Source: Bacillota bacterium
Lineage (GTDB): Bacteria > Bacillota > Clostridia > RUG12999
Length of the DNA stretch: 46,255 bases
Direction: 5' to 3'
NCBI GenBank assembly: GCA_030705675.1
Contig: JAUZPZ010000002.1
Coordinates: 1-46,255 of the forward strand
The notes beneath the pieces are model-generated. The model was not told where the DNA came from and did not search any database. It saw only the letters and a list, made by a program, of their open reading frames with translations. The stretch's first letter is position 1; the number at the start of each line of letters is the position of its first letter. The position numbers were made by a program, and so were the translations under genes. This document shows positions 1 to 46,255 of the stretch, in pieces.

Positions 1-141
1 CGCCTGTTTACCCTGTTCAGATATTGCTTTGCCCACTTAAACCATCCAGGGCTAATGCAAAAAATACCTTTATGATGCAACCTATCGGCAATTTCAGCTT
101 CCTTGCCTAAAAGCTTACGGCTCATTTGGTAGCCGCCTTTC
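1..141. repeat. Left copy of the 141-bp exact terminal direct repeat
   Basis: cgcctgtttaccctgttcag...tggtagccgcctttc is read at both window ends. Confidence 0.95.
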
Positions 142-441
142 CCCTTTGGGTTCCCCATTCATGCAACAATCATTCAGATCTCTATCTTGGTCGTGAAGAG
201 TGCAAAATGTTTCCCCTGGTTCGTTGTACTCTTCCTCATATTCCGAGCTGCTTCGATAAAAACACTCCCCGCACGTACACTTTGCTATGCGGCCATCGTC
301 ACGCGCCTTGACAAGTTCGGCGAAGTCGGAAGTGGTGCCGAGGTCTTCATAGGCGGCGAGGCGCAGAATTACGCTATCGCCTTTAATGTCAGCACGCTGC
401 ACCACTCCATTTTTAAGCCGCTTTGTCAGCCTATCTTCCAT
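115..441 (-). CDS. Hypothetical Cys-rich small protein
   Basis: 108-aa ORF with CTCGEC and CC motifs. It overlaps the upstream stop by 11 nt. Through the terminal repeat, its stop is overlapped by the start of the ORF listed at 46057-46239. Confidence 0.5.
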   Translation of the reverse strand: MEDRLTKRLKNGVVQRADIKGDSVILRLAAYEDLGTTSDFAELVKARDDGRIAKCTCGECFYRSSSEYEEEYNEPGETFCTLHDQDRDLNDCCMNGEPKGERRLPNEP

Positions 442-772
442 CGTGTGCCTCCTGTCCTAACCGTCTGCCACAGTGCGGGCAGAAAACAAATTTTTCATCA
501 TTAGGGATTTCGCTGTTTCCGCCCGTCAAATATACTTTTGGGCGGTCAAACATAATGCTCAATCCTGCCTTTTCAAATGCATCGCTTCGGCACCATTCGC
601 ACCCTTCCGACTGCCGCCGAACGATAGCGGCGATTTCGTCAAGGCATTCAATTTGAGTTATTAAAGGCTTTTGATATTCGGTTTGTTGCAGTGATGAAAA
701 ATAACACTTTCGATTAACAATGTTTGTCTTGATAGTTTCTATCGTATTAAGCAGCTCTTCGGTTTTGCTCAT
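431..772 (-). CDS. Hypothetical zinc-ribbon protein
   Basis: MSKTEE start at 772 forms an ATGA overlap with the stop of 769-1260. CEWC...CPHCG cysteine pairs are present. Confidence 0.5.
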   Translation of the reverse strand: MSKTEELLNTIETIKTNIVNRKCYFSSLQQTEYQKPLITQIECLDEIAAIVRRQSEGCEWCRSDAFEKAGLSIMFDRPKVYLTGGNSEIPNDEKFVFCPHCGRRLGQEAHDGR

Positions 773-1260
773 TCTGTGTGTGCCTCCTTCATAAAACATA
801 ACCAATGCGTGTTTGCTTTTTTACCACTTCGATGCCCTATTAACGGTTCGGCTCCAATTGTTTTGATTAGATCTCGAGTGGATATTGACGTTTCGGACCA
901 TTTGAAAATTAGCACTCCGTCAGGCTTTAGTACTCTTATGCATTCATCGAATCCCGCCTTAATGATTTCCCTCCAATTATCGTCAAGGTATCCGTAAGCC
1001 TTTCTATACCATGCATTTTCTTTTAGATTCAAAATATGTGGAGGGTCAAATATTACCAGTGAGAAGCATCCATCTTCAAACGGGAGATTGGTAAAATCAC
1101 AAATCAAATCCGGGTGAATATGTAAGTGACGCTCGGATCCCGTTGCGCCGAATCTTTTTGTATGGTCTTCGTCTCTAATATCGCAGTAAATTGCCAATGG
1201 GTGATTTTTATTAAACCAAATCGTGCGGCTTCCGCAACAAGCATCAAGTATCGGCTTCAT
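769..1260 (-). CDS. Small SAM-dependent (DPPH-motif) nucleic-acid methyltransferase
   Basis: Motif I-like ILDACCGS and motif IV-like IFDPPH; 163 aa with no obvious target-recognition domain. Confidence 0.65.
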   Translation of the reverse strand: MKPILDACCGSRTIWFNKNHPLAIYCDIRDEDHTKRFGATGSERHLHIHPDLICDFTNLPFEDGCFSLVIFDPPHILNLKENAWYRKAYGYLDDNWREIIKAGFDECIRVLKPDGVLIFKWSETSISTRDLIKTIGAEPLIGHRSGKKANTHWLCFMKEAHTE

Positions 1261-1288
1261 AATCTGCTGCCTCTCCTTTCAATCGGGG

Positions 1289-2071
1289 TTAAAATATACT
1301 TTGCTGTATCGTTCGTGATTGCAATATTTCTTCGCATAGCATTTTCTCTTTTGCTTCTCGGTAAAAGTTTTTATCAACCTCAAAGCCGTAACTATTTCTA
1401 TTCAGCTCGTAAGCCGCTCTTAAAGTTGTTCCGCTGCCGGCGACTGGGTCAATTACAACGTCGCCCTCGTCCGTGAATATTTCAATAAGCCTTTTTAAGA
1501 GGTTTACCGGCTTCTGTGTAGGGTGTATTTTGGGGTACTCGTTTTTGCTATCCCTTTTCCACTCGAACCAGTTGAAAACCATCTTCCCGCCGTTATTAAA
1601 CTTTGGGAGCTTCTCACGATACAAAACAACCGCGTGTTCAGTCGCTCCGACGATCTTCATATTGGCTTTAAGCACTTGCGCAGAATAGTTTTTGATGAAG
1701 AAAATAGGGTAGCTGTTGTTAAATCCGTATCTTTTGCCGTACTCAATAACCATCTGAATTTGATCGAATGCGCAAAACACGATCATGGCTGGTGCTTTCC
1801 CTTTTTCTTTGGGTTCTTTGATTAAAAGCCGACTGCAAAAGTGCATATACTCCGCGATTTTGAAATTACCGTCTGTGTTAAAAAATGATTTTGCTGCCTT
1901 TTTACTTTCACCGTTTTTGTTGTCTCCGTCTATGTACCACTCTGTACTAGAGGCGTAAGCATTTACCCCTAAGTTATACGGAATATCTGCAATTACCAAC
2001 TGTGCTTTTGGTATATTGTATCTTTTATAGTTTTGGAAATTATCGTGATACAGTTCTGCTTTAATTTTCAT
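1289..2071 (-). CDS. Site-specific DNA methyltransferase, N6-adenine/N4-cytosine family (beta-class order)
   Basis: ADIPYN (DPPY-type motif IV) precedes HPTQKP...VIDPVAGSGTT (motif I), which is the N6_N4_Mtase signature. Confidence 0.85.
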   Translation of the reverse strand: MKIKAELYHDNFQNYKRYNIPKAQLVIADIPYNLGVNAYASSTEWYIDGDNKNGESKKAAKSFFNTDGNFKIAEYMHFCSRLLIKEPKEKGKAPAMIVFCAFDQIQMVIEYGKRYGFNNSYPIFFIKNYSAQVLKANMKIVGATEHAVVLYREKLPKFNNGGKMVFNWFEWKRDSKNEYPKIHPTQKPVNLLKRLIEIFTDEGDVVIDPVAGSGTTLRAAYELNRNSYGFEVDKNFYREAKEKMLCEEILQSRTIQQSIF

Positions 2072-2132
2072 AAATACCTCCCATTCTCAGGAGGCAACCG
2101 GTTACCTCTCTGCCCCGGTGATCAGTCCGGGG

Positions 2133-2969
2133 TTAATACTTATTTCTTACTTCGCTGATTTTTTTATTTACCCATTCTGGCTTAAGCCAGGATTTTTGAA
2201 ACTCATACCATTCCCGGTCGTATTTGCCTTTTTCATCCCGATATAACATTGCATACGGTGCAAACCCGGCTTTAATGGCCTGTGTCATACGCTCTTCCGC
2301 TTTTTCAAACGTATCGCCCTTGTACCCGATCAAGCAGTAACAGCACAAAGCCTTGCTTGCAACCGTAAACCCTGCGTCAATCATCATTCTCCCGGCGTAA
2401 ACCAAAGGTTCATAATCATCCGGCGTATCGTAGGCAAAATAGGCTCGTTTTGTTTTTATTTCTTTCATACGCTTACAGTGCCAAGGCTTTAATATTTTGG
2501 CTTCAAGCCCTCCGGTGAATTCCGGGTTTTCCTTTTGCCGTTCGAGCATGTCAAAAACTGCGTTAATGTGTTCATCGGAGCATTGCAGGAGGTTGCTGTC
2601 TATAATGTTGTAACCGTCCATGACCGGGATCTCCCTGATTGGCCCTTCGCGTTTCGGCACCATGCAAAACCAGCAATGGTTATTGCAACCCCTCGACGTC
2701 ATAACATAGCCTTGTTTTATGTACATACCCGGCGTAAATAAGTCGCCATAGGCGTCATAAGCGGGGCCGCCGACCTTTACCGGAACGCCTAAAACTGCCC
2801 ACTGGAAAGCAAATTCTTCTGCTATTGGCTTGTCGTATGTGAAAGTGCAGGAAACGTGTACTTCCTCGATTTCCGGCATCTCGTCAAGCCTCGGTGGACC
2901 ATTGAAAAAAACAAGATCATCGTCCGGCGTCGCTTTTGTTTTTCGTGGGAATATTCGCGCAATCCGCAT
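2133..2969 (-). CDS. Radical SAM enzyme of unknown substrate
   Basis: SRGCNNHCWFC matches the CxxxCxxC 4Fe-4S/SAM cluster motif. 278 aa, sitting between an HTH-like ORF and two MTases. Confidence 0.8.
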   Translation of the reverse strand: MRIARIFPRKTKATPDDDLVFFNGPPRLDEMPEIEEVHVSCTFTYDKPIAEEFAFQWAVLGVPVKVGGPAYDAYGDLFTPGMYIKQGYVMTSRGCNNHCWFCMVPKREGPIREIPVMDGYNIIDSNLLQCSDEHINAVFDMLERQKENPEFTGGLEAKILKPWHCKRMKEIKTKRAYFAYDTPDDYEPLVYAGRMMIDAGFTVASKALCCYCLIGYKGDTFEKAEERMTQAIKAGFAPYAMLYRDEKGKYDREWYEFQKSWLKPEWVNKKISEVRNKY

Positions 2970-3084
2970 TTTATTTTCCTTTCTGCCTCGGTGGTTAATT
3001 ATTCTTTGCCTGTTTTTTGCATTTCTGGCTTGTTTTTCCTCTGCCGTGTAATTTCACGTCTTTTGAGTTTTCTCCGCTCTACGG

Positions 3085-3375
3085 TCAAAAAATCGGGGTA
3101 GAAAACGTATGTTCGGAATGCCCTGAGTATTTTGTTTTTCTTTTTGGCAATATGGTGTTGTAGACTATTTCGTCGGTCTCGTCCCACCAGATTTCTTCTT
3201 TTAAAAATTTAACTCCCGATTTTCTACCGTTTGTTTTATTGCAAATACAAGTAATTACACTGTTCCTGGTAGTATGAAATTCTTTTGCCAAGTCGTTAAG
3301 ATGGTCTGCTATGAATAAAGGCAATTCGTATTTGTCGGCAGTAACAGCCATATAGATTTTCTTCTTTACTTGCAA
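3085..3375 (-). CDS. Hypothetical small HTH-like protein
   Basis: GGAGG followed by 7 nt and a TTG at 3375 (ATG alternatives at 3399 and 3351). Contains a YELPLFIADHLNDLAKEFHTTRNSV helix-turn-helix-like stretch. Confidence 0.5.
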   Translation of the reverse strand: MQVKKKIYMAVTADKYELPLFIADHLNDLAKEFHTTRNSVITCICNKTNGRKSGVKFLKEEIWWDETDEIVYNTILPKRKTKYSGHSEHTFSTPIF

Positions 3376-3827
3376 TTTTTTGCCTCCTTGTCTGTCCATT
3401 GGTTTTCGGATGTGTCAATTTCTTTAATCTCCGCAATAACCCTTGCTTCACGGCAAGTAAAGTATTTTTTAACACCGCCGTCTACGATCTGCACATCATC
3501 TTTGTAAGCAATGCCGTTAAGCGAATCCGCAACAATTTTCCCGATATTATCCCAATCTGGTTTTACCGTTGGTCTGATAATGTTGTGTTCAGCCGCTAGC
3601 CGTTTTCCTTTTGTAAACGATTTTGGAATTTCAAACAAAGCGTAAACTTCAATTTTTAGCGGTTTTGTGCCGTCAAACATTTTCCCGCCCTGCTGCTGGT
3701 AACAAAGCTTTACCCAATTTTCGTAGTTTGCTGTCTGCTCCGGCGTGTATGTAGTGACGTAGTTTCCGCGTCTGGCAAACTTCGGGCGGCCTTTTCCCTG
3801 GACTTTACCGATAATCTCAAACGTCAC
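3366..3827 (-). CDS. rusA: RusA-family Holliday-junction resolvase
   Basis: GKGRPKF...YTPEQT...KPDWDNIGKIVADSLNGIAYKDDVQI motifs are typical of RusA. Confidence 0.85.
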   Translation of the reverse strand: MTFEIIGKVQGKGRPKFARRGNYVTTYTPEQTANYENWVKLCYQQQGGKMFDGTKPLKIEVYALFEIPKSFTKGKRLAAEHNIIRPTVKPDWDNIGKIVADSLNGIAYKDDVQIVDGGVKKYFTCREARVIAEIKEIDTSENQWTDKEAKNCK

Positions 3828-3981
3828 TTAACCACCCCGCCTTTGCTTTAATTTCTTTACAGGTTTTACGCCATTCCGTCTTAAACCAATTTGTGAAAAT
3901 TACGCATTTTATTGTTTGAGCGCAATCTTTACCGTCTGATCTGTGTTTTTGTTTACATCTGTTACAAGGGCTTTCTGTCAT
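3817..3981 (-). CDS. Hypothetical Cys-rich 54-aa protein (below the ORF-track cutoff)
   Basis: ATGA overlap with the upstream stop at 3978-3981. It fills an otherwise empty gap. Sequence begins MTESPCNRCKQKHRSDGKDCAQTIKC. Confidence 0.4.
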   Translation of the reverse strand: MTESPCNRCKQKHRSDGKDCAQTIKCVIFTNWFKTEWRKTCKEIKAKAGWLSDV

Positions 3982-4091
3982 ACTCCGCACCTCTTTGCAA
4001 GTTTTTTCAACCGTTTTTCGTATTCCTTCGTCGGCAAGTTTAGCTGGTCAAGCTTCATTTTCTCTGTGCGGTATGTAAAGTAATCAGCCAT
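3978..4091 (-). CDS. Hypothetical 37-aa protein
   Basis: GAGG RBS 6 nt before the ATG at 4091. It is stop/start coupled to both neighbours. The longer 3978-4232 frame would overlap 4084-4266. Confidence 0.35.
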   Translation of the reverse strand: MADYFTYRTEKMKLDQLNLPTKEYEKRLKKLAKRCGV

Positions 4092-4266
4092 CGGTTGCCT
4101 CGCTTTCGAGCCACTTTTTATTTCCGATAATTGCGCTACATGATTTTTTGTAATATTTTCCGCATATTCCTGTATAGTTTGCATCTGAAAATCTTGGTAT
4201 GAAAAACAACATAAACTTCGCCATTTCCTCAACGCTCATTGCTTTTATCCGTTCAAAATTTGTCAT
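4084..4266 (-). CDS. Hypothetical small phage protein
   Basis: Strong AAGGAGGAA RBS 8 nt before the ATG, immediately after the dnaB stop. Confidence 0.6.
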   Translation of the reverse strand: MTNFERIKAMSVEEMAKFMLFFIPRFSDANYTGICGKYYKKSCSAIIGNKKWLESEATDG

Positions 4267-4281
4267 GTGTACCGTTCCTCC

Positions 4282-5526
4282 TTAATCATCATCTGCAAAT
4301 ACTCTGCTCTTTCTTTTCGGCGGCGTATACCGTTCTTCGGTTTCGGTAAAAATCATGTGCGCCCCGTCAAATCTTAAAACCACAGCGCCGGTCTTGCCTC
4401 TCCTGTTTTTCTCCACGGTACAGCCGACTTTAATTGGCTTTCCTTCATCTGAGTATTCTAATTTCCAAAGCATAATAACCTTGTCCGCGTCCTGCTCAAT
4501 ATCTCCGCTCTCTCTGAGGTCTCTGAGTGTCGGCTTTTCAGTCTCGTCCTTTTCTCGGTTAAGCTGTGATAAAACGGCTATTGGGATTTTAAGTTCTTTA
4601 GCAAGAATTTTCAGATCTCGGGTCATTGCTCCGATTTCAAGATAACGTTTGTCTGATTTTTTATGGCTCTGCATAAGCGTTAGATAATCAACAACGATTA
4701 GCTTTAAGTCTTGAATACTTCTCGCCATTGCCCGGATTTTTGGTACTGTGGTATAAGGATCGTCGCTTATTAAAATCGGTAATTTTTCAAGCGTTCCTAC
4801 TTCATGCGCCATGTTTTGTTTATCGTTTAATTCAAGGTCATTGTCGATTAACCTATCCATATCTACGCCCGACCGGGCAACTAAACGTTCGGCTATTTCT
4901 TCCGGTGACATTTCAAGGCTGCAAATCAACGTCTTATTTCCTTTCGCGGCGGCAGCACGAGCGATCTGTATTCCTAATGCGCTTTTACCTACTCCCGGTC
5001 TGGCGGCAATTACAACAAGATTCCCGCCGCACAATCCTTTCAAGATTCTGTCAAGCCTTGACATGCCGGTGTCTATTCGAATCATGGCGGTTGACGCACT
5101 TTTTTCTACATACATTGCAGTAAGCGCGTCTGCGATTGTTTTAATGCGGTCAGTTCTTTCCGTTTCTAAAAATTCACGGCACATTCCGATCAAATTCCCG
5201 GCAATATCCTGCGGTTCATCATTGACAAGCAATTCTTCAATGCTGTCATGCAAAAAGCGAATCCCTGCATTTTTATGTACGATTTCGGCATAATCCATAG
5301 CGTTTGCCGAAGTTGGAGTTATTTCCATAAGTTCAAAAACAAATCTTGCTGCGTCTTTCCCTAGTTTTGCCTCCGCAATATTTGCCGCTATAACAGTGTC
5401 AAACGCTTTGCCTCTTTCGGAAATGTCAACAGCCGCCTCAAAAATAATCTTGCAGGTTTCATTCATAAAATCTTCTGCTTTGAGCTTTGCGGCTACTTGA
5501 GGTATAACTCTCGGGTCAAGTATCAT
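4282..5526 (-). CDS. dnaB: Replicative DNA helicase DnaB (coding sequence very likely extends to 5583)
   Basis: Walker A ARPGVGKSALG plus VVDYLTLMQ, SQLNRE and KNRRGKTG motifs. The first ATG is at 5526, but the 20 in-frame codons upstream encode the conserved DnaB N-terminal box SIEAEQSVVGAMILD. Confidence 0.9.
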   Translation of the reverse strand: MILDPRVIPQVAAKLKAEDFMNETCKIIFEAAVDISERGKAFDTVIAANIAEAKLGKDAARFVFELMEITPTSANAMDYAEIVHKNAGIRFLHDSIEELLVNDEPQDIAGNLIGMCREFLETERTDRIKTIADALTAMYVEKSASTAMIRIDTGMSRLDRILKGLCGGNLVVIAARPGVGKSALGIQIARAAAAKGNKTLICSLEMSPEEIAERLVARSGVDMDRLIDNDLELNDKQNMAHEVGTLEKLPILISDDPYTTVPKIRAMARSIQDLKLIVVDYLTLMQSHKKSDKRYLEIGAMTRDLKILAKELKIPIAVLSQLNREKDETEKPTLRDLRESGDIEQDADKVIMLWKLEYSDEGKPIKVGCTVEKNRRGKTGAVVLRFDGAHMIFTETEERYTPPKRKSRVFADDD

Positions 5527-5579
5527 TGCTCCGACTACGCTTTGCTCCGCTTCTATACTTTCGCTGTATTTAAGATCGT

Positions 5580-6398
5580 TTATTTTTCATCACCAAATTT
5601 CGCATACAACTTTTCGATCTGTTTTCGGAAGGTAGCACCGCTTAAAATGTTTTTCTGCCAGAAATCATCTTCCTGTGATTTTTCCAAAAGATAACCTATA
5701 AGCTCCCATGAATACCCGTCTATCCGTTTTGCCTTGTCGAAAGCGTCGGCCCATTTCTGCAATTGTTGTTCGATTGCTCTTTTGCGCTCCGGCAACCTTT
5801 CAGATATTGCATTGTCTAAAAACGATGCACAGCGATACGGATTAGATGTTTTTTCAAAAAGTTTTGTGTGTTCATCCCCTTGGGGGATTATAGGGGGTAT
5901 ATTATTATCATTCTTATCATTCTTGTTTATATTGTCGGGTTGTCGTTGCTCCCGCATGCCGTCCGTATCATTTCCATTGTTGCTCTCATTGTTGCTTACT
6001 CCGTTGCTCCCGTAGTTTTTAATGTCCTGATAAAAGCAGTAATTTGTAATAGTCACAATTATTCCGTGTGTTGCTCTCGTTGTTGCTATCATCGTTTCCC
6101 CCATCGTTGGCGTGTCGTTGCTCCCGTGAGGGTGTCCGTACGGATTCCGTAACCAATCTAAAATTTGAAATACTTGGTCTTTTGTTGGCGCTTCTTTTCG
6201 GTATCCAGAATACCAAGAACAACCATCTTGAATCTCTGGAATACTCGTATATAACTGCCCTTTCTTTAACTTTTTGTAATCAGAATGCTGTGCTTTTACC
6301 AATAAGTAAATCCAAACCTTTAAGTACAACGGTGGCTTATTCCATATTTCACTATCTACCAGTTTTCGGCTTATAAGAATGCATGTGTCAATCGTCAA
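5580..6398 (-). CDS. Replisome organizer / DnaD-like replication initiator
   Basis: Its position directly upstream of dnaB, an N-terminal winged-helix-like domain, an N/D-rich linker, and a C-terminal FWQKNILSGATFRKQ DnaD-type end. GGAGG RBS with a TTG start. Confidence 0.65.
   Translation of the reverse strand: MTIDTCILISRKLVDSEIWNKPPLYLKVWIYLLVKAQHSDYKKLKKGQLYTSIPEIQDGCSWYSGYRKEAPTKDQVFQILDWLRNPYGHPHGSNDTPTMGETMIATTRATHGIIVTITNYCFYQDIKNYGSNGVSNNESNNGNDTDGMREQRQPDNINKNDKNDNNIPPIIPQGDEHTKLFEKTSNPYRCASFLDNAISERLPERKRAIEQQLQKWADAFDKAKRIDGYSWELIGYLLEKSQEDDFWQKNILSGATFRKQIEKLYAKFGDEK
5907..6126. repeat. Candidate replication origin: AT-rich tract with a tandem 9-mer, plus a GTTGCT-core iteron array
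   Basis: CGTTGCTCCCG occurs at 5944-5954, 6002-6012 and 6116-6126. TGTCGTTGCTCCCG is identical at 5941 and 6113. Degenerate copies lie at 5977, 5989, 6068 and 6079. ATCATTCTT is repeated twice at 5907-5924. Confidence 0.55.
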
Positions 6399-6481
6399 TC
6401 ACCGCCTCCATGCGGGGCAGACCAACCGCCCCGTGTTCCAAAGTATACTTATAATCTTTGCTGCAAATTTGAAAGTTTCGG

Positions 6482-6865
6482 CTAAAACGGAAGCTCACCC
6501 GAACTTAAGTCGTCGTCTGACAACTCCGAGAAATCGCTTGTACTTGTGTCTTCATAAGTTGGCCCCGGTTGTGGCGTTGCACTTTCCAAAACTGTCATTT
6601 TCCAAACCGTCATGTCATAGGCTGTTTTCTTTTCCGTTCCAGATTCGTATTTCCTTTGCTCAAGCGTAAATTCATCAACTTGGATTTTGTCTTTTTCCTG
6701 TAAGGCGTTAAAAACAGTCGCGTTCCAATATTCGTTTTGCCAGTTACCCTCTTTGTCTTTTCGGGAGGTTCTTAGCTTGCACTTTGTATATGTTTTGCCT
6801 TTCTGCGAAGTTTTCACATCGGGCGAATAAACTGTTGCCTTAAAAGGTTTTGTGCCTATTCCCAT
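6482..6865 (-). CDS. ssb: Single-stranded DNA-binding protein
   Basis: OB-fold-sized protein with the acidic tail DDDLSSGELPF typical of SSB C-termini. It sits next to recT. Confidence 0.75.
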   Translation of the reverse strand: MGIGTKPFKATVYSPDVKTSQKGKTYTKCKLRTSRKDKEGNWQNEYWNATVFNALQEKDKIQVDEFTLEQRKYESGTEKKTAYDMTVWKMTVLESATPQPGPTYEDTSTSDFSELSDDDLSSGELPF

Positions 6866-6866
6866 G

Positions 6867-7499
6867 TCAATCCTCCATTGTAATTATTGTTTTTGTTTTT
6901 TCTGGTTCTGCGCCAAAAACATCTTCACGTTCGTCTGCCGTCTGGAATCCCATCAAGCATTCAGGGCATTCAGTACGAGCAAAAAAAGCGGCTGCGCGAT
7001 ACTTTAGCATCTGCTCAGGCATGGTTTTCCATTTGCTGCCGGGCTTTGTACTCCATCCCTCGTCTTGCGCCATTTTAAGCGTTATCTCTGTGCCTCTAAC
7101 CACCTTACCAGTTTTGGCGTTTACGGCCTGTAAATAGCACCCTCTTGTGCCGTCTGACATGTTCCCGGTCATAACATACTCAGAGTTAATAAACTTGCCT
7201 GAACCGTCAATTAAAGCTTTACATGCTTGCCCCGCCCAACTCGGCTTACCTTGTACTATGTAAAGATTCTGCATAACCAAAACCGGCGAAACGTCCATCC
7301 GCGATGCAAGCTCAAGAGCAACAAAACAATTTTCAGGCTTGCCCTTATAATTCATTGGAACCATGTCACTTTTTGAATATCTATCTGCAAGCTTACTTAT
7401 AAGGTTTAATGCTTTGGTATTTTGCAAAAGGTTTTGGGTTGCCTCCTGTGTTACTATCTGATCTGCATATTCTTGCTGCAAAGCCAATTCTTCGCTCAA
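6867..7499 (-). CDS. recT: RecT-family single-strand annealing recombinase
   Basis: RecT-like core (ALELASRMDVSPVLVMQNLYIVQGKPSWAG...MLKYRAAAFFAR). TTGA start/stop overlap with the exonuclease gene. Confidence 0.8.
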   Translation of the reverse strand: MSEELALQQEYADQIVTQEATQNLLQNTKALNLISKLADRYSKSDMVPMNYKGKPENCFVALELASRMDVSPVLVMQNLYIVQGKPSWAGQACKALIDGSGKFINSEYVMTGNMSDGTRGCYLQAVNAKTGKVVRGTEITLKMAQDEGWSTKPGSKWKTMPEQMLKYRAAAFFARTECPECLMGFQTADEREDVFGAEPEKTKTIITMED

Positions 7500-8095
7500 T
7501 TTATAACCCCTCTTTCGTGTTTTGTTTTAAGCGCCTTATGTAGCGCCAGACATGCCCTAAATTCTGTGTCGTCAATCGCCACGGGGTAAAACCGGTATTT
7601 GCCGGTTGCAAGCAATTGCAAGCAATATAACCTTACTGGCGCAGGCTTTCCGTTAACAATTCGCAAATGACTGTAAGCATTTAATTGAGATTTTACAAGC
7701 GTTTTTTTGATAGCTGACTGCGCTTTCAGATCGACAATACTTTCCTCGCCGTCAACCGTTCCGCAAAAGTCAGGCGTACCGGCAATGCCTAATTCTGTAT
7801 CAGCCAAAGGCTTTTCAATGTCCGTAAACTCGCATTTGTGATCTTTTAAAAACTGGATAAAAGCCATAACATATGGTTGCACATCTTCAGAGCATTCGAC
7901 TTTCTTATATTGGTAAAGCACTTCGCAGGCGGTGTGTGCTTCGGTTCCTCGACTTGCTGCGTTGTCTAACTTGTACTGGTTTATGTCATCGTATTCCTCA
8001 CGGGAAAGAAAGCGAAGGACCTCAGAAACGCTGTCCATCTTTACGCCGTCTACTTCGTAGATATGGTCTTTGTCGTAAAATACAAGTTGTGCCAT
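7496..8095 (-). CDS. PD-(D/E)XK exonuclease (RecT partner)
   Basis: GTPDF ... IVDLK forms a D...(D/E)xK motif. The gene is translationally coupled to recT. Confidence 0.65.
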   Translation of the reverse strand: MAQLVFYDKDHIYEVDGVKMDSVSEVLRFLSREEYDDINQYKLDNAASRGTEAHTACEVLYQYKKVECSEDVQPYVMAFIQFLKDHKCEFTDIEKPLADTELGIAGTPDFCGTVDGEESIVDLKAQSAIKKTLVKSQLNAYSHLRIVNGKPAPVRLYCLQLLATGKYRFYPVAIDDTEFRACLALHKALKTKHERGVIN

Positions 8096-8328
8096 TATGT
8101 ACCCCTCTCAACTTTCAAACCCATTGCGTCAGCTATCAGTTCCGGCGATTGAGTAAGTTTTTCTATAACCTTATCCGAAAAACATTCTTCGCAAATATCG
8201 CACTCTTCGCTATCCCACTGATAACGGGTATCTGTCTTGTATATCTCACCGCCGCAGTGTCTACAGTACATAACCGGCTTATCCGTCTGGCTGTCATGCC
8301 CTCTGTAATCGTCTGGTGCGTGTTCCAA
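8095..8328 (-). CDS. Hypothetical zinc-ribbon protein
   Basis: CRHCGG...CDICEEC motif; GGAGG RBS with a TTG start. Confidence 0.5.
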   Translation of the reverse strand: MEHAPDDYRGHDSQTDKPVMYCRHCGGEIYKTDTRYQWDSEECDICEECFSDKVIEKLTQSPELIADAMGLKVERGT

Positions 8329-8425
8329 TTGACAACGCCTCCTATTTGTGCTTATATAAAAATAAGTTGTTTTTCTTGTTGCCGCCCCGTACTGTAGGAA
8401 AGTGCGAGGCGGCTTTTCTTTCGTC

Positions 8426-9145
8426 TTACATCATCACGACGACGTGTCCGGCCTGAATCAGATTGGCAAGCTCAAACTCAAAGTAGCCTTTAATGCTCTT
8501 CTTTGCCGTCATCTTCCACATGCCGCCGTCTGCCTCGAAAAAGCCGATATTCCCGTCTTTATCAAGCCGTACAAGAAATTCACTTTCCGGCTGCTCGACT
8601 TCAAGAAAAGTGCGGTACGGGCGCAACTTTACGCGGGGTTTAACGTTTTCTACGGCTTTCAGGTAAATTCCCTGCTTGGTTTCAACCGTTTGCGTCATTC
8701 CGTTGTCGTTCGACTTAACGCTCTGTTCGTCGGAAATGCGGGAAAGCAAATCAAGTAGATACGCCGTGCCGTCGTTCTCGATAAACTGGCTGCGAAGCTC
8801 AATAAGCGCGTTTTCCTGGGGGCGAAATCCGTATTTGAACTGTGGGACATCGGATTGAACAGCATAAAGGCGGTTGCGGGTAAAGTCGGCCTCGTATGTT
8901 GTATAAATACCGACACAACTTTGCGAAGCAACCTGAACAAACAAAGTAGTATTCAGCCGGTCGATCTCGGTTTTGATAAGTTTAACGGCACTTTCAAGGC
9001 CGTTGATGGTTATTTCGCTAGGACGGTCGACGTGCGGTGGAATACGGGTAAGTTGTCTCTCGGAATACGTCTGATCCCCAATTTTATGTAACGGGTCTTT
9101 GCTCTGCCCCAGGTCAACAAGGTAACTAAGTGCTTCTTTTAACAT
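8426..9145 (-). CDS. Conserved hypothetical phage protein (possibly DUF2303/YfdQ-like)
   Basis: 239-aa ORF with an AAGGAG RBS, positioned beside the recombination genes. The family name is only a recollection. Confidence 0.5.
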   Translation of the reverse strand: MLKEALSYLVDLGQSKDPLHKIGDQTYSERQLTRIPPHVDRPSEITINGLESAVKLIKTEIDRLNTTLFVQVASQSCVGIYTTYEADFTRNRLYAVQSDVPQFKYGFRPQENALIELRSQFIENDGTAYLLDLLSRISDEQSVKSNDNGMTQTVETKQGIYLKAVENVKPRVKLRPYRTFLEVEQPESEFLVRLDKDGNIGFFEADGGMWKMTAKKSIKGYFEFELANLIQAGHVVVMM

Positions 9146-9177
9146 AATGTTTTCTCCTTTTAATAATTTGGGAAAGA

Positions 9178-9546
9178 TTAAGCTTGTTTTAAAAGTCTAA
9201 GGACTTTTGGCTGCTCTTGCTCGCTACCATCGATAGCCCTTTGCCCCGGAACCTGCGGAACCATTTCGACGGCGACCATTTCCCCGTTACTGTCTCCCGT
9301 CAAGTAAAGCGATGTTGCTATCGGGTTTGTGGGCTCCAACTTGGACTTTGCCACAGCGTTTACACGAATTTGTCTGCGTTCTTCATCTGGGATAAGATCG
9401 ACGGTGATTGTAAGAGTGCGCTTTTTCGCGGCCTTGGTATTGACGTCAAGAATGTTGTCGATTATTTTTGCCATTTCATAATCGGCTCGCTCCTGAATCG
9501 CTCCCATTGCCATTTCAAGAATGCATTTTCTGTCTAACTCAGCCAT
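9178..9546 (-). CDS. Hypothetical protein
   Basis: AAGGAGG RBS; 122-aa ORF. Confidence 0.55.
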   Translation of the reverse strand: MAELDRKCILEMAMGAIQERADYEMAKIIDNILDVNTKAAKKRTLTITVDLIPDEERRQIRVNAVAKSKLEPTNPIATSLYLTGDSNGEMVAVEMVPQVPGQRAIDGSEQEQPKVLRLLKQA

Positions 9547-9634
9547 TGACTTTTTCCTCCTTATGTTTATAATTTAGTTAAGTTGATTTTTTCTCGTCTG
9601 CTCGATTCCTGTTGGCGCAGGGTCGAGCTTTTTC

Positions 9635-10132
9635 TTATTCCGGTAGCACATATACATTTTTCCATTGCACCCCGTAATTAATGGCGTCCTGTTTGTCCTC
9701 GATATACAAGTCAATTCTTGAACCGTCGATTGCGCCGCCCCGGTCTTCTACCGTCCTAATGCCAACGTCTTCTATGTATACCTTCGTTCCGGGTGGCAAA
9801 ATTCGCCAGTCAGCCGCTATCGTTCGCCCTGCCGTAACATGTGTACCCGACGCTGTAATGCCGTCTGACTTCCCACACTCGTCGGCGCTGGCGGTATATG
9901 CAGTCACCCTGAACGGGCCAAGCGATACCATTTGAGGCTCAATGCTTTCTTCCTTTTCAGCTTCGATTTGCACCCTCGCTTGCGGTATACAATCGGCCTT
10001 CGCCCTGATTTCCAAAGTACACATACCGTAACCGAAGATCGCGCCTAGAATAAAGAAAAACGCTATGTAGATCCGAAATATAAACGGCATCGGCTGATGA
10101 TTGCTAGACAGGTTGTATTCTCGCTTTATCAA
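9635..10132 (-). CDS. Membrane-anchored 3D-domain (MltA/YuiC-like) peptidoglycan-acting protein
   Basis: N-terminal TM helix (FIFRIYIAFFFILGAIFGYG), then TAYT..CGKSDGITASG...IAADWRILPPGT...DRGGAIDGSRIDL, which is the 3D-domain signature. Confidence 0.75.
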   Translation of the reverse strand: MIKREYNLSSNHQPMPFIFRIYIAFFFILGAIFGYGMCTLEIRAKADCIPQARVQIEAEKEESIEPQMVSLGPFRVTAYTASADECGKSDGITASGTHVTAGRTIAADWRILPPGTKVYIEDVGIRTVEDRGGAIDGSRIDLYIEDKQDAINYGVQWKNVYVLPE

Positions 10133-10148
10133 GGTTTCACGCTCCTTT

Positions 10149-10616
10149 CTATTGATTAGCCTTAAAAAAAGCTTGGGCGAATCCTGGAGGAGTTATGCTG
10201 CGCATCATTTTCGTATGTTCTGACTTCCCACCATAACAGCGCCATAGCTTGCTGCCTTCTGTTGGTTCAACCGGATTTTTCTTAGGCATGTTAAAGTTCC
10301 CCCATAAAAGAGTTTTCTTTGTGTATGTGTCACCGTAATCGCAAGGATTAAATATTAATGCCGGATTACCCATCCACCGGCGCAACCTTCCTACCGGATT
10401 TTCAAACGCCCAAAACACCGAATTGCTTGCTGCAATAATTGTCAGGCAGCGAATAACAACGCCCATGCTTTTAATCGTGCTGCCATCTATATCTTTGCCT
10501 GCCCACCACCTCGCACCGCTACCCGAAAAATCCGTACACGGTGGAGCTGCCAATATACCGTAAACATTCTCTGGTGGTTCATATGTAAGCACGTTGTATT
10601 CCGGCAACGTAATCAC
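10149..10616 (-). CDS. Compact DNA (cytosine-5) methyltransferase (coding sequence very likely extends to 10688)
   Basis: PPCTDFS (motif IV) and FENPVG (motif VI). The first canonical start is the GTG at 10616, but motif I ILDLCGGTGSW is encoded in frame at 10653-10688. Confidence 0.8.
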   Translation of the reverse strand: MITLPEYNVLTYEPPENVYGILAAPPCTDFSGSGARWWAGKDIDGSTIKSMGVVIRCLTIIAASNSVFWAFENPVGRLRRWMGNPALIFNPCDYGDTYTKKTLLWGNFNMPKKNPVEPTEGSKLWRCYGGKSEHTKMMRSITPPGFAQAFFKANQ

Positions 10617-10684
10617 CCTTACGTCATACCCAGCTTCTTTATATGGTCTGCTCCACGAGCCTGTACCGCCGCAGAGATCAAGGA

Positions 10685-10867
10685 TTATCTTCTTACTGTT
10701 GTCCGTAAATCTTCCTCCTTTTCTTTTCCGTAGCCTTGCGGCCCATAAAGCATCCGGTTTATAACGCGGTCTAAAGCTTTGTCTGCCTCGGTCTTCTCGG
10801 ACAGTATGCGCCGGTAGCGCTCCTCAGAGGTTACTTTGCGGTGGAAAGTTCGTAATACAAGTGGCAT
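10685..10867 (-). CDS. Hypothetical 60-aa protein
   Basis: AAAGGAG RBS 6 nt before the ATG at 10867. Confidence 0.5.
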   Translation of the reverse strand: MPLVLRTFHRKVTSEERYRRILSEKTEADKALDRVINRMLYGPQGYGKEKEEDLRTTVRR

Positions 10868-10880
10868 AAAATACTCCTTT

Positions 10881-10979
10881 CTAAAACCTTGCAATCGCAA
10901 TCATCAGTAAAATTCCAATTAAAGTTATTAACCATGAAAATTCGTTGCTCTCTCGGCATTTTTCAGTCAGCCATTTCAT
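10881..10979 (-). CDS. Possible 32-aa single-TM peptide
   Basis: MKWLTEKCRESNEFSWLITLIGILLMIAIARF. Its start overlaps the end of 10963-11259. Below the track cutoff. Confidence 0.3.
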   Translation of the reverse strand: MKWLTEKCRESNEFSWLITLIGILLMIAIARF

Positions 10980-11259
10980 CAGAATCACCGCCCAACATAA
11001 CCAGTTTGATTCGCTCCCAAAGTTCAAACGGCTCATGCCCTCTGACGCAGTAAAAACGGCGTTTGCAAATAATAATGCTGTTCATTTCCTCAATTGCGTC
11101 TTGAACGGTGTCAAACGTGCCAAGCAAAGTATTTTTGTAATATAGATTGATCCCCATGCAAACGTCTTTGTAAAACTTTGGAACAGTTAATAATGCATCT
11201 GGTAAATCCGATTTTTTAACGTTGATAATGCGGTCGCGATCTTGATTGATGATAAACAT
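10963..11259 (-). CDS. Hypothetical protein
   Basis: AAGGAG RBS; 98-aa ORF. Confidence 0.55.
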   Translation of the reverse strand: MFIINQDRDRIINVKKSDLPDALLTVPKFYKDVCMGINLYYKNTLLGTFDTVQDAIEEMNSIIICKRRFYCVRGHEPFELWERIKLVMLGGDSDEMAD

Positions 11260-11278
11260 ATAAATAATCTCCTTAAAA

Positions 11279-11752
11279 TTAAATTTGAGATTCGTTTATA
11301 CGGCCGCTATTTTTTACGTCTTTTCGAGCAAGGCCGGTTAGAGATTGATAGCTTCTGCCGTGCAAGATATTAAGAATTGTTGTGTGGTCAACCCCAAAAA
11401 AGCCTCCTATGTACCTTAAAGATTTTCCTTTTGCGTGTAATTCAAAAACCATCATTACTTGATTAAAAGCAAGCTTTCTTGATGAATAATCTGGATGCAG
11501 CTTTTTGTAATCAGAAATCTTTCGTCTGGTTTCTTCCGTCGGATGCTTACCGGTCATATGGTGCCGCGCATGTTTTGATCGTGTCGTAAGCTCAAGATTT
11601 TCAGGATCATTGTTCTGCTTATCCTCGTCACCGTGATGAACGATCTCGCTAGATGTAAGTGGCCTGCCTAATTTTTCTTCCATCACAAGACGGTGAACAT
11701 CATGTTTAACACCGTGAACCTTTTTGCCTTGATAATACTTTCCGCTTCTCAT
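11279..11752 (-). CDS. HNH endonuclease with a C-terminal HTH
   Basis: HRLVMEEKLGRPL..EIVHHGDEDKQNNDPENLEL..SKHARHH HNH motif. The ATG at 11752 lies 4 nt after the upstream stop. Confidence 0.8.
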   Translation of the reverse strand: MRSGKYYQGKKVHGVKHDVHRLVMEEKLGRPLTSSEIVHHGDEDKQNNDPENLELTTRSKHARHHMTGKHPTEETRRKISDYKKLHPDYSSRKLAFNQVMMVFELHAKGKSLRYIGGFFGVDHTTILNILHGRSYQSLTGLARKDVKNSGRINESQI

Positions 11753-11756
11753 CCGG

Positions 11757-12011
11757 TTACTTCCCAAGCAATGTACTCGACATTTCGTCTTTTGGAATAT
11801 GTAACTTCTGAGACATTCTGGAAATTTCTTCAATCGTAAAATCTCCCGGTTCTTTTAAGCGGCGGTAAAAGGTTCCGCCAGACATACACAGTGCCGCGCA
11901 CAATTCCGGAACTTCTACCCCGGACAAATACAAATACTTTTTAATGGTTGCAATCAACAATGCGTCTCTTTCTTGGGTTGCGGTTTTGCGAAGTTTAGGA
12001 ATGGCCGCCAT
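11757..12011 (-). CDS. Hypothetical HTH-like early protein
   Basis: 84-aa ORF with an ELCAALCMSGGTFYRRLKEPGDFTIEEI HTH-like stretch. The start choice is uncertain. Confidence 0.45.
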   Translation of the reverse strand: MAAIPKLRKTATQERDALLIATIKKYLYLSGVEVPELCAALCMSGGTFYRRLKEPGDFTIEEISRMSQKLHIPKDEMSSTLLGK

Positions 12012-12231
12012 CTCCTTTCGCTTTTTTCTCTAATTCCGAAAGAATCTCATCAATATAACGTAAAATTCTTTCGTCCTTTTCGCCACGAGAATGACCGTTT
12101 ACGCATCGGCTCATGTCAGATTCAAAAATGCTTTCAAAAGGGTATTTTGCAATGATTTTACGCAATATATCAACCTGACTTGTTCCCGCGCGCAAGATAC
12201 GAATTTTTAACTCAATTCCTGGGATTATCAA
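11995..12231 (-). CDS. Cro-like XRE-family HTH protein (first early gene)
   Basis: AAAGGAG followed by 8 nt and a TTG at 12231. LKIRILRAGTSQVDILRKI HTH. Divergent from the repressor gene. Confidence 0.55.
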   Translation of the reverse strand: MIIPGIELKIRILRAGTSQVDILRKIIAKYPFESIFESDMSRCVNGHSRGEKDERILRYIDEILSELEKKAKGDGGHS

Positions 12232-12393
12232 CTTCCACACTCCTTTTTGACAAATTATGCAAATAGTAGTTGACAAGCGGCGTAAGCTGTAATATTGTAT
12301 AGGCGTCAACAAACACAATATTTTTTTGCTTTGCAATAAAGATTTGCAGGGCTACTTTTCCTATGCCGTGCGCCGCTATCAACTTATGGTTAT

Positions 12394-12422
12394 AGTATAA
12401 TTAGAATTTTTCTAAGTGTCAA
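12394..12422 (-). promoter_or_regulatory. Early (lytic) promoter TTGACA-17-TATACT
   Basis: -35 at 12417-12422 and -10 at 12394-12399 on the minus strand. The 17-nt spacer contains an operator palindrome. Confidence 0.7.
12401..12415. promoter_or_regulatory. Operator copy 1, palindrome TTAGAA-TTT-TTCTAA
   Basis: A 15-bp site with perfect 6-bp inverted arms, located inside the early-promoter spacer. Confidence 0.7.
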
Positions 12423-12430
12423 GGCTTAAC

Positions 12431-12445
12431 TTAGAATTTTTCTAA
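12431..12445. promoter_or_regulatory. Operator copy 2, identical 15-mer
   Basis: Exact repeat of 12401-12415, 30 bp away. A degenerate third copy (TTAGAAAAATTTGTA) lies at 12676-12690. Confidence 0.7.
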
Positions 12446-12508
12446 TTATTGTTGCATTGCACAAAAAACAACCCCGCATTTAGCGAGGTTGCACAAAGGA
12501 GATATATT

Positions 12509-12679
12509 ATGGTGCTGAATCAAGATTGTGCTCGTACACTTTTGTTTTATCTGGAAGACAATATAAAGCTTAATAATAGCGGTCAAGCTCAACCTTTGTA
12601 TTTAAGAGCATGCATCAATAAACCACCGTTAAATAATTATTCTCGTGATGATGTGCATACGGCTGCAAGATACAGTTAG
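12509..12679 (+). CDS. Hypothetical 56-aa protein upstream of the repressor
   Basis: AAGGAG RBS 8 nt before the ATG at 12509. Confidence 0.45.
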   Translation: MVLNQDCARTLLFYLEDNIKLNNSGQAQPLYLRACINKPPLNNYSRDDVHTAARYS

Positions 12680-12708
12680 AAAAATTTGTAGATAGGGGGG
12701 AAATGTAG

Positions 12709-13056
12709 ATGGATACAATTGATCGGATTTTTGATCTACTAGATAAATCTGGGGTTGAACAAAAAGAATTTGCAGAAGCAATAGGAACTACGCCAAACAA
12801 GGTAAGCGAATGGAAAGCAAGAAAAACAAAATCATACAACAAATATTTGCATAAAATAGCCAGTTTTTTTAATGTAGATATCAATTATTTATTGTGCGTA
12901 ACAGACGAAAAAAATAAGCCCACCGTAAATTACGATGAGCTTGATGACGAAACAAAAAAGAGTGTTGAAGTGCTTAAGAAGTTTTCTCCCAAATATCGTC
13001 AAGTTGTCTTAAAAATGCTTGAGGATCTTGCTGCTCACGAGAAAGGTCAAGAATAA
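12709..13056 (+). CDS. XRE-family (cI-like) repressor without a peptidase domain
   Basis: VEQKEFAEAIGTTPNKVSEWKARKTKSYNKYLHKIASFFNVDINYLL HTH_XRE signature; 115 aa. Confidence 0.8.
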   Translation: MDTIDRIFDLLDKSGVEQKEFAEAIGTTPNKVSEWKARKTKSYNKYLHKIASFFNVDINYLLCVTDEKNKPTVNYDELDDETKKSVEVLKKFSPKYRQVVLKMLEDLAAHEKGQE

Positions 13057-13147
13057 TTTTAACGTATTTTTTGGGATTGCGCACCGATTTTAAGATATCA
13101 AGATATCTTTGAATGTCTTTTTCCAGTTGTCTTTTCGGTTCGATCAT
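12974..13147 (-). CDS. Small ORF (57 aa) driven by the LexA-box promoter; candidate antirepressor
   Basis: AAAGGGG RBS 8 nt before the ATG at 13147. A strong promoter and a LexA box lie upstream. Its 3-prime 83 nt are antisense to the repressor gene. Confidence 0.45.
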   Translation of the reverse strand: MIEPKRQLEKDIQRYLDILKSVRNPKKYVKIILDLSREQQDPQAFLRQLDDIWEKTS

Positions 13148-13169
13148 GGCGCATACCCCTTTCATAAAT

Positions 13170-13189
13170 AGAACGTTTGTTCGAACAAA
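13170..13189. promoter_or_regulatory. Cheo-type LexA box AGAACGTTTGTTCG within the palindrome TTTGTTCGAACAAA
   Basis: GAAC-N4-GTTC at 13171-13182, and a perfect 14-bp palindrome at 13176-13189. It overlaps the predicted +1 of the promoter at 13194-13222. Confidence 0.6.
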
Positions 13190-13193
13190 TTTT

Positions 13194-13222
13194 ATTATAC
13201 TACCAGATTTTAGGCTTGTCTA
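13194..13222 (-). promoter_or_regulatory. Promoter TAGACA-17-TATAAT
   Basis: -35 at 13217-13222 and -10 at 13194-13199, read on the minus strand. Confidence 0.6.
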
Positions 13223-13250
13223 TAAGATTTTTATATTTTGAGGTAAGGCA

Positions 13251-13799
13251 ATGAACGACTATATCAATATTCCAGCTATGGATGATGAAGAACTTTTGAA
13301 AATTTGGGATGCCCGAAAAGAATATCGAGAAGAAATTATTGATGAAGTTGTTGACGAAATTAAAAAACGAGATTTGGACAAAAAGAAAGACAATTGTATT
13401 GATCTAGATGCCGCAATACGGCAGCAAAAAGAATGCCCTAATTTTAAAAGTAAGAATAAATTTTCAAAAAATAAATACTATTCAAAAAATTTTTTTCCTA
13501 TTTCTATAATTATAGCTAGTTTTTTTATATCAACCGGGTTAGCTTTGCTTGCGCTATCTAATAGATTTTATATTGATTCTGCCACATCTAATAAAGTAGA
13601 TAGACTTACCGGAAAAGTTGAAAAAATAGACAAACAAAATGAAAGATACATAACAAACGTGACAAATCCCAATAAAGGCACAACGAAAATCGTAATTTTT
13701 GATAAAGAAACCGATAAGTTTTATGTTTATACGTGCGATACTTTTAGCAGAAAAGCTGAATTTGATGTTTATTTTGCAACAAAAAGTATTGGAAAATAA
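13251..13799 (+). CDS. Single-pass membrane protein (candidate superinfection-exclusion / lysogenic-conversion gene)
   Basis: 182 aa with a central TM helix (FFPISIIIASFFISTGLALLAL). The gene is visibly AT-rich and sits between the repressor and integrase. Confidence 0.6.
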   Translation: MNDYINIPAMDDEELLKIWDARKEYREEIIDEVVDEIKKRDLDKKKDNCIDLDAAIRQQKECPNFKSKNKFSKNKYYSKNFFPISIIIASFFISTGLALLALSNRFYIDSATSNKVDRLTGKVEKIDKQNERYITNVTNPNKGTTKIVIFDKETDKFYVYTCDTFSRKAEFDVYFATKSIGK

Positions 13800-14054
13800 A
13801 AAAAGACAGTTTCAACAACTGCCTGATTAGACGACGAGATGTCTCGCTAAATTACAACTGGCAGTCATAGGTTATCCCCTTAGACCCTATAGCTTTGCGC
13901 CCTTACCTTTCGGTATGTTTGCCGAATATTTAATTGTATATCTAGCGAATTTGTTACATTTACATAATAATACTATGTTTTGCCAATTACAACAAATATT
14001 TTAATATTATATAAAACAAACGCAAGCAATGGTTTTGGAAGAAGGGGTTTGCTT

Positions 14055-15110
14055 ATGCCCAAAGCAAAAAAATTGCCAAGTGGCAGTTGGTATATTCAAG
14101 TATCAACGGGGAAAAAAGAAAAAGGGAAATATAAATATGAATCTCGGGCTTTCCCCTCAAAAGAAGAAGCCGAATTTTGGGCCGCTGAATATAATTTACA
14201 TAAAACAAACATATCTAAATCTCTTACCAATTTAACGTTGGAAGAAGCCATGACACGATATATAGAAAGTAAAGACTGCGTGTTGTCGCCATCGACTATC
14301 GCCGGTTATAAAAAACTTAAAAAGAATTGTTTGCAGGGGTTAATGAAAATTAAATTAAATAAAATTACCCAGGAGATGATCCAGAAAGAAATCAATGCAA
14401 TGGCAAAGGATCACGCCTCAAAATATGTAAGCAATGCACACGGGCTATTAAATTCGGTATTTAAGGAATATTATCCAGACTTTACGCTTAAGACTGCTTT
14501 ACCGCAAAAACAACCATACAGCGCAAATATACCGGCAACAAATGAGATTGAACTTATTATTAAAGCTGTAAAAGATACGTCAATAGAATTGCCTGTTCTG
14601 TTGGCGCTGTGGCAAGGAATGAGAATGTCTGAAATAAGGGGCATTAAATGGGATTCGATAAAAGGCGACATGCTTCACATCAAAACAGCAATAGTTGACG
14701 CAGAAAATAAAGCCGTTGAAAAGGGAACAAAAACGGTCGCAAGCAATAGAAAAATTAAGTTGCCCAATTATCTCCTTGACCTAATAAAAAAGCAGCCGAA
14801 GAATAATGAGTTTATTGTAACGTTATCCGGACAAGCAATTTATAAAAGGTTTACAAGGCTTTGCGAAAAGGAAGGTCTTCCACATTATCGTTTTCACGAC
14901 TTACGCCATACAAATGCATCTGTTATGCTTGCGTTGAAAATACCAGACAAATACGCAATGGAGCGCGGAGGATGGGCCACAAACAACACATTAAAAACGG
15001 TTTATCAACACACAATGTCAGACGAAAGAAAGATTGTAGACGATAAAGTCAACACCTATTTTGAAAGCTTATTATCATACAAATTATCACACGATGTTTC
15101 CAATGTGTAG
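14055..15110 (+). CDS. int: Tyrosine site-specific integrase
   Basis: GMRMSEIRGIKW (Arg), FHDLRHT (HxxR) and GGW...VYQHT (Tyr). GGAAGAAGGGG RBS before the ATG at 14055. Confidence 0.9.
   Translation: MPKAKKLPSGSWYIQVSTGKKEKGKYKYESRAFPSKEEAEFWAAEYNLHKTNISKSLTNLTLEEAMTRYIESKDCVLSPSTIAGYKKLKKNCLQGLMKIKLNKITQEMIQKEINAMAKDHASKYVSNAHGLLNSVFKEYYPDFTLKTALPQKQPYSANIPATNEIELIIKAVKDTSIELPVLLALWQGMRMSEIRGIKWDSIKGDMLHIKTAIVDAENKAVEKGTKTVASNRKIKLPNYLLDLIKKQPKNNEFIVTLSGQAIYKRFTRLCEKEGLPHYRFHDLRHTNASVMLALKIPDKYAMERGGWATNNTLKTVYQHTMSDERKIVDDKVNTYFESLLSYKLSHDVSNV
15071..15094. repeat. Arm-type repeat pair (ATTATCAYA x2) inside the int 3-prime end
   Basis: The 24-mer attatcatacaaattatcacacga recurs at 15321-15344 with one mismatch. 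Confidence 0.7.
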
Positions 15111-15143
15111 TAATATCAAAGGGCATGGCGTTTTGGACGGGTT

Positions 15144-15166
15144 TTCAACTCCCCCCGCCTCCACCA
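15144..15166 (+). other. Candidate attP core: mimic of a tRNA 3-prime end
   Basis: TTCAACT (T-loop TTCRANY), CCCCC, CGCCTCC, A and CCA fit the 7+5+7+1+3 tRNA geometry. A terminator follows. No matching 5-prime half is present. Confidence 0.5.
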
Positions 15167-15168
15167 AA

Positions 15169-15198
15169 ACAGACGATACGATGTGTCGTCTGTTTTTC
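15169..15198 (+). terminator. Rho-independent terminator
   Basis: ACAGACGA/TCGTCTGT 8-bp stem followed by TTTTTC. Confidence 0.7.
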
Positions 15199-15303
15199 TT
15201 TATATTTCAATGCTTTCATTGGCTTTCTAAGCAATACGGGCATTTAGATAAATTTTATTCGTTTCAAATATGACATTATAATGTAGCAAATATAAGCACC
15301 ACA

Positions 15304-15344
15304 TGTGATAATAAAAGAAGATTATCACACAAATTATCACACGA
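15304..15344. repeat. Second cluster of the 9-mer: one inverted copy and two direct copies
   Basis: TGTGATAAT at 15304-15312 (inverted); ATTATCACA at 15321-15329 and 15333-15341. Confidence 0.7.
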
Positions 15345-15360
15345 AATTTATGCTACATTT

Positions 15361-15392
15361 AAAATAAAAAAAGAGGGGCGTAATGCCCCTCT
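15361..15392 (-). terminator. Rho-independent terminator (minus-strand orientation)
   Basis: AGAGGGGC/GCCCCTCT 8-bp stem; on the minus strand the T-run follows the stem. Confidence 0.6.
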
Positions 15393-15534
15393 AATCTTAG
15401 CTTGCTTTACTCGGTAAATATGCCTGCGGATTATCAAGAATAGCTTTTACGTTTTCCAATGCCTTTTATATATTATTCTGCTGCCGATCAGCTATACCAT
15501 GCACATAAAATTAAAGTTTCCTGAATAGCGGGGG

Positions 15535-15571
15535 AAATAAAAAAGCGGGGCGTAAAGCCCCGCTTTTTTTA
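15535..15571. terminator. Bidirectional rho-independent terminator
   Basis: AGCGGGGC/GCCCCGCT 8-bp stem flanked by an A-run and a T-run. Confidence 0.8.
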
Positions 15572-15574
15572 TGG

Positions 15575-15904
15575 TTATTCATCTGATCTATCTGATTTTG
15601 AAAAAAGATATCCAACAATTCCCGCTACAATAAATTTTAAGACTTCGAACAAAGGAACTTTTAACTCACTACTCGAATGAAAAAATGTATCGAATACAAA
15701 CATAGCTCCAAGAATTGCAAGACATATGTATAACATCCTACGGGCTTGTCCTTCGCAGAAAAGCCTCATTTTTTGTGCTGGAGTTAAAGCATCTTTAATT
15801 GTGGGATTCAGCATTGGATAGTTGTCTGGTGGTATATCAATGCCTTCATGCTCTTCGCAAGGAATAACTTGAGATTTTTCTTCGGCAACCAATATTAAAC
15901 CCAA
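15575..15904 (-). CDS. Small two-TM membrane protein; candidate toxin partner of the Panacea protein
   Basis: Overlaps the upstream gene by 10 nt. An acidic N-terminus is followed by two hydrophobic helices. The start is uncertain (TTG at 15904 or ATG at 15814). Confidence 0.55.
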   Translation of the reverse strand: MGLILVAEEKSQVIPCEEHEGIDIPPDNYPMLNPTIKDALTPAQKMRLFCEGQARRMLYICLAILGAMFVFDTFFHSSSELKVPLFEVLKFIVAGIVGYLFSKSDRSDE

Positions 15905-16341
15905 CTTTCTGATTTAATATCTTCATCATTTAAGAACAATTCTCCTTTAAGATTTGCTTTATCCCAAGCGCTTCCAGCTTGATGAGTTTTAGATGAAAGT
16001 TGAATCGCCCCTTCATCTTTATATCTATCCCAAATTTGATTTATTACTTGAGAAAAAGCGGAATTTCCTCTCAAATCATAAACTTTTGCTTTTCCTTCTT
16101 CACCGATGTAATAATTAAGGATAGGGCTTGCGCAATAATGCTTAAAACAATTGTAAACGCATGAAAGAACAGGGCCGTATTTCCATGCTTCAAATCGCTC
16201 CGAGAATAATGGATTCCCAGTACGTTTTAAATATTCCCGATACACTAAATAAATCAACTTTTGCAGTTTCATTGGCGTTACAGGAATATTATCTTGGAAT
16301 GCTCTTTGCAAAATGGTATTAGATATCAATAATACATCCAT
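15895..16341 (-). CDS. Panacea / DUF4065-domain protein (SocA/PanA-like antitoxin candidate)
   Basis: PMKLQKLIYLVYREYLKRTGNPLFSERFEAWKYGPVLSCVY matches the DUF4065 core. AAGGAGG RBS before the ATG at 16341. Confidence 0.75.
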   Translation of the reverse strand: MDVLLISNTILQRAFQDNIPVTPMKLQKLIYLVYREYLKRTGNPLFSERFEAWKYGPVLSCVYNCFKHYCASPILNYYIGEEGKAKVYDLRGNSAFSQVINQIWDRYKDEGAIQLSSKTHQAGSAWDKANLKGELFLNDEDIKSESWV

Positions 16342-16381
16342 AATATATTCCTCCTTATAAAACAAGCTTAATTTCATTAAC

Positions 16382-16410
16382 ATCTTACCAAGATTAGCCA
16401 TGAAAATCAA
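16382..16410 (-). promoter_or_regulatory. Promoter TTGATT-17-TAAGAT for the Panacea cassette
   Basis: -35 at 16405-16410 and -10 at 16382-16387 on the minus strand, just downstream of the lysis terminator. Confidence 0.55.
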
Positions 16411-16456
16411 TACCCCGTATTATTGTATGCAAAAATTTGTTTGATAGATTGTGAGC

Positions 16457-16499
16457 AAAAAAAATAAAAAAAGCCGTCACGTATATTTCACGTGACGGC
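16457..16499 (-). terminator. Strong rho-independent terminator closing the lysis cassette
   Basis: GCCGTCACGT/ACGTGACGGC 10-bp stem followed by a long T-run on the minus strand. Confidence 0.85.
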
Positions 16500-16517
16500 C
16501 CTCTCTTATTCTACCCG

Positions 16518-17021
16518 TTATTTTAATCTCGTCTTGAACGCCGCCCAAGCTGCCGGGTTGTTGACATACGGCGCTGGGCAGATTTTACCCATTACGTCAT
16601 AGTGGCGAATGACGTGATCGACGGGAATGCCGTACTTCGTCATAAGTTCCTTTGTCAGCGCCTCGGCCTGGTAAATTGTCGCGTCGTCAAAATACCAATT
16701 GCCTTTACTGTCGATATGGCAGCACATTTCAATGCCTATGCTGTTTGAATTGCGGCAGAAAGGATGCTTGTACTTTTTCGCCCCGCAGTGCCACGCGGTA
16801 TTTTCCGGCGCCACGCTTTGATATACCGCGGCGTTTTCACCTTTATGCCCGACAAAGAAATGCGCCGACGCCTGACGGTCCGGGTGATTGTGATAATATT
16901 GCACGTTTTGCAAAGCGGTTCCGGTGCCGCCTGTGTAGTGAATCACTATGTATTCAATTTTTCGAGGCCGCCCAGGCGTGTAAAATCCCGTTTTGCAGGG
17001 ATAGCTTTTATTTATATTCAT
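16518..17021 (-). CDS. Endolysin, N-acetylmuramoyl-L-alanine amidase (Amidase_2/PGRP type)
   Basis: YIVIHYTGG...ASAHFFV...TAWHCG...NSIGIEMC zinc-amidase motifs. No wall-binding domain is apparent. Confidence 0.9.
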   Translation of the reverse strand: MNINKSYPCKTGFYTPGRPRKIEYIVIHYTGGTGTALQNVQYYHNHPDRQASAHFFVGHKGENAAVYQSVAPENTAWHCGAKKYKHPFCRNSNSIGIEMCCHIDSKGNWYFDDATIYQAEALTKELMTKYGIPVDHVIRHYDVMGKICPAPYVNNPAAWAAFKTRLK

Positions 17022-17081
17022 ACGCCCTCCGCTTCCTCTCCGTCTGTTCCCATATCGTCTGGATCAGGATCATCAAAATAT

Positions 17082-17324
17082 TTATTCATTAGGGCTATCC
17101 TCCTTCTTGCCGTCAGATACCCCCGCGGTCGTGGGGTCGATAATAACGCCGAGGCCCGCAAGCAGCGTCAAGGCAATTGATACGGCCTGCATGACATTGT
17201 CTTGAGATACGGGCGGTACTACGTCGAACATGCCTAGTACGGTATATCCGAACGCCACTACCGCCGAAATAAAGGTAAGAAGCCATGCCTTGTTTTTGAA
17301 ACGTGCTTTCCAGTTAATTTTCAT
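17082..17324 (-). CDS. Holin (phi LC3-like family)
   Basis: MKINWKARFKNKAWLLTFISAVVAF with two TM helices; 80 aa; directly upstream of the endolysin. Confidence 0.8.
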   Translation of the reverse strand: MKINWKARFKNKAWLLTFISAVVAFGYTVLGMFDVVPPVSQDNVMQAVSIALTLLAGLGVIIDPTTAGVSDGKKEDSPNE

Positions 17325-17327
17325 TTT

Positions 17328-17600
17328 TTATTCTCCTCTCGTTTTTTCAATTCGATTTATTCTTAAATGTGCTTGCTTTGCCGATTCTTCAACTGCCGTC
17401 AGCCGTTCTCCATGCTCTTGCAGCTTGGCTAATATCGTTGCGGTTTGCTTGCTTCCCTCTATGAGCTGGTCAAGCTTTGTGTTTACTGTGCCTTTCCATT
17501 CCCCATCATTTGCAATTTTTTTATCCCGCCCCGATAACCACCCGCCCAGCCCTATAAAGCAACCTACAATTGCAATTAATAAACTGATTTCCACTGTCAT
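17328..17600 (-). CDS. Membrane-anchored coiled-coil protein (XhlA-like lysis accessory)
   Basis: N-terminal TM helix plus a coiled coil; 90 aa; located in the lysis cassette. Confidence 0.5.
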   Translation of the reverse strand: MTVEISLLIAIVGCFIGLGGWLSGRDKKIANDGEWKGTVNTKLDQLIEGSKQTATILAKLQEHGERLTAVEESAKQAHLRINRIEKTRGE

Positions 17601-17621
17601 GTCATTCCCGCCTTTTGTTGT

Positions 17622-17648
17622 AAATTAAAAGGAGCGCCGAAGCGCCCC
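17622..17648 (-). terminator. Rho-independent terminator after the 1304-aa gene
   Basis: GGGGCGC-TTCG-GCGCTCC hairpin followed by TTTTAATTT on the minus strand. Confidence 0.65.
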
Positions 17649-20600
17649 TTACTTAAATGGGTTATTTGCCGATTTCCAACTTGAATTTTGCAGCTGCCAT
17701 AAAACGGCTTTTTTGTCTTTAGGCAAATTAGTTTTGCTGAGTGCTTGCTCGGCTTCTTTCTGCGTAACGCTTCCGTTTTTGTTTAAGTCAAAGCTTGTTT
17801 GAGCTAAGGAATAAGCCGTTTTTTGATTGATTCCTGCGGTCTGATACTTTGAAACTTTGTCCGCAAGCGTTTTGTTGTTGTAAAGATCAAGCTCCATTTC
17901 GTTACGTTTTGTTCCGCGTTCGTTTGCTGCTTTTGCAATTTCGATATTTTTAAGCTTAATGGCCCGTTGAATATCGTCTTTTTTAAGCGAAACATTGATA
18001 CCGTAACCAGACAGAATTTTTTTGTCGTCTGACGTAACATTACCCGAATTTACACGCATAGCAATTTTGTTAAGATCAGACATTTCATTGCTTGCTTTTG
18101 CATAAGCGCTTTTGACTTTTTCTTCAAGAGTGCTGATTTTTGGGTCAAGTTTTCCGATTAGGTTTTTGTCGGTTGCCTTTTGCTGTGCTTTGTCGTAGTT
18201 GTCGTAAAAATCAGTAATTGTTTGGTTGCTATACGCGGGGTCAGAAGTAAAGTTTGTTGTAACGGCTTTAAGCGGATCCCCGCCTTGCGTAGTGGCCGGC
18301 AATCCCAACTGCCCGACAATTCCGGTATAAGACCTGATTAAATAGTCTAACTGTTTTGGAGATAAGTCTGCTCCGGCTTGCTTTGCGTATTTTGCAATTG
18401 CTTTTGAAACTTCGCTGGATTTTTCGTCGTACTGCAAATATTTTGATCGGCCATCCATTACCATTCCTTGCGGCACTATGGCTCGTCCTGCAAAATCTTT
18501 GTTTGAAGGAATGTTGTAGGCAATGGGGGAAAGCAAGTTGTTTTCAATTGGGTTTGTCGGGGCAAAGTTAGTAGCAATGGTATTCCCATACCCTTTGAAT
18601 GGCTGAGATTCTCCGCTTGCCGCATTTATTGACCTTTCAAAGAGTGAACCAAACAACACGCCTAATTCTCTGGATTTTGGTATTTTTATAAACGTTGTGT
18701 CGTCTGCCGGTTTTGTGCCGTTCCATTTTGTAGGTATTAAATAATAATTATCTTTTGTACGGTTGTCTAGCTCTTTATAAGCTTTGGAATCCTTATTAAT
18801 AAGATATAAGCCTACAGTTGGAGCGGTTATACTGATGCCTCCTTTTGCCAAAGTGCTAATTGCTGTTTTTGGGTTTTCAAAACCTTTGCGCAGTTTATCA
18901 ATGCCCTGTATACCGGCGTTTAAATACGGAACACCGTTTTTATCTAGTGCTTTAGTTACGCTGCCGCCCCTTGCGAAATTGACAGTAACATCGTTTGCAG
19001 CGTTCAAAGCTTTTTCAATATCGCCAGTTTTATTAAGTATTCTATTGAATTCCGCAAGTCTTGGGGCTGATTCCGTGGCGTTGTTGAGCGTTTCAACTGC
19101 ATTTCCTATTTTATTAAAAACGTTTGGTTTTTTAGTTAATTGTTCAGCCGCTTTTTCAGCTTGCGATGGAGAAAAAAAGTTTGACATACCTCCGCCTAAT
19201 GCGCGATATCGCTGATACGCTTCGCTGTTGGTGGCAATGTCCTTAACAGCTTTTCCGTATTCTGCGGAAAATTTTAACGGGTTAGATTCACTTCCGAAAA
19301 CATACGCGGTAGGCAAGTCTCTTGCAACATTTCGCACTGCAAACAAAGGATTTTTCTGTGTGATTAATGACTTGAACGCTTGCGTTCCTTGCGACAACCC
19401 TTTAATACTTGGTGCTGATTTAGGTAATCCTTTCAATGAATCAAGCAATGCCTTATTGTTGATTTTTAGATATACCGGCTTTCCTTTTTCCATAACCGTT
19501 ACAATGTTGTCAACGTTACTAAACATGCCCTCTTTTGCCGGTATTTCTTCTGCATATTTTTTTAACATTTCAGAATTTTTTCTTATCGAAGAAAGCAAAG
19601 ATTGTCCGACCTCATTGTATTTAGCCGACTGAACAGTTCGATTGACAAGATTCATAATATTTTCTATAGGATTATTAATGTCTCTTGCGGATCCGGTTGC
19701 TTTTTTGATTGGGCTGTTTACGTCAACAAATTGTTTTTTTACGCTTGCCGGAATGCCTTTTTCAAGTTCGCTAAATTCTCTTTGCGTCGGTACATAGCTT
19801 TTGTACTTATTGCGTAACTCACTGTAAATAGTTTCGTCAATTGTACCGGCATTAACGCCCCATTCTTTTGTAAAACTGTCTAGCCATTGTGTTATGTTGT
19901 CTCCAATGTTTTTGTATTCAGGGCGCGAAGATTCAATCGCGTTAACTGCTTTCTGAGACATTTCAGAAGTATAGTTTGCAATAACGTTTTTACCCTCTCT
20001 TGCCCTGTCGATGTTATGCCGCTGCATCATGTAATCCCAAAAATCCTGCTCTTGATTTTTTGGAATTTTATTTACAACTTCTTTTAATGAACTGCCTATT
20101 TTATTGCCTTGCCTGTTTACTAAAGCATCATTGAAAATATAATCTATAACCCCGTTTGAATTTCTGGAATTTGAGGCCAATAACGCCGTGCGGTCTTTTG
20201 CTTCTTTTGAAAAATTAGCAATAGGAGTTTGCGTGTCAACAAATTTTGAAGATAAAGATTCTAAAGTATTATTAATATTCAATTTTCCTTTTGGGGTTTT
20301 TAGCACAACTTTATTTAACGTTTCCGGGAGTGCTTCTTCTGCTTGCCCTAACGCTTGTACAGCCGATTTTTGCGGTATAGGGGTATAATTATCCGTTTTG
20401 GGCGTTGTAGGCTCTAAAGCGTTTTTAACGGGGTTTACATTGGTGTCTGCCGCTTGCGAGTTGCGCATAAGGTTCATCATCTTGCCGCTTGCCAATTCTT
20501 TGTTGACTGACGGTAAGCCTAAAGACTGTCTGGTTTTATCCAAAAGCGGGTTGTAGGTTTCATCGGGCTTAAAGTCTTTTGTGAGGACTTTAATAGAACC

Positions 20601-21563
20601 GTCTGTAGCTTCCGGCAATTTCGGAATTTCTTTTGTTTTAGGCTCTAATACAGTTTTTGCCGCCGTCTTTTTGCCTATGTAATCGTCAAGCTTTGCCCCT
20701 ATAAGATTACCGGCTAAGTTAATGCCCTGGTCGACTAAAACGTCTTTGCCGATCTGCTTTGCGTTTTTCTTTTCGCTTATCCCGTTTAGAATGGTTAACG
20801 GTGTTGAAATAGCTGTGTCCGCAAGCTGACCGCCGACAACATTTCTTACAACAGGGTTTGCAATTTTCTGCAAAGCAGGAAGACTTTGCACAGCTTTTCC
20901 GACTGTGCCGTACAATGCTCCGGTTTTTGCCAGCTCTCCGGTTAAATTACCCGCTATGGATGCTGCCGGGTTTTGTGTCTGTGAACCCTTAAATAAGGAA
21001 CCGTTTTGCTTAATCTCGTTTGCTTGTTTCTGTGCCTCTTTTTCAAGCGGTGTGTTTTTATATACATTTTCCCTAATCCCGGACGTCGCCTTAGCAAGCT
21101 TGGATAATCCCATCGAATCTAAAAGATTCCCGGTAAAAGAAGCAACAGGGCTAATTTTGTTATTAAGCTTAAGCATCGTAGAGTTTTTATCCCAATATGC
21201 CGCGTCTAGATTGTTGTTTTTGACGTTTCGCATATCGGAACGGTATTTATTCAGCAATTGTTTAGATTCCTGAACCTCTGAGCCGGAAAGCTTAACGTCT
21301 GGAGAAGCTAAATACTTTGCCCTAGATAAATCTTTTTCGGTTGCAGTTTGCGGTTTAGGGTTTGTCGGTTTTGGGGTCGCTGCTGCATTGACAACCTTTT
21401 CGTGCTGCTGATACATTTTTGAAAAGTCGGGGGATTTTACTTCTGGTTGCGCTGTATTTATTTTTGCCCCTCGGCTTGCAGCAATTTCATCCCATGTCAA
21501 GGACTTATTTGAACTTTTAATATTTCCGGACGACCTGCTTTGTTTGATTTGATCCCACGTCAT
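17649..21563 (-). CDS. Very large virion-associated protein (internal/ejection or tail protein; function unknown)
   Basis: 1304 aa; last gene of the structural block. C-terminal EF-hand-like loop DLNKNGSVTQKE at 17754-17789. Confidence 0.55.
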   Translation of the reverse strand: MTWDQIKQSRSSGNIKSSNKSLTWDEIAASRGAKINTAQPEVKSPDFSKMYQQHEKVVNAAATPKPTNPKPQTATEKDLSRAKYLASPDVKLSGSEVQESKQLLNKYRSDMRNVKNNNLDAAYWDKNSTMLKLNNKISPVASFTGNLLDSMGLSKLAKATSGIRENVYKNTPLEKEAQKQANEIKQNGSLFKGSQTQNPAASIAGNLTGELAKTGALYGTVGKAVQSLPALQKIANPVVRNVVGGQLADTAISTPLTILNGISEKKNAKQIGKDVLVDQGINLAGNLIGAKLDDYIGKKTAAKTVLEPKTKEIPKLPEATDGSIKVLTKDFKPDETYNPLLDKTRQSLGLPSVNKELASGKMMNLMRNSQAADTNVNPVKNALEPTTPKTDNYTPIPQKSAVQALGQAEEALPETLNKVVLKTPKGKLNINNTLESLSSKFVDTQTPIANFSKEAKDRTALLASNSRNSNGVIDYIFNDALVNRQGNKIGSSLKEVVNKIPKNQEQDFWDYMMQRHNIDRAREGKNVIANYTSEMSQKAVNAIESSRPEYKNIGDNITQWLDSFTKEWGVNAGTIDETIYSELRNKYKSYVPTQREFSELEKGIPASVKKQFVDVNSPIKKATGSARDINNPIENIMNLVNRTVQSAKYNEVGQSLLSSIRKNSEMLKKYAEEIPAKEGMFSNVDNIVTVMEKGKPVYLKINNKALLDSLKGLPKSAPSIKGLSQGTQAFKSLITQKNPLFAVRNVARDLPTAYVFGSESNPLKFSAEYGKAVKDIATNSEAYQRYRALGGGMSNFFSPSQAEKAAEQLTKKPNVFNKIGNAVETLNNATESAPRLAEFNRILNKTGDIEKALNAANDVTVNFARGGSVTKALDKNGVPYLNAGIQGIDKLRKGFENPKTAISTLAKGGISITAPTVGLYLINKDSKAYKELDNRTKDNYYLIPTKWNGTKPADDTTFIKIPKSRELGVLFGSLFERSINAASGESQPFKGYGNTIATNFAPTNPIENNLLSPIAYNIPSNKDFAGRAIVPQGMVMDGRSKYLQYDEKSSEVSKAIAKYAKQAGADLSPKQLDYLIRSYTGIVGQLGLPATTQGGDPLKAVTTNFTSDPAYSNQTITDFYDNYDKAQQKATDKNLIGKLDPKISTLEEKVKSAYAKASNEMSDLNKIAMRVNSGNVTSDDKKILSGYGINVSLKKDDIQRAIKLKNIEIAKAANERGTKRNEMELDLYNNKTLADKVSKYQTAGINQKTAYSLAQTSFDLNKNGSVTQKEAEQALSKTNLPKDKKAVLWQLQNSSWKSANNPFK

Positions 21564-21574
21564 AGGTGCGCCTC

Positions 21575-22852
21575 CTATTTGCTAAGTAAGCTTTGAGCGT
21601 ATTTTAATTCAGCGTTTGTCATGTACGGTGCGTTTTCCTTTAACCAAGCTTCCTTGTCAGGTGCTTGGCTCATCGCGGAATAAATAGCGGGAAAAGTATT
21701 GTTTGACGCGCTGCTTGAGCTTGCAGCCGCTTTCTGATTAGACAATGAAATTTTTTGCTGATCTAATCTTGCTTGAATTTTGTCTATGTCGTAATCAGCC
21801 GCCATAGTTCCGGGTTTTATGCCAAGCAGCGTTTGAAGTATCGCGGGGGAATACCCGGAGATCTTCCACGCCGACAGCCCGTTTTCAATGGCGGTCTGCG
21901 TTGCTTCCGTCGCCGCCGCCGTTGCTTTTTCTTCTGCCGCCTTCTGGTTTGCCTGTGAAGTTGCTATCTTTTGATTTCTGGCCGATTGTAAATAAGGTAT
22001 CTGCCAATCGTTTGAAGGGTCGTTGTCATTTGTCAGCGTATTAATTCGAGCTTGATAATCATTTGAATAAGCACCGAGAGTACTTAACACGTCGTTTCTA
22101 TCTTGTTCTTGCTGTTTCTGCTGCAATCCCATAGCGGTCTTAAACGCGTCTATCTTTGTATTATATACATCTGAGCTGATTCCCTGCTCTACTGCTGCTT
22201 CATCGGATATTTGCTGTGATTGGAGATTAGCCAACGCTGCTGCTATGGCTTGATTTTGGTTTGCTTCGTAAGTATCTACATTATTACGCCCTGTTCCTCT
22301 AGCCGCCGCCAAAGCGACTTGTCCGCTTATATTTTCGCCGCCTCGCTGCCCTCCGGCCTCCATTGCTTTATAAAGTTCGGGAAGGCCCTGTGTGTAGTAT
22401 TGCGTGTCGACTTGATTCCTTAAATTTGTTGCGTCCTGCGCTATACCTGATTTCTGAGATTCAAGGTTTGTTTTCTGCTGATCGTAAGCGGATCGGAGGC
22501 TTGCTAACTGGCTGTCCGTCTGCGTTGTTTTGTAATCGTTAATGGTTTTGTTTATGCCGTCCATGTAATTGTCTGCATAACCGGTTTTTGCGGTGGTTTG
22601 GTAGGTTATAGCTTTTTGCTTTGGGTCAACTATATTATTTGCATTGGTGCTTGGTGATTTGGTCTTTGTATCGTCTGCATATTTTCCTGTGTACGTGTTC
22701 GTGTTGACGCCCTTACTGACTAAACTTGATTTATAAGTGCCGTCCGAGTTAACACCAGTAATTTTGTATGTACCGCCTCCGGTGACAACAGTATCGTTTT
22801 TCTTTAACCCTGATTGCGCTTTTCCGGTTGTACCGACTTTATATACTGCCAT
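21575..22852 (-). CDS. Q/N/A-rich structural protein
   Basis: AAAGGAG RBS 8 nt before the ATG at 22852. Low-complexity, coiled-coil composition. Confidence 0.5.
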   Translation of the reverse strand: MAVYKVGTTGKAQSGLKKNDTVVTGGGTYKITGVNSDGTYKSSLVSKGVNTNTYTGKYADDTKTKSPSTNANNIVDPKQKAITYQTTAKTGYADNYMDGINKTINDYKTTQTDSQLASLRSAYDQQKTNLESQKSGIAQDATNLRNQVDTQYYTQGLPELYKAMEAGGQRGGENISGQVALAAARGTGRNNVDTYEANQNQAIAAALANLQSQQISDEAAVEQGISSDVYNTKIDAFKTAMGLQQKQQEQDRNDVLSTLGAYSNDYQARINTLTNDNDPSNDWQIPYLQSARNQKIATSQANQKAAEEKATAAATEATQTAIENGLSAWKISGYSPAILQTLLGIKPGTMAADYDIDKIQARLDQQKISLSNQKAAASSSSASNNTFPAIYSAMSQAPDKEAWLKENAPYMTNAELKYAQSLLSK

Positions 22853-22920
22853 TAAAATCACTCCTTTTTAAACATAAAAAAAGAACCCTTAAAAGAGTCC
22901 TTTAATATTTATCTTGTGTT

Positions 22921-22955
22921 ATAAAAGCGAAGAACGCTTGCTCCAACAAGCGTTC
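22921..22955 (-). terminator. Rho-independent terminator downstream of the protease gene
   Basis: GAACGCTTG/CAAGCGTTC 9-bp stem followed by TTCGCTTTTAT on the minus strand. Confidence 0.65.
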
Positions 22956-23056
22956 CAAGTAGCCACACAAAGGAGAGGGGAAACCCTCTTCTTTTATTTT
23001 GTTACTTATATTATACCCAATTTACAGTAAATTGCATCAATTTTTGAAAATTTTAT

Positions 23057-23842
23057 TTAGCTTGCAAGAGATTCACGAATGGCGTTGATTGGGACGATGT
23101 CGCTTCTTGTAACGTCATCTCCACTTTGCACAATTCCAATTAATTCACCTTTGCAATTAAAACATGCACCTCCGGAACTACCTTCTTTAGTTAACGCCGA
23201 TGTTGTAAAACCGGATATTCCATTAATAGATGCAAATTGCAATACTTTGCCACTTGCTACCACATTCTTATCGTTCTTCGGGCAGCTCACAACATAAACC
23301 TTATCGCCTATGCTTACTTCGTCCGAATCTCCGATTTTGACCGGCTTTACGTCTTTATATGGAGGGGTTAAGACGGCCGCGTCTTTGTTCTCTGCCGTAT
23401 CGGTAAGTTTACACGCATTCGCTTTTACGCTGTCGTCATAATATATTTTGAATGTACTCGCGTTATTGACTTCGTGGAAACAAGTCAAAACTTCGTCGTA
23501 ATCAATCAGAACGCCGGAGCCTTGCGCAATAAATTCGCCTTTCTGGTCTTTCCCGGAAGCTTCCACCAGCACACAGCTATCTTTCAGCTTGTCCAGATCA
23601 ATCGTGTCAATGTTTACCTGTTTCCCATCCCATTCGATAGGCACGTCCAAAGCCTCGGAAACGGCCCTCAGAGGCAACATTGTGCGGCCTTGGTAATTCA
23701 TCGGCACAGCGTCCGTAAACGCCATAGGCTGCCCGTTTACGACAATAGGATAGCTCACGCCGGACAGCGTGTATTGCGTAGCCGCTAAAGCCGTCGTAGC
23801 AAATATGAATATAAAGAATAAAGTTAAAAACCGTTTTTTCAT
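23057..23842 (-). CDS. Secreted trypsin-like (S1) serine protease with an N-terminal copper-amine-oxidase-like stalk domain
   Basis: Signal peptide MKKRFLTLFFIFIFATTALA. GRTMLPLRAVSEALDVPIEWDG (Cu_amine_oxidN1-like). Catalytic triad candidates CFHEV, DAAVL and GSSGG. Confidence 0.75.
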   Translation of the reverse strand: MKKRFLTLFFIFIFATTALAATQYTLSGVSYPIVVNGQPMAFTDAVPMNYQGRTMLPLRAVSEALDVPIEWDGKQVNIDTIDLDKLKDSCVLVEASGKDQKGEFIAQGSGVLIDYDEVLTCFHEVNNASTFKIYYDDSVKANACKLTDTAENKDAAVLTPPYKDVKPVKIGDSDEVSIGDKVYVVSCPKNDKNVVASGKVLQFASINGISGFTTSALTKEGSSGGACFNCKGELIGIVQSGDDVTRSDIVPINAIRESLAS

Positions 23843-23861
23843 GCTTTCACCTTCTGGATTT

Positions 23862-23891
23862 AGTATAACCACCAACTGGATATTTTGTCAA
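23862..23891 (-). promoter_or_regulatory. Promoter TTGACA-18-TATACT for the protease gene
   Basis: -35 at 23886-23891 and -10 at 23862-23867, immediately after the stop of the upstream fibre-like gene. Confidence 0.65.
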
Positions 23892-23894
23892 ATA

Positions 23895-24836
23895 TTATAG
23901 GTCGGCTGTCAATAAAATACCATTAGAATATAAAGTTGCATCTGTTAATCCATGCGAAGTCTTTGAAGCAATTACTGTAAGATTGTTTCCATTAACATAA
24001 AAAGTAAACGTAAAACCAGATTGCACAACACTCGCAGCTGTCATTACAGAAAAGCTTCCAGATTCTATAGTTGGAATCGCTCTAAATGTGTTTGTTAACG
24101 GAACAGAAAACAGTAGAGTATTGGCAGTATACGACCCTACTCTAAAATAACCGCCACCATTTGGGATATACAATGCGAATCTTTGGCATTTTGTTAACTC
24201 TTCCCCGTAATCCGCAGGCGGTTTATCGGGATAAATATAATTGATTGTTGTCGAAGAAGATGTTGTTAATGTGATATAAGGCGTGTAAGTTGACGATATA
24301 CCGCAAAGCGTCGCAGAATAGCTTTCAAATCCTATTGTTATAGTTACTCCATTTTTTGTAACCGATGAAGTAGCGCCCGTGCTAGATGCAGGCCAAGTCA
24401 AAGTATCCCGATATTCAGTCCCGCCGACACTGATTGTAATAGGCTGCTCTTTCTCGAATAACCATTCCGGTAATTCTTCAATGCGCTGTTTTGCAACTCC
24501 ATTAAGCGCAAAGCCTGTTTTGGAAGTCCATACCATTGAACCGCTTACAAGCCACCAACGATCAAGATATATCGCGCCGGTTGTGGAATATGTCGTTCCG
24601 CTTGTTATAACGCGCTGGTTTTCGGGAGATAAAAAATTACCGTTATGGATGTCTGCAAATGAAATATAAACTTTCTTTTCTACTTCCGGAACAAGCGTAT
24701 TGTTTATGTAATTCTTTGCTTGGTCGTGCAATTCCTGAATTTGCGCCCTTGCTGCTGTCTCTGTCGGTGGATCTGGAAATGTTACCGAATCGTTATACCC
24801 ATTTGTAGGAGTAAATGTTAACGGTGTTAATGACAT
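23895..24836 (-). CDS. Tail-fibre-like structural protein
   Basis: N-terminus LTFTPTNGYNDSVTFPDPPTETAARAQIQELHD resembles Firmicutes phage fibre N-termini. The call rests on position and composition only. Confidence 0.45.
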   Translation of the reverse strand: MSLTPLTFTPTNGYNDSVTFPDPPTETAARAQIQELHDQAKNYINNTLVPEVEKKVYISFADIHNGNFLSPENQRVITSGTTYSTTGAIYLDRWWLVSGSMVWTSKTGFALNGVAKQRIEELPEWLFEKEQPITISVGGTEYRDTLTWPASSTGATSSVTKNGVTITIGFESYSATLCGISSTYTPYITLTTSSSTTINYIYPDKPPADYGEELTKCQRFALYIPNGGGYFRVGSYTANTLLFSVPLTNTFRAIPTIESGSFSVMTAASVVQSGFTFTFYVNGNNLTVIASKTSHGLTDATLYSNGILLTADL

Positions 24837-24854
24837 ATTATTACCTCATTTCCG

Positions 24855-26711
24855 TTATCTAACCATCTGATCTTTTGTATAAAGCAAAATGATTGACATA
24901 ATCGAAAGATTTTTGTTTAACTCGTTATTTGCTGCTTTTAACTGAAAATTTATAGTTCCGCTGTGCGTTGAATTAATCTTTTTGGTAGTTTGAAATTGAA
25001 ATACTTTCCATGTAAACGCGCTCCAAAAACTCGAGCTAGCCCATGAAAACGACTTGGATTTAATCAATACAGTTTTTGTTTTCTGGTTTCTGTCGTCTGT
25101 CAATGTAAACGTAATGTTCGTGTTTGTTCCTGATCTTGTGGAAAATGAAAATCCCTGTATGGTCTTTTTCCAGTTTGGGGTACCAAAGTCTAATGCTTTA
25201 GATTTCCAAAATGCGTCTATCGGCTGCCCGAAATCATTGTAATTGTCTTGGAATTTTACAATCTGCCCGATTGTTCTGTCGCCGTAGTACGTTTCGCGGT
25301 TCATATAAGCCCAATTCTCGGCGTTAATGTTGGTGTAATAAAACCACACGACTTGTTCTTGGCTTCCGTTGTAAGGCGAAAGCTCGTAATCCCACACCCA
25401 CGCTTTGGAGCCGACGCAGATATAATATTTTCTGCCGTCGTCAAAGCTGGAGCAATTGGCAAGATCAGTCATGCTTTCGTCGAGAAGTCCGGGCCTTAAA
25501 TTCTTTACTCCGTTTATCAAAGCTGAAATTTGATTGACATTTTTCTCGGATTCAATCAGTGTTGAAGTTATAATCCACAACCCTGACTTGGTGTTTCCGT
25601 ATACCGGAAGGTTCTTGACGATCTGAATAGAACCGGGCATGTCACAGCCAACCTGAGAGTTAAGCACTGAAACAGGAAATGTTACCGTTCCGGTTGAGTA
25701 TGTGATTGAGTAAATGCCGTCTTCTTTCATCGGCAACAGTCGGGAATATAGCTTAGTCCACCCTACTATTTTCTTTGTGTCCGAGCCTATCCGGTTAAAG
25801 TTGTTTTCCGGCCAGTATGTCGCGTCATAGGCGGTGTTTCCGGTAAGTCCGGTGTACCAGTAAGCATTTTTGTAATTGTCGTTTCCTGCCGTAAATATGC
25901 GGGAATCCTGCGAACCGCCACCGAACAGATCTGAATAAAGGCAACCTTTAATTCGTTCCGCAAATCCAGAAACAGTTTTATAAGCCGTTATAATAACGTT
26001 GTTTGTTCCTGCACCAGGAGCGACGGAAAAAGTCACAACTCCGGTAGTCCGGTTGACGGTGAAGTCCGTAGTCTCTGCTTTGGCTACTCCGTTTACTACT
26101 GCCGTAACTGCTGTTGCATCAAGCCCGGAAAGGCTTAATGTGTATGCGGTTGTTCCAACAGTACCGCTGAAAGAATCTTTGAATCCCGGCTGAATTAAAT
26201 TGAATTGCTCGTATGCTGTGCCGCCGCCTGTCGGCGCTCTGCCGATCGTTAATGTCGGAATATACCCTGTAATATTACCTACAGAAAACGCGGATGTTAT
26301 CGCCTTGTAGTCTGTTCCGTTCTTGTAATACAGAACGTCATTGAACGTAAAAAAACCGCCCTTAGCATTAGTAAGGCCGGTTGCGATTTCTGTATTTGTT
26401 TCGGTTGTTTCATCGTATGTGTAAAGCTTTGTACCGTGAGCATAGACGATTTTGCCGTAAAACAAGTCTTCGTGCATTCCGTTTATTTTTCCGGGTCCCA
26501 GGCTTTCTGCCAAAACATAGACTTGCCCTCTTCGCTTTGTAATTGCCCCGCCGTCGTCTAAATTAATGTTTTGCATTGATGGAGATTGCCCATTGCCAAT
26601 TTTCATTTCGGCGTCTCTAAGGTTTAGCCCGGAAAACGGTATTGATGTGCCGAAAGACAATTCAAGCATTGGGGTCGGTGCCGGTATTTGAAGTTTTGGA
26701 GGGTTGTACAT
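24855..26711 (-). CDS. Large tail/baseplate-type structural protein
   Basis: 618-aa beta-rich ORF in the structural block. No motif could be named. Confidence 0.45.
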   Translation of the reverse strand: MYNPPKLQIPAPTPMLELSFGTSIPFSGLNLRDAEMKIGNGQSPSMQNINLDDGGAITKRRGQVYVLAESLGPGKINGMHEDLFYGKIVYAHGTKLYTYDETTETNTEIATGLTNAKGGFFTFNDVLYYKNGTDYKAITSAFSVGNITGYIPTLTIGRAPTGGGTAYEQFNLIQPGFKDSFSGTVGTTAYTLSLSGLDATAVTAVVNGVAKAETTDFTVNRTTGVVTFSVAPGAGTNNVIITAYKTVSGFAERIKGCLYSDLFGGGSQDSRIFTAGNDNYKNAYWYTGLTGNTAYDATYWPENNFNRIGSDTKKIVGWTKLYSRLLPMKEDGIYSITYSTGTVTFPVSVLNSQVGCDMPGSIQIVKNLPVYGNTKSGLWIITSTLIESEKNVNQISALINGVKNLRPGLLDESMTDLANCSSFDDGRKYYICVGSKAWVWDYELSPYNGSQEQVVWFYYTNINAENWAYMNRETYYGDRTIGQIVKFQDNYNDFGQPIDAFWKSKALDFGTPNWKKTIQGFSFSTRSGTNTNITFTLTDDRNQKTKTVLIKSKSFSWASSSFWSAFTWKVFQFQTTKKINSTHSGTINFQLKAANNELNKNLSIMSIILLYTKDQMVR

Positions 26712-26723
26712 AATATCACTCCA

Positions 26724-27662
26724 CTACCAATTTGTAACGTTGATTATTTCCCCTTCTTGATACGGGGTTTGCGAACTACTTAAATTTGCTAATTTGTTGT
26801 CATACTGCTGTTTCAAATAAATTTTAATATTTTGCATTTGGTCAGTGCATACGTTTGCCGCCATGTAATACGGAATTAGATTCTGCGCGTTTTCGTCAAC
26901 TTCAAATTCGTATGAATCAACGGTGTTTTCGTCAATTGTTGCCGGCAGCTTGTAGTAATGAATGTCAAACTGTCCGCTTTGAAACCAGTTTATCTCAATA
27001 GTCTTTTTGCCGGTAAACCGATAATCTCCCGTAAAGGCTTCATACTGCCGCTGATCGTACCACTGCATGATTTTGTTAAACTCTAAAAAGTCGTCCGGCA
27101 GGGTATAAGGAATAAACGGCTTGTAAGTCGGCACGTCGTTATCGGTGGAGTAATTGTTTTTGAAAAATGCCCTATTTCTAATAGTGTAAGGGTAACTTCC
27201 GGTAAACCGCATTCTTACCGAATTTGCCGCGCTGGTTAATGTAAGGTTTCCTTTGTATCCGGTAAATTTCGTAATTCCTGTTACCGTTATAGTTTTCAGA
27301 ACAGTCCACACGCCCGAAATTTCTTCCTCTATGTATACCGTTCCGGGCCTATCAACCTCGAAGTAATAAGCTTTTGCTCCCGTTGCTGTTTTTTCAACTG
27401 TTTTATCAGGCTCGTACCGTTCCATATCAAACGCAGTAATCCCAAGCAAATTTTCGTCGGGCCATTGCGTTATTGAATACACCGCAGGCATTTTGACAAA
27501 CCGCGCGATTTCTTTTTGCGCATCATCCGCAAGATCGTTCATTCTTAGTGTAAAATCTAACTGTGTACCGTCTGTAGACGGCGTAATCTCACCGCTCGAA
27601 GAGTATTGATTTATTAATTTAATGGCTTTTACTTTGGCCTGCGCCAACGTCATGCTTGCCAT
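26724..27662 (-). CDS. Structural protein (tail/neck associated)
   Basis: GGAGGA RBS; 312 aa. Confidence 0.45.
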   Translation of the reverse strand: MASMTLAQAKVKAIKLINQYSSSGEITPSTDGTQLDFTLRMNDLADDAQKEIARFVKMPAVYSITQWPDENLLGITAFDMERYEPDKTVEKTATGAKAYYFEVDRPGTVYIEEEISGVWTVLKTITVTGITKFTGYKGNLTLTSAANSVRMRFTGSYPYTIRNRAFFKNNYSTDNDVPTYKPFIPYTLPDDFLEFNKIMQWYDQRQYEAFTGDYRFTGKKTIEINWFQSGQFDIHYYKLPATIDENTVDSYEFEVDENAQNLIPYYMAANVCTDQMQNIKIYLKQQYDNKLANLSSSQTPYQEGEIINVTNW

Positions 27663-27705
27663 ATTATCACCGTCCTCCGTTTACGAGTTTTTAGTACGCT
27701 AAGGT

Positions 27706-27825
27706 TTAATTGGCGACCTGCCACGCGACAATTGCCGCCTTATATTCGGCGTTCTTGATATCGTCAGCGGTTATCTCGCCGGATGTAATTTTGCGTTTGA
27801 GAATTTCCAATATAATTTCATTCAT
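27706..27825 (-). CDS. XkdX-like 39-aa protein
   Basis: ATGA overlap with the upstream stop. MNEIILEILKRKITSGEITADDIKNAEYKAAI resembles the XkdX family. Confidence 0.45.
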   Translation of the reverse strand: MNEIILEILKRKITSGEITADDIKNAEYKAAIVAWQVAN

Positions 27826-28082
27826 ATGATACCTCCTATTTGTAAAACAAGAGTTTCAAGTTCTGATATACGCTCCGAATCTGTTGGCTGCTGTGCGGCA
27901 GATGCTGCTGCTTTTATCGCCGCGATTTCCTCTGCCGTCTTGCCCTCTACCCATGCGGAACCGTCCCATTTGGGAAGATAAAATCCATCAGGGCAGGGCG
28001 TTTCGACGGTAAATTCGGTCAGCTCGTCAACAAAGTCATCGCGGATGAATAAACCGTTGCTGTCGATTATTCGTACAAACAT
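27822..28082 (-). CDS. XkdW-like small protein
   Basis: FYLPKWDGSAWVEGKTAEEI motif, as in proteins that follow Firmicutes phage fibre genes. Confidence 0.45.
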   Translation of the reverse strand: MFVRIIDSNGLFIRDDFVDELTEFTVETPCPDGFYLPKWDGSAWVEGKTAEEIAAIKAAASAAQQPTDSERISELETLVLQIGGII

Positions 28083-28091
28083 AAAGTTACC

Positions 28092-29402
28092 TCATTCCGT
28101 AAAGTAAGATATCGAAGATAGGTCAATATATGTGTTATTTCCAGATTCGATATTACAAATTCCATCAGAATACACAAGTATAGAGCCAAGTAATGCGTTT
28201 GATATAATAGGAAATCTCATGTTTATAGGTGGCCGTAATGCTACTGGTAATAAAGCAAAATTGCTCCCTATGGTTCCACTTTTCAGCATGCCTCTCCATG
28301 TGACTTTTCCCGTGGCGTCTTTTTTCACCTTAAAGATTCCTACTGCATCATAAGCCACCCAACCCCCCAACGTAGTTGGGGCTATCGCGTCATCAGCCCA
28401 TAACCTTTTTCTGCACCCTGCAATATTCGCCGCGACAATCGTAGCTGCTCCTACCGCCACGCTGATTTCAGCCAGCTTCTGCCCGCCTGTTGGTACGCTC
28501 GGAGCCGCCGGGCTTGCCGCCGCCGTACCTGCAAGATACGAGATAACGCCGCTGGAATTGACATATACAATATCGATACGTGGATTCGTAGCGTCTGCCG
28601 CTGTAACCGCAAGCGCGGTGTTGGCGGTCGGAGTAAACCTTCTGCCGTTTTCCATAAAAATTACGCCGGTTGCAACCGATACTGTCATATCAGGCGTGGA
28701 CTGCGCGGACACTGTAAGGCCGGAGTAAACGCCATATCCGGTTTTCTCGGTGTTGAGCTGACGGATGTTGTTGAGCAGGTAGGGCAGTAGTTTGGGATTC
28801 GCCGCAAAGTTTACGGCGCCGTTAAACCATGAGTTAGGATAGAAAGCGAGAATAGCGTCCATTTCTGCGGCAGAGGGTTCGTTGCCTGTGCCAAATGCGG
28901 CGGTGAGGTCGATTGTGGAAACGTACTTAACTTCTATTGCATCATTTGCCGCACCTGACGGGCGTATTATAATCCTGTCTTTGCCTGTCGCGGCAGTGCT
29001 TGTTGTGGTTAGGGAAGAAAACGTGTACCACGTGTTCACAACTGGATTGGATTTGCTATATGCAACAACCGTTCCATCCGTGGCAGAGGTGCTTCCACGG
29101 ATAGCTATATCAATCGCAGTTATAGTAGCAGAACGTGACCGAACTATGGCTCGGACATATACCTTCCGTGCCGTTCCCGCTGCCGAGGTTAAATCTGTAC
29201 AAACCACGCCTATAGTCGATACTGCCAATGTAGCGGTCAATACGTTTGCAACGGCACTTATTGCCAACCCAGAAAGTGCCGTCCACCCTGTAGTCCCATT
29301 GCTGAAATCACCATTCGTAACAAGGTTCGTCACGGGGAAATTGGTATCGGACTCCAATTGACTAATTTGCTGATTATTTGCTTTATCTAAAATACTCATC
29401 AC
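28092..29402 (-). CDS. Tail fibre / receptor-binding protein with a carbohydrate-binding-module-like N-terminal domain
   Basis: NLVTNGDFSNGTTGWTA is typical of CBM_4_9-type modules; 436 aa. Confidence 0.55.
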   Translation of the reverse strand: MMSILDKANNQQISQLESDTNFPVTNLVTNGDFSNGTTGWTALSGLAISAVANVLTATLAVSTIGVVCTDLTSAAGTARKVYVRAIVRSRSATITAIDIAIRGSTSATDGTVVAYSKSNPVVNTWYTFSSLTTTSTAATGKDRIIIRPSGAANDAIEVKYVSTIDLTAAFGTGNEPSAAEMDAILAFYPNSWFNGAVNFAANPKLLPYLLNNIRQLNTEKTGYGVYSGLTVSAQSTPDMTVSVATGVIFMENGRRFTPTANTALAVTAADATNPRIDIVYVNSSGVISYLAGTAAASPAAPSVPTGGQKLAEISVAVGAATIVAANIAGCRKRLWADDAIAPTTLGGWVAYDAVGIFKVKKDATGKVTWRGMLKSGTIGSNFALLPVALRPPINMRFPIISNALLGSILVYSDGICNIESGNNTYIDLSSISYFTE

Positions 29403-29752
29403 GTCACCGCCGTTCCCTTGACGGTGATGCTCCCGCCTGCGCCTGGTGTAATTGCCGACAAGTCCATAATTACAGTTTTTAATCCGGCTATATCAAACTG
29501 CCATGTTTCAGCCGCGGATGTCGTGATTGCGGTGCTTGTCGCCGTTGTCCAGTCTGATAACTTTATTCCTTTTAAGGACTTGTAAACACCGTTTGCACCT
29601 TTATACTTAAATTCAACTGTTGCGCTTGTTACAGTTCCGTCTATATCAACAGTCAAAGTCTTGAACGTTCCGACTTCAAATGCGGCTCCGTCTGCCGCAG
29701 ATGTTGCCGCACTGTGAAAAGTGAAATCTTTTGTATCGGCACGAATTATCAT
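29399..29752 (-). CDS. Small beta-rich structural protein
   Basis: 117-aa, Ala/Thr/Gly-rich, and translationally coupled on both sides. Confidence 0.45.
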   Translation of the reverse strand: MIIRADTKDFTFHSAATSAADGAAFEVGTFKTLTVDIDGTVTSATVEFKYKGANGVYKSLKGIKLSDWTTATSTAITTSAAETWQFDIAGLKTVIMDLSAITPGAGGSITVKGTAVT

Positions 29753-29968
29753 TTACTTAGCCTCCTTTTTGTGTTTTCTGGCGCAAGCCATCATTTGCCC
29801 TTTGTTGTCGTGTTCCCCGCCGCAGTATTTACACTGAATTTTTTCAATTTGGTTTTCTTGTGCGCCGCTTACTGAAATGGCTGATCTTAAAAGCCCGTTT
29901 TGCTCAATCAAAAGTTGCCGTATATCGTAAAGTAAAATTTTCTCGGTAGAGTTTAAGATTAGTTCCAT
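29753..29968 (-). CDS. Hypothetical small protein with CxxC...C
   Basis: 71-aa ORF downstream of the terminator at 29990-30005. Confidence 0.45.
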   Translation of the reverse strand: MELILNSTEKILLYDIRQLLIEQNGLLRSAISVSGAQENQIEKIQCKYCGGEHDNKGQMMACARKHKKEAK

Positions 29969-29980
29969 AATTCACTCCAA

Positions 29981-30005
29981 TTAGAAAAAGGGGAGTTTCC
30001 TCCCC
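29981..30005 (-). terminator. Rho-independent terminator
   Basis: GGGGAG-GAAA-CTCCCC hairpin followed by TTTTTCT on the minus strand, directly after the stop at 30006. Confidence 0.65.
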
Positions 30006-30548
30006 TTAAATCACAACGTACTCAATGTACGCATATCCAACAAGTCCAGCAGCCGCGCCCGAAGCTTTGGAGGCCGTTATCCATTTGCCGGACGCTAGTT
30101 TCTGAACCGACGTACCGTTTGTACCCTGATTTTCAACGTTGTCGAATACCCCGGCAGCGGTTCCAACGTCAATACCGTCCATCAAGTTATCTGCCGATGT
30201 CGTCGCGTTTGTTGCGGTTGCTCCAACATCAAGAGTACATGCGCCAGTAGATTTGGTAGTTACGTCAAAAATTACTCTCTGAACCAGAATTGAAGAGCTT
30301 TCCGGGTTAGCCCACGCCAATACCCCACCGCCAGTATCGGCAGCAGCCAACGCAACTCTGACAACTTTTGCCGCCCTGTCGGACGATTCAAGCAATGCCG
30401 ATTTATTCAACTGTGCTGCGGTAGCGGTTACGGCAACCCCGGACTGTCTTAACTGACCGCTGCTATTGGCAATCTCAACTTCTGAGCCTACTGCACCGAC
30501 ATATGAACCCTCAGCGCCAACGATTTTTGAAAAATGTGTATATCCCAT
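30006..30548 (-). CDS. Ala/Gly/Thr-rich head-associated protein (possible decoration protein)
   Basis: 180 aa, immediately downstream of the capsid gene. Confidence 0.45.
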   Translation of the reverse strand: MGYTHFSKIVGAEGSYVGAVGSEVEIANSSGQLRQSGVAVTATAAQLNKSALLESSDRAAKVVRVALAAADTGGGVLAWANPESSSILVQRVIFDVTTKSTGACTLDVGATATNATTSADNLMDGIDVGTAAGVFDNVENQGTNGTSVQKLASGKWITASKASGAAAGLVGYAYIEYVVI

Positions 30549-30576
30549 TTAATACATCTCCCTTTCTAAGAAGACA

Positions 30577-30596
30577 GGGAGGGCCAATGCCCTCCC
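30577..30596 (-). promoter_or_regulatory. Perfect 8-bp hairpin after the capsid gene (attenuator or mRNA stabiliser)
   Basis: GGGAGGGC-CAAT-GCCCTCCC (plus-strand reading; ATTG loop on the minus strand). Confidence 0.55.
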
Positions 30597-30613
30597 CATA
30601 TTAAAATTTAATT

Positions 30614-31561
30614 TTAGCCGTCAATGAGTACGCACCAGCGCCAATCCACAAACCCAATAGAGTAACGCATATACCCTTTGATTTGCCACGAGCCCGTATT
30701 AAATTCTTTCCGGGACTCAATTTCAAGGGGCACCCTGTCTATCCAGTACAAACACTTTTTCATGTATGCTGAATCAAGCAGAAACGCATCCGCAGTGCAT
30801 CCCATATTGTCAAGCCAAGAAGATACAATAATTTTGTACTTGCCCTGATACGGGTTAGCATTGTTGTTCGCAGTGTTTAGTTTTCCAAGAGAATAGTTGA
30901 TCTCGTAAGCGGTATCTTTCAGCGCATACGGTACAAACAAAGTGTCGGGAACAAAGTTGCCGATCTCTCCGATGTCCGTCTTAAACCCGATCATTGCTTC
31001 TTCCGCAGTTTTAAGCGTGTCGACACTCAGTGCGCCGGATACAATATTGCTTTGGTTTGCGCCTTTCCCTGTCTTGGAAGTATGCGCTGCGCTTGCTAAA
31101 GCCAGAGTATCAGCTCCGGTCGTCGTAAAGTCCTTCGATGCCAACGTGTAAGATGTGTTCTTCGCGTAAACAAATGGAGCATGTACAAACTTTTCCATTG
31201 TTCTATTTGCGGAATCTGTGATAGTTCCCGCTTGGTTTTCCATATCTATGATACGAGAATCGTCAATAAGTTCGCGTTTAATCTCGATACCTTTCTGGAA
31301 TACCGTGTGAGTAAAGGTTTTGGTGTAACCTTCCTGGAAATCGTCATACGGGACTGCCCCATCACCTGCTACGAAATCGCCAATACCCGTAAGTCCCGCT
31401 ACAGATTCACTATAATGCTTTGAGGTCTTTACGTTGTATAATTCCTTTTTAAGAGAATTTGCAGCGTAATTTCCGTTTTCTTTTTCCATATAGGCCATAA
31501 TTGGGCCTTCAAATCGTCCGATTGCAGCATCAATTTTGCCTGCTGTTGCAGTAATTAACAT
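30614..31561 (-). CDS. Major capsid protein (putative)
   Basis: 315 aa, positioned after the scaffold gene and flanked by hairpins. The call rests on position and size. Confidence 0.65.
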   Translation of the reverse strand: MLITATAGKIDAAIGRFEGPIMAYMEKENGNYAANSLKKELYNVKTSKHYSESVAGLTGIGDFVAGDGAVPYDDFQEGYTKTFTHTVFQKGIEIKRELIDDSRIIDMENQAGTITDSANRTMEKFVHAPFVYAKNTSYTLASKDFTTTGADTLALASAAHTSKTGKGANQSNIVSGALSVDTLKTAEEAMIGFKTDIGEIGNFVPDTLFVPYALKDTAYEINYSLGKLNTANNNANPYQGKYKIIVSSWLDNMGCTADAFLLDSAYMKKCLYWIDRVPLEIESRKEFNTGSWQIKGYMRYSIGFVDWRWCVLIDG

Positions 31562-31585
31562 TTATTTCACTCTCCTTTTTTGAGC

Positions 31586-31609
31586 ATAAAAATAGCGCCC
31601 TAAGGCGCT
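31586..31609 (-). terminator. Terminator-like hairpin
   Basis: AGCGCC-TTAG-GGCGCT followed by ATTTTTAT on the minus strand. Confidence 0.5.
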
Positions 31610-31630
31610 TTGTGTTTTGTAATTTACTTG

Positions 31631-32062
31631 TTAAGCTTTAATTGTGGTTCTTGCTATGTTTTCGGTAGAATTGTAGGAAAGCAACTCCATTTTGCCGCCC
31701 GATGTGGTAACTCCGTCAAGGCAAGCGCCCGTCGCCGCTACCCTCATTGCCTGCGCCCCGACTAAAGCAACAAGCGAAGTTTTTTCTGCGCTTGAAAGGG
31801 CCGTCGTTCCGTCTGCCGCCATAGGTGTACATTTCAAAACGTCGCCTCGGAAAATTCTAACAAACTTGCAAGCCTCGCCTGTGGTGTTTCCTTTTGTCAC
31901 AATAGCGTCGGCTACGGCGGTAGTAACAAGCGTTGCAGTAGGCTTTCCTGCCCCCGCTGTGAGCGCTACGGCCTGTCCCGGCGTAAGAGTTGCCGCTCCG
32001 ACAATGCCATCGTCTTCAATAAGCGCTCTGCCGTTGTATGTTGATTCAATCGTAAAATTCAT
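31631..32062 (-). CDS. Ala/Thr-rich head-associated protein
   Basis: 143 aa, between the scaffold and capsid genes. Confidence 0.45.
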   Translation of the reverse strand: MNFTIESTYNGRALIEDDGIVGAATLTPGQAVALTAGAGKPTATLVTTAVADAIVTKGNTTGEACKFVRIFRGDVLKCTPMAADGTTALSSAEKTSLVALVGAQAMRVAATGACLDGVTTSGGKMELLSYNSTENIARTTIKA

Positions 32063-32075
32063 ATGTTTTCACTCC

Positions 32076-32837
32076 TTATCCGTAAAGTTTTTTGTGGTAT
32101 TTCATAGCTGCTTTTTTATCCATTCCCATATCTAAATACATCTGCATGGTTTCGGCAGGAATATGTACATCGTTGGTTTCGCCCTCGCCGTCACCCTCGG
32201 TATTTAGATGCTGTTTGGAATTAATGTTGTTTAAGGTTTTTTGCTTGGCTGCCGCCTGCTGCTTGGCGCGAAGCTCTGCGCGGTTAACGCTTTCGTAAGC
32301 GTCAGCAAGACTATATCCGCTTTGGATTTTGCCAATAATCGCGTCGTAAGTCGGCAAAGCTGCAAGGTCTTTAAGTTCTTTTAATCCGCTTTCGGGGAAT
32401 TGCCGTTTAAGGTCTTCAAAATCAGCGTTGATTTTACTGTCAAGCTGCTGCTGTTTTGCGCTTTTTACAACAGGATGATTTTCAACTATGTTGTTAACAA
32501 GCTGACTTATTGCGTCAGGGTTAATCCCCTGATCTATGTAGGCCTGTTTCTGTTTCTCTGCTTCCTGCTGTGCCTGGTACGCCTCCATTTCGTCAAACGA
32601 ATCGTACCCGAACTTCTTTGCAAAAGCGTCTTGTCTGGCTTTGGCTCTTTGCATTTCTTGCTCAGCCGCAAGCCTCGCGGCCTTAAACTGCTCATTTGTG
32701 TCACGGTCTTGTTTTGGCTTCTCATTGGTTTGAGAATTTAATTCCTCGCCGGAACCATCTTCCGCGTCTTGAAGGTCAACGTTCCCTTCCTGTCCTTCGT
32801 CAACATCGTTGTTAAGGATTTCTATATCTTCGCCCAT
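32076..32837 (-). CDS. Scaffolding protein (putative)
   Basis: Acidic N-terminus, long coiled coil (AEQEMQRAKARQDAF...) and basic C-terminus. Positioned before the capsid gene. Confidence 0.55.
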   Translation of the reverse strand: MGEDIEILNNDVDEGQEGNVDLQDAEDGSGEELNSQTNEKPKQDRDTNEQFKAARLAAEQEMQRAKARQDAFAKKFGYDSFDEMEAYQAQQEAEKQKQAYIDQGINPDAISQLVNNIVENHPVVKSAKQQQLDSKINADFEDLKRQFPESGLKELKDLAALPTYDAIIGKIQSGYSLADAYESVNRAELRAKQQAAAKQKTLNNINSKQHLNTEGDGEGETNDVHIPAETMQMYLDMGMDKKAAMKYHKKLYG

Positions 32838-32900
32838 AATAAATACCTTTCTGGATGATTAGATTTCTCACGCTATCCCATGCGCATTTTTTTAGTTAAA

Positions 32901-33026
32901 TTATTTCTTTGTGCTGCCGTTTCTGAGGTCGTCGCCGTACTTGATCGAGCTGGTTGATGCCGGTTTGCTCTGAGTGTTGCCGATCTTAATAACTCCACCT
33001 AACGGCATAGGATTCTTGTTTTCCAT
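32901..33026 (-). CDS. Hypothetical 41-aa protein (below the track cutoff)
   Basis: AAGGGGGTG RBS 5 nt before the ATG at 33026. Confidence 0.45.
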   Translation of the reverse strand: MENKNPMPLGGVIKIGNTQSKPASTSSIKYGDDLRNGSTKK

Positions 33027-33086
33027 AGTTGCACCCCCTTTCAAGCAATAAAAAAACACCTTGTCGGTGTTGTTTTTTATAGGTTT

Positions 33087-33410
33087 TCAATTGTCTTCTA
33101 TCGTAATGGTTTCAACTATTACGAATGGATCTTCAATGGTATGTCCGTTACGCCCGTAGTAGTTGCCGCAAGGCGGGTTTAACGCGAATTTATCGTTGTC
33201 ATTTTCTCCGTACTGCAATGTGTTTTCATTTCCCGCGTTCTTACACAGCAAAGTGCGGTCGTAATAAATTTTGATATGCTTGCTTAGTTCGTCAAGAGTT
33301 ATTTCCCCTGCCTCAAACTTTGCGCGGTATTCAGGGTCATATTTTATGTACTGCTGGCCGTCTTTTCCGATTATCAAAGTTTGACCGCAGATAGGGCATA
33401 CGTTAAGCAT
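33087..33410 (-). CDS. Hypothetical zinc-ribbon protein
   Basis: CPICG motif. Overlaps the portal stop by 8 nt. Confidence 0.5.
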   Translation of the reverse strand: MLNVCPICGQTLIIGKDGQQYIKYDPEYRAKFEAGEITLDELSKHIKIYYDRTLLCKNAGNENTLQYGENDNDKFALNPPCGNYYGRNGHTIEDPFVIVETITIEDN

Positions 33411-35334
33411 TTATATCGCCTCCCATCGCTCGGTTCACAATCTCAATCTGCTGTTCTTGTGAAAGCGCCTGGAATTCCTGCTGCTGTTCCGGTGTAAGCG
33501 AGGCGTAATACTGGTCTACCGGGTGACTACCTTGTGTTGCTGTCTGCTGTTGCATTGATTCCTTTTCCTGCTCTCTTTTTAGAATTGCAGAAGCCATAGG
33601 CACTCCTACGCTGTCAGCTAGCATCCAATATTCGACTGGGTCGAGTTTATTGCTGTTGTTTGCAAAGTCCATAATCGAACGTTTATCCCTTGGGATGCCA
33701 CTGTCTATGGATATTCGGATTGAATACTCCGGATAATACCATTCACCCGCATCGTCTTGTTTTATAAGCTTAGACTTGTCAAAGTATCCGTACATCGGCT
33801 TGCCGTCTTTGCCGTCTACCCTGTACGGTCTGCGGTCGTCGTAAAACGCAAGAATAAAATCATAGTACAGTTGATACAGTTCGGTAAAAGCGATGTTTTT
33901 TTCAAACGCTTTGACGCCCAATCTGCCGGCGGTATTAGCGGCCAAAGTTTCTAATGCCTTGCCTGACAAATTAGCGCCGCCGTCTGTTCTGCCCTGTGAC
34001 GCTTCGGTGACTCCAAGCGCGTCTTTTGCGGCCTGTTCCATAACATTGAAGTATTCGAGCAAACTCTGGTCGGGAGTCTTAAGATCAACAACTTTAATAT
34101 CTCCGTTCGGGTCGTCAGTTTCAAGAATCTGTGTAACGGAATTGTTCAGTTTGTTAATAAGCCCGGAACCTTTCCGGACAAATATTTTAGTCTGTCCTTT
34201 CATAAGACGTTCTTCATGGTTTGAAAGAACCTTTTTAATTGCTTCCTGCTGATCGTAAATAATGTCAGGGTCAGCTTTGCCGTAATATGACTTTTCTTTC
34301 GGCACGTTGTACTGAATGACAAACGGAAATCTTTTGGGAACATGGGCCGGAACTTTTGCTATATTGGTTTCTTCAACGGTTACGTTTCCAAGTTCGTCCG
34401 TTTTGGTTATTTGATATGGCTTAACTTCTATTTCGTCAAACTCTATGATGTTGCCTTGCTCGTCACGCTTATAGAAAAACTTAGGTATATCTCTTATAAT
34501 TACGTCATTTATCCATGTAAGCAGACACACATCGCCGTCTTTGTCTTTGTACCAGCATTCAACAACAGAAACCTTATTGTTTTTTCTGTCTGTAGTAGAA
34601 TCCGCGACAGTAGAAGACAGATCATCAATGTTTGCGTGTTCCGTTCCATCGGTGTCTATAAGATCGCGCCACTCTTCGCCGTAAATTCTGCACACGTAAT
34701 CAATAGTACGGTTTTCAATGTGAAAGAGGTAATCCATATCCTTAACTTTGAATACTCCCGGCTGCGGAATTACATTTACCGGGTGCGGGTTAGTCGTTTC
34801 TATCGTTCCAATATACTTGTGCGCCTTAAAATTCGGGTTGTAGCCGACTTTATATATACAAAGGCTGTTCTTCTTGGTTATGCGCTCATTCTCCGACACA
34901 ATGCGTTCTAGGGCCGGTCTGTCGCCCATGTAGGTTAACATTCCCTCTATCATGTCGTTGCGTTCTGTCTCTGCCTGTTCATCCATGTCGTCAAATTCAC
35001 ATTGTTCAACGTTCGGCTTTGGAACAGTAACATCAATCTGGCTTTCGATAAGCTGAAATGTAAGATTTACAACCTGCCGGGCGTCTTTTGTGGTTTGCGA
35101 TACTCTGTCTCTGTCGCTTATCGGCAAACTGGCTTGAATATTGCTGCCTACCGCACGGGTTGAGTTATATTGAGCGTCCCACGCGGCACAATTGGCGCGA
35201 AATGTATCGTGTTCGCTGATTGCTCGCGTTAGTCGCTCTTTCCACTTCTCTATTTTTTCTTGGTCTTGTCTCTCTTTTTCAACGGTGTCCATGTAGTCCC
35301 TCACCCTCTTTATCGCTTTTTGGAATATGTTCAT
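33403..35334 (-). CDS. Portal protein (putative)
   Basis: 643 aa; second gene downstream of terL (after the 35339-35734 ORF). The call rests on position and size. Confidence 0.65.
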   Translation of the reverse strand: MNIFQKAIKRVRDYMDTVEKERQDQEKIEKWKERLTRAISEHDTFRANCAAWDAQYNSTRAVGSNIQASLPISDRDRVSQTTKDARQVVNLTFQLIESQIDVTVPKPNVEQCEFDDMDEQAETERNDMIEGMLTYMGDRPALERIVSENERITKKNSLCIYKVGYNPNFKAHKYIGTIETTNPHPVNVIPQPGVFKVKDMDYLFHIENRTIDYVCRIYGEEWRDLIDTDGTEHANIDDLSSTVADSTTDRKNNKVSVVECWYKDKDGDVCLLTWINDVIIRDIPKFFYKRDEQGNIIEFDEIEVKPYQITKTDELGNVTVEETNIAKVPAHVPKRFPFVIQYNVPKEKSYYGKADPDIIYDQQEAIKKVLSNHEERLMKGQTKIFVRKGSGLINKLNNSVTQILETDDPNGDIKVVDLKTPDQSLLEYFNVMEQAAKDALGVTEASQGRTDGGANLSGKALETLAANTAGRLGVKAFEKNIAFTELYQLYYDFILAFYDDRRPYRVDGKDGKPMYGYFDKSKLIKQDDAGEWYYPEYSIRISIDSGIPRDKRSIMDFANNSNKLDPVEYWMLADSVGVPMASAILKREQEKESMQQQTATQGSHPVDQYYASLTPEQQQEFQALSQEQQIEIVNRAMGGDINA

Positions 35335-35338
35335 TCGA

Positions 35339-35734
35339 TCACCTGCTCTTGTTTAAATGCTCGGCGACAGAATAGAGACTCACAAACGTTTTCCCACCAT
35401 TTCGTTTGACCATTTCCGAAACCTGACCAACGGAACGTCTCTGCCATTCCGTAAAAAATAGTCCGTCGTCCTCGTCGAGTACGCAAAATAAAGTTTTCTC
35501 AGGTCTTTTATTACTATCGTCTGCAACTTCCGCAATGCTATATACGCCCGTCATTTTGGGCGTGATTGTGTAAAGGCAAAAGTCGCACGTTTCTCTTTGC
35601 TTCCTCTCTTCTGCCATACATTCGGGTGTCCAATCTTCTGCCACTGGGTTGAAGTAGTCTATCTTGAGCATCGATATTAAGTCGTTTCTCCATGTGCTTT
35701 CGTTGCAAGTCCCACCTAAAAATACTTTTTTCAC
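35339..35734 (-). CDS. Nucleoside 2-deoxyribosyltransferase-like protein
   Basis: KVFLGGTCNESTWRNDLISMLKIDYFNP...DFCLYTITPKMTGVYSIAEV pattern. GGGAGGA RBS with a GTG at 35734, 2 nt after the terL stop. Confidence 0.65.
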   Translation of the reverse strand: MKKVFLGGTCNESTWRNDLISMLKIDYFNPVAEDWTPECMAEERKQRETCDFCLYTITPKMTGVYSIAEVADDSNKRPEKTLFCVLDEDDGLFFTEWQRRSVGQVSEMVKRNGGKTFVSLYSVAEHLNKSR

Positions 35735-35736
35735 TT

Positions 35737-37254
35737 CTATATCCTCCCATGCTCCGCAAGCCACATTCTAAGGGCTTCCGGCTCGTTTATCAGGTCTTGC
35801 TTGAGGTCTTCGGGTAGATTGTCGGGGATCTCGACTGTTAGGTCGTGTTCTCTGACATACATAAACCTCGTTAAAGCCTGAGACATGCAGTCAACTTGAT
35901 CGTCGTGCGCTCCGTTTGGAAATGACGAGCATTCCTCGACGAAAGCATTTGTAAACGGCGCGTTCATTGGTAAATGCACGTTACCGGCTTCTATCAATGG
36001 CGATACTGCCGATACTCTGGCTTGTTTGCTTTCCTTTGGAGTGATGGCTATAATGCCGCCGACTTTATGCCGTAGCATGGCGATTACTGCGCTACCGTTT
36101 GCTTTGTCTTCTACTAGTTTTGTTGTGGCTGTTGGGTGTTTCTTTGTCATATCAAGAAACGCTTGTACGGTAGACGGGAAGTCCATTCTTGCCCTTGTTT
36201 GGTCTATAAGATAAATATCTGCTCCATATGACCCCCACACCTGTCCGACAACATAGTCGCTCCCGTCGGTGTCTTTGAATGTCATATCCCATGATTGCAG
36301 AAGCCTGTCAAATTTCCTCGGCAATTCGGTGTAATATTTCCACCACTCGCGCTTGATCATGTTGCCCTCAACCGCTGACGGTTTGCCCTGAAAAAGCGCT
36401 AACCATGCCCTGTTGCCCTCTTGCGTTTGATAGCCTTGCTTAAACTCGCCAAGCCATTTATTGTCTTTGCCGATCTCCGGAAATAAAGAATCTCCCACAG
36501 CGCGGCCTAAAGGGTCATTTTCTTCGGCTTCGCAAGGGAGATTTATAATGGTTACGTTTTTTTCGTTTTGAATAATGCGTCCTGCAAGATCGTCTTCATG
36601 CCAGCGGGTCATAATAACTATAATCTTTGCGCTGGCTGCAAGTCTTGTCTTAATAGTGTTCAGCCATTCTTCCCATTGCCGGTCACGGTATGTATCGGAA
36701 TCAGCTTCCTGCCTGTTTTTAACGGGGTCGTCTATAATAATGAGATTGGCTGGATTTGACGTAATGCCGGACATAATACCGCGACTTATCATTGCTCCCT
36801 GATGCCCTGCAATTTCAAAGTCTGTGGCGCGGTCTACGTCGCCTATCTTAATTCCCCATACTTTGGTGCCAACATCTTTTATCTTGCTTTTGTTACGTCT
36901 GCAAAACCGTTCTGCTGTATCGTCGTTGTATGAGGCCAGAATCACTCTGTTTTCCGGGTACTTCCCCAAATACCAGGACGGTAATGTTTCCGTTACGGTC
37001 ATTGACTTTCCATGTTGCGGAGGGCATTGCAAAATCAAGATGTCAAATGCATGGCCTGTATTTGTTTCTATAAACGATTGAATGCTGTTACATATAAATT
37101 CAAGGTGTTTTGCCCTTGCCCATTGGCTTTTCTTACTGCCGGTAGGCCGATGCGCATATTCCACATAAAAGGCGTATTCTTTCCGGCAAAGTTCAATCTC
37201 CGCAATTGGGGCAAGAGCTTTTAATATTCGCTTGTCTTTTTCTGAAAGGCTCAT
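35737..37254 (-). CDS. terL: Terminase large subunit
   Basis: Walker A QCPPQHGKSMT, Walker B LIIIDDP, TRWHEDDL, and a C-terminal nuclease region. Confidence 0.9.
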   Translation of the reverse strand: MSLSEKDKRILKALAPIAEIELCRKEYAFYVEYAHRPTGSKKSQWARAKHLEFICNSIQSFIETNTGHAFDILILQCPPQHGKSMTVTETLPSWYLGKYPENRVILASYNDDTAERFCRRNKSKIKDVGTKVWGIKIGDVDRATDFEIAGHQGAMISRGIMSGITSNPANLIIIDDPVKNRQEADSDTYRDRQWEEWLNTIKTRLAASAKIIVIMTRWHEDDLAGRIIQNEKNVTIINLPCEAEENDPLGRAVGDSLFPEIGKDNKWLGEFKQGYQTQEGNRAWLALFQGKPSAVEGNMIKREWWKYYTELPRKFDRLLQSWDMTFKDTDGSDYVVGQVWGSYGADIYLIDQTRARMDFPSTVQAFLDMTKKHPTATTKLVEDKANGSAVIAMLRHKVGGIIAITPKESKQARVSAVSPLIEAGNVHLPMNAPFTNAFVEECSSFPNGAHDDQVDCMSQALTRFMYVREHDLTVEIPDNLPEDLKQDLINEPEALRMWLAEHGRI

Positions 37255-37781
37255 GTTTCACCTTTAATTTCTTTGGCTTTTCCTTTTTTGATCAACTTCG
37301 TAGAAATAAAATAGCCCTCGTCCGTACTGGACAAAAGGCTATTGTCTTTCATTGTTTTTAACAGACCGTTTAACTTTTTGTTGCTGTATTTGAATATATC
37401 CCGTAAATCCTTGTATTTAAGCGGTTCTTTGCTTCGAGGGTCAATCAACTTCCCTGTTCCCCATTCAACGTATCTTCCCAAATGCAAAATACAACCCAAC
37501 GCTTCATCTATTCCCGGAACATCTTTTTCATACAGCTTTTCAATCTCGCTTGTCATTAACATTATGTAAGGTTTTTTACCGCCCGTATGTTTAGGCGGTG
37601 GGTTTTCTTTCTTCTGCTCTTTCTTTGGGTTATACCAGAAAGAATACAAAGGCTCTGCCGAGTCCGTTTCTTTTATGCTGATAAACTGAAATCCGTTAGG
37701 CGTTGCTTCCCTTGAAACAATTACATTAATCTTTGCAACGTTGGAATCTCCATTGAGAAAATCAAGCAATTCCTTATCCAT
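37251..37781 (-). CDS. Winged-helix-like protein translationally coupled to terL (function unknown)
   Basis: AAGGTG RBS. Its stop overlaps the terL start (ATGA-type overlap). Confidence 0.5.
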   Translation of the reverse strand: MDKELLDFLNGDSNVAKINVIVSREATPNGFQFISIKETDSAEPLYSFWYNPKKEQKKENPPPKHTGGKKPYIMLMTSEIEKLYEKDVPGIDEALGCILHLGRYVEWGTGKLIDPRSKEPLKYKDLRDIFKYSNKKLNGLLKTMKDNSLLSSTDEGYFISTKLIKKGKAKEIKGET

Positions 37782-38040
37782 GAATCACACCTTTTTAATC
37801 TGTTTTACAGGTAAAAGTTAGGTGTAAAAAGTGCACCTAAGCAAAATGGCATCTAAGCATACAGCCTCTAAGCGTACAAGGTTTTGCCCATGTAATTCGT
37901 TTAAATACTACGTTTAAGCTGTTTTCTTAAAGTCTTAATTTTTCAAAATTTTCATATTTGGACGGAGGGCAATATTCAGTACCCCCACCCCGTGTTTTTC
38001 CAAGGTGCCATCTACCCATGCCTCATTATTTTATTTGTGT

Positions 38041-38096
38041 CTGCACGACGGCATCCGGAAGACAAGTGCAGCGCACCACCCAACCAGGCAGTGCGC
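38041..38096. other. Two adjacent perfect hairpins in a GC-rich patch of a 480-nt intergenic region
   Basis: CTGCAC...GTGCAG (38041-38071) and GCGCAC...GTGCGC (38071-38096). Confidence 0.6.
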
Positions 38097-38262
38097 CACA
38101 TCGTATATAGGAAGGAGGAAAGCAACAAAAAATGTACTTCCTGCGGTGGACTTTTTACCGAAAAAAGCACAAAATCAATATTTAGTATGTATTTATAGTT
38201 TTAACCACAATATATTGTAATTTGAATTGAACAAAATTATCATTTTGTATAAGTCGCTAATG

Positions 38263-38661
38263 CTAACTGTTTTTTTCGGCTTGTTTTAACAGGTCTTTAA
38301 GCTGATCGGGTGTTAATCCTTTTAATGCCGGCGGAAGTTCCATATTCTGCGTAACCTCGGCTTGTACCGTCGTTTTGTCGGCAAAACCATGACAAGGCTG
38401 GATTAAGCGCAAACGGACGATATTCCCATCTAATGTTTTGCTTTTTGTCCCCTGCTTGAGCAAGTAAACGCGCTGTTTTTCTATCGCACGCGTGATCGTG
38501 TCGGTTAATTGTTCATTATCTTTAGCTAATTCATAGATATATTGTCTGTTAACCCTATAATTAATAGCGAATTCTTCTATTAATGGATCATCGGTATTAT
38601 CAATATATAAATTAAACTTAGCTATAAGATCATCAATATTTATTTCTTTAGGTCTAGCCAT
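38263..38661 (-). CDS. terS: Terminase small subunit (gp3-packaging-type)
   Basis: MARPKEINIDDLIAKFNLYI...EFAINYRVNRQYIYELAK...IVRLRLIQPCHGFADK pattern seen in small terminases of Firmicutes phages. Confidence 0.6.
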   Translation of the reverse strand: MARPKEINIDDLIAKFNLYIDNTDDPLIEEFAINYRVNRQYIYELAKDNEQLTDTITRAIEKQRVYLLKQGTKSKTLDGNIVRLRLIQPCHGFADKTTVQAEVTQNMELPPALKGLTPDQLKDLLKQAEKNS

Positions 38662-38821
38662 GTATATCAACCCTTTCTAATAATTAACTAATAATTAAAT
38701 AATATAACTAGCACGGTTTCTTTTTCTTACCCATAAATAATACCTCTCTTTGGCTTTATGGATTTTTACTTTTTTGTCAAATATGCACAATAATATTTTT
38801 TATTTTTGTTTATTTTGATGC

Positions 38822-38850
38822 TTGCAATCTGCTATACAATGGGATATACT
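38822..38850 (+). promoter_or_regulatory. Promoter TTGCAA-17-TATACT for the first plus-strand island operon
   Basis: -35 at 38822-38827 and -10 at 38845-38850. Confidence 0.6.
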
Positions 38851-38885
38851 ACAATCACAAACAAAATTTGACGGAGGTAATAACG

Positions 38886-39215
38886 ATGGCAGACGCTATT
38901 AAAGCATTAGAGGCAAAGGGTTATATTGTTAAGGCGTACGAAAACAGATCAGCCGGGATATTAAGTGAGACTTGCCCGATAGTGTACGAGATAATGCGTC
39001 CTGACTACAGCCCGGTATACGGTGCTAACGCCGTATCTCCTGACAATCTTGTCAATTGGCTTTTCCTCCGTGACTTAAATGCCAAAGCTCGCAGCGCAGA
39101 AGCTCATCCCACTTTTGATGCAAAAAAAGATGCCGAGCGTATGGCAAAAGAGCGTGGATGGGATAATATCTATAACGAGGGTGCCGAAGGCTATAACCCT
39201 TATAGGGGGCAATAA
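38886..39215 (+). CDS. Hypothetical island protein
   Basis: GGAGG RBS 7 nt before the ATG at 38886; 109 aa. Confidence 0.55.
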   Translation: MADAIKALEAKGYIVKAYENRSAGILSETCPIVYEIMRPDYSPVYGANAVSPDNLVNWLFLRDLNAKARSAEAHPTFDAKKDAERMAKERGWDNIYNEGAEGYNPYRGQ

Positions 39216-39217
39216 TT

Positions 39218-39556
39218 ATGAGCAAAGTTTATCAGATCAGCATCCGCACGACCGACGAGATAAAAACAATCCTGGAGCAACAAGCCGCCCAAAATCACCG
39301 CAGCATGGCGGGCCAGGTCGAGTATTTAATATTAAGACAAGAGAGAGAGGATAAAAACATGACAACAGTTATTAACGCATCCGGCGTAAAAATTGAATTT
39401 AATGCGGCGGTTAATCTAATGGATGATGGCATCAGAGAGGATTTGCACCGCATAGGTTATGCCACCGAGCAGGACTTTTTCGCGGCTTATGAAAAAGCGC
39501 ACAAAGCGAAATTTGGCGCAGATTGGGAGCTAAGCAAATCAAATCCAGTTTGGTAA
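39218..39556 (+). CDS. Arc/CopG-type ribbon-helix-helix domain fused in frame to a small conserved domain
   Basis: N-terminus ISIRTTDEIKTILEQQAAQNHRSMAGQVEYLI (RHH). Internal GAGAGAGGA RBS with an ATG at 39359. Confidence 0.6.
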   Translation: MSKVYQISIRTTDEIKTILEQQAAQNHRSMAGQVEYLILRQEREDKNMTTVINASGVKIEFNAAVNLMDDGIREDLHRIGYATEQDFFAAYEKAHKAKFGADWELSKSNPVW

Positions 39557-39583
39557 ATAAAACATACGCCTATAAGAGAAGAA

Positions 39584-39614
39584 CCTCCTATTTGGGAGGC
39601 TCTTTCGTATTTTC
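39584..39614 (+). terminator. Terminator shared by convergent island operons
   Basis: CCTCCT-ATTT-GGGAGG hairpin followed by a T-rich tract. Confidence 0.5.
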
Positions 39615-39761
39615 ATATTGATTTATATTCTTTTGATATTCAGCAATCTTTTTCTTTTCTTCTTCCGTTGGCTTATATTGCATTAAATCTTCCGGATTAA
39701 AGTTGGGGTCTGGCTTTGCACCAATAGCGATCAAAAATTCTTCTTCCGTTAAAACTCCCAT
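39588..39761 (-). CDS. Hypothetical 57-aa protein (below the track cutoff)
   Basis: ATG directly after the stop of 39762-39935 (TAAATG). Confidence 0.45.
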   Translation of the reverse strand: MGVLTEEEFLIAIGAKPDPNFNPEDLMQYKPTEEEKKKIAEYQKNINQYENTKEPPK

Positions 39762-39935
39762 TTAATCTTTTCCTCCGTTCATGTCCTGGTCGATCAACTT
39801 GTTAATATATTCGCCCGGATTCTGCCCTGATCTGGATTTAATTATATCCTTATATCCTTTCGGCAATCTCAATAATATTCTATCCTGCCGCTTTTCCCAT
39901 TCTGCATTAGCCTTTCGCTTTGCATCAGTAGACAT
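39762..39935 (-). CDS. Ribbon-helix-helix (Arc/CopG-like) regulator
   Basis: GAGAGGTGA RBS. RKANAEWEKRQDRILLRLPKGYKDIIKS RHH-like N-terminus. Confidence 0.55.
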   Translation of the reverse strand: MSTDAKRKANAEWEKRQDRILLRLPKGYKDIIKSRSGQNPGEYINKLIDQDMNGGKD

Positions 39936-39970
39936 ATAATCACCTCTCGGCAATTATATCACATCCTTTT

Positions 39971-40046
39971 ACACGTTACCATGTACAGAATCACCAAATA
40001 CACGATATCAACTTTGTAACATCTGCATATTGTAATACACGTTATC
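39971..40046. promoter_or_regulatory. Three TACACG(T/A)TA(Y)C operator-like repeats
   Basis: Copies at 39971-39980, 40000-40009 and 40037-40046. The last is the palindrome ACACGTTATCGTGT. Confidence 0.55.
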
Positions 40047-40058
40047 GTGTGCTATCAT
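40030..40058 (+). promoter_or_regulatory. Promoter TTGTAA-17-TATCAT
   Basis: The palindromic operator lies in the spacer. Confidence 0.5.
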
Positions 40059-40095
40059 GTAATCACAAACCAAAAAACGAAAGGGGCTAAACACA

Positions 40096-40323
40096 ATGAC
40101 AAAAACAGAATTTAACCAGAAAGCAATTAACATGCTTAAGGGATTATCAATAACAAAACTCATTGAACTTTGGAACTTGGCCGACAAAATGGAGCTTACT
40201 GAAGAAGTCGTCAAAACTCGCGGATGGTTAATGGATGCTCTTGAAGCAAAGAATCCCGAAGCCTTTAATAAATGGATTGAAAACTGCGACACTGACGATA
40301 ACCTTGAACATTATTTCTGTTAA
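40096..40323 (+). CDS. Hypothetical island protein
   Basis: 75-aa ORF, first gene of the second plus-strand operon. Confidence 0.55.
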   Translation: MTKTEFNQKAINMLKGLSITKLIELWNLADKMELTEEVVKTRGWLMDALEAKNPEAFNKWIENCDTDDNLEHYFC

Positions 40324-40407
40324 ACCCCCGCCTGACGATGACTGCCGGTAACAGTCGAAACGCCGAAAGGCGTCGCGGGAACCAAAACACGAACGGAGGA
40401 TTTGAAA

Positions 40408-40635
40408 ATGGAAATGAGCGCACTCACTCAAAAAAATAAAGACGGTGTATATATTTACGGCACAAAAGAACTCTATCACTTATTAATGCAGGAAAAAAAA
40501 TTTAAAAAATCCGAAATATTAGAATTTGTAAAATTCAAATCAGAAAGAAAACGCGATTTCGACTATCTGAAAAGGTGCAATTTGATTTCATATCATTTGC
40601 TCAACGGATATTGGGAATCTGTATACAAGGTTTAA
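40408..40635 (+). CDS. Hypothetical island protein
   Basis: GGAGGA RBS 7 nt before the ATG at 40408. Confidence 0.55.
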   Translation: MEMSALTQKNKDGVYIYGTKELYHLLMQEKKFKKSEILEFVKFKSERKRDFDYLKRCNLISYHLLNGYWESVYKV

Positions 40636-40711
40636 CTAACCCCCTCACGGGGTCTGCGGATCACAAAATTCTTGCAAAATCTGTAAAATTTGATAAAATT
40701 ATTAGAAGGAA

Positions 40712-40891
40712 ATGAAAATGATGAAACGCAAAACATATTACAATGTTCTAAGAGCCGCAAAACTAATCCGCGCAAAGGGTTATGACGAACAAACATCATA
40801 CCAAATAGCATTACAATGCTTTGATAACATGGAACAGAGCAAGAACGGAATGAGCGTAGAGTGGTGGATTGATAAAATAGTTCGCGCTTGA
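40712..40891 (+). CDS. Hypothetical 59-aa island protein (below the track cutoff)
   Basis: MKMMKRKTYYNVLRAAKLIRAKGYDEQTSYQIALQCFDNMEQSKNGMSVEWWIDKIVRA; fills a gap between ORFs. Confidence 0.5.
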   Translation: MKMMKRKTYYNVLRAAKLIRAKGYDEQTSYQIALQCFDNMEQSKNGMSVEWWIDKIVRA

Positions 40892-40917
40892 AACCGCACT
40901 GTAGAAAGGATAAGACG

Positions 40918-41151
40918 ATGAATGGTTGGTTTCTAGGTGTTTGCGGCGAATATCAAAATGATTCACGCGAAAGCAGAATGTCCCAAAAGTATCACTACTT
41001 CGAGAATAACGAATCTTTTTGTGGCAGATACCAGCAGGCCACAGATTATTTTGAAAACGGTATAGAAAGTGGAACCATCCTTCATATCCCGCAACATGCA
41101 TGCCAAAAGTGTTATAAAAAATGGCTGCGTGAATTTCATATTGCAGAATAA
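40918..41151 (+). CDS. Hypothetical Cys-containing island protein
   Basis: AAAGGA RBS before the ATG at 40918. Confidence 0.5.
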   Translation: MNGWFLGVCGEYQNDSRESRMSQKYHYFENNESFCGRYQQATDYFENGIESGTILHIPQHACQKCYKKWLREFHIAE

Positions 41152-41174
41152 TTTAATCAGCTAATAACATAAAA

Positions 41175-41197
41175 GGCACCCCAACGGGTGTCTTTTT
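41175..41197. terminator. Rho-independent terminator between convergent genes
   Basis: GGCACCC-CAAC-GGGTGTC hairpin followed by TTTTT. An A-run on the other side serves the minus strand. Confidence 0.7.
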
Positions 41198-41200
41198 CTT

Positions 41201-41794
41201 TTATGCGAATCTCCAAATATATCCTCCGGATGTTTTTGTTTTTCCGTATAAACATTGCCGTAGTGCACCTTTGTCTATTTTTAGTATTCTTGCTGCGTCA
41301 ATGGCTCCATCCCATTTTTTTATTTTATTTCCGCATAAGTCAAACTGAATTATTGGCTTTTTCTGTTTTTCTGCTTTTGCCTTATAATCTATTTTTTCCG
41401 TTCTTTTTTTGATATCAGTGTGAATCAACCTTCTTTTTATCCCGTCGTTATAAGTGTTATTTTCTGAATATGTTGCCCATTCAAGATTTTCAATTCTGTT
41501 ATTTCTTTTGTTTTCATCTTTGTGGTTTATTGTTGGCTTGTTTTCCGGATTTGCTAGAAATGTTTCCGCAACTAAACGATGCGCATATTTATAAATTTTG
41601 CATCCATCCATACAGAGCAAATATTGAACATATCCGCTTTTGTGGTTTATTCTTTCTTTTAGAGTACTTCCATTTACGATTCTTCGCTTTCCATTTCTAC
41701 ATAAGACTTCCATCTCTAGGCTTCTAAGTCTTCCATAATTGCTGACTTGATATCTCCCGCCAAATCCCTTTACATCTTTCCATGTCTCTTGCAT
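41201..41794 (-). CDS. HNH homing-type endonuclease (NUMOD4 + HNH_3)
   Basis: WKDVKGFGGRYQVSNYGRLRS (NUMOD4) and AHRLVAETF..INHKDENKRNNRIENLEW (HNH). Confidence 0.85.
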   Translation of the reverse strand: MQETWKDVKGFGGRYQVSNYGRLRSLEMEVLCRNGKRRIVNGSTLKERINHKSGYVQYLLCMDGCKIYKYAHRLVAETFLANPENKPTINHKDENKRNNRIENLEWATYSENNTYNDGIKRRLIHTDIKKRTEKIDYKAKAEKQKKPIIQFDLCGNKIKKWDGAIDAARILKIDKGALRQCLYGKTKTSGGYIWRFA

Positions 41795-41916
41795 CTTAAT
41801 CAATCCTTTCTTTCAATCCTTTTTTTAAGCATAGAAAAGGGACAGGCGATTGATTCTCCTGCCCCACGGTTTATAACTCCGTCTATGCTAGTAACGCTAA
41901 TGCGTAACCGTTTTTA

Positions 41917-42636
41917 TTAACTCCATTGTTTCGTTTTTCCATCTAAACGTATAGTATCGGGATTAAATGCTGTAGGTCTAAGCAACATTCTTTCAGGGTA
42001 ATCACCGTAATCAAGCCAGCTTGTACAAACAAATATCATCGTTTTGCCCCGTATGATGTTGTTATTATGTGAATCAAATATAAGCCTTCCGGACGGCACT
42101 TTAGCGGGTTTATGCGTATGTCCTGATATTATCCCGTCAATGCCCTCAATAGTAATCTGCATAGCATCAGGCTTATTTAACCCGCTGCCTAATAATTGTC
42201 CTCCACCGTTACCATGTGCAACAGCAAACATATATGTAGCTTGTTTTTTATTAGGCTTTTCTCCGAGAGATATTTTTAAGAACCCCATGTCTTTAGCGTA
42301 ACACTGGACAATTCCTAGCTCTCGAAAAATATCCTCCATAATGTCAAACGATGATTCTTTAGTTACTCTGTATTCGTGATTCCCCCGCGCCCCGCAAATG
42401 ATTTTATCTTTGATCGGCATAAGGAAGTCAACCATGTCGTATTTCTGCTGCTTTGGTGTGCATGTCTCGTCATAGCAATTTGTTACAGAGGATTTAATGC
42501 CGTTATTTATTAAATCTCCGGCTAATATAACCGCTGCGTGATTGTCTTGCTCAATAGCTTTTATGTAAGCTCTAAACTCTTTTTCCATGCACTCTTGAGC
42601 GCCGTAATGTACGTCAGCTATCGGGTATAAAGTCAA
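41917..42636 (-). CDS. Calcineurin-like metallophosphoesterase
   Basis: ADVHYG, AGDLIN, RGNHEY, VAHGNG and SGHTH motifs. Confidence 0.8.
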   Translation of the reverse strand: MTLYPIADVHYGAQECMEKEFRAYIKAIEQDNHAAVILAGDLINNGIKSSVTNCYDETCTPKQQKYDMVDFLMPIKDKIICGARGNHEYRVTKESSFDIMEDIFRELGIVQCYAKDMGFLKISLGEKPNKKQATYMFAVAHGNGGGQLLGSGLNKPDAMQITIEGIDGIISGHTHKPAKVPSGRLIFDSHNNNIIRGKTMIFVCTSWLDYGDYPERMLLRPTAFNPDTIRLDGKTKQWS

Positions 42637-42850
42637 ATAGTCTAAGTCTCTAGGATATTCTTTTATAATTATTTTCAGACAATCACCAGCTTTCTTTTGT
42701 TACGTCGCGGTGCCTCCCAACCCCTGACACATAAAAATAATGCGACGTTCTGAAACCCACAATGACCTAATTTTAAGCATTAAAATTATGGTGATCCCCA
42801 GAGAACATGGACCGCCATATCCTCAAACTTTTTATGCTGTAATGTGCTTG

Positions 42851-42879
42851 TTATTATGCAAAATCTAAATTATTTGCAA
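42851..42879 (-). promoter_or_regulatory. Promoter TTGCAA-17-TAATAA
   Basis: -35 at 42874-42879 and -10 at 42851-42856 on the minus strand, downstream of the terminator. Confidence 0.55.
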
Positions 42880-42932
42880 CAAAATTGCAATGGCTTTTAT
42901 ATTTTTTAATTCGTTGTTGGACCTCAAAACTA

Positions 42933-42963
42933 CAAAGTAAAACCGCCCTCGTTTGAGAGCGGT
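42933..42963 (-). terminator. Rho-independent terminator
   Basis: ACCGCTCTC-AAAC-GAGGGCGGT 9-bp stem followed by TTTTACTTT on the minus strand. Confidence 0.7.
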
Positions 42964-43044
42964 CTTTGTTATTTTCTCCGGTGTTTTTGTCCACTCGCCG
43001 GAAAGCGGCAGCGCCATTCGGCGCTTTCCATCTATTTCAGCATA

Positions 43045-43476
43045 TCATATATTTTGGGCATGTGTGTTACATTCGTTACAACATATTGTGTTTTGCAAAA
43101 ATCTCCATGCGCATAACTTTACACTGCTTTCCGTGTTTCCCCCGCCTACAAATGCAGCTATATCTTTCCAATAAGGCTGAATATCGTAGTAATCATATCG
43201 CATCTGCAAAATAAGCCTTGTCTGCACATCCGGTATATTGCTTAACCATGTTTCAAGCCTATGTATCTCTGCTTCATTAATTTTGATTTTTTTTCGCAGA
43301 TCGTGAATTTTAGCTTGATATTCTCCAACCTTGTCAAACACTCCTGTGCCGTGAGGCATACCGGTTAAAACCGACGTTCCCGAAGTTGCTTTTAACGTGT
43401 ATTCAAGTATCTTGTCCTTGTAGTGCTCAACCTCTTTACGTAATGGATAAAGCTGATCTAATTCAACGGCTGTCAA
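43045..43476 (-). CDS. Putative late-gene transcriptional regulator (sigma-70 region-4-like C-terminus)
   Basis: N-terminal coiled coil, then IPDVQTRLILQMRYDYYDIQPYWKDIA, resembling phage ArpU/RinA/DUF1492-type activators. AGGAGG RBS with a TTG start. Confidence 0.45.
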   Translation of the reverse strand: MTAVELDQLYPLRKEVEHYKDKILEYTLKATSGTSVLTGMPHGTGVFDKVGEYQAKIHDLRKKIKINEAEIHRLETWLSNIPDVQTRLILQMRYDYYDIQPYWKDIAAFVGGGNTESSVKLCAWRFLQNTICCNECNTHAQNI

Positions 43477-43536
43477 CCAATCAATCCTCCTTGCTCATCA
43501 GAATCCACATCGTTATCATGCCGAACGCAATACCCG

Positions 43537-44235
43537 CTAAGTAACAGAGCCATTCGGATTGATACATGTTTTGCCTCCCTCAGTGGCAATTTCCCCGGCG
43601 CAAGCCTTAATACCTAAAAGTGCATCCAGTTCTCTCCACCCGTGATTAATTCTCCAAGATATTCGGCGAGGGCTTTCTCCTAAATACTCTCCCCACTCTG
43701 ACAAAGTTTTGTCCATTCCCATATATTTGATTTTATGATTGCTTCTCATGTTGTTTTTCTGCTCTTTTTCAGTAGCCCATTTGCAATTTTCAGGTGAATA
43801 ACCAAGATTTACATTTATTCTGTCAATAGATAAATAATCAGCGTATCCGTTGCGTGAAGCCCATTCATAAAATGCCTCAAAATTATCTTCCCATTCTTTA
43901 CAAACCTTGATTCCACGGCCGCCATAATGTTTGTAAATTGATGAAGATGGATTATTGCACCGCTTTTTCATCCCGCACCAAATTTGATACAATCTTGTTT
44001 TGCTTTTTCCATGAGTAGACATTAAATTTCTTAAAGTTTCTTTTCTGCTACATCCGCAAGATTTTGTATTTCCGCTTCGTAATAAATATCCCTTTACCGT
44101 AACAACATTCCCGCAATCGCACCGGCATTCCCATTTTGCGAACACACATCCGTTAGGTGAAACAGAATTTTCTGCTCTTTTTATTACGGTAAGCCTTCCG
44201 TATTTATTCCCCGTTATATCAATCACTTTTGCCAT
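43537..44235 (-). CDS. Conserved phage protein with a CxCxC zinc ribbon and an AP2-like YGGRGI module
   Basis: WECRCDCGN...SCGCS and RLYQIWCGMKKRCNNP..YKHYGGRGIKVCKEW. Confidence 0.55.
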   Translation of the reverse strand: MAKVIDITGNKYGRLTVIKRAENSVSPNGCVFAKWECRCDCGNVVTVKGYLLRSGNTKSCGCSRKETLRNLMSTHGKSKTRLYQIWCGMKKRCNNPSSSIYKHYGGRGIKVCKEWEDNFEAFYEWASRNGYADYLSIDRINVNLGYSPENCKWATEKEQKNNMRSNHKIKYMGMDKTLSEWGEYLGESPRRISWRINHGWRELDALLGIKACAGEIATEGGKTCINPNGSVT

Positions 44236-44533
44236 TACTCGCCAACTCCCCTGCGCAACTTAGATATCCGCAACCATCCACATAATTATCATCCTTGGTC
44301 TGTCCGCTTGCTATGCGCCCGATTTTGAGCAATGCTTGCATAATAGCAACATCATCCGCTTTGATCTTCACTGGTACTCCATAAGTGCCGTGTATGGATA
44401 ATCCTTTTCCATAAATATAAGCAGTCCATAAATCAGCTATCGTCTGAAAGTTATCTTCTGGACTTCCGTACTGCTGTTCTCTGTCGGTGCATACTGTGTC
44501 TGAAGCTGTTTTTAATATTTCTGCCCTTTTCAT
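44219..44533 (-). CDS. DUF6378-like protein
   Basis: REQQYGSPEDNFQTIADLW...DDVAIMQALLKIGR pattern. Confidence 0.5.
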   Translation of the reverse strand: MKRAEILKTASDTVCTDREQQYGSPEDNFQTIADLWTAYIYGKGLSIHGTYGVPVKIKADDVAIMQALLKIGRIASGQTKDDNYVDGCGYLSCAGELASNGKSD

Positions 44534-44838
44534 TTCATACCTCCGTCATAAATAACTTCTTTGTTGTTACATAACGCATAATTAAATTCTTCAAAGCACC
44601 CGGTTGATTGTTTCCAGTTTCCACACATGGCGATAGCGTCACATATGCTAAGCAGCCTGTACGATATATCCATAGCCTCGGCATAGCTCGATTCCGGATT
44701 AATAACCTCTAACGGATTAATAACGTGGTAGCCCTGCTTCTTATACTTGTCCGCAAATTGCCTTGCTTGTTGACGGTTTTCTTCGATGTCGCCGCAAGAA
44801 GTACAAGGGTGGGAAATATATATCAGCCTATTCGTCAT
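44530..44838 (-). CDS. DUF4406 / nucleoside 2-deoxyribosyltransferase-superfamily protein
   Basis: LIYISHP...GYHVINPLE...LSICDAIAMCGNWKQSTGCFEEFNYA. GGAGGGAGAGGG RBS before the ATG at 44838. Confidence 0.6.
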   Translation of the reverse strand: MTNRLIYISHPCTSCGDIEENRQQARQFADKYKKQGYHVINPLEVINPESSYAEAMDISYRLLSICDAIAMCGNWKQSTGCFEEFNYALCNNKEVIYDGGMK

Positions 44839-45025
44839 TCCTGCCCTCTCCCTCCGTTCGGCGGCTCCATGCGGCGATGGCATCTTTTTCGCTAGGGGCC
44901 CATACTGTTGCCCCGCAGTTTGTGCAATACACGTTGTGAAAAAAATCGTCCAATCTATCTTCTTCTTCAAGCATTATTCTTGCCTTTCCCCCGCAGAACG
45001 GGCACGCTTTCAACTCACTCATCAA
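44828..45025 (-). CDS. Lar-family restriction-alleviation protein
   Basis: LKACPFCGG...VYCTNCGA...EKDAIAAWSRR matches the Lar_restr_allev pattern. Confidence 0.7.
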   Translation of the reverse strand: MMSELKACPFCGGKARIMLEEEDRLDDFFHNVYCTNCGATVWAPSEKDAIAAWSRRTEGEGRNDE

Positions 45026-45206
45026 AATAAACCCTCCTAATAACTAGCTTTTTTCGCTTTGGAAACTTCCGTTTAATATCGCCCACTGCTATGGCGTTTA
45101 CTTGTGTGGTAGACAAAGGGTCAACAACATACCAGTTTTTCCCAAGAAGGTGGTCTATGAGTTCATTCATGGCTTCTTGCCCGCTTAATGGTTTCAACTT
45201 ACTCAT
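45015..45206 (-). CDS. Hypothetical protein
   Basis: 63-aa ORF, coupled to its neighbours. Confidence 0.5.
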   Translation of the reverse strand: MSKLKPLSGQEAMNELIDHLLGKNWYVVDPLSTTQVNAIAVGDIKRKFPKRKKLVIRRVYFDE

Positions 45207-45336
45207 GGTCGGCCTCCTTTAAATTTATGAACAGAGGTTTACACTTCTTTATTTGGTCAATAAATTTATCTTTGTTTTTACTGTTGGGATTTTTGCATTT
45301 ATCAGAGCTAAACCGGCAATTATAGCACTTCTTCAT
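45199..45336 (-). CDS. Hypothetical Cys-rich 45-aa protein (below the track cutoff)
   Basis: ATGA overlap with the stop of 45333-46067. MKKCYNCRFSSDKCKNP. Confidence 0.4.
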   Translation of the reverse strand: MKKCYNCRFSSDKCKNPNSKNKDKFIDQIKKCKPLFINLKEADHE

Positions 45337-46067
45337 CTATCGCCCCTCCTCCAATCCGCGCCGTGCCATTCAATTCTAGCGTCTTTTGCACATTCCCAAG
45401 ATATAGGGATTACCCCAAGGCAAACATACCCCTCTGGTACATATGGCACGTCACGTAAGCAATAAGTGACTTGTTTGTAGTGGCTGTTCCCTTTGTCGTA
45501 TTCTCCGTCCCACTCGTAAAGATGCAAAATATCTCCTACTGCATAATTTCGATCATCCTTGCGAATCTCAAATGTTTTTTCTCCGGTCGCGCTGGCGTCA
45601 TAATACGGCTGTACAGTTTTCAGATGGTGTGTTGTGCCGCTATATTCCACTGGGAGAATTTCGTCAAAATCATCTCTGCATCGACGCTTGTATTTCCGCG
45701 CCGCCGCATCCCGTTCCGCTCTTGTCTGCTCAAGCTCGGCGCGGAGGCGGGAGTTTTCGGCTAACAGCTTTGCACATTGCGATTTTTCAAAATCATTCAG
45801 CTCATCGTAAGCGGCTTGAAGCCTCTCCACTTCCTCGCATTTTGCTTCGTAGGCTTTGATCAGCGCGGGGATGTCTTCACGTGCATGGGCGATAAATGCG
45901 GCATTGCCTGTCTTTGGACTCATATTCGGGCATATCATTTGTTGCGGGCTATTATCAAAAGCGACCGAAACAACAGCGAACGATTTTACTGTGTTCCCTT
46001 TGTCTATTACTTTCCACGGTCCCGGCGTTGCCTTGTCCGCTCTATCTTTGATCTCTTTAAGATTCAT
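45333..46067 (-). CDS. Ead/Ea22-like N-terminal domain fused to a DUF3850 (ASCH/PUA-like) domain
   Basis: LKEIKDRADKATPGPW (Ea22-like), and HHLKTVQPYYDASATGEKTFEIRKDDRNYAVGDILHLYEWD (DUF3850). Confidence 0.65.
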   Translation of the reverse strand: MNLKEIKDRADKATPGPWKVIDKGNTVKSFAVVSVAFDNSPQQMICPNMSPKTGNAAFIAHAREDIPALIKAYEAKCEEVERLQAAYDELNDFEKSQCAKLLAENSRLRAELEQTRAERDAAARKYKRRCRDDFDEILPVEYSGTTHHLKTVQPYYDASATGEKTFEIRKDDRNYAVGDILHLYEWDGEYDKGNSHYKQVTYCLRDVPYVPEGYVCLGVIPISWECAKDARIEWHGADWRRGDR

Positions 46068-46239
46068 AATCTTCCTGCCTTTCTCCATCGTGCGCATAAC
46101 CTTGCTTTTGTTTGCGCCTGTTTACCCTGTTCAGATATTGCTTTGCCCACTTAAACCATCCAGGGCTAATGCAAAAAATACCTTTATGATGCAACCTATC
46201 GGCAATTTCAGCTTCCTTGCCTAAAAGCTTACGGCTCAT
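46057..46239 (-). CDS. Hypothetical protein spanning the circular junction
   Basis: Its start at 46239 corresponds to position 125 of the left repeat copy and overlaps the stop of 115-441 by 11 nt. Confidence 0.45.
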   Translation of the reverse strand: MSRKLLGKEAEIADRLHHKGIFCISPGWFKWAKQYLNRVNRRKQKQGYAHDGERQEDYES

Positions 46240-46255
46240 TTGGTAGCCGCCTTTC
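46115..46255. repeat. Right copy of the 141-bp exact terminal direct repeat
   Basis: Identical to 1-141. Confidence 0.95.

Follow-up and report, generated by a model that had tools for sequence, protein, structure and literature searches.

The window, from a temperate phage of a Firmicute, carries a complete small transcription unit convergent with the XRE-type prophage repressor gene, made up of a promoter, a LexA box, a Shine-Dalgarno (SD) sequence, a 57-codon ORF, and a terminator. We propose, with moderate confidence, that this locus is a DNA-damage-gated, arbitrium-free antirepressor cassette resembling the AimX-AimC pair of Bacillus phages. For most temperate Firmicute phages whose XRE repressors are short and uncleavable, the sensing of DNA damage has no explanation yet, and until now AimX-AimC has been linked to arbitrium signalling in Bacillus. 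If confirmed, the locus would represent a compact SOS-responsive switch. Throughout, the window means the whole 46,255-nt stretch of DNA analyzed.

The original prediction had envisaged an SOS-controlled, LexA-gated small effector acting on an uncleavable XRE repressor. In silico, this core is supported by the promoter-box statistics, the completeness of the unit, and the coding signatures of the ORF. It is further supported by the lack of another induction device in the window and by the experimentally proven precedent of AimX and AimC in phage phi106, which share the same geometry. The companion proposal of an antisense induction switch appears less likely, because the protein and not the antisense RNA is the effector in the Bacillus AimX systems.

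A LexA box on the start region of a near-consensus promoter

The predicted sigma-A-type promoter (TAGACA-17-TATAAT; minus strand, 13194..13222) is present and matches the consensus at 11 of 12 positions. Sites reaching at least 11/12 number just four on both strands of the 46-kb window, this one included, and a second of the four is the operator-covered lytic promoter (12422..12394). Judging from the position of the -10 hexamer, transcription of the small ORF would start near 13187/13186. The putative LexA (Cheo/SOS) box AGAACGTTTGTTCG (13170..13183) begins 10 nt past that hexamer and would therefore cover approximately +4 to +17, in line with its predicted placement over the start region. Read on the transcribed strand, the box is CGAACAAACGTTCT and agrees at 13 of 14 positions with CGAAC-N4-GTTCG. 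The core GAAC-N4-GTTC is the LexA operator in Bacillus and Clostridium (PMC4234289).

This core occurs as a single copy in the whole window (13170-13183), as the first reading of the DNA had noticed. Taken alone, one copy is unremarkable, being expected 0.54 times per window and appearing at least once in 40% of shuffles. The combination of promoter and LexA box, by contrast, is non-random: a perfect-core box between the spacer and +35 of a promoter of at least 11/12 is expected only 0.0007 to 0.0013 times per window. Degenerate sites of the form GAAC-N4-GTTT number three in the window, which is the chance level. The box had also been described as lying inside a perfect palindrome, and this proved wrong. 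The 14-bp palindrome TTTGTTCGAACAAA (13176..13189), one of two perfect palindromes of that length in the window, shares only 8 nt with the box, overlapping its right half and contributing a third GAAC half-site. Copies of the presumed XRE operator were not found at the small-ORF promoter.

A predicted discrete transcript convergent with the repressor gene

The 57-aa ORF (MIEPKRQLEK...IWEKTS; minus strand, 12974..13147) begins with an ATG at 13147, has a stop codon ending at 12974, and is preceded at 8 nt by the SD GAAAGGGG (13163..13156); an alternative upstream ATG at 13165, giving 63 aa, is without an SD. Its final 83 nt are antisense to the 3' end of the XRE gene (12709-13056), so that start codon, ribosome binding site, and overlap are all as predicted. 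The gene upstream of the small ORF, ORF182, lies on the opposite strand.

A strong intrinsic terminator (minus strand, 12916..12942; -15.3 kcal/mol, z-score -4.25), whose 12-bp stem is followed by seven consecutive U residues, is located 32 nt past the stop codon, within the linker-coding part of the XRE gene. On the plus strand, this stem is not followed by a U-tract. With this terminator, the small-ORF unit would yield a discrete transcript of about 270 nt, predicted to be antisense to the last 141 nt of the repressor mRNA. The earlier description did not include this terminator. A second intrinsic terminator (minus strand, 12468..12492; -17 kcal/mol) separates the XRE gene from the switch region and would keep antisense read-through away from the lytic promoter. 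No plus-strand terminator was found between the XRE gene and ORF182, which places the small-ORF promoter inside a probable lysogenic operon.

Coding signatures and orphan status of the 57-aa ORF

The codon usage of the ORF is gene-like, with a log-likelihood score (LLR) of 0.196 compared with a mean of 0.199 for the genes in the window. Shadow ORFs have a mean LLR of -0.10 (sd 0.115), and the 57-aa ORF stands at their 99th percentile. Furthermore, its helical hydrophobic moment (1.45 versus 0.86 +/- 0.16) is the highest among 64 small ORFs. From the single sequence, AlphaFold2 (AF2) models the product as a three-helix bundle with a pLDDT of 79, near-neutral and without an HTH; as a caveat on this model, K/E/L-rich peptides encoded by AT-rich DNA can appear helical. 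A structure search with the model in PDB and BFVD gave nothing below E = 2, and the PDB sequence matches of the ORF are de novo designed helical repeat proteins, a composition effect only.

The ORF was missed by gene calling in its own contig. Homologues of the 57-aa or 63-aa version were found neither in a word-indexed search of 5.8 billion protein clusters nor in an exhaustive phmmer search of 1.84 billion cluster representatives. Likewise, tblastn of the small ORF against GenBank phages gave no match, and a scan of JGI metagenomes with back-translated DNA found no homologue. Two matches in IMG/VR were rejected as spurious, as they correspond to the N-terminus of a 280-aa tail-region protein. 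The idea that the small protein mimics the C-terminus of the repressor was also discarded, there being no sequence similarity between the two (E 2.5).

The AimC-like repressor and the lytic switch region

The repressor (115 aa; plus strand, 12709..13056) matches only the HTH_3 and HTH_26 domains, and no S24 domain is found in it, which confirms the earlier description. Its secondary structure in an AF2 model of low pLDDT comprises an HTH at residues 3-61, a linker, and helices at 80-90 and 94-113. Among phage proteins, its best relatives along the full length (31% identity over 111 aa) come from the Bacillus phages MY192, A16R4, and PHBA67-J and are the AimC repressors of arbitrium phages; the 115-aa protein aligns over its full length with AimC of MY192 and that of PHBA67-J. 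The C-terminal domain alone shows a weak similarity to AimC (E 0.036), and the relatives of the N-terminal domain belong to Oscillospiraceae and Lachnospiraceae. In the modules of the three Bacillus phages, AimR (PF22871) and AimP are accompanied by the repressor, by a small ORF convergent with it, and by a Cro-like regulator that is transcribed divergently. Both the XRE gene and ORF182 are near-orphans. When the XRE, ORF182, and integrase genes, as well as similarity at the DNA level, were used to look for an orthologous locus, none was found in the collections searched, only distant or partial relatives.

Two identical copies of TTAGAATTTTTCTAA (12401-12415 and 12431-12445), with no other exact copy in the window, are positioned on and next to the early lytic promoter TTGACA-17-TATACT (minus strand, 12394..12422) and are presumed to be operators bound by the XRE repressor. 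The first early gene (minus strand, 11995..12231; TTG start, SD AAAGGAG) encodes 78 aa and is followed by recombination and replication genes. Its product has no Pfam match, HTH included, and no similarity to AimL of MY192; from its position, it may play a Cro-like role.

A possible mechanism of induction

In the lysogen, the 115-aa repressor would occupy the two operators at the lytic promoter, and LexA, which the host presumably encodes with a matching specificity, would bind the box at about +4 to +17, shutting a strong constitutive promoter tail-to-tail with the repressor gene. Upon DNA damage, RecA-stimulated self-cleavage of LexA would free this promoter, and a transcript of about 270 nt ending at the terminator inside the repressor gene would be made. 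Its translation product, the three-helix protein, may bind the C-terminal oligomerization helices of the repressor and prevent dimerization and operator binding. Once the repressor is off its operators, the early lytic operon would be derepressed. A secondary effect in cis could arise where the transcript overlaps the repressor mRNA and where transcription meets the XRE-ORF182-int operon head-on.

Other known induction devices were sought in the window. Neither AimR, nor an ImmA-type protease, nor antirepressors of known types (Ant, KilA, BRO) are encoded there. With two AimR proteins as queries, tblastn gave nothing below E 0.46 in the window; Peptidase_M78 matched none of its ORFs, and tblastn with three ImmA proteins was negative. 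Since aimR and aimP are absent, the window falls outside the arbitrium family proper.

Comparison with known induction systems

In the arbitrium phages of Bacillus, AimX is a small convergent protein that acts as the antirepressor of AimC, and phi106 owes its induction by mitomycin C to a LexA site upstream of aimX (bioRxiv 10.1101/2025.11.23.689978, 10.1101/2021.09.20.460909). AimX of phi106 is encoded by an ORF of 29 aa, which shares 30 nt with the 3' end of the repressor gene; in phiW23 and phi106, alleles with stop codons lose function and recoded alleles keep it, and the authors of the AimX-AimC work report very few AimC homologues outside arbitrium (bioRxiv 10.1101/2025.11.23.689978, 10.1101/2021.09.20.460909). 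The function of the recoded alleles implies that the antisense RNA is dispensable in these two phages and that the protein is the effector. We compared the window with this pair by the criteria of a single-HTH repressor of 80-140 aa and a convergent small ORF of 29-80 aa, sometimes overlapping.

The likeness extends over several features: a short HTH repressor without an autocleavage domain, built of an HTH, a linker, and a helical C-terminal domain; a divergent lytic promoter with a gene in the Cro position; and a tiny, fast-evolving helical ORF that is convergent with the repressor gene and overlaps its 3' end. As in the phi106 family, a LexA box (a candidate here) lies just upstream of the small ORF. 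The tiny product and the antisense overlap, which the original prediction had set against the known antirepressors, are both typical of AimX. There are also clear differences. The phage is not a Bacillus phage, and its window lacks aimR and aimP, which in AimX-AimC modules precede the small ORF in the same orientation. Since a near-consensus sigma-A promoter is dedicated to the small ORF, LexA would be its sole gate, whereas in phi106 LexA acts together with AimR. The ORF is longer and the overlap larger (57 aa and 83 nt compared with 29 aa and 30 nt in phi106), and the two sequences are unrelated. Finally, a dedicated terminator within the repressor gene is a feature of the window and not of AimX-AimC.

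Coliphage 186 Tum, the Gifsy antirepressors, and N15 AntC are LexA-controlled antirepressors of Gram-negative phages. The parallel drawn earlier with Tum and Gifsy holds for the logic, in which host LexA represses the promoter of a separate protein that inactivates an uncleavable repressor, but the closest analogue is AimX-AimC. The Gram-negative systems use the LexA motif CTGT-N8-ACAG, their proteins are unrelated, and their genes are found at other places in the genome, neither convergent nor overlapping with the repressor gene. XRE repressors without an S24 domain also go with ImmR/ImmA in Firmicute elements (ICEBs1, Listeria MpaR; Peptidase_M78); unlike these, the window has no M78 protease. 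Because a helical protein of 57 aa cannot be a protease, it would inactivate the repressor stoichiometrically and not by proteolysis. A further likeness is offered by GIL01, in which a small phage protein, gp7, is reported to bind LexA (PMC4551915). As a co-repressor of LexA, gp7 controls the lysogeny-lysis switch of this Gram-positive phage together with host LexA boxes. GIL01 is not known to have a CI-like repressor, in contrast to the window, which has a dedicated XRE repressor with putative operators.

Alternative explanations

The evidence for promoter, box, and ORF would apply equally to a LexA-repressed small gene with another role, for example a modulator of LexA or RecA in the manner of GIL01 gp7, a factor for excision or recombination directionality, or an SOS-phase protein that targets the host. 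LexA-controlled small phage proteins with other roles do exist, such as GIL01 gp7, which binds LexA (PMC4551915), and the gene lies within the int-proximal lysogeny module. However, such a role would leave the phage without an identifiable induction device, the position and orientation match those of AimX and of the convergent devices of the relatives, and the modelled product is a near-neutral three-helix bundle without an HTH; we consider this explanation unlikely. The view that induction is brought about by the RNA itself or by its transcription, with the ORF incidental, seems quite unlikely to us. It could work by pairing with the repressor mRNA or by head-on polymerases lowering XRE-ORF182-int expression, and it draws on the overlap with the XRE gene (83 nt for the ORF, 141 nt for the transcript), on a promoter placed within the probable lysogenic operon with no plus-strand terminator between XRE and ORF182, and on the orphan status of the ORF. 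Yet an SD precedes the ORF, whose codon usage is gene-like and whose amphipathic periodicity is extreme. Moreover, because of the terminator only the 3' third of the XRE gene is overlapped in antisense, and phiW23 and phi106 can do without the antisense RNA.

Chance would be a very improbable source of the whole arrangement, that is, of a promoter-like string, a GAAC-N4-GTTC, and an antisense ORF co-occurring in AT-rich intergenic DNA with none of them functional. A single box is indeed expected at 0.54 per window, and promoter-like strings are common in AT-rich DNA (13 found versus 8.9 expected in a 1.9-kb region), but the joint expectation for promoter and box is about 0.001, before the SD, the ORF statistics, the terminator, and the sensible location are considered. 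It is also barely plausible that the LexA site works on the plus strand, as a roadblock or attenuator of XRE-ORF182-int through which a membrane protein and the integrase are made only after damage. The box does lie between the XRE gene and ORF182, with neither terminator nor promoter of the plus strand nearby; against this, it sits exactly on the start region of a near-consensus minus-strand promoter and, to our knowledge, LexA roadblocking is not an established mechanism.

Convergent devices in Clostridia relatives

The position occupied by the 57-aa ORF holds a convergent gene in several Clostridia relatives. In two Oscillibacter loci (L009 and L012), a 34-aa ORF with an SD overlaps the repressor 3' end by 38 nt, and its promoter, 5' UTR, and SD are conserved. 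A convergent 43-aa ORF is found in L002, and in L005 a 33-aa ORF is flanked by a consensus promoter and a terminator. LexA boxes are absent from all of these convergent small ORFs of the relatives. In a Flavonifractor locus (L011), the equivalent position is taken by a convergent Peptidase_M78 (ImmA) gene, whose promoter TTGCAA-17-TATAAT contains a perfect AGAACAGATGTTCT box within its spacer, and ImmA-like genes adjoin the repressor in a further three (L001, L007, and L013). The induction device at the convergent position appears to be interchangeable among relatives, as a small ORF, a LexA-boxed ImmA protease, or a fused S24 domain.

These results suggest that the core of repressor and small convergent antirepressor also exists without arbitrium, apparently reduced here to direct gating by LexA. 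Judging from the relatives, the arbitrium-free core may also be found in phages of gut Clostridia. If our reading of the locus as an antirepressor cassette is confirmed, it would provide a rule for finding the trigger of such phages, namely an SD-preceded small ORF convergent with the repressor gene. Such small ORFs escape both gene callers and homology searches.

A c-di-GMP-I riboswitch upstream of the unit

About 650 nt upstream of the small-ORF unit and on the same strand lies a c-di-GMP-I riboswitch aptamer (minus strand, 13850..13933) with its own promoter-like site. The RF01051 model is matched over its full length at 60.7 bits, compared with a gathering score of 35. An intrinsic terminator 26 nt downstream of the aptamer (minus strand, 13804..13824) forms the expression platform. 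Forcing an antiterminator costs 5.4 kcal/mol relative to the minimum free energy structure (MFE), a gap compatible with either an ON or an OFF switch. No further minus-strand terminator is found before 12942, and no credible ORF separates the riboswitch from the small-ORF unit; consequently, read-through from the riboswitch would run antisense through ORF182 into the 57-aa ORF. This arrangement raises the rather doubtful possibility that the small antirepressor gene is a two-input device, served by a LexA-gated promoter and by c-di-GMP riboswitch read-through. If true, a temperate phage of a Clostridial/Bacillota host would couple its lysis-lysogeny decision to DNA damage and to c-di-GMP, and hence to the motile-sessile state, and a riboswitch connected in this way would feed a physiological signal of a new kind into a lysogeny switch.

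The riboswitch was not found in the relatives or in known phages. Apart from one fragment in run X1, the phage itself was not found in the DNA or RNA sequencing runs searched. That fragment is only a 233-nt, near-identical piece spanning the riboswitch and the start of int, and within the riboswitch it carries a compensatory pair swap at 13906/13913.

A candidate SOS-controlled cassette next to the repressor gene

The repressor gene of this phage (12709-13056, +) encodes an XRE protein of 115 aa with matches to HTH_3 and HTH_26 only and, as originally predicted, no S24 domain. A convergent ORF of 57 codons (from the ATG at 13147 to its end at 12974, -) overlaps it by 83 nt, and the control elements proposed for this ORF were recovered: a TAGACA-17-TATAAT promoter matching the consensus at 11 of 12 positions (13222..13194, -), a LexA-type box AGAACGTTTGTTCG (13170-13183) that is the sole GAAC-N4-GTTC in the window, and a Shine-Dalgarno (SD) sequence GAAAGGGG 8 nt upstream of the ATG. 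The perfect palindrome TTTGTTCGAACAAA, said to contain the box, is present (13176-13189), but the two share just 8 nt. Just one other perfect 14-bp palindrome occurs in the genome; the one here provides a third GAAC half-site abutting the box (GAAC-GTTT-GTTC-GAAC).

GAAC-N4-GTTC/T is a documented LexA operator in Bacillus and Clostridium (PMC4234289). By itself, a GAAC-N4-GTTC site is unremarkable (0.54 expected per window; at least one in 40% of shuffles). Promoters matching at 11/12 positions or better occur at just four sites on both strands of the 46 kb, the small-ORF and lytic promoters among them, and the chance expectation for a perfect-core box between the spacer and +35 of one of this quality is 0.0007-0.0013 per window. 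Relative to the inferred start site, the box, which starts 10 nt past the -10 hexamer, spans about +4 to +17, where a bound repressor would block initiation. No XRE operator was found near the cassette. In the early/middle region, the 362-nt gap between ORFs 44530-44970 and 45333-46097 contains a degenerate LexA-like site, GAACAGAGGTTT (45229-45240, +); it is probably not meaningful, since three such sites in the window correspond to chance level.

Furthermore, an intrinsic terminator overlooked in the original prediction lies 32 nt past the ORF stop (12942..12916, -), with a 12-bp stem, a seven-U run and a folding energy of -15.3 kcal/mol (z = -4.25; 0 of 200 shuffles fold as well). It falls within the part of the repressor gene coding for the interdomain linker and lacks a U-tract on the + strand. 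Thus, the cassette, from promoter and operator through SD and ORF to terminator, is a self-contained unit of ~270 nt. A second terminator (12492..12468, -; -17 kcal/mol), between the repressor gene and the switch region, would be sensible only if minus-strand transcription truly crosses the repressor gene.

Coding potential of the small ORF

Homologues of the small ORF were absent from 5.8 billion protein clusters, in which it is not called as a gene, from 1.84 billion representatives searched by phmmer, and from six-frame searches of GenBank phages, IMG/VR and JGI metagenomes; two IMG/VR matches were rejected as spurious. Weighed against this absence, its codon usage, helical moment and modeled fold indicate that the ORF is probably translated. 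The codon-usage log-likelihood (0.196) compares with a mean of 0.199 for the 33 training genes and stands at the 99th percentile of 125 shadow ORFs (mean -0.10, sd 0.115); for the 30 codons clear of the repressor overlap it is 0.183. The alpha-helical hydrophobic moment (1.45) is the highest among 64 six-frame ATG-ORFs of 45-75 aa (0.86 +/- 0.16), and the 160-degree moment is average. From the single sequence, AlphaFold2 predicts a three-helix bundle (4-21, 25-38 and 42-56) with a mean pLDDT of 79, a value to be read with the caveat that K/E/L-rich sequences resemble designed helical proteins.

The switch region and relatives of the repressor

At the lytic promoter (TTGACA-17-TATACT, 12422..12394, -), one operator sequence, TTAGAATTTTTCTAA, occurs twice, flanking and overlapping the promoter, and has no other copy in the window; with the repressor gene, this arrangement is a standard divergent genetic switch. 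Upstream of the repressor gene, the codon usage of a 56/76-aa ORF (12510-12679) is strongly non-coding (LLR -0.51), and 12449-12708 is therefore probably a long leader rather than a gene. No convincing + strand promoter for the repressor was seen in the stretch from the operators to its start, and the best candidate on that strand (TTGACA-17-TATTGT, 12270-12298) is face-to-face with the lytic promoter. The low-confidence secondary structure predicted for the repressor comprises a five-helix HTH (3-61), a linker, and a C-terminal pair of helices (80-90 and 94-113).

In 50,697 phage records, the best full-length matches were to three Bacillus phage repressors, those of vB_BceS-MY192, vB_BanS-A16R4 and PHBA67-J (31% identity over 111 aa, tblastn E = 7e-7). 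The gene order there, namely AimR (PF22871), AimP (ending ...DIKPGG), terminator, convergent 42-44-aa ORF, repressor and divergent small regulator, is the "extended arbitrium" architecture. Relatives of the N-terminal domain (40-53% identity) were found in Oscillibacter, Dysosmobacter, Flavonifractor and one Lachnospiraceae MAG, so the host is probably a member of Clostridia.

The device adjoining the repressor differs from relative to relative. One repressor of 218 aa (L010) carries a fused S24 domain; in L013 and phage Roos, an ImmA-like gene lies on the same strand as the repressor; and L001 has an ImmA gene preceded at ~96 nt by a GAAC-N4-GTTT box. The nearest relative (L002) has a convergent 43-aa ORF. 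Two Oscillibacter prophages (L009 and L012) each have a convergent 34-aa ORF (3326-3430, -) with a strong SD, a 38-nt overlap with the repressor 3' end and no LexA box. Their promoter (-10 region), 5' UTR and SD are nearly identical and the sequence further upstream is unrelated; the coding part diverges without loss of the open frame (3 synonymous and 9 non-synonymous codon differences), and this ORF is likely an uncalled antirepressor gene. The human faecal/gut phage contig MT836154, with a homologous short repressor, is another arbitrium-free small-ORF module, with a convergent TTGACT-16-TGTATAAT promoter, a 33-aa ORF with SD and a terminator (2895-3075, -) and no AimR nearby. In the Flavonifractor plautii ATCC 29863 scaffold, a convergent Peptidase_M78/ImmA gene has a palindromic TTGCAA-17-TATAAT promoter with a perfect LexA box, AGAACAGATGTTCT, in its spacer. 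In this lineage the induction device appears to occupy the slot directly 3' of the repressor gene, and in at least one relative it is, to judge from the sequence, wired to LexA through the motif seen in the window. The Flavonifractor site is a 34-bp near-perfect palindrome (1518-1550; TTGCAATTATAGAAC-AGAT-GTTCTATAATTGCAA) formed by two overlapping back-to-back promoters of this type sharing one LexA box in both spacers; one promoter reads into the Peptidase_M78/ImmA gene and the other into a 281-aa gene.

Comparison with AimX-AimC and alternative explanations

AimC repressors (80-140 aa) join an HTH through an unstructured linker to a helical oligomerisation domain and have no autocleavage domain; AimX proteins (29-80 aa) are highly divergent and mostly helical, are encoded convergently to aimC, sometimes overlapping it, and stop AimC oligomerisation and operator binding (Kabel et al., bioRxiv 10.1101/2025.11.23.689978). 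In phi106, the 29-aa AimX ORF shares 30 bp with aimC and is directly preceded by a LexA site; this site gives mitomycin C induction, which lexA(ind-) abolishes, and mutation of the box derepresses the promoter (bioRxiv 10.1101/2021.09.20.460909). The geometry of our locus agrees with phi106 element for element. However, neither AimR nor AimP is present, which places it outside arbitrium, and no homologue of AimR or of Bacillus AimX, AimL or ImmA was found in the window (best tblastn E 0.09). Where AimR/AimP would precede the small ORF, a 182-aa membrane protein gene (ORF182, 13251-13799, +) lies on the opposite strand. The small ORF also differs in that a near-consensus sigma-A promoter is dedicated to it, which would leave LexA as the sole gate. 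The kind of module is already known; what would be new is an arbitrium-free, LexA-only, AimX/AimC-like version in a non-Bacillus phage.

The cassette most probably works like AimX-AimC. LexA would silence it in the lysogen; DNA damage would remove LexA and allow production of the 57-aa protein, which would titrate the repressor via its C-terminal helices, and the lytic promoter would fire. Sequence analysis shows the elements and that their association is non-random, the coding signatures, the repressor homology and architecture, and the lack of an alternative induction device; LexA binding, ORF translation and the protein-protein interaction we infer, and we give this SOS-gated antirepressor an even chance of being correct.

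Among the alternatives, a genuine SOS gene with another function is unlikely; the box and promoter fit it equally, and scans of the other ORFs with PHROG and Pfam found no Ant, KilA, BRO or M78 protein, so that the cassette is the phage's only recognisable candidate for such a device, induction being otherwise unaccounted for. Slightly less likely is an effector acting only as RNA or by transcriptional interference, which the antisense overlap would suit; the coding signatures speak for a protein, as do the stop-codon and recoded alleles that identified the AimX effector as protein rather than antisense RNA (Kabel et al., bioRxiv 10.1101/2025.11.23.689978). Chance co-occurrence of promoter, box and ORF is improbable, the commonness of the box motif being set against the rarity of its placement. 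We consider it very improbable that the box, lying between two + strand genes, is a roadblock on that strand; its position just past a minus-strand promoter fits an operator. A small share of the probability, between those of the RNA effector and of chance, is given to none of these five readings.

A riboswitch on the same strand

The sole Rfam match in the window is a full-length c-di-GMP-I aptamer (RF01051; 13933..13850, -; 60.7 bits, gathering threshold 35), with a promoter-like site upstream (13992..13964, -) and an intrinsic terminator downstream (13824..13804, -). Located between ORF182 and the tyrosine integrase gene (int), it is oriented away from int and toward ORF182, into which it runs antisense. 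In a near-identical 233-nt contig of sequencing run X1, C13906G and G13913C turn a C-G pair of an aptamer hairpin into G-C, which reads as a compensatory change. No credible ORF or terminator was found on the minus strand between the riboswitch terminator and the small ORF, so read-through would cross ORF182 antisense into the LexA-gated cassette. Binding of c-di-GMP could turn the riboswitch either on or off. A functional link to the cassette is suggested by position; if real, it would give the same antirepressor a second physiological input.

Genome organization

The identical 141-bp ends (1-141 and 46115-46255) indicate that the contig is a circularly closed phage genome of ~46.1 kb and not a prophage within host DNA. 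Nearly all genes lie on the minus strand; the sole + strand block is the lysogeny module (repressor, ORF182 and int, the latter at ~14055-15110), which is AT-rich (33% G+C, against ~42% for the window). The early region extends leftwards from 12336 and includes a Cro-position gene and genes for HNH endonucleases, methyltransferases, an exonuclease, RecT, a DnaD-like loader, a DnaB-like helicase and RusA. Packaging, morphogenesis and lysis genes start at the window's far end, at ~38 kb, and continue leftwards to 15.6 kb; they include an amidase endolysin (16518-17021), and the large terminase shares 46% identity with those of Bacillus, Staphylococcus and Faecalibacterium phages. Two overlapping genes (15575-16410, -), located between the endolysin gene and attP/int, may form a toxin-antitoxin-like or defence pair; one encodes a SocA/Panacea-domain protein (171 aa, PF13274) and the other a 109-aa product with a predicted membrane segment. 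Additionally, three HNH endonuclease genes (11279-11833, 41201-41803 and 43537-44235, all -) and at least four DNA methyltransferase genes or fragments (including 769-1260, 1289-2071 and 10149-10616) make the homing-endonuclease and anti-restriction load unusually heavy for a 46-kb phage.

Follow-up and report, generated by a model that had tools for sequence, protein, structure and literature searches.

SocA and SocB of Caulobacter crescentus form a type VI toxin–antitoxin (TA) pair (NF047745) in which SocA, a Panacea-domain protein, is a ClpXP adaptor that degrades SocB, an inhibitor of replication. PanA/PanT modules, in which a Panacea antitoxin is paired with a toxin, are already established and include membrane-depolarising toxins and prophage-borne cases, so that the type of system considered here is not new. 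The PanTs of clusters T3 and T12, which combine a charged N-terminus with C-terminal transmembrane helices, depolarise and permeabilise the membranes of Escherichia coli, and PanA neutralises them (Kurata et al., 2022; PMC8832971). Among the seven membrane-type PanTs assayed, validation succeeded for three; a further two were toxic but not cleanly rescued, one could not be cloned and one was non-toxic. More generally, 8 of the 25 PanA partners assayed had no toxic effect in E. coli, one of them a "membrane" partner encoded by a C. difficile prophage (PMC8832971). T3, which is represented in E. coli STEC O31, Larkinella spp. and Escherichia phage PhiR47_1, and T12 are regarded by the same authors as possibly distantly related (PMC8832971).

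Molecular detail comes from the Bartonella pair (T12/D11, B. apis/choladocola; PMC8832971, PMC10440598). The Panacea domain adopts a compact fold of helices α1–7 and strands β1–2 (PMC10440598). Mutagenesis placed the interface of PanA and PanT(D11) in the N-terminal region of the toxin and the helix that precedes its transmembrane segment, and the PanA substitutions Y56A and H120E abolish neutralisation (PMC10440598). We describe here a two-gene unit of a phage genome in which a standalone Panacea protein is encoded directly ahead of a small membrane protein.

Genomic setting of the two-gene unit

The window, the whole stretch of DNA that was analysed (46,255 nt, from a Bacillota bacterium), begins and ends with an identical 141 nt and is therefore a complete circular or terminally redundant phage genome of ~46.1 kb; an integrated prophage is ruled out. 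The "prophage end" at which a preliminary description had located the unit consequently does not exist in the sense of an integrated element, but it stands as the junction of lysis genes, attP and integrase (Table 1). Holin (PF04531) and amidase (PF01510) genes directly precede the cassette.

Table 1. Features of the two-gene unit and its flanks, in window positions.
Feature	Positions	Strand	Details
Integrase	13980–15110	plus	converges on cassette
Bidirectional intrinsic terminator, module end	15539–15569	both	13-nt perfect arms, 5-nt loop
Gene 2, PanT-type toxin candidate, small membrane protein	15575–15904	minus	109 aa from TTG
Gene 1, PanA-type antitoxin candidate, standalone Panacea domain	15895–16341	minus	148 aa, ATG start
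Shine-Dalgarno AAGGAGG	16350–16356	minus	8 nt upstream of gene 1 ATG
Candidate σ70-type promoter	16382–16410	minus	−35 TTGATT (16410–16405), 17-nt spacer, extended −10 TGgTAAGAT (16390–16382)
Two 14-nt direct repeats, 26 nt apart	16422–16461	minus	ATTGTATGCAAAAA / ATTGTGAGCAAAAA (plus-strand letters), just upstream of −35
Intrinsic terminator closing lysis cassette	16466–16506	minus	18-pair stem, then T-run on minus strand
Amidase gene (PF01510)	16518–17021		lysis cassette

All sequence features named in the preliminary description were found where it had placed them, among them the ribosome-binding site ahead of gene 1 and the terminators on either side of the unit. The lysis-side terminator, described earlier as a strong 10-bp stem, has core arms of 10 nt each (16473–16482 and 16490–16499) that are 100% complementary and, judged from its sequence, insulates the module from late transcription; a comparably strong terminator is found upstream of PanA in L090, the closest homologous cassette. 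The hairpin at the opposite end has, on each strand, an A-run before it and a T-run after it, which makes it bidirectional, and it is predicted to separate the module from the attP/integrase side. Sub-threshold sRNA matches (MicX, ar9) at 15357–15572 were dismissed as terminator-driven.

The private promoter attributed to the unit is upheld in part. The TTGATT-17-TAAGAT sequence agrees with only 8 of 12 consensus positions and falls below the promoter-scan threshold; in its favour are the extended −10 element and a position that is conserved in L090, where TTGCAA-17-TGgTAAATT lies upstream with identical spacing, so that both cassettes have in common the TTG of the −35 hexamer and, in the extended −10, TGGTAA. 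The 14-nt direct repeats could be an operator or an UP-like element, and an alignment of the upstream regions revealed no evident conservation of them in L090.

The cassette has a GC content of 0.339 vs. 0.42 for the whole window, and GC at third codon positions (GC3) is 0.25 in gene 1 and in gene 2, compared with 0.58 in the amidase gene, 0.57 in the holin gene and 0.37–0.58 across the neighbouring genes. The visibly lower GC reported earlier is thus confirmed, and terminators, GC and GC3 together bear out a moron-like placement with foreign base composition.

The Panacea protein and its membrane partner

Gene 1 had been assigned to DUF4065/Panacea by eye, and the Pfam search agrees: its product matches PF13274 (SocA_Panacea) with 72.1 bits (E = 9.5e-20; cut-off 25.7) over model positions 1–112 of 113, and phrog_1281 with E = 7.5e-34. 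The protein carries neither an N-terminal HTH nor a PAD1 domain, and at 99.7 bits against a cut-off of 190 for NF047745 it is not a SocA equivalog. The AF2 model (pLDDT 96.2), with seven helices (α1–7) and two strands (β1–2), fits the described Panacea fold and its conserved core residues Y55 and H120. Y55 lies immediately before β2 (56–58) and H120 at the end of α5 (112–119), and by position in the predicted fold they match Y56 and H120 of Bartonella PanA. In 33 homologues of gene 1, W53, Y55, G56, P57, V58 and T119 do not vary, and conservation of H120 is at least 90%. The PDB, searched with PanA by sequence and by fold, yielded no solved relative, and a search of BFVD returned only unnamed viral Panacea-like models; neither gene product matches any defence-system model in PADLOC-DB 2.0.

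Gene 2 overlaps gene 1 by 10 nt, and its coordinates, its acidic N-terminus and its two hydrophobic helices, including both hydrophobic stretches quoted in the preliminary description, were all confirmed. Three start codons are candidates: TTG at 15904, TTG at 15892 (the database gene call, P0001, of 105 aa) and the ATG that forms codon 31. In P0040, a homologue of 51% identity, the ATG start aligns with 15904 (MGITL vs. MGLIL) and produces an identical 10-nt overlap. The TTG is situated inside the stop region of gene 1 and lacks a well-spaced Shine-Dalgarno sequence.

In the AF2 model of gene 2, which was built from a smaller alignment than the full family alignment, residues 1–33 have a pLDDT below 50 and are followed by helices at 34–74 and 82–106 that form a hairpin (pLDDT 72–86). 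The product is thus predicted to consist of an acidic, disordered N-terminus of ~33 residues, with ~50 residues before the first hydrophobic helix, and a two-helix membrane hairpin. The N-terminal net charge is −5 (family median −6); the motif E-G-I-D-I-P-P occurs in the N-terminus and GYLF at the C-terminus. Gene 2 has each of the residues conserved in the family described below: P25 (91%), K90 (89%), G98 (99%) and F101 (95%), and also D23 (81%), C61 (74%) and E87 (72%). It has no match in Pfam, NCBIfam, PHROGs or PADLOC, its family is without a curated model, and neither gene 2 nor 30 family members match any holin family.

A PanA-adjacent family and its relation to described PanT clusters

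The preliminary description could not place gene 2 in any family. This holds for curated libraries, but the protein belongs to a large and conserved PanA-adjacent family of two-helix membrane proteins, with 80 unique members among the loci fetched, which became visible only through the neighbours of PanA homologues. A word-indexed search of 5.8 billion proteins with the gene 2 sequence returned only gene 2 itself, and with the family profile eight proteins; exhaustive phmmer gave one close relative (P0040: E = 9.5e-18) and two weak ones, and tblastn and blastn against INPHARED phages gave nothing useful. Among the genome loci, drawn from many genera, 38 of 80 have a match to the family profile in the ORF that immediately follows PanA on its 3′ side; among IMG/VR viral loci the figure is 75 of 80. 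In the five remaining viral loci, where the frame after PanA was read by eye with start codons left aside, four have an acidic stretch, a D-x-P-P/F-type motif and hydrophobic helices, and the fifth (L125) has the acidic stretch only.

The association is reciprocal. Searches that started from gene 2 alone yielded five homologues (P0040, P0041, P0042, P0048, P0050), and each of them has PF13274 encoded directly upstream, with overlaps of 4 to 20 nt between PanA and its partner. The pair recurs in ~100 related phage and bacterial loci that were fetched, and the pairwise identities of PanA and partner are correlated (Mantel r = 0.82; none of 999 permutations as high). The pairing is conserved and co-diverging across many phages and bacteria, and in adjacency and reciprocity the locus is of the PanAT type as defined by Kurata et al. 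(2022; PMC8832971). In their order, overlap and insulation the two genes likewise fit the PanA/PanT-type module that had been proposed.

Family members are found mainly in Firmicute and Actinobacterial prophages, including those of Streptococcus pyogenes, Blautia, Flavonifractor, Gardnerella and Parvimonas, and named carriers are Streptococcus phage Javan470, Blautia phage Montmirail and Flavonifractor phage Chenonceau. All are annotated as "hypothetical protein", our literature search found no experimental report on the family, and none of the family-bearing species appears with it among the listed rows of Dataset S1 and the NetFlax tables. What is added here is that the unannotated partner is no orphan: it defines a large PanA-adjacent family, whose carriers are prophages of Gram-positive bacteria of medical and ecological relevance.

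Both genes have true homologues in S. pyogenes/dysgalactiae prophages (Javan470, Javan157), where PanA (GepA) is 46% identical to gene 1 and its 104-aa partner matches the family profile with E = 2.5e-25; the pair is annotated there only as "GepA protein" and "hypothetical protein". The order of lysin, pair and prophage end is the same as in the phage described here, with an adjoining paratox gene: Javan470 reads holin–holin–lysin, GepA (PanA), the 104-aa family member, paratox. In L090 the gene before the pair, itself followed by the terminator, weakly resembles VanY (E = 3e-4, short of the Pfam cut-off) and is possibly an endolysin gene. In Streptococcus phage P9 a lysin gene is followed by a PanA/PanT pair with the same 10-nt overlap. 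Other settings are the early genes and tRNAs upstream of terminase in Montmirail, a serine recombinase in L002 and L192, and an integrase with antirepressors in L005–L008.

Several described groups invite comparison with gene 2. The system T12/D11, as here, has a standalone Panacea antitoxin encoded first, and the N-terminus of its partner, likened to gene 2 by description, is charged and unstructured and leads into transmembrane helices; the PanA residues that contact that partner have predicted equivalents in Y55 and H120 of gene 1. The T12/D11 toxin depolarises and permeabilises the membrane (PMC8832971). T12 is proteobacterial and chromosomal ("NotPhage" in the table of Kurata et al.), whereas the gene 2 family belongs mainly to Firmicute and Actinobacterial prophages. 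A scan with a candidate bridging subfamily (A5) had no Bartonella among its returns, and a scan with subfamily A6 gave three loci only.

T3 has the same order of PanA and partner with a short gap or overlap, and its partners, of 120–180 aa, resemble the gene 2 family in that the N-terminus is charged, the C-terminal part forms two transmembrane helices and the second of these ends in a [GK]-[YL]-L-F motif. The T3 toxin has been validated as membrane-depolarising (PMC8832971). The motif of the second helix differs, being G-[ST]-T-T-[VI]-N in T3 and F-E-x-x-K in the gene 2 family. When 33 family sequences were compared by hhalign with a 21-sequence T3 set, made up of two Larkinella members from Dataset S1 and similar PanA-adjacent proteins chosen by eye, the probability was 13.5% with E = 0.002 over only 17 C-terminal columns (the YLF motif), vs. 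E = 0.03–0.06 for reversed controls. HMM cross-scores were 8–12 bits (12 bits for the T3 PanT of PhiR47_1). The gene 2 family and T3 are best treated as distinct clusters, perhaps distantly related. The architecture of charged N-terminus and C-terminal transmembrane helices predicted for gene 2 has already been described for the validated clusters T3 and T12 (PMC8832971), and the suggestion that gene 2 might be an undescribed toxin type is not supported in the form in which it was made.

The T4 pair of Streptococcus phage P9 (gp51/gp52) occupies the same niche, after the lysin at the prophage end, and gp52 is of membrane type and toxic in E. coli, where PanA failed to neutralise it (PMC8832971). 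However, gp52 has 269 aa, its N-terminus is a long coiled coil and its hydrophobic segments number three to four, in contrast to gene 2, the N-terminus of which is disordered and has no coiled coil; with −1.9 bits against the family profile gp52 shows no similarity, and T4 was rejected. Cluster T1 was also set aside, as its assayed members were predicted by the authors to be mRNases (PMC8832971). SocB is unrelated to gene 2, whose product is a membrane protein.

Proposed function and alternative explanations

We consider it likely, with a probability of about 0.65, that the unit is a type II PanA/PanT TA module whose toxin acts on the membrane, and that it forms an autonomous moron of a temperate phage, situated between the lysis genes and the attP/integrase junction. 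Membrane-acting partners of PanA, which the preliminary description had invoked, are precedented by the T3, T12 and T4 PanTs (Kurata et al., 2022; PMC8832971). Both genes would be transcribed from the private promoter, in the lysogen as well. Gene 2, given its TTG start in the stop region of gene 1 and the missing well-spaced Shine-Dalgarno sequence, would have a low rate of translation, coupled to that of gene 1, which would leave PanA in excess. The arginine pair (RR) before the first helix suggests an insertion that leaves the two ends of the gene 2 product in the cytoplasm, where PanA may neutralise it by binding the acidic N-terminus and the short pre-transmembrane helix, by analogy with the Bartonella pair; the family motif [DE][DE]-x-P-[FLP] is a candidate docking element. 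Free gene 2 product would dissipate the membrane potential in the manner of the validated membrane PanTs. Loss or turnover of PanA, or an infection cue sensed by Panacea, would release the toxin and arrest the cell, with prophage addiction, abortive-infection defence or both as the consequence.

Alternatively, the gene 2 protein might be non-toxic in itself, such as a superinfection-exclusion or injection-blocking protein or a membrane anchor for PanA, and Panacea the sensor or regulator of a sensor–effector or membrane-tethering module. For multidomain PanAs, Ernits et al. prefer to see Panacea as a sensor, but standalone Panacea antitoxins, the kind to which gene 1 belongs, have direct neutralisation as their demonstrated mode (PMC10440598). 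Several PanA partners, one prophage "membrane" partner among them, are non-toxic in E. coli; the same architecture is nevertheless experimentally toxic in T3 and T12 (PMC8832971). The conserved E87 and K90 of the second helix and the near-invariant G-Y-x-F suggest a specific surface rather than a generic pore-former, and a moron position in a prophage is typical of exclusion genes, yet the combination of gene order, overlaps of a few to ~20 nt and tight co-divergence is the signature of a TA pair, and we judge a non-toxic partner to be unlikely.

Gene 2 might instead assist lysis under the control of PanA, as an antiholin, a holin-like protein or a timer of lysis. This is suggested by a location directly after holin and amidase genes, repeated after the lysin in Javan470 and P9 and possibly in L090, and by a small size, two transmembrane helices and charged ends that resemble the topology of class II holins. 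This role appears very improbable in view of the strong terminator that divides the cassette from the lysis genes, the candidate promoter of its own, the much lower GC3, the occurrence of the pair away from lysis genes (Montmirail, L002, L192, L005–L008), the lack of a holin family match and the PF04531 holin that the phage already has. Equally hard to credit is an inactive, hitch-hiking remnant in which PanA is accompanied by a decayed or non-expressed partner. The TTG start, which lacks a well-spaced Shine-Dalgarno sequence, and the promoter with 8 of 12 consensus positions might be taken in this sense, but a weak toxin start with translational coupling is expected in a TA pair, L090 has the promoter elements at corresponding positions, the start aligns with the ATG of P0040, and the frame of gene 2 is intact and retains P25, K90, G98, F101, D23, C61 and E87. 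The closest PanA homologue (L001) has a frameshifted copy of the partner beside it; this copy was discounted as evidence of toxin decay, because the same assembly apparently splits the terminase gene too.

The preferred reading, a PanA/PanT module with a membrane-acting toxin, would if validated extend membrane PanTs into Firmicute phages and make annotatable the many "hypothetical protein" genes that lie beside "GepA"/DUF4065 genes. The compact pair of 148 aa and 109 aa, with its candidate interface residues, would offer a model for Panacea control of a membrane toxin and would be suited to the study of prophage cassettes in addiction or defence. More tentatively, the gene 2 family may possibly represent a distinct, unnamed class of PanA-neutralised membrane toxins that is widespread in Firmicute and Actinobacterial prophages, with the acidic motif perhaps acting as a portable docking peptide. 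Such a peptide, if real, would explain why Panacea pairs with many unrelated membrane effectors and would provide a handle on abortive-infection switching by prophage modules. By eye, the [DE][DE]-x-P-[FLP] motif is also present in T3-like and other partners of related PanAs.

A Panacea cassette in a temperate phage genome

The window represents the genome of a temperate phage. Its minus strand encodes the large terminase, the portal, a tail protein of 1,304 aa, holin (PF04531), amidase (PF01510), DnaB helicase and other early proteins; its plus strand encodes a tyrosine integrase and an HTH protein that resembles cI. Because positions 1–141 recur with 100% identity at 46115–46255, the window amounts to a complete phage genome (~46.1 kb), either circular or terminally redundant. 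The preliminary description had placed the two-gene cassette, which encodes a Panacea protein (gene 1) and a small membrane partner (gene 2), at a prophage end; it does separate the lysis genes from the attP region, and the integrase converges on it from the other side, but the phage is not an integrated prophage.

All coordinates of that description, for terminators, promoter, genes and their overlap, were confirmed on re-reading (see table). The cassette is insulated by its terminators and foreign in composition: its lower GC, remarked on at the outset, is 0.339 vs. 0.42 for the window, and GC3 is 0.25 in both genes vs. 0.57–0.58 in holin and amidase. The candidate private promoter has an extended −10 element but is weaker than had been implied, with 8 of 12 positions agreeing with the consensus and no entry in the promoter scan's list; its TTG and TGGTAA elements match, at equal spacing, the region upstream of the closest homologous cassette (locus L090). 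Directly upstream of the −35 hexamer stands a pair of 14-nt direct repeats (ATTGTATGCAAAAA and ATTGTGAGCAAAAA) at a distance of 26 nt, which could be a regulator-binding site. Alignment with the ATG start of P0040, a gene 2 homologue, favours the tabulated TTG start (MGITL vs. MGLIL, with an equal 10-nt overlap); the TTG at 15892 is a conceivable alternative.

Features of the cassette and the neighbouring lysogeny region
Feature	Position	Strand	Remarks
Intrinsic terminator after amidase gene	core arms 16473–16482 and 16490–16499	−	arms perfectly complementary, then T-run
Direct repeats	16422–16461		
Candidate promoter	TTGATT 16410–16405; TGgTAAGAT 16390–16382	−	17-nt spacer; read from sequence
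AAGGAGG	16356–16350	−	8 nt 5′ of gene 1 ATG
Gene 1	16341–15895	−	148 aa; ATG start; PF13274
Gene 2	15904–15575	−	109 aa; TTG start; 10-nt overlap with gene 1
Bidirectional terminator hairpin	15539–15569	both	perfect 13-nt arms; A-run and T-run at flanks
attP region	15111–15574		intact
Cassette–integrase stretch	15357–15572		~210 nt
Terminator-like hairpin	15372–15392	−	
Tandem repeat	15321–15344		
Further hairpin	15166–15196		after integrase gene
Promoter-like TTGTAA-17-TATTAT	13992–13964	−	upstream of RF01051 aptamer
c-di-GMP-I riboswitch aptamer (RF01051)	13933–13850	−	full length; 60.7 bits vs. gathering score 35; E 2e-10
Intrinsic terminator	13824–13804	−	downstream of RF01051 aptamer
182-aa ORF	13251–13799	+	
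cI-like HTH gene	12709–13056	+	
HNH endonuclease	11279–11833	−	HTH_38 and NUMOD3 motifs

The Panacea protein and the family of its partner

Gene 1 had been read as a Panacea protein, and the Pfam search agrees (PF13274, SocA_Panacea; E 9.5e-20). Its AlphaFold model (pLDDT 96) has seven helices and two strands, the fold described for Panacea; Y55 just ahead of β2 and H120, which closes α5, are conserved across its clade.

Gene 2 had been called unplaceable, and neither it nor 30 relatives matched any Pfam, NCBIfam or PADLOC family or, significantly, any PHROG; it does, however, belong to a family adjacent to PanA (the Panacea antitoxin). A word-indexed protein search with gene 2 alone returned only itself, and an exhaustive phmmer search of 1.84 billion representatives gave P0040 as the single clear relative (51% identity, E 9.5e-18), besides two marginal matches. 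The direct downstream neighbours of gene 1 homologues are proteins of 100–130 aa with the gene 2 layout and recognisable similarity. A six-sequence profile recognises the ORF next downstream of the Panacea gene at 38 of 80 genome loci gathered with the PanA alignment (Lachnospiraceae, Oscillospiraceae, Parvimonas, Gardnerella, Jonesia and others), and a 33-sequence profile does so in 75 of 80 IMG/VR viral loci. By eye, with start codons unchecked, four of the other five viral loci show an acidic stretch, a D-x-P-P/F-type motif and then hydrophobic helices in the frame after PanA; the fifth (L125) shows the acidic stretch only. Conversely, all five relatives from gene 2-only searches are directly preceded by a PF13274 gene, with overlaps of 4 to 20 nt. 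Over 74 pairs, PanA and partner identities co-vary (Mantel r 0.82, reached by 0 of 999 permutations), and the partner diverges about twice as much (mean identity 23% vs. 42%). Named phages carrying the pair include Streptococcus phage Javan470, Blautia phage Montmirail and Flavonifractor phage Chenonceau; Javan157 is counted by its PanA match. At L001 (GCA_030153525.1 contig JASEKR010012934.1, 3440–3830), which has the closest homologue of PanA (61% identity), the adjacent gene 2 counterpart is spread over three frames; this may be an assembly error rather than toxin decay, because the terminase gene on that contig also appears split.

The 80 unique members, of median length 115 aa, have an acidic N-terminal region (median net charge −6) with a short [DE][DE]-x-P-[FLP] motif, its proline kept in 91%, which in gene 2 reads E-G-I-D-I-P-P. 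Basic residues precede a first hydrophobic helix with a conserved cysteine (74%); after a short loop come a second helix, where E (72%) and K (89%) are conserved, and a G(99%)-Y-x-F(95%) end with a short polar tail. AlphaFold2 leaves gene 2 residues 1–33 disordered and predicts helices at 34–74 and 82–106 (hairpin pLDDT 72–86); the RR ahead of helix 1 would place both termini in the cytoplasm.

Relation to known PanA/PanT systems and proposed function

The Panacea domain owes its name to Kurata et al. (2022; PMC8832971), who validated nine PanA/PanT pairs and listed 88 putative clusters of the toxin, PanT; they note that small transmembrane peptides are frequent among predicted PanTs. Three validated toxins act on membranes, which they depolarise and permeabilise: T3 (E. 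coli), T12 (Bartonella) and T4 (Helicobacter). In Bartonella PanA:PanT(D11), the standalone Panacea domain touches the toxin's unstructured N-terminus and short pre-transmembrane helix, and neutralisation is lost in the Y56A and H120E mutants (Ernits et al., 2023; PMC10440598). By its architecture and antitoxin interface residues the present pair looks like a T3/T12-type system, T12 being likened by description. Profile–profile comparison of T3 with the gene 2 family gave a probability of 13.5% (E 0.002) over 17 C-terminal columns only, which contain a common Y-L-F motif (reversed controls E 0.03–0.06). Two fetched Larkinella loci are T3 in Dataset S1 of Kurata et al., and the annotated PanA/PanT of phage PhiR47_1 matches the T3 profile (E 4e-10). 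The T4 member P9 gp52 resembles gene 2 in place, following a lysin gene and overlapping PanA by 10 nt, but is unrelated in direct comparison. At five genome loci whose PanA homologues are more distant (L070, L072, L081–L083), the gene after the Proteobacterial PanA encodes not a transmembrane partner but a conserved non-membrane protein of ~236–243 aa, which illustrates the partner swapping already reported for Panacea.

We favour a type II PanA/PanT module in which PanA holds a membrane-inserting toxin (probability about 0.65). A bicistronic message would be made in the lysogen from the private, probably constitutive promoter. Since gene 2 starts at a TTG and has no well-spaced Shine–Dalgarno sequence, its translation would be weak and coupled to gene 1. 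Free gene 2 product would insert into the membrane and collapse its potential; PanA would hold it by the cytoplasmic acidic N-terminus, with [DE][DE]-x-P as candidate docking peptide, and the module would serve addiction or abortive infection. A non-toxic pair acting in exclusion or as a sensor and its anchor is rather unlikely, and an inactive remnant highly improbable. Equally improbable is an accessory to lysis, despite the neighbouring lysis genes: a terminator separates amidase gene and cassette, the composition differs, and the pair also occurs far from lysis genes. That a common N-terminal docking motif explains how Panacea pairs with membrane effectors of many kinds, in a toxin class widespread among Gram-positive prophages, is a more speculative reading. 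The kind of system first proposed, PanA/PanT with a membrane-type partner, thus stands and was already known; gene 2, less of an unknown than claimed, is an uncharacterised partner within it, whose every family member is annotated "hypothetical protein" and for which the literature searched held no experimental report.

The attP region and a c-di-GMP-I riboswitch aptamer

The intact attP region is flanked by integrase and cassette. Terminator-like hairpins, one of them the bidirectional terminator, bracket the cassette–integrase stretch, where sRNA matches were sub-threshold only (MicX, 34.7 bits vs. 75). The nearby tandem repeat ATTATCACACAA/ATTATCACACGA could represent attP sites for the integrase, of arm or core type. 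Downstream of the c-di-GMP-I riboswitch, which lies beside the lysogeny module, the minus strand has no ORF of 40 aa or more; a read-through transcript would run antisense to the 182-aa ORF and the cI-like HTH gene, and could be an antisense transcript into the module gated by c-di-GMP. Among the early genes lies a homing-endonuclease-like HNH endonuclease.
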